Assembly: GCA_905211615.1 (NCBI GenBank)
Contig: CAJMBB010000001.1
Span: forward strand, 1-38,443
Direction: 5' to 3'
Source of the DNA: an uncultured Collinsella sp.
GTDB taxonomy: Bacteria > Actinomycetota > Coriobacteriia > Coriobacteriales > Coriobacteriaceae
DNA length: 38,443 nt
Position 1 is the first letter of the stretch. The number at the start of each line of letters is the position of its first letter. Under the pieces are notes generated by a model, which did not search any database, had not been told where the DNA came from, and was given only the letters and a program-made list of their open reading frames with translations. Made by a program: the position numbers and the translations under genes. Shown here in pieces: positions 1 through 38,443 of the stretch.

Positions 1-191
1 ATCTGCTCGGCGGTTTTACCGGCACCGTAGACAACCTCGCCGGCCCCCTGGCGCACCCCGCGCGAAAGATCGAGCTGCGCAAAGCCCAGATCGGCGGTTG
101 GCGCCGTCTGGATGCGCGTGAGGGCGTCGGCTGGCGCAACACTTCCGTCTGCTACGCCGCACAGCAGCTGCTCAAGATCTCGCTTATCCAT
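1..191 (-). CDS. larB: Nickel pincer cofactor biosynthesis protein LarB, N-terminal part (runs off the window edge)
   Basis: Not in the ORF track. Manual translation from ATG at 191 gives MDKRDLEQLLCGVADGSVAPADALTRIQTAPTADLGFAQLDLSRGVRQGAGEVVYGAGKTAEQ; DLGFAxLDxxRxxRxGxxEVVYGxGKT is typical of the LarB N-terminus. Confidence 0.85.
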   Translation of the reverse strand, partial: MDKRDLEQLLCGVADGSVAPADALTRIQTAPTADLGFAQLDLSRGVRQGAGEVVYGAGKTAEQ

Positions 192-305
192 ATATGTTCC
201 CTTCGACGGCGCAAAGTCTAGCACTCATAGGGTATGTTTCCGAACACTAAGACAAAATTGTTCGGAAACTATAGGACAGACTAATTCAATTGTTAGGCTG
301 ATCGA

Positions 306-941
306 CTAGTCACGCAGGATGATGTCCATGGCGAGCATCAGGTTGCGTTCGTCGATGGCGAACGGGGCGGCTTCGCGCGTCTTGGGCTTGGCGCAAAATG
401 CGATGCCCGTGCCCGCGGCCTGAATCATGGGGATGTCGTTGGCGCCGTCGCCGATTGCCACGGTATGGGCCATGTCGACACCGCACTCAACTGCCCAGTC
501 CAGCAGCTGGATGAGCTTGGACTCCTTGGTCACGATGTCTGCCGCCAGCTTGCCGGTGAGCTTGCCGTCTACGACTTCCAGGCGGTTGGCCAGGCAAAAA
601 TCGATGCCCGCGGCGGCCACGATCTTGTCGGCGACCTCGTGGAAGCCGCCGCTCACCACGCCGACCTTCCAGCCCTTGCTGTGTGCCGAGCGCACAAGCT
701 CCAGCGCGCCGGGGGTAAACGTCACGCGCTCAAAGGTGCGCTCGAACACGCTCTCGTCCAGGCCGGCGAGTAGCCCCACGCGCTCCTCGAGCGCTTGCTT
801 AAAGTCCAGCTCGCCGCGCATAGCGCGTTCGGTGATCTGTGCCACCTGCTCGCCCACGCCGGCCTCCTCGCCCAAAAGATCGATGACCTCCTGGTTGATG
901 AGCGTGGAGTCGATATCCATAACGATGAGGCGTGCAGTCAT
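306..941 (-). CDS. serB: Phosphoserine phosphatase, HAD superfamily
   Basis: Motifs MDIDSTLI, VSGGF and AIGDGANDIPM. Start moved to ATG 941, which follows a GAAAGG RBS. Confidence 0.9.
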   Translation of the reverse strand: MTARLIVMDIDSTLINQEVIDLLGEEAGVGEQVAQITERAMRGELDFKQALEERVGLLAGLDESVFERTFERVTFTPGALELVRSAHSKGWKVGVVSGGFHEVADKIVAAAGIDFCLANRLEVVDGKLTGKLAADIVTKESKLIQLLDWAVECGVDMAHTVAIGDGANDIPMIQAAGTGIAFCAKPKTREAAPFAIDERNLMLAMDIILRD

Positions 942-1197
942 GACGGGCCTTTCCAAGTGCTGTTTTATTGGGGCATATTGTCGCACGTGACGAGCGCGGG
1001 CGGGTGCCGCGGCGCGTCAATTGTTTCGTCTCCGTCAAGTCTTTGGGCAGGAGCTACTTTTCCGCGGCACATCGACACAGGTGCGATAAGATAGAACGCC
1101 ATGTCTGGCTGCGCGGTTTACGCAGGCTGGGCAAATCTGTACGACGCCGCCCGGAACGACACGGGGCGGCACAGATCCATAAAGGAGGATCACTGGT

Positions 1198-2985
1198 ATG
1201 AGCCAGACCCGTCCCATCGACGAGCATTCCATGCACACCCGTACCTGCGGCGAACTTCGCCGCGAGAACGTGGGCGAAGAGGTCACCCTCACCGGTTGGG
1301 TGAGCCGTCGCCGTGACCACGGCGGCCTTATTTTCTGCGACCTTCGTGACCGCGAGGGCATCACGCAGCTCACCTTCGACCCCGAGCACTCCGACGGCGA
1401 CGCCTTTAAGATCGCCGAGACCATGCGTCCCGAGTGGCCCATCAAGATTCACGGCGTCGTGCGCTCCCGTGGCGAGGAGACCACCAACGCCAAGCTCGCG
1501 ACCGGCGAGATCGAGGTCCTGACCGACCACGCCGAGGTGCTCAACACTTCTGTTACCCCGCCGTTCCAGATCGAGGACGGCATCGAGACGAGCGAGGACA
1601 CCCGTCTGCGTTATCGCTATCTGGACCTCCGTCGTCCCGAGATGATGGCCAACCTCAAGCTGCGCTCCGACTTTACCTTTGCCATTCGCGAGGCGCTGCA
1701 CAACCGTGAGTTCATGGAGGTCGAGACGCCCTCCCTGTTCAAGTCCACTCCCGAGGGCGCCCGCGACTTCATCGTCCCCAGCCGCATCCAGCCGGGCAAC
1801 TTCTACGCTCTGCCGCAGTCCCCGCAGCTTCTGAAGCAGCTGCTCATGGTCGGTGGCGTCGAGCGCTACTGCCAGGTTGCCAAGTGCTTCCGCGACGAGG
1901 ACCTGCGTGCCGACCGTCAGCCAGAGTTCACCCAGGTCGATATCGAGATGTCTTTCGTGGACCAGAACGATGTCATGAGCGCGCTCGAAGAGGTCCTGTC
2001 CGATGCCTTCGGCCGCATGGGCGTCGAGATGCCCACGCCGCTGCGTCGCATGGACTACTGGGAGGCCATGGACACCTATGGCTCCGACAAGCCCGATACC
2101 CGCTATGGCATGCACCTGGTCGACCTGACCGACATCTTTGCCAACTCCAAGTTCAAGGTCTTTGCGACCGCCGCAAACGAGGAGGGCTCTGTCGTCAAGG
2201 CCATCAACGCCAAGGGTGCCGGTGCCTGGGCACGTGCCAAGATCGATAAGCTCGCCGGCGTGGCCTCCACGTTTGGTGCCAAGGGTCTGGCCTGGATCGC
2301 CTTCCGCGAGGACGGCTCCATCAACAGCCCCATCGTCAAGTTCTTCTCGGACGAGGAGATGGCGGCTCTGCGCGAGCGCATGGACGTCGAGCCCGGCGAC
2401 CTTGTGATGTTCGCCGCCGGCCCGCGCCTGCTCTCCGACGAGATTCTGGGCGGCATGCGTTCTCACATGGCCAACGCACTCGAGATCAAGCGCGAGGGCC
2501 ACGACTTCCTGTGGGTCGTCAACTTCCCGCTGTTCCACTGGGATGAGGATCGCAAGGCCTATGCTGCCGAGCACCAGCCCTTTACCCTGCCGACCGAGAC
2601 CGACATCGCCAAGATCGAGGCTGACCCGCTGGCGGCCGGTTCTTGCACCTACGACTTTGTCATGGACGGCTTTGAGGCTGGCGGCGGCGGTATGCGTATC
2701 CACAACGCCGAGATGCAGATGTCCATGCTCAAGCTCCTGGGCTTTACCGAGGAGCGCGCCGAGTCGCAGTTCGGCTTCCTCATGGAGGCCCTCAAGTTTG
2801 GTGCGCCCCCGATGGGCGGTTTCGCTCTGGGCCTGGACCGCGTGTGCATGCTGCTCACCGGTTCCGACTCCATCCGTGACGTCATGGCGTTCCCCAAGAC
2901 GGCCAGTGGCTCCGACCTCATGTCGGGCGCCCCGAGTGCCGTTAGCGGAGCCCAGCTCAAGGACGTCAGCCTGCGCCTGATGTAG
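1198..2985 (+). CDS. aspS: Aspartate--tRNA ligase, probably non-discriminating Asp/Asn type
   Basis: RTCGELR, RRRDHGG, STPEGARDF, ALPQSPQ, CFRDEDLRADRQPEFTQ, GAPPMGGFALGLDR and a GAD insertion; AAGGAGG RBS. Confidence 0.98.
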   Translation: MSQTRPIDEHSMHTRTCGELRRENVGEEVTLTGWVSRRRDHGGLIFCDLRDREGITQLTFDPEHSDGDAFKIAETMRPEWPIKIHGVVRSRGEETTNAKLATGEIEVLTDHAEVLNTSVTPPFQIEDGIETSEDTRLRYRYLDLRRPEMMANLKLRSDFTFAIREALHNREFMEVETPSLFKSTPEGARDFIVPSRIQPGNFYALPQSPQLLKQLLMVGGVERYCQVAKCFRDEDLRADRQPEFTQVDIEMSFVDQNDVMSALEEVLSDAFGRMGVEMPTPLRRMDYWEAMDTYGSDKPDTRYGMHLVDLTDIFANSKFKVFATAANEEGSVVKAINAKGAGAWARAKIDKLAGVASTFGAKGLAWIAFREDGSINSPIVKFFSDEEMAALRERMDVEPGDLVMFAAGPRLLSDEILGGMRSHMANALEIKREGHDFLWVVNFPLFHWDEDRKAYAAEHQPFTLPTETDIAKIEADPLAAGSCTYDFVMDGFEAGGGGMRIHNAEMQMSMLKLLGFTEERAESQFGFLMEALKFGAPPMGGFALGLDRVCMLLTGSDSIRDVMAFPKTASGSDLMSGAPSAVSGAQLKDVSLRLM

Positions 2986-3064
2986 GCGAGTGGCTACATA
3001 TTGCCCGCAACGAGGGAAGGACGTGTGCCTTTCCTCGTTTTTTATGCGCCGAGATTGTGAGGGC

Positions 3065-3284
3065 TTGGGATGACCGGACGTCGCGGAAAGTGCATCCCGG
3101 AATCTGCGTCCGGAATGGGTCGCGCTTTCCCAAAGGGGTCCTCTGGGAAAGCGCGACCCAGAATTCGGCAAAATAATGGGGCACAGTTTCCGGTTGAGCT
3201 GTCTAACGGAAACTGTGCCCCAGAATGAGCGCTCAAAACGGGGCAGGCTTTCCGCAACAACTGTCTGGCGGAAAGCCTGCCCCA
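3065..3284. repeat. Tandem array of REP-like hairpins: three complete plus one degenerate, about 62-bp period
   Basis: TGGGTCGCGCTTTCCCA..TGGGAAAGCGCGACCCA; TGGGGCACAGTTTCCG..CGGAAACTGTGCCCCA; GGGGCAGGCTTTCCGC..GCGGAAAGCCTGCCCC. Lies between convergent genes. Confidence 0.8.
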
Positions 3285-3289
3285 GTTTC

Positions 3290-4306
3290 TTATAGCGAGT
3301 CTCTCTGGATCAGCTGCATGTGCATCACGGAGGTGGTGGGCTCGGCACCCTTGATCATGTCGAGCGCAATGTTGGCGGCCATGTGGCCTTCTTCGCGCAG
3401 GGGCTGGCGGACGGTCGTGAGTGCGGGGACGCAGCGCGTCGCAATCTCGTGACCGTCGAAGCCGACGACAGAAACGTCCGCAGGAACGGATAGGCCTGCC
3501 TCGTTGAGTGCGGTGATGACGCCAGCCGCGATACGGTCCGATCCGCAGAGCACGCCATCGAAAGCAATCTCGCGCGCGAGGATCTGGTGCATGGCCTGAT
3601 AGCCGTCTCCGTTGTTCCAGCCGGTATAGATAACGTTTGCGTCTGGGAGGTCTTTGCCCAAGACGGCACGGTAGCCGCGCAGGCGGTCGACAACAGCGGG
3701 GTTGTCTTGCGGTCCCAACACGGCGACGATATCTTTGCGCCCGCGTTCCTTCATGGCGAGTGCCGCAAAGTGTCCGCCCTCTTCGTCGTCAGAGTAGACC
3801 GTCGAGAACACATCGCGATAGGGGTGGCCCTCGAGCTGGCCGCACAACACGGTGGGTACGCCCAGATCGCGCAGCACCTCGAGCAGCTCGCTGCCCTTGT
3901 AGGGGGAGACGTCGATTACGGCGTCGAACGAGCGGCGCTCAAAGTGCTCGCGTGCACGGTTGCGCTCATGCGTAGAAGACGCCTGCAAGATAACGGGCAG
4001 ATAGGACGACTCCGACAGCTCCTCGGTAATGCCGCTCAAAAACTCGCTATAGGTGGGGTCGCTGAAGAGTTCACTCAGGGGCTCGGTCACGAGCACGGCG
4101 ATGATTTCCGTGCGCCCGACAGCGAGCGCTCGGCCACGAGCGTTGGGGACAAAATTGACTTTCTTGGCCGCCGCGCGGACGCGCTTTTTGGTTTCCTCGC
4201 TAATGCGGGGCGAATCGTTGAGAGCGCGCGATGCCGTGGAGCGCGACACGCCGGCAGCTGCGGCAACCTCGGCAAGCGTAGGTGCGGTGCGAACTGGTTG
4301 GGTCAT
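3290..4306 (-). CDS. LacI-family repressor, divergent from ebgA (EbgR-like by position)
   Basis: HTH TLAEVAAAAGVSRSTASRAL, hinge PNARGRAL, and C-terminal VPADVSVVGFDG / PALTTVRQP. Confidence 0.95.
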   Translation of the reverse strand: MTQPVRTAPTLAEVAAAAGVSRSTASRALNDSPRISEETKKRVRAAAKKVNFVPNARGRALAVGRTEIIAVLVTEPLSELFSDPTYSEFLSGITEELSESSYLPVILQASSTHERNRAREHFERRSFDAVIDVSPYKGSELLEVLRDLGVPTVLCGQLEGHPYRDVFSTVYSDDEEGGHFAALAMKERGRKDIVAVLGPQDNPAVVDRLRGYRAVLGKDLPDANVIYTGWNNGDGYQAMHQILAREIAFDGVLCGSDRIAAGVITALNEAGLSVPADVSVVGFDGHEIATRCVPALTTVRQPLREEGHMAANIALDMIKGAEPTTSVMHMQLIQRDSL

Positions 4307-4546
4307 GGCGTCTCCTGGAAAATGCGGTCGATGTTGTCACTGATGCGGGCTGGTGCGGATACAGCTTACTATAGTGCGCCTGAACAGCGTTCATGGTATC
4401 CGGTGACCGGTGTCGTTTTGCAACCAAGCCGCAATCGAATACGTCTCGTATGGGTGAGATATCAGCGGGCGTGGCGGTTGCCTACGAGCTTAAGAACGAT
4501 GTCTTGCGCCGAGTTTCGATACTCAGGGTGACATAAGTGTCGCGGT

Positions 4547-4651
4547 TGTACAACCGGTTGCACCGTTAACCCGACCAAATCGACCGTTCAGCGGACAACC
4601 GGTTGCACAGTTTTTTGCATCGCCCGTAAGATAAGGACAACCGGTTGCACA
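4547..4651 (+). promoter_or_regulatory. ebgA promoter with three LacI-type operators (core ACAACCGGTTGCAC)
   Basis: The palindrome CAACCGGTTG occurs at 4551, 4596 and 4638. Candidate -35 TTGCAC (4603-4608) and -10 TAAGAT (4627-4632) have an 18-bp spacer. Confidence 0.8.
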
Positions 4652-4667
4652 AGAATCACTACGATGA

Positions 4668-7691
<3,024 letters not shown>

Positions 7692-7694
7692 GCC

Positions 7695-8150
7695 ATGCAT
7701 GTCTTTAACTCGCGCGCCGATTTCGACGCTCAGATGAAGCCCGTCAAGAAGTGGATGCGCACCGGCCAGGCGCTCGATGGCGTTGCCGACCTACAGCACG
7801 ACGTGGCTTACTCCATCGGCGACTCGTTGGTGTACTGGTGGGTGAACGCTCATGAGGCGGCTACTGCCGATCTGGTCGGTCACCGTCGCTACCATGCCGT
7901 GCTCGCTCCTCTCGACGGCGACCTGACCGTCGAGGTTGCCCCCAAGGCAGGTCTCACCTGCACCCGCGCTTACAGCGATATCGATGATCGCGAGCGCTTT
8001 GAGGGGGCGGGGGAGACCGTGACGATTCCCGCCGGCGGCGTTGCCGTCGTCGAAATTGACGAGGCCTACCGTGTCGTGGCCGATGCCGCGGATCCCCGCG
8101 TCGTGGTACTGCACGTGACGGTCGAAGGTTATTCCTTCCCCAACAAGTAG
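7695..8150 (+). CDS. ebgC: Beta-galactosidase beta subunit, EbgC-like (YhcH/YjgK/YiaL fold)
   Basis: 151 aa directly after ebgA; YSIGDSL, GHRRY, YSDIDDRE and VTVEG match EbgC features. Confidence 0.8.
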   Translation: MHVFNSRADFDAQMKPVKKWMRTGQALDGVADLQHDVAYSIGDSLVYWWVNAHEAATADLVGHRRYHAVLAPLDGDLTVEVAPKAGLTCTRAYSDIDDRERFEGAGETVTIPAGGVAVVEIDEAYRVVADAADPRVVVLHVTVEGYSFPNK

Positions 8151-8291
8151 TATTCGTCCGCCTGGACGTTTGCTTCGCGCCGTTAAGGGGGATGGCTTTG
8201 TTGACTCCCTTTTCCCCATTCCCCTTAGCAGGTGCGCCGTCCGTGTTTGCACTTGCAGCTCGGACGGGTTTAGATGACATTTAATAGATGA

Positions 8292-9767
<1,476 letters not shown>

Positions 9768-9814
9768 CGGCTAGGATTAATCTACGGCTGTGGAATAAAT
9801 CGATTCCCTTTCCT

Positions 9815-9846
9815 AAGGAGGGGCCTTACGAGGCCCCTCCTTTTGT
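9815..9846 (+). terminator. Intrinsic terminator of the ebg operon
   Basis: AAGGAGGGGCCT-TACG-AGGCCCCTCCTT followed by a T-rich tail. Confidence 0.85.
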
Positions 9847-10189
9847 GTTTTGGGGCATGGTTTTGGACCCTGTGGGCAAAAAATGCCAAATATGAGTACT
9901 GTTGCAAAAGAGGTGTCATATTTTTCGGCCTGTTCTGAGCAAAAATGGGCTCAAAATCAATTTATCTAACCCCCTTTAAAGGGCGTTTGACGGCTTTTAA
10001 CCTCTTCAAATCGCTCAAAGTAGGCAAATGGCTCTCGATTTTGCTGCTACTAAATTGGTGACAGTACTCATATTTGCCACTTTTTGCCCACGGGGTATCC
10101 GGAGGGGCCCTCGACAAGCATCTAACGCTACAATAACTACCACGTGGCTGGGTTTTGCCGGCCGAATGTGCGATGTCGTGGGAGGGGAC

Positions 10190-10438
10190 ATGGTCGAGTT
10201 TACAAAGACGATTAAAGATCCGTTGGGATTGCATGCCCGCCCGGTTGCGCTGCTCTATGACATCATTGCCAAACATCGTAGCGACGTGTCGGTCAGCATC
10301 GGCGACCGCCACACGGATGGCCGCGATGTTATGGGCCTCATGGCTCTCTACGGCGAGTGCGGCGAGGACATCATCTTCCGCGTTTCGGGCGTAGACGAGG
10401 CTTCCTGCGTTACATCGATCAGAAACCTCTCGCTCTAA
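10190..10438 (+). CDS. HPr-family phosphocarrier paralog (His15 kept, Asp at position 46)
   Basis: 82 aa from ATG 10190 after GGAGGGG; GLHARP motif; DGRDVMGLM aligns with canonical xAKSIMGxM. Confidence 0.9.
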   Translation: MVEFTKTIKDPLGLHARPVALLYDIIAKHRSDVSVSIGDRHTDGRDVMGLMALYGECGEDIIFRVSGVDEASCVTSIRNLSL

Positions 10439-10447
10439 GCATGACAG

Positions 10448-10486
10448 GGCGCGGCAAAGGACAGCCCTTTGCCGCGCCTTTTTGTT
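10448..10486 (+). terminator. Intrinsic terminator after the HPr gene
   Basis: GGCGCGGCAAAGG-ACAGC-CCTTTGCCGCGCC followed by TTTTT. Confidence 0.85.
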
Positions 10487-10530
10487 TCGTATAGGAAACT
10501 TTTTCGAAAACTGAATAGAGACCCTTTCCA

Positions 10531-10584
10531 AAAAGTTAACCACGTGCTAGTTTACTAAAGCGAACATAGACGTGGTTAACTTTT
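10531..10584. promoter_or_regulatory. Perfect 15-bp inverted repeat upstream of feoA, candidate metal-repressor operator region
   Basis: AAAAGTTAACCACGT-N24-ACGTGGTTAACTTTT. Confidence 0.6.
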
Positions 10585-10626
10585 ATCGCGTCGATGTTGA
10601 GGACGAACTGACGTTAGGAGCCACTC

Positions 10627-10869
10627 ATGTCTTGCGGACCGCAGATGCCGGCAATGCCGCTTTCGATGGTAAAAGCGGGCGAAACCGTGCGCGTGTCTCG
10701 TGTAAAGGGCAATGAGGACATGAAGCACCACCTCAAAGACCTCGGCTTTGTCGAGGGCAGCGAAATCCACGTGGTGAGCTCGAGTGGCGCCAATATCATC
10801 GTCACAGTGTTGGGCGCACGCTTTGGCATCGATTCCAAGGTTGCCATGCACATCATGACCGTCGGTTAG
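10627..10869 (+). CDS. feoA: Ferrous iron transport protein A, first copy
   Basis: MPLSMVKAGETVRVSRVKG..HHLKDLGFVEGSEI; AGGAG RBS. Confidence 0.9.
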   Translation: MSCGPQMPAMPLSMVKAGETVRVSRVKGNEDMKHHLKDLGFVEGSEIHVVSSSGANIIVTVLGARFGIDSKVAMHIMTVG

Positions 10870-10908
10870 TCCACAGCATTTGATAAAAACCGAAAGGGGG
10901 ACAAGAGG

Positions 10909-11130
10909 ATGAAGACGTTGGGTGACGTTAAGGTGGGCGAGAGCTCTACTATCGTCAAGCTTCACGGTGAGGGTGCGCTTCGCCGCCACCTTATGGACCT
11001 GGGGCTCATCAAGGGCACTTCGTTCAAGGTCGTGAAGGTCGCGCCGCTCGGTGATCCGGTCGAGATCAACGTGCGCGGCTACGAGCTTTCCATCCGCAAG
11101 GAGGAGGCGGCCGTCGTCGAGGTCCAGTAA
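10909..11130 (+). CDS. feoA: Ferrous iron transport protein A, second copy
   Basis: RRHLMDLGL..VAPLGDPVEINVRGYELSIRKEEA. Confidence 0.95.
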   Translation: MKTLGDVKVGESSTIVKLHGEGALRRHLMDLGLIKGTSFKVVKVAPLGDPVEINVRGYELSIRKEEAAVVEVQ

Positions 11131-11158
11131 GGGCTTGCGATGTATATTTCTGCAGATA

Positions 11159-11178
11159 AAGTTAGGTTTTTCTAACTT
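11159..11178. promoter_or_regulatory. Palindrome resembling a DtxR/IdeR-family box, upstream of feoB
   Basis: AAGTTAG-GTTTTT-CTAACTT. Confidence 0.6.
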
Positions 11179-11253
11179 AATGCAGCATCTTTGAAGCACA
11201 TTATCCAGCCTGCGCGGAGAAAGCAGCGCAGGCACACAAGGAAGAAGGATTGA

Positions 11254-13581
11254 ATGGCGGATTCTCAGATCCATGTCGCGCTGGCGGGTAACCCCAACTG
11301 CGGCAAGACCACGCTTTTCAACCTGATTACCGGCGCCAACGGCTACGTTGGCAACTGGCCCGGCGTCACGGTTGAGAAAAAGGAAGCCAAGCTCCTAAGC
11401 GACAAGAACGTTACCATCACGGACCTCCCTGGCATCTACTCGCTTTCCCCCTACAGCCCCGAGGAGCAATGCTCGCGCGATTACCTCATGAGCGGCGAGC
11501 CCGATGTTGTCGTCCAGGTTGTCGACGCCACCAACCTCGAGCGCAACCTGTATCTGGCGCTTCAGGTTATCGAGACCGGCCTGCCCGTGGTCGTTGCCCT
11601 CAACATGGCCGACCTGGTCGAGAAGAACGGCGACAAGATCGATACGGACAAGCTCTCCAAGAAGCTCGGCTGCCCGGTCATGATGATCTCCGCCCTTAAG
11701 AACAAGGGCATCAAGGAGCTGTTCGAGCAGGTCAAGAAGTCCGCTGCTTCCAAGGGCCAGGTGCCGGAGCACAAGTTCGACTCCTCCATCGAGGACGTTC
11801 TGGACCACATCGAGAATAACCTGCCTGCGAGCGTTCCCGCCAACAAGCGCCGCTACTACGCGGTCAAACTGTTTGAGCGCGACGCGGACGCCTGCAAGCT
11901 CATCAACCTCACCAAGGAGAAGGCTGCTCGCGTGGAGCAGCTGGTCGCCCAGTGCGAGCAGGACTGCGACGACGACGCCGAGTCCATCATCACCGGCGAG
12001 CGTTACGGCGTGATTGCCCACATCATTGACGAGTGCCTCACCAAGGCTCCGGCAAAGATGAGCACCTCCGAGAAGATCGACCGCGTGGTTACCAACCGTA
12101 TCCTGGGCCTGCCGATCTTTGTGGTCATCATGTTCTGCGTGTACTACATCGCCGTTTCTACCTTGGGCGGCACGGTGACCGACTTCACCAACGACCAGCT
12201 CTTCGGTACCGACGGTTGGTATGTGCTCGGCCAGGGTCGCGACGCCTACGACGCGGCCGTCGAGGCTGCGGGTGACAATGCCGACTCGGTCGACCCGGCA
12301 CAGTACGGCCCCTATGTCCCGGGTATCACCACCGTGGTGCACGACGCCCTTGTGGCGGGCGGCACCGAGGACGGTGGCCTGGTCGATTCGCTGGTCTGCG
12401 ACGGCATCGTCGGCGGCCTGGGCGCCATCTTCGGCTTCGTCCCGCAGATGTTCCTGCTGTTCGTCATGCTGTCCTTCTTGGAGGACTGCGGCTATATGGC
12501 CCGCGTCGCCTTCATCATGGACCGCGTGTTCCGCCGCTTTGGCCTGTCCGGTAAGTCCTTCATCCCCATGCTCGTGTCCTCGGGCTGCGGCGTCCCCGGC
12601 GTCATGGCTACCAAGACCATCGAGAACGAGAAGGACCGCCGCATGACGGTCATGACCACCACGTTCATTCCCTGTGGCGCTAAGCTGCCGATCATCGCCC
12701 TGCTCATGGGTTCCATCATCGGCGATTCTTCCACCACCGCCGCGTGGATTAGCCCGCTCTTCTACTTCCTGGGCGTCTTTGCCGTCATCGCCTCGGGCCT
12801 CATGCTCAAGAAGACCAAGCTCTTCGCCGGCCGCCCGACCCCGTTTGTCATGGAGCTCCCCGCTTACCACTTCCCGGCGATCCGCTCCTGGGCGCTGCAC
12901 GTGTGGGAGCGCTGCTGGGCCTTTATCAAGAAGGCCGGCACGATCATCTTCGCCTCTACCGTCGTGGTGTGGTTCCTCTCCAACTTTGGTAGCTACAACG
13001 GCTCCTTTGGCTTCCTGCCTGCGATGGACGGCATCCCCGAGGAGTTCATGGACTACTCCGTGCTCGCCATGCTGGGCAACCTGGTCGCTTGGATCTTCGC
13101 CCCGCTCGGCTTTAGCACCTGGCAGGCAACCGCGCTGACTGTCTCTGGCCTCGTCGCCAAGGAGAACGTTGTCGCCACCGCCGGCTCGCTGCTGTCCGTC
13201 GCCGACGCGGGCGAGACCGACCCGAGCCTGTGGACCGCGTTTGCCGGCATGTTCCCCACCATGGGCGCCTGCGTTGCCTTCGGCGCGTTCAACCTGCTGT
13301 GCGCTCCGTGCTTTGCCGCTATGGGTACCATCCGCAACCAGATGGATTCCGGCAAGTGGACCGCGATTGCCCTCGGCTACGAGTGCGCCTTCGCTTGGGT
13401 GATCGGCCTGTTCATCAACCAGTTCTATAACCTGCTTGTCCTTGGGCAGTTTGGCTTCTGGACGGTTGTGGCTATCGTGCTGCTGGTCGCGATGCTCTTC
13501 CAGATTTTCCGTCCTATGCCCAAGCACGCTTGGACCGACGAGGACGAGACCAACACTGCTTCCGCTGCAGTTTCCGCCTAA
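11254..13581 (+). CDS. feoB: Ferrous iron transport protein B
   Basis: G1 GNPNCGKT, VGNWPGVTVE, G3 DLPG, G4 NMAD; membrane domain with GCGVP, PCGAK, FVMELP and APCFA. Confidence 0.98.
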   Translation: MADSQIHVALAGNPNCGKTTLFNLITGANGYVGNWPGVTVEKKEAKLLSDKNVTITDLPGIYSLSPYSPEEQCSRDYLMSGEPDVVVQVVDATNLERNLYLALQVIETGLPVVVALNMADLVEKNGDKIDTDKLSKKLGCPVMMISALKNKGIKELFEQVKKSAASKGQVPEHKFDSSIEDVLDHIENNLPASVPANKRRYYAVKLFERDADACKLINLTKEKAARVEQLVAQCEQDCDDDAESIITGERYGVIAHIIDECLTKAPAKMSTSEKIDRVVTNRILGLPIFVVIMFCVYYIAVSTLGGTVTDFTNDQLFGTDGWYVLGQGRDAYDAAVEAAGDNADSVDPAQYGPYVPGITTVVHDALVAGGTEDGGLVDSLVCDGIVGGLGAIFGFVPQMFLLFVMLSFLEDCGYMARVAFIMDRVFRRFGLSGKSFIPMLVSSGCGVPGVMATKTIENEKDRRMTVMTTTFIPCGAKLPIIALLMGSIIGDSSTTAAWISPLFYFLGVFAVIASGLMLKKTKLFAGRPTPFVMELPAYHFPAIRSWALHVWERCWAFIKKAGTIIFASTVVVWFLSNFGSYNGSFGFLPAMDGIPEEFMDYSVLAMLGNLVAWIFAPLGFSTWQATALTVSGLVAKENVVATAGSLLSVADAGETDPSLWTAFAGMFPTMGACVAFGAFNLLCAPCFAAMGTIRNQMDSGKWTAIALGYECAFAWVIGLFINQFYNLLVLGQFGFWTVVAIVLLVAMLFQIFRPMPKHAWTDEDETNTASAAVSA

Positions 13582-13610
13582 GTCCGAATAAGGATCAACC
13601 CCTTTCCACG

Positions 13611-13643
13611 AGCCCGGGTGTCTTAGTGACACTCGGGCTTTTT
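13611..13643 (+). terminator. Intrinsic terminator after feoB
   Basis: AGCCCGGGTGTC-TTAGT-GACACTCGGGCT followed by TTTT. Confidence 0.8.
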
Positions 13644-13786
13644 GACGCAATGGGGGGACAGATTGCTTTGCTCCAGAAGTAAGATGTGGCGTTTCCGCAG
13701 ATAAAACCGACCAGTATAAACCTGTCCCTTATTGGTAAGTGGAGGATGGGGTAAAGTAAGTGGTGGTTAACTAGAGGAGGCTTGCT

Positions 13787-13987
13787 ATGGCACCTATCGA
13801 TATTGTTGTACTGGCTGTTATCGGTATTGCGTTTGTCGCCGTGTGCGTGCGCATCTACCGTAAGGGTACCTGCGCCGACTGCGCTCAGGGCGGCGTTTGC
13901 ACCGGGCATTGCTCCAACAAAAAGACGTGCGCCGCACTTAAGGGCGTGGACAAAATCGCCGAAGACTTGGGCCGCGGTATTCATTAG
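13787..13987 (+). CDS. Small FeoB-associated Cys-rich membrane protein
   Basis: N-terminal TM helix, then CADCAQGGVCTGHC..C; GAGGAGG RBS; lies downstream of feoB. Confidence 0.8.
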   Translation: MAPIDIVVLAVIGIAFVAVCVRIYRKGTCADCAQGGVCTGHCSNKKTCAALKGVDKIAEDLGRGIH

Positions 13988-14089
13988 CCGACCGGCGTTT
14001 GGGCATGTTTGACTGCGAATGCGGCGGTTGCTGATATGATAGGTACGTTAGCAACTGCCGCCGAGCGGCTTAAACGAAAGGAACCCTGT

Positions 14090-16039
14090 ATGGAGTCCTC
14101 CGCCTATCCGATGCTCTTTAGCCCGATCAAGGTCGGTAAGACCGAGGTCAAGAACCGTGTCTTTATGCCGCCGGTGTCCACCAACCTGGCCGATCACGGC
14201 TATGTGACCGATGACCTGGTCGATCACTACCGTGCCCGCGCCAAGGGCGGCGTGGGCCTGATCATCACCGAGGTCGTGACGGTCGAGCCCACCTATACCT
14301 ATCTGCCGGGTGACATGTGCTGCTACGACGACACGTTTATCCCTGGCTGGGAAAAGCTCGCCGCGGCCGTCCACGAGTATGGCTGCAAGATCATGCCGCA
14401 GCTCTTCCATCCCGCCTACATGGCCTTTAACATTCCGGGCACGCCTCGCCTGATCGCTCCGTCCTTTGTGGGCCCGTCTTACGCCCGCGAGGCACCGCGC
14501 CCCATCACGGTCGACGAGATTCACGAGCTCACGCACCAGTTTGGCGACGCTGCCGTGCGTATGCAGAAGGCCGGTGTCGATGGCGTCGAGGTCCATGCGG
14601 CGCACGCCCACGGCATGCTCGGCGGTTTTTTGACCCCGCTCTATAACAAGCGTACCGATGAGTACGGCGGCTCGCTCGACGCCCGTATGCGCTTCTTGCT
14701 CGAGGTCATCGCCGAGATTCGCGAGCGCTGCGGCAAGGACTTTATCATCGACGTTCGTATCTCGGGCGACGAGTACACCGATGGCGGCCTGACCCTCAAC
14801 GACATGATTTACGTCTCGCGTCGCCTGGAGAAGGCCGGCGTCGACATGATTCACGTGTCGGGCGGCACCACCATCAAGCGCGGCTCCGCAATTCCCGCCG
14901 CCGGTACCCAGCAGGCCTCGCACGCCGCTTGCTCGCGTGAGATTAAGAAGCACGTGAACATTCCCGTTGCTACGGTCGGCCGCATTAACGAGGCCTGGAT
15001 CGCCGAGGAGCTGATCGAGGACGGCGCTGCCGACATCTGCATGATGGGCCGCGCCAATCTGTGCGATGCCGAGTTCTGCAATAAGGCCGCTGCCGGCAAC
15101 GCCGACGACATCCGTCCCTGCATCGGTTGCCTGCGCTGCCTGAACGGCATTATGTTCGGCAAGCGCATCTCCTGCACCGTCAACCCCGATGTCGAGCGCG
15201 ACGAGGCTGGCTACGAACCTGCTGCCGAGGCCAAGAACGTGCTCGTTGTGGGCGCTGGTCCTGCGGGCATGGAGGCAGCCTACATTGCCGCCAAGCGCGG
15301 TCACAACGTGGTGCTCGTGGATAAGCAGGACGAGCCGGGCGGCGAGATGCGTATTGCAGCCGTTCCGCCGGCAAAGCAGGAACTCACCCGCGTGATCAAG
15401 TATCAGTATCGTCGCCTGGCCGAGGCCGGCGTGAAGTGCGTATTTGGCACCGAGCTTACTGCCGAGGACATTCAGCGCGGCTACGCCGGCTACGAGGTCG
15501 TCCTGGCTTATGGCGCCGAGCCCATCGCTCCTGCCTTTATGCAGGGCTTTAAGCAGGTTATGACGGCTGACGACCTGCTGGGTGGCAAGGCTTTCCCGGG
15601 CAAGAAGATCGTCATCGTGGGCGGCGGCACCGTTGGCTGCGAGACGGCCGATTATCTGGCTCCGCTGGTCAACGACCTGTCGCCGGCCAACCGCGATGTC
15701 ACCGTCATCGAGATGACCAAGACGCTCGCCGCCAATGAGGGTGGTGCCGGTCGCGCGGTGCTCATCACGCGCATGCTCTCCAAGGGCGTCCACGTGCTGA
15801 CCGAGGCCAAGGTGACCGAGATCACCGAGGACGCCATCAGCTACGAAAAGGACGGCGAGGTCCACACCATCGCCGATGCCGATACGCTGGTGCTTGCCAT
15901 GGGCTATCGTCCCAATACCAAGTTGGCCGACGACCTTGCTGCTGCTGGCGTTGCTGTCCACGTGCTGGGCGACGCCCAGAAGTGTGGCAACATCCGCGAT
16001 GCCATCGGCGATGGCTACAAGGTTGCCTGCGAGCTCTAG
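14090..16039 (+). CDS. Fe-S flavoenzyme of the Old Yellow Enzyme / 2,4-dienoyl-CoA-reductase-like family; substrate unknown
   Basis: FMN barrel (KNRVFMPP, NKRTDEYGGS), [4Fe-4S] motif CIGCLRC-x10-CTVNP, FAD site GAGPAG and NAD site GGGTVG; ATG 14090 follows GAAAGG. Confidence 0.92.
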   Translation: MESSAYPMLFSPIKVGKTEVKNRVFMPPVSTNLADHGYVTDDLVDHYRARAKGGVGLIITEVVTVEPTYTYLPGDMCCYDDTFIPGWEKLAAAVHEYGCKIMPQLFHPAYMAFNIPGTPRLIAPSFVGPSYAREAPRPITVDEIHELTHQFGDAAVRMQKAGVDGVEVHAAHAHGMLGGFLTPLYNKRTDEYGGSLDARMRFLLEVIAEIRERCGKDFIIDVRISGDEYTDGGLTLNDMIYVSRRLEKAGVDMIHVSGGTTIKRGSAIPAAGTQQASHAACSREIKKHVNIPVATVGRINEAWIAEELIEDGAADICMMGRANLCDAEFCNKAAAGNADDIRPCIGCLRCLNGIMFGKRISCTVNPDVERDEAGYEPAAEAKNVLVVGAGPAGMEAAYIAAKRGHNVVLVDKQDEPGGEMRIAAVPPAKQELTRVIKYQYRRLAEAGVKCVFGTELTAEDIQRGYAGYEVVLAYGAEPIAPAFMQGFKQVMTADDLLGGKAFPGKKIVIVGGGTVGCETADYLAPLVNDLSPANRDVTVIEMTKTLAANEGGAGRAVLITRMLSKGVHVLTEAKVTEITEDAISYEKDGEVHTIADADTLVLAMGYRPNTKLADDLAAAGVAVHVLGDAQKCGNIRDAIGDGYKVACEL

Positions 16040-16092
16040 TCAACCCTTTGTGCGTGGGGGACAGGTGTCTCTGCGCCATCCGATAGCAAAAC

Positions 16093-16134
16093 AGCGGCGG
16101 CGTCCCGGATTTCGGGATGCCGCCGCTTGCTCTT
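16093..16134 (+). terminator. Probable terminator after the flavoenzyme gene
   Basis: AGCGGCGGCGTCCCG-GATTT-CGGGATGCCGCCGCT with a weak T tail. Confidence 0.7.
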
Positions 16135-16238
16135 GTGATCCTGGCGACGCGAGCGCGCCCTATTTCACCGCAAAGATAGGGGATGCGATAGTATTACGGG
16201 TGATATTCGACAAACCGTGGGCTTCATCCGAGGGCTTT

Positions 16239-16931
16239 ATGGAACAACACCAGCATTATCAGAGCCTGCAAGATCAGGCATACAACGCATTGCGCTCCAA
16301 GATCATCTATGCCGAGCTCAGGCCCGGCACGCGCCTTTCGGCGATTGGTCTGGAAAAGGAGACGGGAATCGGGCGCACGCCCATTCGCGAGTCTTTTGTG
16401 CGCTTGCGTGAGCAGGAACTGGTGGAAACGCGTCCCAAAAGCGGCACCTATGTCTCAAAAATCAGCATGGAGCGCGCCGAGAACGCCTGTTTCTTGCGCG
16501 AGAAACTCGAGAGAAGCGTGCTTATTAAATGCTGTTCGGCCGCCTCGCCCGAGCAAAAGCATCGGCTTGAGCAGATTCTTGCCGAGTCCGAGTCGCTCGA
16601 CCATAGCGAAACACGTCGTTTCTTTGACCTGGACAACCTGTTCCATGAGACGTGTTTTGAGATTGCTGGCCGTCACATGCTGTGGGATTGGATGAAGAGC
16701 GTCAACACGCATTTTGAGCGATACAACTGGTTGCGTATGGTGTCGCAGGATTTGGATTGGGAGCCGATTCGTCGGCAGCATCGCCGGATTCTCGAGGCCA
16801 TTAAGAGGGGCGATACCGACGCGGCGAGCTATCTGGCAGAGACGCACTTGCACCTGATGCCCGAAGAGCAAGGTCCGGTTATCGCCTTGCATCCCGACTA
16901 TTTTGAGCTGTCCAAAGACTCATCTATCTAG
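16239..16931 (+). CDS. GntR-family regulator with FCD domain
   Basis: AYNALRSKII..LRPGTRLS..GIGRTPIRE..PKSGTYVS; FCD motifs DNLFHE and QHRRILEAI. Start reassigned to ATG 16239. Confidence 0.9.
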   Translation: MEQHQHYQSLQDQAYNALRSKIIYAELRPGTRLSAIGLEKETGIGRTPIRESFVRLREQELVETRPKSGTYVSKISMERAENACFLREKLERSVLIKCCSAASPEQKHRLEQILAESESLDHSETRRFFDLDNLFHETCFEIAGRHMLWDWMKSVNTHFERYNWLRMVSQDLDWEPIRRQHRRILEAIKRGDTDAASYLAETHLHLMPEEQGPVIALHPDYFELSKDSSI

Positions 16932-17054
16932 CCCATCACCGCATCTGCTCGAGACGCAAAAACGATGCTACTCACCTACAGCGTTTTGCAACCGAGATTT
17001 TTAAAAAATGCCTAAAATGGCTCAGACTGCCGACATTGGGAAACGGGGTGCGCT

Positions 17055-18077
17055 ATGGCGCAGATGAGAATCAAGGACATTGCCGCCGAGGCGGGCGTGA
17101 GCCCGGCCACGGTCTCGCGCTATCTCAACAACCGCCCCGGGCAGATGACCGAGGAAACCCGTGCTCGCATCGCGGCGGTTATCGAGCGCACCGGCTATCG
17201 CCCACGTGCCGCCGCACGCAATCTACGCAGCTCGCGCACCAATCTCATCGGCGTGATCTTGGCCGACATCGCCAATCCGTTCTCCAGTGCCATGCTCGAA
17301 GGGCTTTCCGCCAGTGCCGCCGCGCGCGGCTGCTCGCTTATGACGGCCATTAGCGGCAACGATCCCGCTAAAGAGGCCGAATCGCTCACCAGGCTTATCG
17401 ACGCCGGCGTGGACGGCCTGGCCGTCAATACCTGCGGCGGTAACGACGAGGCAATCGCCGCTGCCGCGGGACGTTTACCCGTTGTGCTGCTCGACCGCGA
17501 TGTTGCCGCCGGCGGTGTCGATCTGGTGACATCTAACAACCGTGAGCTGGTCGCCGGCTTGGTAGACGCCTTGGCCGCTGCGGGCAGCGAGCGCCTGTGC
17601 CTGCTCACCGAGGCAAGCGACGACAGCCCCGTCCGTCGCGAGCGCGCCGAGGCTTTTGCCGACGAGCTTTCTCGACGCGGCCTTGCGGGCGAGGTCGTCA
17701 CCCTGGCCGACGGCGGTGCCACGGGTGTTGGCCGCTTGGACGAGACCATCCGCGACTACGCGGGCAAAAGGCTCGGCCTTATCGCCGTCAACGGCCTGGT
17801 TTTCCTGCGTCTGACCGAGGCGCTGGCGCAGCTTGGTCCCTCGTTGCCGGCGGGGCTCAAGATCGCGACGTTCGACGACTACCCTTGGAACCATGTACTC
17901 TTTGGCGGAGTGACCACGGCCGCGCAAGACACCATCACCATTGCCGAGCGCGTAGTCGAGCGCCTGTCCGAGCGCATCGACGTCGTTACCACCACCGTGG
18001 GCGAGGCCGCAAAGCTGGCGCCCAAACGCATCGAGATCCCCGGCCACATCGAACACCGCGCCTCGACCTCTCGCTAG
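17055..18077 (+). CDS. LacI-family transcriptional regulator
   Basis: IKDIAAEAGVSPATVSRYLN, ARNLRSSRTNLIGVILADIANPFS. Confidence 0.93.
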   Translation: MAQMRIKDIAAEAGVSPATVSRYLNNRPGQMTEETRARIAAVIERTGYRPRAAARNLRSSRTNLIGVILADIANPFSSAMLEGLSASAAARGCSLMTAISGNDPAKEAESLTRLIDAGVDGLAVNTCGGNDEAIAAAAGRLPVVLLDRDVAAGGVDLVTSNNRELVAGLVDALAAAGSERLCLLTEASDDSPVRRERAEAFADELSRRGLAGEVVTLADGGATGVGRLDETIRDYAGKRLGLIAVNGLVFLRLTEALAQLGPSLPAGLKIATFDDYPWNHVLFGGVTTAAQDTITIAERVVERLSERIDVVTTTVGEAAKLAPKRIEIPGHIEHRASTSR

Positions 18078-18130
18078 TCGCTCGTTCGCAACGGCCTGTT
18101 CGCGCACGTTTTTTGAGCGCTTGATACGCT

Positions 18131-18146
18131 TTAACCCTGCGGAAAC
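18131..18146 (+). promoter_or_regulatory. Candidate GlnR box (a-site, 6-nt spacer, b-site)
   Basis: TTAAC-cctgcg-GAAAC fits the actinobacterial gTnAc-n6-GaAAc consensus; about 65 bp upstream of the glnA-like start. Confidence 0.55.
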
Positions 18147-18211
18147 ATTTTTCTGCGATAGTATCTGCGATATAGACCAGTCGAAACCCGCCCGAAAGAA
18201 AGGGGAGCGAC

Positions 18212-19549
18212 ATGAACCAGCAGAACATCGATTATGTACTCCGCTCCGTAGAGCAGCGTGACATCCGCTTTGTGCGTCTGTGGTTTGTCGACATTCTCGG
18301 CCGCCTCAAGAACTTTGCCATTAGCCCCGAGGACCTCGAGGTCGCTTTTGAGGAGGGTATTGGCTTTGACGGCTCCGCCATCGAGGGCTTTGCCACGCCC
18401 GAGGAAGCCGACATGCTGGCGTTTCCCGATGCTTCGACCTTCCAGATCCTGCCGTGGCGCCCGAGCCACAACGGCGTCGCCCGCGTGTTCTGCGATGTGT
18501 GCACCCCCGACCGCAAGCCGTTTGCCGGCGACCCGCGCGATGCCCTTCGCCGCATGTTCCGCAAGGCCGAGAAGGCTGGCTACCTGCTCAACGTGGGTGC
18601 CGAGCTGGAGTATTACTACTTCCCCGACGAGCACACCCCCGAGCCGCTCGACAACGTGGGATACTTCGATCTTTCGGTGAGCGATGCCGCCCGCGACCTG
18701 CGTCGCAACACGGTCCTCACGCTCGAGAAGATGTCCGTGCCCGTGGAGTACACCTTCCACGCCGCCGGCCGCTCGCAGCACGGCATGAGTCTGCGCCACG
18801 CCGAGGCCCTGAGCATGTCCGACGCCATCACTACGGCCAAACTCATCATTAAGCAGCAGGCCTACGAGAGCGGTTGCCACGCCTCCTTTATGCCCAAGCC
18901 GCTGGCGGGCGAGGATGGCAGCGCTATGTTCCTGTGCCAGTCACTATTCGACCACGACGGCAACAACGTCTTTTGGGGCGAGGACGACGAGAAATACCAT
19001 CTCTCCGATATCGCCAAGCACTATATGGCCGGTATTCTGGCGCACGCGCGCGAGATCAGCGCCATCACCAACCCCACGGTCAACTCGTACAAGCGCATCA
19101 CCACGGGTGGCGACTCCGTGCCGCAGTACGCCACGTGGGGCCTGCGCAATCGCGCGAGTATGGTCCGCATCCCGGTCTACAAGCCCGGTAAGCAGCTGTC
19201 CACGCGTATCGAGCTGCGCAGTCCCGATCCCATGGCCAACCCGTACCTGGTCAACGCCGTCACGCTGGCGGCTGGTCTGGACGGCATCGAGCGCAAGCTG
19301 GAGCTCCCGCCCGAGGCCACGGCCGAGACGCTCAAGCTCACCGACCGTCAGATGGTCGAGGCCGGTTACACCCCGCTGCCGCGCTCGCTCAAAGAGGCGC
19401 TCGACGTGTTTGAGGACTCGCAGTTTATGAAGGATGCCCTCGGCGAGCACATCCACAGTTTCTTCCTTAAAAAGAAGCGCGACGAGTGGCATAAGTTTGA
19501 GTCCACGATCACCGAGTGGGAGATCAAGCACTACCTGGCGAACTCCTAA
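18212..19549 (+). CDS. glnA: Glutamine synthetase type I-alpha family protein with a degenerate active site
   Basis: FDGSAIEGF, GAELEY, FMPKP, NPTVNSYKR, NRASMVRIP and RIELRSPDP..NPYL are present. HEVAxGQHE reads HAAGRSQHG and GSGMH reads GSAMF. Confidence 0.85.
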   Translation: MNQQNIDYVLRSVEQRDIRFVRLWFVDILGRLKNFAISPEDLEVAFEEGIGFDGSAIEGFATPEEADMLAFPDASTFQILPWRPSHNGVARVFCDVCTPDRKPFAGDPRDALRRMFRKAEKAGYLLNVGAELEYYYFPDEHTPEPLDNVGYFDLSVSDAARDLRRNTVLTLEKMSVPVEYTFHAAGRSQHGMSLRHAEALSMSDAITTAKLIIKQQAYESGCHASFMPKPLAGEDGSAMFLCQSLFDHDGNNVFWGEDDEKYHLSDIAKHYMAGILAHAREISAITNPTVNSYKRITTGGDSVPQYATWGLRNRASMVRIPVYKPGKQLSTRIELRSPDPMANPYLVNAVTLAAGLDGIERKLELPPEATAETLKLTDRQMVEAGYTPLPRSLKEALDVFEDSQFMKDALGEHIHSFFLKKKRDEWHKFESTITEWEIKHYLANS

Positions 19550-19599
19550 TCGCGCTGGCTTGTTCCAGTACGATTGAGCTCATTTCTTTGGAGGCCGAT

Positions 19600-20262
19600 A
19601 TGTCCGAAAAGAGTGCCCTGTTCATGGCGCGCACGACGCGCTTCCACGAGTTTGCCCGCAGCTTGACGACCACCCTGGGTGTCGAGGTGAGCCTGGCAAC
19701 CCCCGATTCGCCGACTGCGGCGCACGACTTTGACCTGCTGATTCTCGATTCCGATGGCATCCGCAGCGACCGCATCGACCAGATTGCCAAGTGGCTTGAC
19801 GATCGCGGCGGCGTCCCCATGTTGGTGATCGTCGACGACGAGGCGCTCGGCACCCTGCGCCTGCCCAATCACGCGCATGCCGACTTTGTATGCCCCACGG
19901 CGACGCCCAACGAGCTCAAGGCTCGCGCGCAGCGCCTGATGGGCGAGGAGGAGACCGTCACCGCCGACGATGTGCTCAACATCGATAACCTCGAGATCAA
20001 CCTGGCCACCTACCAGGTGACGCTCGATAACGAGCCCATCGACCTGACGCTGATGGAGTACTCGCTGCTGAGCTTTTTGGCGACGCACCCCAACCGTGCC
20101 TACAGCCGCGAGGTGCTGCTGCACCGCGTGTGGGGCTTTGAGTACTGCGGCGGCACGCGCACCGTCGACGTGCACATCCGACGCATCCGCTCCAAGGTGG
20201 GCCCGCAGATCGCGGCACACATCACCACCGTCCGTGGCGTGGGTTATCTGTTTAAGGACTAG
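19600..20262 (+). CDS. OmpR-family orphan response regulator, actinobacterial GlnR-like
   Basis: Winged helix LTLMEYSLLSFLATHPNRAYSREVLLHRVWG..GGTRTVDVHIRRIRSK..TVRGVGY; degenerate receiver domain; no adjacent kinase; follows the glnA-like gene. Confidence 0.85.
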   Translation: MSEKSALFMARTTRFHEFARSLTTTLGVEVSLATPDSPTAAHDFDLLILDSDGIRSDRIDQIAKWLDDRGGVPMLVIVDDEALGTLRLPNHAHADFVCPTATPNELKARAQRLMGEEETVTADDVLNIDNLEINLATYQVTLDNEPIDLTLMEYSLLSFLATHPNRAYSREVLLHRVWGFEYCGGTRTVDVHIRRIRSKVGPQIAAHITTVRGVGYLFKD

Positions 20263-20266
20263 ATCT

Positions 20267-20300
20267 CCACTACTAAGGGGACAGGGCGCCTTTGTGGTGG
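20267..20300 (+). repeat. REP-like hairpin family B, copy 1
   Basis: CCACTACTAAGGGGACAGGGCGCCTTTGTGGTGG; related copies at 31266, 32857 and 33816. Confidence 0.7.
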
Positions 20301-20469
20301 TTTTGGCGCAGGCCGGGTCCTTTGGGGCCTGCAGCAGAACTTAAGCCTTCCTAAAAGATTGCGTTCTCATACACGTTCGCCCGCATATTGGGGTACAACT
20401 CAACGTGAACAATGATGGCCCGCCACATGTTTGGCGGGCCTTTGGTTATTTGACGAAAGGATCGCAGCC

Positions 20470-21930
20470 ATGAGCGAGAACGATTCCCAGCGTCCCCAGG
20501 ATGCGGGCAACGCCGGCGAGACCCAGCAGCAGCCGCGCGTGCAGGTGGAGTCGACGCCTGCCGACAGCAACATTCCCTACGTGCAGGCCTACGACACACA
20601 GACCGGAAAGCCGCTGGGCAGCCAGCAGGTTGTAAACAAGCACACGGTGGTCAAGACCAAGACCAAAAAGCTGCCGATTTTTATTACGGCGCTTGCCGGC
20701 TGTGCCTGCGGCGCCCTGCTGGTCATTGCACTCATTATGAGCGGTACGCTCAATATCGGTGGCGGCAAGAATGCCGTGACGGCGGGTGCTTCGGGTTCGT
20801 CGACGCAAAAGATTACGATTGATTCCGAGGACACCACGCTGGCCGAGGCCGTTTCTGCCAAGGCCCTGCCCTCCGTCGTTTCCATCACCGCCACTTCGAG
20901 CGGTAGCCAGAATGGCTCGCTTTCGCAGTCTGCCGACGAGTCGGATGGTTCGGGCAGCGTCGGTTCGGGCGTTGTGCTCGATACCGAGGGCCATATCCTC
21001 ACCAACAACCATGTGGTCGATGGCTATGACCAGTACGTGGTTACCATGGACGACGGCACCACCTACGAGGCCGAGTTCGTGGGCAACGATGCCTCGAGCG
21101 ACCTGGCTGTCATCAAGCTCAAGGACGCCGATGCCTCCAAGCTCACGCCGATCGAGATCGGTGATTCCTCCAAGCTCAACGTGGGCGAGTGGGTCATGGC
21201 GATCGGTTCGCCGTTCGGCAACGAGCAGTCTGTCTCCACGGGTATCGTCTCGGCGCTCTATCGCTCCACGGCCATGAGCTCTACCAGCGGCAACACCATC
21301 TATGCCAACATGATCCAGACCGATGCCGCCATCAACCCGGGCAACTCCGGCGGCGCGCTCGTCAACGACAATGGCGAGCTTGTGGGTATCAACTCGCTCA
21401 TCGAGAGCTACTCGGGTTCCAGCTCGGGCGTGGGCTTTGCCATTCCCGTTAACTACGCCAAGAACATTGCCGACCAGATCATCGACGGCAAGACGCCGGT
21501 TCATCCATACCTGGGCGCCACGCTTTCGAGCGTCAATGCGCTCAATGCCCGCACCAACAAGCTGAGCACCGATAGCGGCGCGTATGTGGCGAGCGTCGTT
21601 GAGGATGGTCCTGCCGCCAAGGCTGGCATCCAAGAGGGCGACGTCATCACCAAGCTGGGCGACGACGAGATCACAAGCGCCGATGGCCTGATCATCGCAC
21701 TGCGCAGCCACGAGGTGGGCGAGAAGGTCGAGATCACGCTCATGCGCGGCAAGGAAGAGAAGAAGGTCACCGTCGAGCTGGGCTCCGATGAGGAGCTGCA
21801 GAACCAGCAGCAGGATGACAGTTCGACCGACACCGGCAACGGCGGTATTACCGACGAGCAGCTGCGCCAGTACCTGGAGGAGCTGCTAGGCCAGCAGGGG
21901 CAGGGCCAGGGCTACGGCCAGGGTTACTAA
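20470..21930 (+). CDS. htrA: HtrA/DegP-family membrane-anchored serine protease with PDZ domain
   Basis: TM anchor; catalytic triad motifs TNNHVV, SDLAVI and AINPGNSGG; one PDZ domain; ATG 20470 follows GAAAGG. Confidence 0.95.
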   Translation: MSENDSQRPQDAGNAGETQQQPRVQVESTPADSNIPYVQAYDTQTGKPLGSQQVVNKHTVVKTKTKKLPIFITALAGCACGALLVIALIMSGTLNIGGGKNAVTAGASGSSTQKITIDSEDTTLAEAVSAKALPSVVSITATSSGSQNGSLSQSADESDGSGSVGSGVVLDTEGHILTNNHVVDGYDQYVVTMDDGTTYEAEFVGNDASSDLAVIKLKDADASKLTPIEIGDSSKLNVGEWVMAIGSPFGNEQSVSTGIVSALYRSTAMSSTSGNTIYANMIQTDAAINPGNSGGALVNDNGELVGINSLIESYSGSSSGVGFAIPVNYAKNIADQIIDGKTPVHPYLGATLSSVNALNARTNKLSTDSGAYVASVVEDGPAAKAGIQEGDVITKLGDDEITSADGLIIALRSHEVGEKVEITLMRGKEEKKVTVELGSDEELQNQQQDDSSTDTGNGGITDEQLRQYLEELLGQQGQGQGYGQGY

Positions 21931-21956
21931 CGAGCCGTATCGCACATATCGAAGCC

Positions 21957-21998
21957 AGAGGGGCTGTCCCATCAACGCGGGACAGCCCCTCTTTTCTT
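21957..21998 (+). terminator. Intrinsic terminator after htrA
   Basis: AGAGGGGCTGTCCC-ATCAACGC-GGGACAGCCCCTCT followed by TTTCTT. Confidence 0.85.
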
Positions 21999-22145
21999 AT
22001 TGATCCGTTGGGGACGGAGGAAAACTGATCATTTAGAAATGGCAAGGGCATGATTTGATTGCGCAATCCACCCCGGTCTGGCGGCTGCCGATTCGGTGCG
22101 GTTCGAGACCGCTATTCGGCCTCATTGCGACCGGTGGTACTCTAG

Positions 22146-24407
<2,262 letters not shown>

Positions 24408-24426
24408 CGCATCGATAACCAAATTG

Positions 24427-24470
24427 AAGAACCGCCCGGAAGCACGATGCCTTCCGGGCGGTTCTTATTT
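24427..24470 (+). terminator. Terminator after ligA, possibly bidirectional
   Basis: AAGAACCGCCCGGAAG-CACGATGC-CTTCCGGGCGGTTCTT followed by ATTT. Confidence 0.85.
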
Positions 24471-24548
24471 GGACGGGGCAACCGGCACCGTGATCTGCGT
24501 CACGTAGGTCGCGGGGTCGTCGCTGACGATATTGTCGATGAGGGCGAT
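24465..24548 (-). pseudogene. 3' remnant of a probable BltR/BmrR-like MerR regulator, copy A
   Basis: Minus-strand translation IALIDNIVSDDPATYVTQITVPVAPSK* resembles a GyrI-like effector-domain C-terminus; no upstream coding part. Confidence 0.5.
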
Positions 24549-24701
24549 CCTGCGAACCGGTGCCGTCCCAGAGCGATAAGAGATTCATGCAGGGCAGAGG
24601 GACCTCACAATGACGGTTCTCCATTGCGGCGGTCTTTATATATAAACATTAACATTAACGTGTATACTTAGCAGTGAAGATATATGTTGAGAGGAGCAGT
24701 T

Positions 24702-25094
24702 ATGGTTACCGTCGCGTTTTCGGAACTGCGCCAAAACCTTACGCAGGTGGCCGAAAAGGTTGCCAATGAGGGCGAGGAGGTTGTGGTCTTCAAGCGGAGC
24801 AAGCCGTTGTTCAAGATCGTGCCGCTCGACTATCAAGGCCCGGTTGCAGTGGAATATGACGCTGCCCAGGAGCGTGGGGGCGCAAAACCGACGTGCGACA
24901 CGGGCAAGCCCAAGCGCGACGTGGGTACGATGTGGCATCCCAAGATCACCTGGAAGGAGATCCGTGAGATGCTCGCGGAGAATGAGGACTACCAGGAGTA
25001 TCTCGATATCGTGGCTAACATGCCAAAGGGAACGCCGCTCGATACGATGACGGTTGAAGATGAAAAGCGCGTCGCGAGGGAGCGCTACCTATGA
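24702..25094 (+). CDS. Phd/YefM-family antitoxin with extended C-terminus
   Basis: MVTVAFSELRQNLTQVAEKVANEGEEVVVFKRSKPLFKIVP; GAGGAG RBS; ATGA overlap with the PIN gene. Confidence 0.85.
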   Translation: MVTVAFSELRQNLTQVAEKVANEGEEVVVFKRSKPLFKIVPLDYQGPVAVEYDAAQERGGAKPTCDTGKPKRDVGTMWHPKITWKEIREMLAENEDYQEYLDIVANMPKGTPLDTMTVEDEKRVARERYL

Positions 25095-25513
25095 GGGCAT
25101 TTCTCGATACCAATTTTCTGCTCGATTGCGTGCTTCCGGGCCGGCCGGAGCACGCAGCGGCGCAAACGATCAAGGGGCTCGTTGACGTGGGGCTTATCGA
25201 GGGCGTTGTTTCGGCCTGCTCTCTCAAGGACGTGTACTACATTCTCACTAAACAGGCAGGCGAGGCGCGCGCCCGCGAGGTAGTGCGCGACTGTCTTAAG
25301 AGCTACTCGGTAGAGCCTCTCGACCAAGAAGCTTGTTTTACCTCCGCCTATTCCGATGAGCCGGACTTTGAGGACGGCTGTATCCGTGCGATGGCCGAGC
25401 GTGCCGGCGTGGACTTTATCATCACGCGTGACCGCGCCGCTTTTGTGCGCTCGACCATCAAGACCTTCTCGCCTGCAGAGTTCATCCGTGCGTTTCCGAT
25501 TCCGGAGGAGTAA
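25091..25513 (+). CDS. PIN-domain (VapC-like) toxin
   Basis: FLDTNFLLD, DFEDG and IITRD acidic motifs; translationally coupled to the antitoxin. Confidence 0.9.
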   Translation: MRAFLDTNFLLDCVLPGRPEHAAAQTIKGLVDVGLIEGVVSACSLKDVYYILTKQAGEARAREVVRDCLKSYSVEPLDQEACFTSAYSDEPDFEDGCIRAMAERAGVDFIITRDRAAFVRSTIKTFSPAEFIRAFPIPEE

Positions 25514-25547
25514 AACCGCCATATCGGGGACTGTCCCCGGCGTTTGG

Positions 25548-25766
25548 CGAGCTTGTTGGGAGGCTCCTGGTCCAGTGACTGTTACAAAAAACGGCTATAG
25601 CAAATTTGTTGTACTTCGATCTGAAGACTATGACTTCATGGTTCAGGAACAGGCTAAGGCTCGTCTGATGGCTCGTATAGCTGTGGCCGAGCAGGAGCGT
25701 GCTGCTGGCATGGCGCGTGATGCCTTTGAGGCTCTCGATGACCTTGAGGCAAAATATGGCCTATAA
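25548..25766 (+). pseudogene. 5'-truncated Phd/YefM-type antitoxin
   Basis: CWEAPGPVTVTKNGYSKFVVLRSEDYD..LEAKYGL*; the N-terminal segment and RBS are missing, and the break lies near the GGGGACTGTCCCC palindrome. Confidence 0.7.
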
Positions 25767-25794
25767 CGTCAAGATTCTGCCTTCAGCCGAACGT
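25756..25794 (+). pseudogene. N-terminal stub of a RelE/ParE-family toxin
   Basis: MAYNVKILPSAER overlaps the antitoxin stop, then runs into repeat copy B. Confidence 0.6.
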
Positions 25795-25808
25795 TTTCTG
25801 GGCGGTTC

Positions 25809-25898
25809 TTACTTTGCTGGGGCAACCGGCACCGTGATCTGCGTCACGTAGGTTGTGGGGTCGTCGCTGATGATGTCGTCGATCAGGGCGATCTCGCG
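25809..25898 (-). pseudogene. 3' remnant of a probable BltR/BmrR-like MerR regulator, copy B
   Basis: REIALIDDIISDDPTTYVTQITVPVAPAK* lies just downstream of the MATE stop; 84/94 nt identical to copy A by manual comparison. Confidence 0.5.
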
Positions 25899-25906
25899 TT
25901 GCCCCG

Positions 25907-27253
25907 CTACGCTGCCAACTTGTCAAAAGCCCCGCGCCGGTTGAGCACGGTAAACGCGATAACACAGATGACCGCCGACAGAATCGATCCGCACGGCGAG
26001 GCGATGCCCATGGGAAACAACGTATCGGAATAGGCATTCGACAGCAGCCACGCGCCCGGCACGCGAATGAGCGCCACGGCCAGCACGTTGTGCGCAAAGC
26101 CGATGTAGCTCTTGCCGTATGCAGCGAAAAAGCCGCTAAAGCAAATGTGGATGCCGGCAAAGATCGCGTCGATAATATAACTGTGCATATAGCCGGTGCC
26201 GGCGGCGACCACTGCGGGGTCCTTGGCAAAAAAGCCGATAAACGCCGGTGCCACCAGCCACATCAGCACCGTGATCAGGCAGCCGTACACCACCGAGATG
26301 GTCATGGCGTCTTTGAGTACCTGACGTGCGCGGTCGCCCTTGCCCGCGCCGGCGTTTTGCGCCGTGAGCGCGCTGACGGTGGCGCCCATGGAACTCGGCA
26401 CAATGAACAAAAAGCTGATCATCTTCTCGACCAGGCCCACGGCGGCGGCGTCGACGAGCCCTCGGTGGTTGGCGATGACGGTGATAAACATAAACGCCAC
26501 CTGGATGCAGCCGTCCTGCACGGCCACAGGCACGCCGATCTTAAGAATGCTGCCGAGCACCTCGGGCTGGGGGCGCAGGTCGCTGCGCTTAACGTGGATG
26601 TTCGTGCGGCGGCTCTTGAGCCACACGAGCGCGAGGGCAACGCTGGCCGTCTGGGCGGTTACCGTGCCGAGCGCCGCGCCCACGGGGCCGAGCCCCATGT
26701 GGCCGATAAACAGAAAGTCGAGCGCGATGTTGATGATGCATGCCACGCCGATCACGTACATAGGCGAGCGCGAATCGCCCAGGCCGCGAAAGATGGCCGA
26801 GAGGATGTTGTATGCGGCGATAAACGGAATGCCGACAAAGCAGATGCGTAGGTAGGCGGCGGTTCCTTCGACTGCCTCAGCCGGCGTGCCAATGAGTGCC
26901 ACGATCTGCGGGCACAGCGTAAGCAGGACAGCGGCCAGCACCACCGAGACACCCATAAAGAGCGTGATAGTGTTGCCGATGGCGGTCTCGGCGCGGTCGA
27001 AGCGGCGCGAGCCCACGGCGTGGCCGACGACCACCGTGGTTCCCATGGCCAGGCCCACGAGCGCCACGGTGATCATATAGAGCGTCTGCGCGCCATTTGC
27101 CACGGCGGTGATGCCGGCGGCGCCGCTAAACTGCCCCATCATGTACAGGTCGGCCATGCCGTAGAGCATCTGCAAAAAGTACGAGAGCATATAAGGCAGG
27201 GCAAAGACTGCGATGGTCTTAAGGACATTGCCGCGTGTGAGGTCGTGTTCCAT
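25907..27253 (-). CDS. MATE-family efflux transporter
   Basis: DLTRGNVLKTIAVFALP, YGMADLYMMG, FRGLGDSRSP, NIALDFLFI and QNAGAG; start reassigned to ATG 27253. Confidence 0.95.
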   Translation of the reverse strand: MEHDLTRGNVLKTIAVFALPYMLSYFLQMLYGMADLYMMGQFSGAAGITAVANGAQTLYMITVALVGLAMGTTVVVGHAVGSRRFDRAETAIGNTITLFMGVSVVLAAVLLTLCPQIVALIGTPAEAVEGTAAYLRICFVGIPFIAAYNILSAIFRGLGDSRSPMYVIGVACIINIALDFLFIGHMGLGPVGAALGTVTAQTASVALALVWLKSRRTNIHVKRSDLRPQPEVLGSILKIGVPVAVQDGCIQVAFMFITVIANHRGLVDAAAVGLVEKMISFLFIVPSSMGATVSALTAQNAGAGKGDRARQVLKDAMTISVVYGCLITVLMWLVAPAFIGFFAKDPAVVAAGTGYMHSYIIDAIFAGIHICFSGFFAAYGKSYIGFAHNVLAVALIRVPGAWLLSNAYSDTLFPMGIASPCGSILSAVICVIAFTVLNRRGAFDKLAA

Positions 27254-27288
27254 GGGCGGGGCTTTCTGGCTTGGTTCGTTTAGGTACC

Positions 27289-27324
27289 AGTGTAGTGAAA
27301 ACCCTACAACGATTGTAGAGTCAA
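27289..27324 (-). promoter_or_regulatory. MerR-type promoter/operator of the MATE gene
   Basis: Minus strand: TTGACT followed at once by the dyad CTACAA-TCG-TTGTAG; TTCACT at a 19-bp spacer and TACACT 5 bp further on. Confidence 0.7.
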
Positions 27325-27408
27325 GGTTTGTGTTGGCGGTGGGGCGAAAAAAATAGTCACGCTCCAAGCACGATGCCTTGATCTCTCCGTGCCCCTCACC
27401 TCGCCTCG

Positions 27409-27471
27409 AACCATCACAACATTCGACGTTTTTTGCCAAAAACGGGAAAAGCATCGAATGTTGTGATGGTT
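27409..27471. repeat. Palindrome family A, copy 1 (18-bp arms, 27-bp A/T-tract spacer)
   Basis: AACCATCACAACATTCGA-CGTTTTTTGCCAAAAACGGGAAAAGCA-TCGAATGTTGTGATGGTT. Confidence 0.95.
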
Positions 27472-27573
27472 TTTCTGCCACTCGACCGGGTGGAATCGCT
27501 TTCTTGTGCACGAAGGTGTGCGGACCCGTGGGCAGGGGAATAAGGTTGGTTATCCGACTCCATTGGAGGGCTC

Positions 27574-28611
27574 ATGGACCTGCCGATCGTCCTGTCCCAT
27601 AAGACTGCCTGGCTGTACCACAACGTGGCGCGCCCGTCCGAGCCGCTCTCGTGAGCAAACAGCCTATACGATGAGGAATCGCTTGCTAACGAGGCGGAAC
27701 CGACCGCGAGCCTGCCCAAATTGGGACTCGATGCCAAGGGGCTGAGGGCTTCAACGGCTGTCGGGATTGTTACCGACCATCTGGTTTCACTTGGTATTCC
27801 ACGAGAAGAGCTCGATCATATTGACACGCTCGTCAACTTTGATTTTGAGCGCTCGACGCCGGCTGGATTTAGGTGCCACGTGTTTGGAGCGCCGGTACCT
27901 CCAGACCATCTTATCGAGGTGGCAGAGGGCCTTCTGGTGGTTGATGAGGCCATGTGCTTTGTCCAAGCGGGTTCGTGGATGAGCGAGCCCGAGCAGCTGG
28001 AATATGGCTACGAAATCTGCGCCCGATACCATTTGAATCATCTGTCGACAGGCGATTATATCGAGATGGGGCAGAGGTATACCGTTGCCGACTTGATTGC
28101 CTATTGCAATGAGAACCGATCTCGTCAGGGGGCTATACGCGCGGCCGCCGTGCTCAGGCGCGTGCACGATGGCGCGCGGTCGCCCATGGAGACGGCCACC
28201 GCAATCATGGTCGTAGCAAAACGTTCCCAGGGAGGGCTGGGATACGCCAAGATCGAGCTCAACCATCGGGTCGATGTTCCCAACGAGTTCAAGTATCTCG
28301 CAAAGGCCGGGTATTTCGAGATTGACGTATATGCGCCTGCGAGCGGTACGGGGATTGAATACAACGGCTCGGACCATCTTGATAAACAGCGCAGCGCGTC
28401 GGATGCGGAGCGTATGACCGTGCTGAGCGCGCTGGGCTTTAGGGTGATCGTCCTCACCGGGACTCAGTTTGCCCACCAGCTGCAATTGCACCGGGCGATG
28501 AACGCCATCGCACTCGCTATGGGCCTTAAGTGCGACCGAAGCGAAGCGTTCCAGAAACGTCAGAACGACCTGCGAGAATTCGTGATTCGGCACTGGGACG
28601 GCGGCCTTTAG
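27574..28611 (+). pseudogene. AbiEi-like / DUF559 (Vsr-like PD-(D/E)XK) nuclease-type gene with a premature TGA at codon 27
   Basis: GGAGGG RBS and ATG 27574 are in frame with ORF 27721-28611. The protein begins MDLPIVLSHKTAW, with TGA at 27652-27654. C-terminal motifs: ARSPMET, EIDV..GIEYNGSDH, DAER..LSALGFRVIVLT. Confidence 0.7.
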
Positions 28612-28649
28612 GGACGCTTTGGTCCTTCTGCGGGGCCTGCGGGCAGGCA

Positions 28650-28711
28650 AACCATCACAACATTCGACGTTTTTTGCCAAAAACGGGAAAAGCATCGAAT
28701 GTTGTGATGGT
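28650..28711. repeat. Palindrome family A, copy 2
   Basis: 62 bp identical to 27409-27470, in the same orientation. Confidence 0.95.
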
Positions 28712-28842
28712 CTGTGTTGAGGATGGGCTCGGGAAGTACGTCTTGCTCGAAGTGGCCTGTCCTGTCGTACGGGTGTCGACCCATTCTTCCCGTGGGGTAT
28801 TATGTTTTCCGAAGAATAAAACGCCGCGTGAGGGAGGGCTGC

Positions 28843-29898
28843 GTGGACGGGCACGTGCAACATGACGGTTTTGGCCGCGACATCAACTACCTGCGCATTG
28901 CCGTTACCGACAAGTGCAATTTCCGCTGCATCTATTGCATGCCGGCCGATGGCGTGGCACCCCGCGCGCACGACGAGCTGCTCAGCGCCGAGGAGATCGC
29001 CCGCTTTGTGCGCCTGGTGACGGGGGAGGGCATTCGCCGCGTACGCCTGACGGGCGGCGAGCCGCTGGTCAGCCGCCGTATCATCCCGCTCATTCGTGAC
29101 ATCCGCGTGATTCCGCAGATCGAGGACATCTCGCTCACCACCAACGGTGCCCTGCTGCCCCAGCTGGCGCCGCAGCTCAAAGATGCCGGTCTTAACCGCG
29201 TCAACATCTCGCTCGACACACTCGACCCTACGCTCTTTGGAAAGATCACGCGTCTGGGCCGACTCGAGCAGACCATGGCTGGCATCGACGCGGCGCTGGC
29301 TTGGGGCTTTGAACCCGTTAAGGTCAACTGCGTTGTTGTGCGCCGGCTCAACCAGGACGTGGCGGCCCTCGCGCGGCTCACGCTCGACCGCCCCATCCAC
29401 CTGCGCTTTATCGAATACATGCCCATCGGCGACGAGCGCACGAGCTCGCATTGCGCTGTGGACCCGCATGCGCCCGCGCTCAATCCCGAGCTGTGGGACG
29501 CGAGCGACACCGTGCCGAGTGACGAGCTGCGGGCGCGCATCAATGCCGGGGCCGCCGCGACGGGACTGGGCGAGCTCGAGCCGCTCGACATCAACGACGC
29601 TCCTGCCGGCGCGGGCCCTGCGCGCTACTGGCACTTTCCGGGCGCGGCGGGAACGGTCGGCTTTATTAGCGCCATGTCCAACCATTTTTGCGCGAGCTGC
29701 AATCGTCTGCGCCTGACGGCCGATGGCAATGTGCGTCCGTGCCTGTTTAGCGATGCCGAGTATTCGGTGCGTGAGGCGCTGCGCCGTGGTGATGATATGC
29801 AGGTACTTTCGATTTGGCGCGATGCCGTGGCCCACAAACCGCAGGAACACGCGATAATTGAGGGCACGCAACGATTTATGTCCCAAATCGGAGGATGA
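28843..29898 (+). CDS. moaA: GTP 3',8-cyclase MoaA
   Basis: YLRIAVTDKCNFRCIYC radical SAM motif, LTGGEPL, FIEYMP, FCASCNRLRLT..CL and terminal MSQIGG; GTG start after GGAGGG. Confidence 0.96.
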   Translation: MDGHVQHDGFGRDINYLRIAVTDKCNFRCIYCMPADGVAPRAHDELLSAEEIARFVRLVTGEGIRRVRLTGGEPLVSRRIIPLIRDIRVIPQIEDISLTTNGALLPQLAPQLKDAGLNRVNISLDTLDPTLFGKITRLGRLEQTMAGIDAALAWGFEPVKVNCVVVRRLNQDVAALARLTLDRPIHLRFIEYMPIGDERTSSHCAVDPHAPALNPELWDASDTVPSDELRARINAGAAATGLGELEPLDINDAPAGAGPARYWHFPGAAGTVGFISAMSNHFCASCNRLRLTADGNVRPCLFSDAEYSVREALRRGDDMQVLSIWRDAVAHKPQEHAIIEGTQRFMSQIGG

Positions 29899-29902
29899 TC
29901 AT

Positions 29903-31207
29903 ATGGCCAAGAGCAGGTACGCCGATGCCACCAAGGCCGCTCGCAGGGCCGCGATGTCTGCCCACAAAGTCACGGCTGCGGCGAATGCTGGCAACGCCGA
30001 CGCGTCCGCACAGCCGACTGCCAGCGCTGCCGCCGAGCCCGCCCGCGACGCCCGTCGCGACGAGCTGACGCACGTGGACGCCAAGGGCGAGGTGCGCATG
30101 GTCGACGTGTCCGACAAGGCCGAGACCCATCGCATTGCCATCGCCGAAGGCACCATCCTCATGCACCCCGAGACGCAGGCCATGGTGCTGCAAGACCGCG
30201 CCAAGAAGGGCGACGTGCTTGCCTGCGCGCGCGTGGCGGGCATTATGGCCATCAAGCGCACGAGCGACATCATCCCCATGTGCCATCCGTTGCTCATTAC
30301 CAAGAGCAAGTGCGACATTGCGCCCATCGCTCCGGCGGGGACGCCGGCCGAGGACGTGCCCGAGGGCTGGGCGCCGGCGCGTGCGGACGGGCAGGTTGGC
30401 TTTCACGTGTTGGTCACGGCGGGCGTGACGGGCAAGACGGGTATCGAGATGGAGGCCCTGACCGGCGCGAGTGCCGCGTGCCTAACAATCTATGACATGT
30501 GCAAGGCGGTCGATCGCGGCATGGAGATCGTCGACGTTCGCCTGCTGCACAAGGAGGGCGGCCGCTCGGGTGTGTGGGATCGTGCAGAGCGCCAGGCCGC
30601 TGCTGTTGAGGCCGTGGCCGCTGACGGTGCCGCGCCCGCGAGCGCACCCGTCGCCGTTGCGTCCGCAGCTCCGGCACCGGCCGTCCCCGCGATCGCGTTT
30701 ATCGGCTACCAAAACTCGGGCAAGACCACGCTCGTCGAGAAGGTTATCGCCGAGCTCACCCGCCGCGGCCTGCGCGTGGGTTCGCTCAAGCATCATGGGC
30801 ATCACGGCTTTGATATCGACGTGCCCGCTAAGGATACCTGGCGCCATCACCAGGCCGGATCCAAGCACGTGGGCCTCATCTGCGCCACGCGCTGGGCGGA
30901 GTACGCCGACACGCGCGAGGAGGACGAGATGCCCGCGCGTGAGCTGCTGTCGCGCTACAACGATGTCGACGTGGTGATCATCGAGGGCTACAAGACCGAG
31001 GGCTTCGACAACATCGTGGTCGCGCGCTCTGGTGTCGACCGTCTGCGCGGCAAGAGCTCGCTCGACCTGGTCGACGGTCACACGCTGGCCCTTGCCTGCA
31101 ACGAGGCCCTGGCGCGTCAGGCCTTCGACGCCGGCTTTGCGACCCGAGCCATCAACATCAACGACGCCCGAGCTATCTGCGATCTGATTCAGGACCATCT
31201 GGCCTAA
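29903..31207 (+). CDS. moaC: MoaC-MobB fusion protein
   Basis: MoaC motifs LTHVD..MVDVSDK, KKGDVL, IPMCHPL, TGIEMEAL and IYDMCKAVD; an Ala/Pro linker; then MobB motifs GYQNSGKTT, LKHHGHHGFDID and IIEGYK. Confidence 0.92.
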   Translation: MAKSRYADATKAARRAAMSAHKVTAAANAGNADASAQPTASAAAEPARDARRDELTHVDAKGEVRMVDVSDKAETHRIAIAEGTILMHPETQAMVLQDRAKKGDVLACARVAGIMAIKRTSDIIPMCHPLLITKSKCDIAPIAPAGTPAEDVPEGWAPARADGQVGFHVLVTAGVTGKTGIEMEALTGASAACLTIYDMCKAVDRGMEIVDVRLLHKEGGRSGVWDRAERQAAAVEAVAADGAAPASAPVAVASAAPAPAVPAIAFIGYQNSGKTTLVEKVIAELTRRGLRVGSLKHHGHHGFDIDVPAKDTWRHHQAGSKHVGLICATRWAEYADTREEDEMPARELLSRYNDVDVVIIEGYKTEGFDNIVVARSGVDRLRGKSSLDLVDGHTLALACNEALARQAFDAGFATRAININDARAICDLIQDHLA

Positions 31208-31246
31208 AACCTGCCAAAAAGGGACAGGTTTGTTTTGGCAGGTTTT
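31206..31246. terminator. Hairpin after moaC-mobB with a GGGACAGG loop; terminator or REP-like element
   Basis: AAAACCTGCCAAAA-AGGGACAGGTTTG-TTTTGGCAGGTTTT. Confidence 0.65.
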
Positions 31247-31265
31247 ATCTGGGCAAACGTCATTT

Positions 31266-31298
31266 CCACCACAGAGGGGCCAGGCTTCTTTGTGATGG
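31266..31298 (+). repeat. REP-like hairpin family B, copy 2
   Basis: CCACCACAGAGGGGCCAGGCTTCTTTGTGATGG followed by TTTTTGCTTTGG. Confidence 0.7.
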
Positions 31299-31472
31299 TT
31301 TTTGCTTTGGTAGATGTGTGGGACATGCCTTACAATCTACCAAGTAGTTCATGACGGGCGAAAAACGGAGAGAAGGGGCTTGATGCGTCCTTAATGTTTC
31401 ATGCGGATAGATTGATTTGACAGACGGTGGCGAATGCTCGCCGCCCGTATTCGTATGAAACAAGGAGTCTCC

Positions 31473-32759
31473 ATGCTCTTCTCTCTTTTCTCAAAGCCTC
31501 AATCATCGCTGTCCGCGCAGGCCAAGCGCCTAGTGGCGATGCGCTTTCTCATTTACACCGGTTTTCAGACCAGCTACTTTATCGGCGTCATCGGAACGCT
31601 CACCTATGCAGACGATGCATCGGTCGTGGCGACATCGCTGGCCGTCCTTTTTATGAACGTATTCGTGATCTTGGGGTCCTTTGCGGGCGGCGCGGCGCTC
31701 GACGCCTGGGGCCCGCGCCGTCATTTCTTGCTGAGCATCGTCGGCACGCTGGCGACGGGTGCGGCGATCCTCGTTTTTGGCAGCGCGACCGGCATCGTCC
31801 TGCTCGGCGCGGTGCTCCTGGGCTTTGTGATGGGGTTCGCCCAGCCCATCGCCACATCCTATCCAGCCTACCTCACCGACGATCCTGTCGAGCTCAAAGG
31901 TATCAACTCCGCCATCGCCATGTTTTCAAACGTGAGTATCATCGTTGGCCCCACGCTGGGCGGCTTTGTCGCGGCGGCTACATCGTCACGCGCGGTGTTC
32001 GTGCTCATGATGATTTTTACCGTACTGGCGCTCATTGCCGGCTGGGGCTTTAGGCAAAGTGCGGGTCAGGCCGCCACACACGAAGGCAAACCCGCGCCCG
32101 GCGACATCACATCGGATAAGGCCAGCCAAAGCCCCGACCCCAACACGTCCTCCCGCGCAACCTTCGCGACCAGCATCAAGACAGTCTTTACCAACAGCGT
32201 TCTCGCCCTACTGTTCTGCATCATCTTTCTTTCGAACTTCGGCTATGGCGCCTTTGACCCGCTGGAGTCGTTCTTCTACCGCGATGTTCTGCATGTCGGT
32301 GTCGAGTGGATGGGCTGGCTCTCGTCGGCCTGCGGCGTGGGCGCGGTGCTGGGCGCTGTGGCCGCGCTCCGCTTGCCGCCGCACCTGGTCAACCTTAAAA
32401 CGCTGCTCGTGGCGCTCATGTCCGTGGGCCTGGGAAGTTTGCTCTATGTGGGGACACCGTACGTGGGCGTAGCCCTTGTCGGTCAGATTGCCCTGGGCGT
32501 GGCCTGGGGCGTCGTCAACCCGCTCCACAACACGATCGTGCAAACAACGGCCCCGCTCGAGCAACTCGGGCGCGTCAACTCGGTCATGGGCTTTGGCAAT
32601 ATGTTCGCCGGCGTGGCGCCGCTGGCGATTGCCCCGTGGCTGGCGGCGACATTTGGCGTACAGCGGACACTCGTGGGGGCAGGCATGGTCGTGACGGCGG
32701 TCCCTGCGGCGTTGCTGCTGTTTGGACGCCGGCATTTGGATCGTGCCGCAAGGCAGTAA
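31473..32759 (+). CDS. MFS transporter, probably efflux type
   Basis: About 12 TM segments, motif A-like GAALDAWGPRR and LGRVNSV; ATG 31473 follows AAGGAG. Confidence 0.9.
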   Translation: MLFSLFSKPQSSLSAQAKRLVAMRFLIYTGFQTSYFIGVIGTLTYADDASVVATSLAVLFMNVFVILGSFAGGAALDAWGPRRHFLLSIVGTLATGAAILVFGSATGIVLLGAVLLGFVMGFAQPIATSYPAYLTDDPVELKGINSAIAMFSNVSIIVGPTLGGFVAAATSSRAVFVLMMIFTVLALIAGWGFRQSAGQAATHEGKPAPGDITSDKASQSPDPNTSSRATFATSIKTVFTNSVLALLFCIIFLSNFGYGAFDPLESFFYRDVLHVGVEWMGWLSSACGVGAVLGAVAALRLPPHLVNLKTLLVALMSVGLGSLLYVGTPYVGVALVGQIALGVAWGVVNPLHNTIVQTTAPLEQLGRVNSVMGFGNMFAGVAPLAIAPWLAATFGVQRTLVGAGMVVTAVPAALLLFGRRHLDRAARQ

Positions 32760-32824
32760 AAACCATCACAACATTCGATGAAAATCGCGATTTTGCCGAA
32801 AAACGTCGAATGTTGTGATGGTTT
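32760..32824. repeat. Palindrome family A, copy 3 (solo, spacer inverted and diverged)
   Basis: Same arms as copies 1 and 2. The reverse complement of its 27-nt spacer, CGTTTTTCGGCAAAATCGCGATTTTCA, matches their spacer at 19/27 positions. Confidence 0.92.
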
Positions 32825-32856
32825 GCGCTGCGGGTCAGGCCATCCTGCGGGCCAGG

Positions 32857-32889
32857 CCACCACAAAGGGGCCAGGCACCTTTGTGGTGG
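32857..32889 (+). repeat. REP-like hairpin family B, copy 3
   Basis: CCACCACAAAGGGGCCAGGCACCTTTGTGGTGG followed by TTTTTGCTTTGG. Confidence 0.75.
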
Positions 32890-32983
32890 TTTTTGCTTTG
32901 GCGGGCCGCGCCCGTGCCTTGGTATACCATGTACGCCGTTCACGAATACACCCCACACCGCCGCACAACCCAGAAAGGCCCCC

Positions 32984-33805
32984 ATGGACACCACCTTCAG
33001 CCACATTAAAGCCGTGTTCTGCGATATCGACGGCACGCTGCTCACGAGCCAGCACACGGTGTCCCCGCGCACCGTGGCGGCGATCCGCGCCCTGCGCGAG
33101 CGCGGCGTGCTGTTTGGCCTGTGCACCGGGCGCGACGCCCACGCGACCGAGGCCATGTACAAGCTCTGGGGCATCGAAGGCCTGGTAGACGTGATGGTGG
33201 GCTGCGGTGGCGCTGAGGTCATCGACCGCGCGCACGACATCAACGAGCTGAGCTATCCGCTGCCGGGCGAGACCATCGCGCGCATCTGCAAGCACATGGC
33301 GGACCTTCCGGCAACGCCCGTCTGCCCCCGAGACGGCGTGTTCTACGTGCCCGAGAGCAACGCGTGCGTCGAGCACCTGTCGCGCGTCGACGGCGTGCCC
33401 TACCAGGTGGTCGATTTTGCCGAGTTTTTGCGCGAGCCGCAGCCCAAGGTGATGTTTACCATGGCGCCCGAGGTAATGCCGCGGGTGATTGAGCGAGCAT
33501 CGACGTTTGCCGACGACACCGTCAAGGCGGCGGCTCTGCAAACCACGCAGCGGCTCTACGAGTTCATGGATCCGCGCGTGTCCAAGACGCGCGGCCTTGT
33601 GCGCGTGGCGGAGCTCAACGACATGGAGCTCCAGGACATCTGTGTGTTTGGCGATGCGGACAACGACACCTGCATGGTGGCTGACGCCGGCGTGGGCGTG
33701 GCCATGGCAAACGGCAGCGACGCCACCCGTGCCGCCGCCGACTTTGTAACCGCGAGCAACGACAAAGACGGCATTGCGATCTTTGTCGAGGAACATCTGC
33801 TGTAG
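32984..33805 (+). CDS. Cof-type HAD-IIB hydrolase
   Basis: DIDGTLL, CTGR, VSKTRGL, FGDADND and GVAMAN. Confidence 0.93.
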   Translation: MDTTFSHIKAVFCDIDGTLLTSQHTVSPRTVAAIRALRERGVLFGLCTGRDAHATEAMYKLWGIEGLVDVMVGCGGAEVIDRAHDINELSYPLPGETIARICKHMADLPATPVCPRDGVFYVPESNACVEHLSRVDGVPYQVVDFAEFLREPQPKVMFTMAPEVMPRVIERASTFADDTVKAAALQTTQRLYEFMDPRVSKTRGLVRVAELNDMELQDICVFGDADNDTCMVADAGVGVAMANGSDATRAAADFVTASNDKDGIAIFVEEHLL

Positions 33806-33815
33806 CGCAGGGGGG

Positions 33816-33848
33816 CCACCACAAAGGGAGCAGGCGCCTTTGCGGTGG
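33816..33848 (+). repeat. REP-like hairpin family B, copy 4
   Basis: CCACCACAAAGGGAGCAGGCGCCTTTGCGGTGG. Confidence 0.7.
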
Positions 33849-33989
33849 CCTCAGGCGATTTGGGCGAATTGATACCTAAAAACTGCGCGCAAATTCAAAT
33901 AACGTTGTCTGAACATCATGCTTCTAACCACCGATGAGTTAAAGATATTCCCATCAATTTGGTAGTCTATTCCTCCCGGTTAATGATCT

Positions 33990-34019
33990 ACCGTTCACGG
34001 TCGATTTTCGACCGTTCAC
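33990..34019 (+). promoter_or_regulatory. LytTR-type direct repeat upstream of the pilus locus
   Basis: ACCGTTCAC-N12-ACCGTTCAC; a matching arrangement occurs at 4562-4591. Confidence 0.6.
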
Positions 34020-34306
34020 AGGACGCATGCTCTTGAGCAAAATGTTGTGCAAATAAATAAAATGCTATTAAAAAATGATAACTAGCTTAATTACCAGTAG
34101 AAATAGATATTTCATAGCGAATAAACGAAGGTAAATCCGAGCAAATGTCAAGAGAATTGAGAATTCGCTACAAAACTATCGGTATTTTTGCTTAGATGTT
34201 CAAACAATCGTTACAATATGAACTATAAGCGTGCGCAATTACAGATTGCGCAGATACGTTTGATAGTGAAAGAGCAAGATCGCGGTCTCTTGGGGAGGAG
34301 ACATCG

Positions 34307-37300
34307 ATGAAAGCGAATTCAGACAAATCTAAGCAGAGTAAAAAAGCGACGCGCCGTGTACTGGCAGGCGTTTTGTGCGGAGCCTCCGTTTTGAGCCTGG
34401 TACTGTCGCTCGTCATGCCTCCAATCTCGCAGGCCATTGCCAACGATGCCCAGACGGGTGCAGCCGAGAAAACTGTGGCGGCGGCTGATTCTTCAAGTGA
34501 GTCTACTGATGTAGGCAACATCAACAACGGGGATACCGAAAACCAGAATAGTGACGAGACCGAGGGCGACGAGACCTCTGGTGGCGCTGTCGCGACGGGC
34601 CTGTCGCCCGATGACACGGAAGCAAAAAGTGCTGAGCAGCCTGCCGAAGACGACACTAATGGTGAAGACGCAATCGCGCCTGCTGCGGAGAATGAATCAG
34701 ATTATGAAATTCGCAACGGGGCAGAGCTGAGCTCAAAGCTCCTTAACAATAAACTGCGTGATGGAGCCGGCGCTGCTACTTTTAAGCTTATGGCCGATAT
34801 CGACTATGACGATGAGATTAGGCTCGAACAGTCCAGCGACAATCTCATCAATATCACCTTGAACTTAAATGGTCACAAGATTAAGCACGATGATAGTAAT
34901 GGCAAGCCTCTGTTTGATATTGCTAAGGGCGCGACGCTTACGGTCGTGGACGACGTGGACTCTGGGCACATTCAGGAGGATGTTGACGACGGCCAGCAGC
35001 TGCAAGATAAGGACGAGCATCTGACACCTGAAAATTATGGCAAGACGGCAAAGATGACTTATGACAAGAATGGCATTCCGACTGGCCTTATCTATTACGT
35101 AACCGAATCGACTGCAAGTGGTGTAGGTACCACTGAGAAGATCTATGAGCACAAAGCGACTATTCAGGGCGCAATCGTTGGAGTCACCAAGAACTCCACG
35201 ATGAAGCTCATTAACGTTTACCAGGGCGGCACGTTTAACCTTCAGGGCGGTACGCTTACGCAGAAAGAGGACTGCAATGTCGGCAGCCTCATCTATGCCG
35301 AGAACGGTTCTACCGTCAATATGAGCGGTGGCTACGTATGCGGTGCCTCTACGGGAACTTCGGGTACCGGTGCGGGCATTATGGTTAATACAAACGGCAA
35401 TGTATCGACCCTCAGTCTGATCGGCGGTGTTATCGCTGCAAACTACGCTCCCAAAGGTGCCGGCGTGTACTCGAATGGCTCGAACGTTTCCATTTCGAAG
35501 GACGCGGTTATTTCGGGTAATGCGACGTTCAATGGGGAAAGCGACCAGCCTGGCTATGGTGGCGGCATTATGGCCGTAGGCGGCAGCGTAACCGTTTCGG
35601 GCGGCTATATCACGAATAATAGAATGGCTAAGTTCTGCGGTAATGATGGCTGGGGTTGCCATGGCGGCGGCGGGCTTGCTGCCAATAACGGCGCCCATGT
35701 CAGCATTTTCGGTGGCCAGATTACTGGCAATTATTCCGAGGAAGCCGGTGGCGGCGTTTACGTTACCGATGTGGGTCGAAATGACAAGCCTCGTACGGGA
35801 ATGGCGTGGCTGCATATCACGGGAGGGATTATTGCCTCTAATGTAAGCTATCAATCTGAAGGTGCCGGCATTCGCGTGGGCCAGATGGTTGACGCGATGA
35901 TTGGCGACGCTACGAGCAGCAAGGTCTACATTACGAATAACCATTGCATGTCTCGCTTTGACTGGGGCGGTGGCGGTATCTTCGTCCAGGGAAACTCGGA
36001 TGCGGGTAAGGAAAAGACTGCTGGTAGATTATTTGTATACAACTCGTACATTAGCAGCAATACCGCTGGTGGCTATGGCGGCGGCGTAGCGGTCTGCCCC
36101 ACGGGCAAGACGTTGGTAACGAACACTAACGGCACGGCAATCTTTGGCAATTCGTCTGCTGGCAGTGAGCAAAATGCCATCGAATATAAGCCGGCAGATG
36201 GCAAGTATAATAATGGTACGCCCCATCTTTCAGCTGGTGGTGCTGAGGGTTTTGATAAGACTGAAGATCAAGATGCATACAATTCGAAGGTGTTTCGCGA
36301 GAACGGCCATGCCGATTTCTTCCTTGTGGCAAAGGCTGGCCATAAGGAACCGCTTGCGGCAATAATCGGCAAGATGCTCGGCGGCGAAGATGCCAAGTAT
36401 CGGGGAAGCAAAGAACGCAGTGATAACAAAGAACCCAGTGATAACGACGAACTCTATGAGGCTATCACTATCCCTGCCAATGGCGGCGTGAAGATTTATC
36501 GGAGCGTCGGTCTGACTTCGGATGTCGAAGTTGGAAGTGATGAAGCGAATAAAGCACAGGATGCCGCTACAACTTTCATCACGGGCAACTATTCCTGGGA
36601 CCATGGCGGTGGCATCATGTCGAATGGCGACCTGTACTTAGGCCAGCCTGCTGATACGTATGTCTATCCGAGTCTTAAGCTGAAAGCGACCAAAGCCCTG
36701 TCCGGCCGTGCTCTCAAAGAGGGGGAGTTCTCCTTTGCGGTTTACCGTAAAGATTCAGACAGCGCGACAGCGCCTTATTGGAATAACAAGACATTCAACA
36801 ATGGTGACTGCACCTTTGTTGGGTCTGCCAAGAATAGCGCTGACGGTAACATCACCTTTGACCTTGGCGAACAGTTCTTAGCGAGTGGCACTGGCGAAAT
36901 TACGTACTACTTGGTCGAAGATGCGGGCAAGGATCCTGATGTCGACTACGATCATGCTGTATATGAGATTAAGGTGACAGTCGAGGACCACACGACCGTG
37001 CTCATGTCTGTTCCGACGCAGAACGATCCGAATGCGACTAAAGACCTTAAGGTCCATAACTACACGATTAAAAGTGTGAATGTTAAGAATCTTGGGGCTT
37101 CAACTGCCTTGTCGAGCACTGTGCCAGCAGATGCTGACGGCTATTATTCGATTGCCAACTCCGATGGTTCAAAGACTTTCAACAACACGTACACTCTGTA
37201 CACTTCCGACGGCTCCTGGACTCCTAAGGCGACTAAGGTCGTTAAGGGTGGCGAGATGAAGGAGTTTACGCTCGAGTTTGCGGATAACGAGAAGTTTGAA

Positions 37301-37831
37301 GACGCCAAGACGGTGAAGACAACGGCCGACGGTACCAATAACCCCCAGACTCTGAGTTTTGTCGATAAAATCACGTACAAACTTAATGACCTCAACAAGG
37401 GCGAGGACCCTACTGGTCGTGGCGCTTCTAAGACCTTCACCTATTACGTTCGCGAACAGCAGCCGAGCGCACTGTTTACGAACTACAAGTACGACCAGTC
37501 GGTCTACAAGATCACGGTCACGGCAACTGATCAGTCTGATAAGACGATCAAGTGCGACGTGACCTACACCAAGATCGTCAATGCCGATGGCAAGGATATC
37601 CCCGAGAACGAGCAAAATGCGGTCAACTACGTTCCAACTAAGGACGAGGCCACTGGCAAGGAACAGAGCGTTCCGGTCTTCACCAACACCTACTCCACCT
37701 CTTTGCCCCTTTCTGGTATGTCGGGCGTCACTCTGACGTACCTTGCCGGCGCGGCGGTGCTTTGCGCTGCTGCAGCCTGGATGCACATTCGTCGCAAGGC
37801 GAATGCGAAGGGAGGCGAGCGTCGTGAATAA
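34307..37831 (+). CDS. Large sortase-anchored surface protein, probable pilus tip adhesin
   Basis: Long signal peptide, acidic low-complexity linker, Gly-rich N-x4-GGG repeats and two Spy0128-like isopeptide-type domains (LKATK..YYLVE..YD..FNNTY; PKATK..YYVRE..YD..FTNTY). Ends in LPLSG, a TM helix and a basic tail. Confidence 0.85.
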   Translation: MKANSDKSKQSKKATRRVLAGVLCGASVLSLVLSLVMPPISQAIANDAQTGAAEKTVAAADSSSESTDVGNINNGDTENQNSDETEGDETSGGAVATGLSPDDTEAKSAEQPAEDDTNGEDAIAPAAENESDYEIRNGAELSSKLLNNKLRDGAGAATFKLMADIDYDDEIRLEQSSDNLINITLNLNGHKIKHDDSNGKPLFDIAKGATLTVVDDVDSGHIQEDVDDGQQLQDKDEHLTPENYGKTAKMTYDKNGIPTGLIYYVTESTASGVGTTEKIYEHKATIQGAIVGVTKNSTMKLINVYQGGTFNLQGGTLTQKEDCNVGSLIYAENGSTVNMSGGYVCGASTGTSGTGAGIMVNTNGNVSTLSLIGGVIAANYAPKGAGVYSNGSNVSISKDAVISGNATFNGESDQPGYGGGIMAVGGSVTVSGGYITNNRMAKFCGNDGWGCHGGGGLAANNGAHVSIFGGQITGNYSEEAGGGVYVTDVGRNDKPRTGMAWLHITGGIIASNVSYQSEGAGIRVGQMVDAMIGDATSSKVYITNNHCMSRFDWGGGGIFVQGNSDAGKEKTAGRLFVYNSYISSNTAGGYGGGVAVCPTGKTLVTNTNGTAIFGNSSAGSEQNAIEYKPADGKYNNGTPHLSAGGAEGFDKTEDQDAYNSKVFRENGHADFFLVAKAGHKEPLAAIIGKMLGGEDAKYRGSKERSDNKEPSDNDELYEAITIPANGGVKIYRSVGLTSDVEVGSDEANKAQDAATTFITGNYSWDHGGGIMSNGDLYLGQPADTYVYPSLKLKATKALSGRALKEGEFSFAVYRKDSDSATAPYWNNKTFNNGDCTFVGSAKNSADGNITFDLGEQFLASGTGEITYYLVEDAGKDPDVDYDHAVYEIKVTVEDHTTVLMSVPTQNDPNATKDLKVHNYTIKSVNVKNLGASTALSSTVPADADGYYSIANSDGSKTFNNTYTLYTSDGSWTPKATKVVKGGEMKEFTLEFADNEKFEDAKTVKTTADGTNNPQTLSFVDKITYKLNDLNKGEDPTGRGASKTFTYYVREQQPSALFTNYKYDQSVYKITVTATDQSDKTIKCDVTYTKIVNADGKDIPENEQNAVNYVPTKDEATGKEQSVPVFTNTYSTSLPLSGMSGVTLTYLAGAAVLCAAAAWMHIRRKANAKGGERRE

Positions 37832-38443
37832 GAAAGTTTGCTCCTTCCCGATCTTGTTTGCGCTGCTTGCCCTCCTGATCGGCACCTGCGCGGTTGTGTT
37901 CCCCGCTTCCGCGCAGGCCGCGCCGACCTCGACCGGTTCCATCACGGTGAGCGGCACCGTGGCGAGCAGCTACGACGCCTACCAGATCTTTAGCGCAAAC
38001 GTCGTCGACGGCGACAGCGACGCCAAGATCGCCACCGACCTCGCCTGGGCAAGCGACGCCGCGCGCGATGCCGTGTTGCCTGTGCTGCACAGCGCCGGTA
38101 TGCCCAATTCCCAGACCACCGCGCAGGAAGCTGCCGAGTGGCTCAACACCGATTCCCACCTTACGAGCGCGCTGAGCGCACAGCTCGCTCGTTCCCTCCA
38201 GAGCTCTGGCGCCGTGCCCGTGGCCCTTAACGCGGGCACGACGGCCGAGCTGTCCTGCGGCTACTGGCTCATCGTCGCCGACGACGGCGCCATCGCCCAG
38301 GGCGAGACCGGCACCGCGCCGATTATGGCCCTGGTGGGCGGCAGCGCCGTCACTGTCAAGCCCAAGGCGGCGACCCCCAAGGTCGCCAAGCACGTGCTGG
38401 AGAACGGCACCGCCGCCTGGCAGAAGGCCGCCGACGCTACGGT
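37824..38443 (+). CDS. Pilin subunit (isopeptide-forming fimbrial protein), partial at the window edge
   Basis: Not in the ORF track. GTG at 37824 follows GGAGG and overlaps the previous stop: MNKKVCSFPILFALLALL..AQAAPTSTGSITV..YDAYQIF..GYWLIV..VTVKPKAATPKVAK, which includes a pilin-motif-like Lys. Confidence 0.8.
   Translation, partial: MNKKVCSFPILFALLALLIGTCAVVFPASAQAAPTSTGSITVSGTVASSYDAYQIFSANVVDGDSDAKIATDLAWASDAARDAVLPVLHSAGMPNSQTTAQEAAEWLNTDSHLTSALSAQLARSLQSSGAVPVALNAGTTAELSCGYWLIVADDGAIAQGETGTAPIMALVGGSAVTVKPKAATPKVAKHVLENGTAAWQKAADAT

Follow-up and report, generated by a model that had tools for sequence, protein, structure and literature searches.

A Vsr/DUF559-type nuclease gene bracketed by a private palindrome in Collinsella, a candidate analogue of the REP/RAYT pairing

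Described systems that join single genes to palindromes

The closest described system is the REP/RAYT pairing, whose features include a single-copy, vertically inherited gene that has copies of its own palindromic repeat on both flanks and others in intergenic regions, and one repeat family per gene lineage. Both traits recur in the locus described here, a nuclease gene between two copies of a palindrome (P1) in a 38,443-nucleotide stretch of DNA from an uncultured Collinsella sp. (the window), and in the cassettes of related nucleases. A true example of a REP/RAYT pair is present in the same genome, namely a Y1_Tnp gene on contig C165 whose flanking repeat has 114 arm hits. The two systems differ in that the enzyme is here a Vsr/DUF559-type PD-(D/E)xK nuclease, whereas RAYTs are HUH Y1 transposases, in that P1 occurs in 2-7 copies per genome, whereas REPs number tens to hundreds, and in that the elements are longer and bipartite (arms plus a 13-150-bp spacer), with full copies on both sides of the gene.

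A second point of comparison is offered by the EDxHD homing endonucleases of the I-Bth0305I type, whose namesake gave the top structural match for the nuclease domain. I-Bth0305I is described as a multidomain homodimer whose footprint covers ~60 bp at a pseudopalindromic site, a size similar to that of P1, and a further likeness to homing endonucleases is the precise presence/absence polymorphism of the gene. However, our gene lies outside any intron, intein or phage, its putative target is duplicated intact on both sides, whereas classical homing disrupts it, and the gene was not seen to spread to new sites. Fold and conserved motifs (D / E-x-x-G-x-x-H / D-x-x-R) are shared with DUF559 (PF04480; NGO0050, PDB 3hrl) and with Vsr, and relatives of the protein score above the Pfam cut-off for DUF559; the protein itself, in contrast, scores below it and has a 200-residue N-terminal part outside DUF559. 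Vsr is accompanied by a neighbouring cytosine methyltransferase, whereas none adjoins the nuclease gene.

AbiEi proteins (type IV TA) act on inverted repeats, through which AbiEi also autoregulates. The N-terminal part of our protein aligns weakly with the C-terminal domain of one of them, but no AbiEi Pfam match and no wHTH were detected in it, and the bracket, whose neighbours are MatE and MoaA, holds no AbiEii (nucleotidyltransferase) toxin gene. Single genes that each have their own imperfect palindrome, at which insertion and excision take place, are also known from integron attC sites and from dif/pdif modules, and the genes with palindromes in the genome studied here are likewise single and of TA, Fic and nuclease kinds. 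In contrast to integron cassettes, they are scattered singly and form no array, and no integrase is found among the 12 ORFs scanned (17-38 kb of the window); in contrast to the Xer sites dif and pdif, the arms of P1 are perfect and much longer. A reading of P1 as an attC site was set aside, as inspection by eye showed none of the attC core motifs. With regard to insertion sequences and MITEs, the protein has no match to Pfam transposase families, Y1_Tnp included, and no clear target-site duplication is visible at solo P1 copies or at the solo and empty junctions of P2, the palindrome of a paralog; the element ends are ambiguous, the element being palindromic. In the literature covered, which includes few subscription journals, neither DUF559/Vsr-like genes bracketed by palindromes nor repeats of the P1 kind in Collinsella or Coriobacteriia were found described.

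The cassette between MatE and MoaA

The cassette is chromosomal and intergenic, with exactly one gene between the two P1 copies (Table 1). The first-pass annotation of the window had described it as one gene bracketed by two identical palindromes between the MATE side and moaA, with no transposase or integrase nearby. Repeats, shuffles and neighbours confirm the former, and neither enzyme is encoded among the 12 ORFs scanned.

Table 1. Features of the cassette and its surroundings in window coordinates.
Feature	Position	Strand	Remarks
MatE gene	25910-27253	minus	Left neighbour
P1, left copy	27409-27470	.	18-nt arms (ACCATCACAACATTCGA core), 27-nt A/T-tract spacer; start codon 103 nt beyond its end
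Leader	27471-27573	+	103 nt, left P1 to start codon; GGAGGG at 27565-27570 shortly before ATG
Nuclease gene	27574-28611	+	345-residue protein; one in-frame stop in this genome
In-frame TGA	27652-27654	+	Codon 27; sense codon in orthologs
P1, right copy	28650-28711	.	Identical (100%) to left copy, spacer same way round; starts 38 nt past stop codon
MoaA gene	28843-29895		Right neighbour
P1, solo copy	32762-32822	.	Same arms, different spacer in opposite orientation; 2 nt past stop of MFS transporter gene

The bracketing copies of P1 form a 62-nt direct repeat with a start-to-start distance of 1241 nt. Their arms are perfect over 18 nt in the left and 17 nt in the right copy (19 nt in the third), and the spacer contains T6, A5 and A4 tracts. 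The 17-mer arm is matched six times in the window against 0.06 expected, a number reached by 0 of 100 shuffles, and P1 folded as single-stranded DNA gives -24.4 kcal/mol (z -6.46), with none of 200 shuffles equally good. The third copy, overlooked in the first-pass annotation, is 87% identical, has an inverted spacer and lies at a position common to other genomes of the genus; two further elements on other contigs bring the total to five in the 1.99-Mb draft genome, and the solo sites are found in unrelated intergenic contexts. In the arms, 98.1% of 684 cells pair, three pairs are changed on both sides, the variants CGTCCC/GGGACG and CGTCAC/GTGACG change in concert, and the covariation score is reached by none of 500 shuffles; compensatory changes maintain the complementarity of the arms. 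An Rfam scan of 27000-33200 returned nothing but microRNA hits at chance level, located on the hairpins (E 0.15-0.87), and a promoter/terminator scan called neither terminator-like nor promoter-like sites at the palindromes and no sigma-70-like promoter in the leader. Contigs of sequencing runs end at or near the palindromes, which is expected behaviour for repeats.

The reading frame of the gene is interrupted at codon 27. Since orthologs have a sense codon there and all four of the sequencing runs compared differ from the window sequence at that codon, the TGA reflects either a nonsense allele or an error in the assembly; among the orthologs listed, four also carry an in-frame stop. The next in-frame start downstream is a TTG at 27721, and, because of the TGA, a product restarted there would be without the invariant N-terminal LSHxTAWL motif. 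The window's own nuclease copy is knocked out by the nonsense codon, unless the stop is an assembly error. Contigs from RNA libraries span the gene in three runs, which is not proof of transcription, and in one library a contig begins at 27555, although contigs cannot reveal transcript ends.

Could the bracket be a product of chance or artefact, an ordinary pseudogene having been enclosed between two identical copies of a repeat through local duplication or faulty assembly? The draft genome consists of 224 contigs, the stop codon is possibly a sequencing error, and the 100% identity of left and right P1 is peculiar to this genome among the 18 tabulated, the two copies differing by ~1-10 nt in the 17 others, mostly by 1-5 in the spacer. 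We nevertheless consider such an origin very improbable, and the cross-genome data already contradict it: the bracket recurs in ~20 other genomes of the genus that were fetched, as well as around other paralogs and in other genera, the nuclease has an ortholog in 127 of 151 genus genomes, and the arm matches lie well above those of shuffles.

The nuclease and the bracketing of its family

In an AF2 model (pLDDT 84, pTM 0.86), the C-terminal part of the protein (~residues 202-318) has a PD-(D/E)xK nuclease fold of the Vsr/DUF559/I-Bth0305I type, as identified by structure search. Its best match is I-Bth0305I (3r3p_B; Z 9.9, rmsd 2.5, 95 residues aligned), followed by the DUF559 protein 3hrl_A (Z 9.7) and Vsr (1cw0_A; Z 9.0). 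These matches came from a wide search with VIA; Foldseek with the whole model against the PDB returned nothing at E<=0.001, and a profile search of PDB sequences returned 3hrl_A alone (E 0.36). At the sequence level, the protein matches Pfam PF04480 (DUF559) with 15.6-15.9 bits (E 0.012-0.015), below the cut-off of 20.6, while 17 of 19 close homologs match it at E<=0.1 (best 1.9e-6) and three of ten distant relatives pass the cut-off (P0135 with 31.5, P0150 with 28.4 and P0200 with 22.5 bits). The DUF559-related family comprises 2397 clusters at 50% identity (E<=0.001).

The motifs quoted in the first-pass annotation are present in the window copy and conserved (LSHxTAWL, SPME, D-x9-IEYNGxxH and DAER...LGF), and S-P-x-E, D251, E262-Y-x-G-x-x-H268 and D277-x-E-R280 are invariant in both alignments made (A1 and A2); by analogy, the conserved D, E and H residues may be catalytic. 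That annotation had labelled the protein AbiEi-like plus DUF559/Vsr-like. The nuclease half of the label holds, whereas the AbiEi half shrinks to a weak likeness in the model: residues 1-198 align with residues 64-195 of S. agalactiae AbiEi (6y8q_A) over 121 residues at a middling Z of 6.6, so that the N-terminal part would at most resemble the C-terminal domain of AbiEi. The Pfam families AbiEi and AbiEi_4 are not matched by the protein or by 18 homologs, an NCBIfam search gave no usable family and no AbiEi, the Pfam and NCBIfam searches detected no wHTH, and PADLOC, likewise without a usable family, gave AbiEi for one relative only, at E 0.015. A homodimer prediction (two copies, alignment A1) gave a score of 0.35, the mark being 0.42, and counts neither for nor against a dimer.

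The layout of the cassette (palindromic element, 100-240 bp, nuclease gene, ~0-90 bp, second copy of the element) is found family-wide in Coriobacteriales. The proteins have ~320-400 residues and each element has a spacer with A/T tracts (13 to ~150 bp) between two inverted arms that are 17-46 bp long; 100-240 bp separate the upstream element from the start codon, the downstream one begins ~-28 to +90 bp from the stop codon, and this geometry is constant among very diverged paralogs. In the genome of the window, four of the six family members found by HMM are bracketed, as against 10 of 1059 other ORFs (E<=1e-6; Fisher p 2.8e-7). Brackets were further found at 13 of 28 family loci in five near-complete genomes of the genus and at 13 of 40 in other Coriobacteriales genera, counts that are not independent across species, as orthologs enter several times. 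The control for the other genera was taken from two of their genomes, within which 7 of 23 family loci but only 1 of 102 control ORFs are bracketed (p 2.2e-5). Loci collected from single-protein queries added 3 of 9 and 1 of 5 (a third query gave no loci), and the distant representatives examined all belong to Coriobacteriia. About 60% of the family loci examined show no bracket (2 of 6 in this genome, 15 of 28 in the genus and 27 of 40 in other genera), including the paralogs on contigs C88 and C150, for which a flank repeat was not found. A palindrome ~360 bp past the stop of the C88 ORF (~570 bp past the matched region) resembles an operator of the next gene.

Among 28 bracketed loci (378 pairs), upstream DNA is shared in only eight pairs, all of them orthologs with at least 85% protein identity, and each protein lineage has its own palindrome family. 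In this genome, the bracketing families are paralog-specific and low-copy, with five elements for P1, ~4-5 for P2, two for P3 and 2-4 for P4, and since they comprise only 2-5 elements, chance flanking is unlikely.

These figures bear on an explanation in which the palindromes are independent repeats (recombination hot spots, or elements akin to REPs or MITEs) that are moved or kept by host recombination or by another enzyme, small accessory genes such as that of the nuclease being cargo caught between two copies and the nuclease having no action on them. Similar-geometry brackets do occur around other genes in the same genome (1 of 1 Fic gene, 1 of 4 AAA_14/DUF4143 genes and 1 of 2 Y1 transposase genes), the window also holds a Phd/PIN pair bracketed by 94-bp direct repeats, and the genome is rich in families of palindromes, several of which have 51-272 arm hits. 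Against it, the enrichment is strong and specific to the nuclease family, it spans genera with unrelated palindromes, the bracketing families are low-copy, a different element accompanies each protein lineage with none common to two, and the geometry is constant in very diverged paralogs. On balance, and with the variation described below taken into account, we judge independent repeats unlikely.

Variation in Collinsella and the possible role of the palindromes

The nuclease ortholog, where present in the genus, is single-copy and at one locus, and P1 is found in 138 of 151 genomes, with 2-7 copies each (mode 5) and no bursts. All 13 genomes without P1 are also without the ortholog, and no genome of the 151 has the ortholog without P1; in 11 genomes, P1 is retained although the ortholog is missing. 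Synteny across species holds for the gene as well as for the solo P1 copies, and the genus genomes compared give no instance in which the gene has transposed elsewhere. Its dN/dS of 0.124 (13 genomes, 78 pairs; 0.066 for moaA) shows that it is under purifying selection. The module is resident in Collinsella and not proliferating, the single gene copy keeping to one locus and the 2-7 palindromes to set positions, and neither the selfish spread of the palindrome nor the mobility of the gene proposed in the first-pass annotation is shown.

The locus varies between genomes, a point that the annotation had marked for checking. A precise solo-P1 site, in which the left flank, one P1 and the right flank follow each other, occurs in 10 of 401 Collinsella genomes (none in the reversed-pattern control), and these genomes are scattered among occupied ones on the moaA tree; the solo sites may reflect gain or loss of the gene. 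In 57 genomes, the locus of the P2 paralog is forward in ~8, inverted in ~17, solo in ~11 and empty in ~16. The inverted copies are ~83% and the forward ones 89-93% identical, and orientation tracks sequence type, which suggests one or few old inversions rather than frequent flipping. The palindromes are the break points of deletion and inversion. Host recombination between 62-69-bp repeats could alone yield the solo and inverted forms.

Two of these observations favour independent repeats over a nuclease that acts on them: P1 outlasts the gene in 11 genomes, and an empty form of the P2 paralog locus exists without any palindrome, so that the palindrome itself comes and goes. With fold, enrichment and locus variation all found, none of the findings that the annotation had named as telling against its idea (homologs not enriched for palindromes, an invariant locus, no nuclease fold) was made, and its link between nuclease and palindrome is backed by the family-wide enrichment; the link is weakened by the 11 gene-less genomes and by the brackets of Fic, AAA_14/DUF4143 and Y1 genes.

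The fixed positions of the elements relative to start and stop codons, their stable copy number and sites, the preservation of symmetric arms through compensatory change, and phased A/T tracts that suggest bent DNA would also suit a purely cis-regulatory function that is unconnected with mobility. In that case, the upstream copy would be an operator or promoter for the autoregulation of a potentially toxic nuclease, as the weakly AbiEi-like N-terminal part could hint, the downstream copy a second operator or a terminator/insulator, and the solo copies further binding sites. Complete duplicates on both sides of a gene would, however, be an unusual operator layout, deletions, inversions and presence/absence break exactly at the elements, neither a wHTH nor an AbiEi family was detected, promoter- or terminator-like sites were not called at the elements, and the intergenic contexts of the solo sites are unrelated, and we regard a purely regulatory role as improbable.

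The best reading of the locus, on which we are evenly divided, is that nuclease and cognate palindrome form a REP/RAYT-like cassette. The protein is predicted to recognise both arms of its own element and to cut or nick it, which would lead to recombination between copies; a unit made up of the gene and one palindrome could then be cut out so that a single palindrome remains, go back in at such a palindrome, or be inverted, and the scheme as a whole would amount to a PD-(D/E)xK version of the REP/RAYT pairing. We infer that it is the protein, by binding or cutting the palindrome, rather than host recombination that drives the rearrangements. More tentatively, and with some doubt, we propose that such cassettes form an undescribed class of recombination cassette in Coriobacteriales. 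A Vsr/DUF559-type nuclease would be the dedicated enzyme for a private bipartite palindrome, which it would recognise and at which it would insert, excise and invert the gene that encodes it. The brackets of Fic and AAA/DUF4143 genes may represent cargo-carrying forms of this nuclease-palindrome system.

We know of no role assigned to the very large group of DUF559-type proteins. In PMC9881135, DUF559 proteins are reported as enriched among predicted programmed inversions (odds ratio 14.3). Linking this family to private palindromes offers a concrete hypothesis that is open to experiment, as the cognate site adjoins each gene. Were the palindromes independent of the nuclease, they would still mark a set of hot spots of recombination on either side of accessory genes. 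If the proposed class is real, it would be the PD-(D/E)xK counterpart of RAYT/REP and would provide a first function for the large DUF559-related family, and its members would be naturally occurring nucleases that act on long sites (~40-60 bp), of interest as tools. A nuclease acting on its own palindrome would represent a second, mechanistically different solution to a REP/RAYT-type partnership, and would explain the recurrent gain, loss and inversion of genes in Collinsella, a common genus of the gut.

A nuclease gene between two P1 palindromes

The sole gene between the two copies of P1, the palindromic element at the MatE-moaA locus, is a nuclease gene that runs in one frame with a single TGA at codon 27, and it has MatE as its left-hand and MoaA as its right-hand neighbour in a wider housekeeping region (glnA, ligA, htrA-like, moaC/mobB). 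The first-pass annotation had described two identical palindromes around one gene, and the copies indeed form a direct repeat of 100% identity; likewise, no transposase or integrase was found among the 12 ORFs scanned across 17-38 kb of the window. The perfect arms of P1, 17-18 nt long, enclose a spacer of 27 nt made up of T6/A5/A4 tracts. Its arm 17-mer matches the window 6 times against 0.06 expected, and two of these matches are accounted for by a third copy, absent from the first-pass annotation. The 1.99-Mb draft genome to which the window belongs (G000) holds 5 P1 elements in total (8 exact arm matches, 10 at ≤1 mismatch), and of the 151 genus genomes 138 have P1, each with 2-7 copies (mode 5) in conserved places.

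As single-stranded DNA, P1 folds into a strong hairpin (z -6.46), and an Rfam search with it returned no family match. The P1 arms are constrained: among 40 copies, 36 of them distinct, pairing holds for 98.1% of arm cells, changes on both sides occur in 3 pairs, and the covariation score was reached by 0 of 500 shuffles. In the variants CGTCCC/GGGACG and CGTCAC/GTGACG, both arms are altered together. Across 18 genomes, the same spacer variants turn up now in the left and now in the right copy, and only G000 carries two identical copies, which fits recent conversion.

All four sequencing runs whose contigs cover the stop codon differ from the window there, so that the nonsense allele is either private to the G000 assembly or an error. 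RNA-library contigs cover the gene in three runs from three studies, one of them 1057 nt long, and are at most a weak hint of transcription. Antisense to the nuclease gene and to moaA runs a 699-codon frame, which high G+C most likely produced as an artefact.

Of 151 genus genomes, 127 have the 345-residue ortholog (two of them in partial form, at contig ends), mostly at 94-98% identity to the query; among the matches listed, the lowest identity is 84% and 4 orthologs carry an in-frame stop. With a median dN/dS of 0.124 (78 pairs from 13 genomes, four with an incomplete or gapped match being left out; moaA, same measure, 0.066), the gene is under purifying selection. The window protein matches the Pfam families DUF559 and MTES_1575 below threshold, while DUF559 is matched at E≤0.1 by 17 of 19 homologs and above its cut-off by three of ten distant relatives. 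Its AlphaFold model (pLDDT 84, pTM 0.86) gave no Foldseek hit at E≤0.001; in an exhaustive VIA search with this predicted model, residues 202-318 matched I-Bth0305I (Z 9.9), the DUF559 protein 3hrl (Z 9.7) and Vsr (Z 9.0), in line with the Vsr/DUF559-like part of the initial proposal, and the proposed AbiEi likeness came down to a weak match of residues 1-198 to the AbiEi C-terminal domain (Z 6.6). Invariant motifs are S-P-x-E, D, E-Y-x-G-x-x-H and D-x-E-R. The family comprises 2397 representative clusters at E≤0.001. Of 121 sampled Coriobacteriia genomes, 54 have members, as many as 13 in a single genome, and all 54 belong to four families within one order.

Location of the features in the window and in other sequences
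Feature	Location	Description
P1, left and right copies	window 27409-27470, 28650-28711	62 nt
P1, third copy	window 32762-32822	
Nuclease gene	window 27574-28611	
RNA-library contig	window 27555-28611	
Antisense frame	window 27787-29886, minus strand	
Exporter break point	window about 27352-27367	about 45 bp left of P1
ABC exporter gene pair	L024:3654-7374	about 3.9 kb
Phd/YefM-PIN pair	window 24684-25513	between ligA and the MatE gene
Repeats around this pair	window 24456-24549, 25800-25893	94 bp, direct, 89% identity
MFS-flanking hairpins	window 31266-31310, 32857-32901	CCACCACAAAGG...CCTTTGTGGTGG, then T run
P2	contig C12	about 61-69 nt, arms GTACAyCACCCTCCAAA
Segment beside P2	C12:10564-10773 (L142:565-774)	about 200 bp
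P3	contig C52	about 205 bp, arms 24-27 nt
P4	contig C38	about 120 bp
Fic gene	C38:13632-15140 (L137)	
AAA_14/DUF4143 ATPase gene	C68:99-1499 (L138)	
Y1_Tnp gene	C165:88-1380 (L136)	repeat AAACCTGCCAAAA...

Palindromic brackets across the nuclease family

An HMM search found 6 family members in G000, 4 of which have copies of a palindromic element on both sides (P1-P4), each element family having 2-5 members in the genome. Under the same test, 10 of 1059 other ORFs (non-overlapping, ≥150 residues) were positive at E≤1e-6 (Fisher p = 2.8e-7 vs the family), most of them flanked by abundant hairpin families; in the simple ORF filter used here, the antisense frame took the place of the real nuclease gene. 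Five near-complete genus genomes have 13 of 28 loci bracketed (weak matches counted), orthologs having the same element as in G000. Eight genomes from other genera add 40 loci, of which 13 have a bracket at E≤1e-6; every one of these has a different element, with arms of 24-34 nt and spacers of about 70-130 bp. Within the two of these genomes that also supplied control ORFs, the family scored 7/23 vs 1/102 (p = 2.2e-5). Further family loci were bracketed in 3/9 and 1/5 cases. These counts are not independent, because orthologs from related species are included, and no bracket can be detected at about 60% of family loci. The geometry is constant, with about 100-240 bp from the end of the upstream element to the start and with the downstream element beginning between 28 bp inside the reading frame and about 90 bp past the stop. 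Among the 378 pairs of 28 bracketed loci, only 8 orthologous pairs have upstream DNA in common, which bears out the expectation that homologs have palindromes of their own. The bracket is a property of the nuclease family, with one element per lineage. That such palindromes are regulatory strikes us as improbable.

Brackets of like geometry also surround Fic, AAA_14/DUF4143 and Y1 transposase genes of G000. The first two are each enclosed by a low-copy palindrome of their own, present in two copies; the geometry of the Fic bracket is that of the nuclease cassettes, and in the ATPase bracket a mere 27 bp or so separate the upstream copy from the start. The Y1_Tnp gene (IS200-like, RAYT-type), the expected REP/RAYT case and the positive control of the test, is flanked by a palindromic repeat with 114 arm matches in G000, likely a true REP/RAYT system in Collinsella. 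With such genes also bracketed, the main rival explanation treats the palindromes as independent elements with the genes as cargo, which we regard as rather unlikely, if less so than regulation.

Elsewhere in the window, a Phd/YefM antitoxin and PIN toxin pair between direct repeats is another cassette-like insertion, and an MFS gene is flanked by two terminator-like hairpins of a family with 148 arm matches in G000. Other abundant palindrome families there are AGTTGCGGTGrAATA (51 arm matches), TCTyrATCTGTAACA (69) and TTGGGGACGTTC (272).

Presence, absence and inversion at the cassette loci

Strains with a single palindrome at the MatE-moaA site, sought on the strength of the initial proposal, do exist: 10 of 401 genomes have the left flank, one P1 and the right flank (reversed-pattern control, 0), and the ortholog is absent from all 5 that fell within the ortholog search set. 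In the moaA tree, these solo genomes are interspersed with occupied ones (solo G337 is sister to occupied G005, support 99/96), so the locus switched state several times. The simplest reading is loss through recombination of the direct P1 copies with each other, and gain is possible. All 13 P1-negative genus genomes lack the ortholog, and 11 genomes keep P1 without it. In most genus genomes, two ABC exporter genes separate the left P1 from the MatE promoter region; they are missing from G000 and four other genomes, and their break point coincides with the replaced block of G016, which has 73 unrelated bp in place of nuclease gene and palindrome.

The P2 locus, which adjoins two tRNA-Ser genes, was matched in 57 of 61 genus genomes. 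It is forward in about 8, plus G000, inverted relative to the conserved flanks in 17, with break points inside the palindromes, reduced to a single palindrome in about 11, and empty without palindrome in about 16. Inverted copies are about 83% identical to that of G000 and forward ones 89-93%, which suggests that the inversion is old rather than frequent. G005 has two forms, on contigs C40 and C91: one is an empty site, and in the other a cassette adjoins that site's right flank. This points to either a strain mixture or a duplication. Forward-type genomes have a segment, missing from G046, that separates the left P2 palindrome from a hairpin; the ends of the segment resemble inverted repeats (GGAGGGAT...ATCCCTCC), and ARAGORN called no tRNA in it. 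The three other bracketed G000 paralogs are also syntenic.

A proposed resident cassette

The first-pass annotation had proposed a REP-like selfish element. The family-wide bracket, with its own palindrome per lineage, agrees with this; the spread does not, as P1 has few copies in fixed places and the gene is syntenic, at the same locus in all genomes inspected. The persistence of P1 without the ortholog, the unbracketed family loci and the non-family brackets also argue against an actively selfish element. The nuclease cassette may work like REP/RAYT systems by analogy, but it is not a member of them, as it has neither a Y1 transposase nor a large repeat population. On the predicted model, its nuclease domain is nearest to the homing endonuclease I-Bth0305I, which, according to PMC3239194, binds about 60 bp as a dimer. 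DUF559 proteins are listed in PMC9881135 as enriched among predicted programmed inversions, which fits genes flanked by inverted arms. In the full-text literature searched, which takes in few subscription journals, there was no published account of DUF559/Vsr-like genes bracketed by palindromes. We lean, with about even confidence, towards a reading in which the nuclease and its cognate palindrome would form a resident cassette, whose palindromes may act as sites for excision, insertion and inversion.
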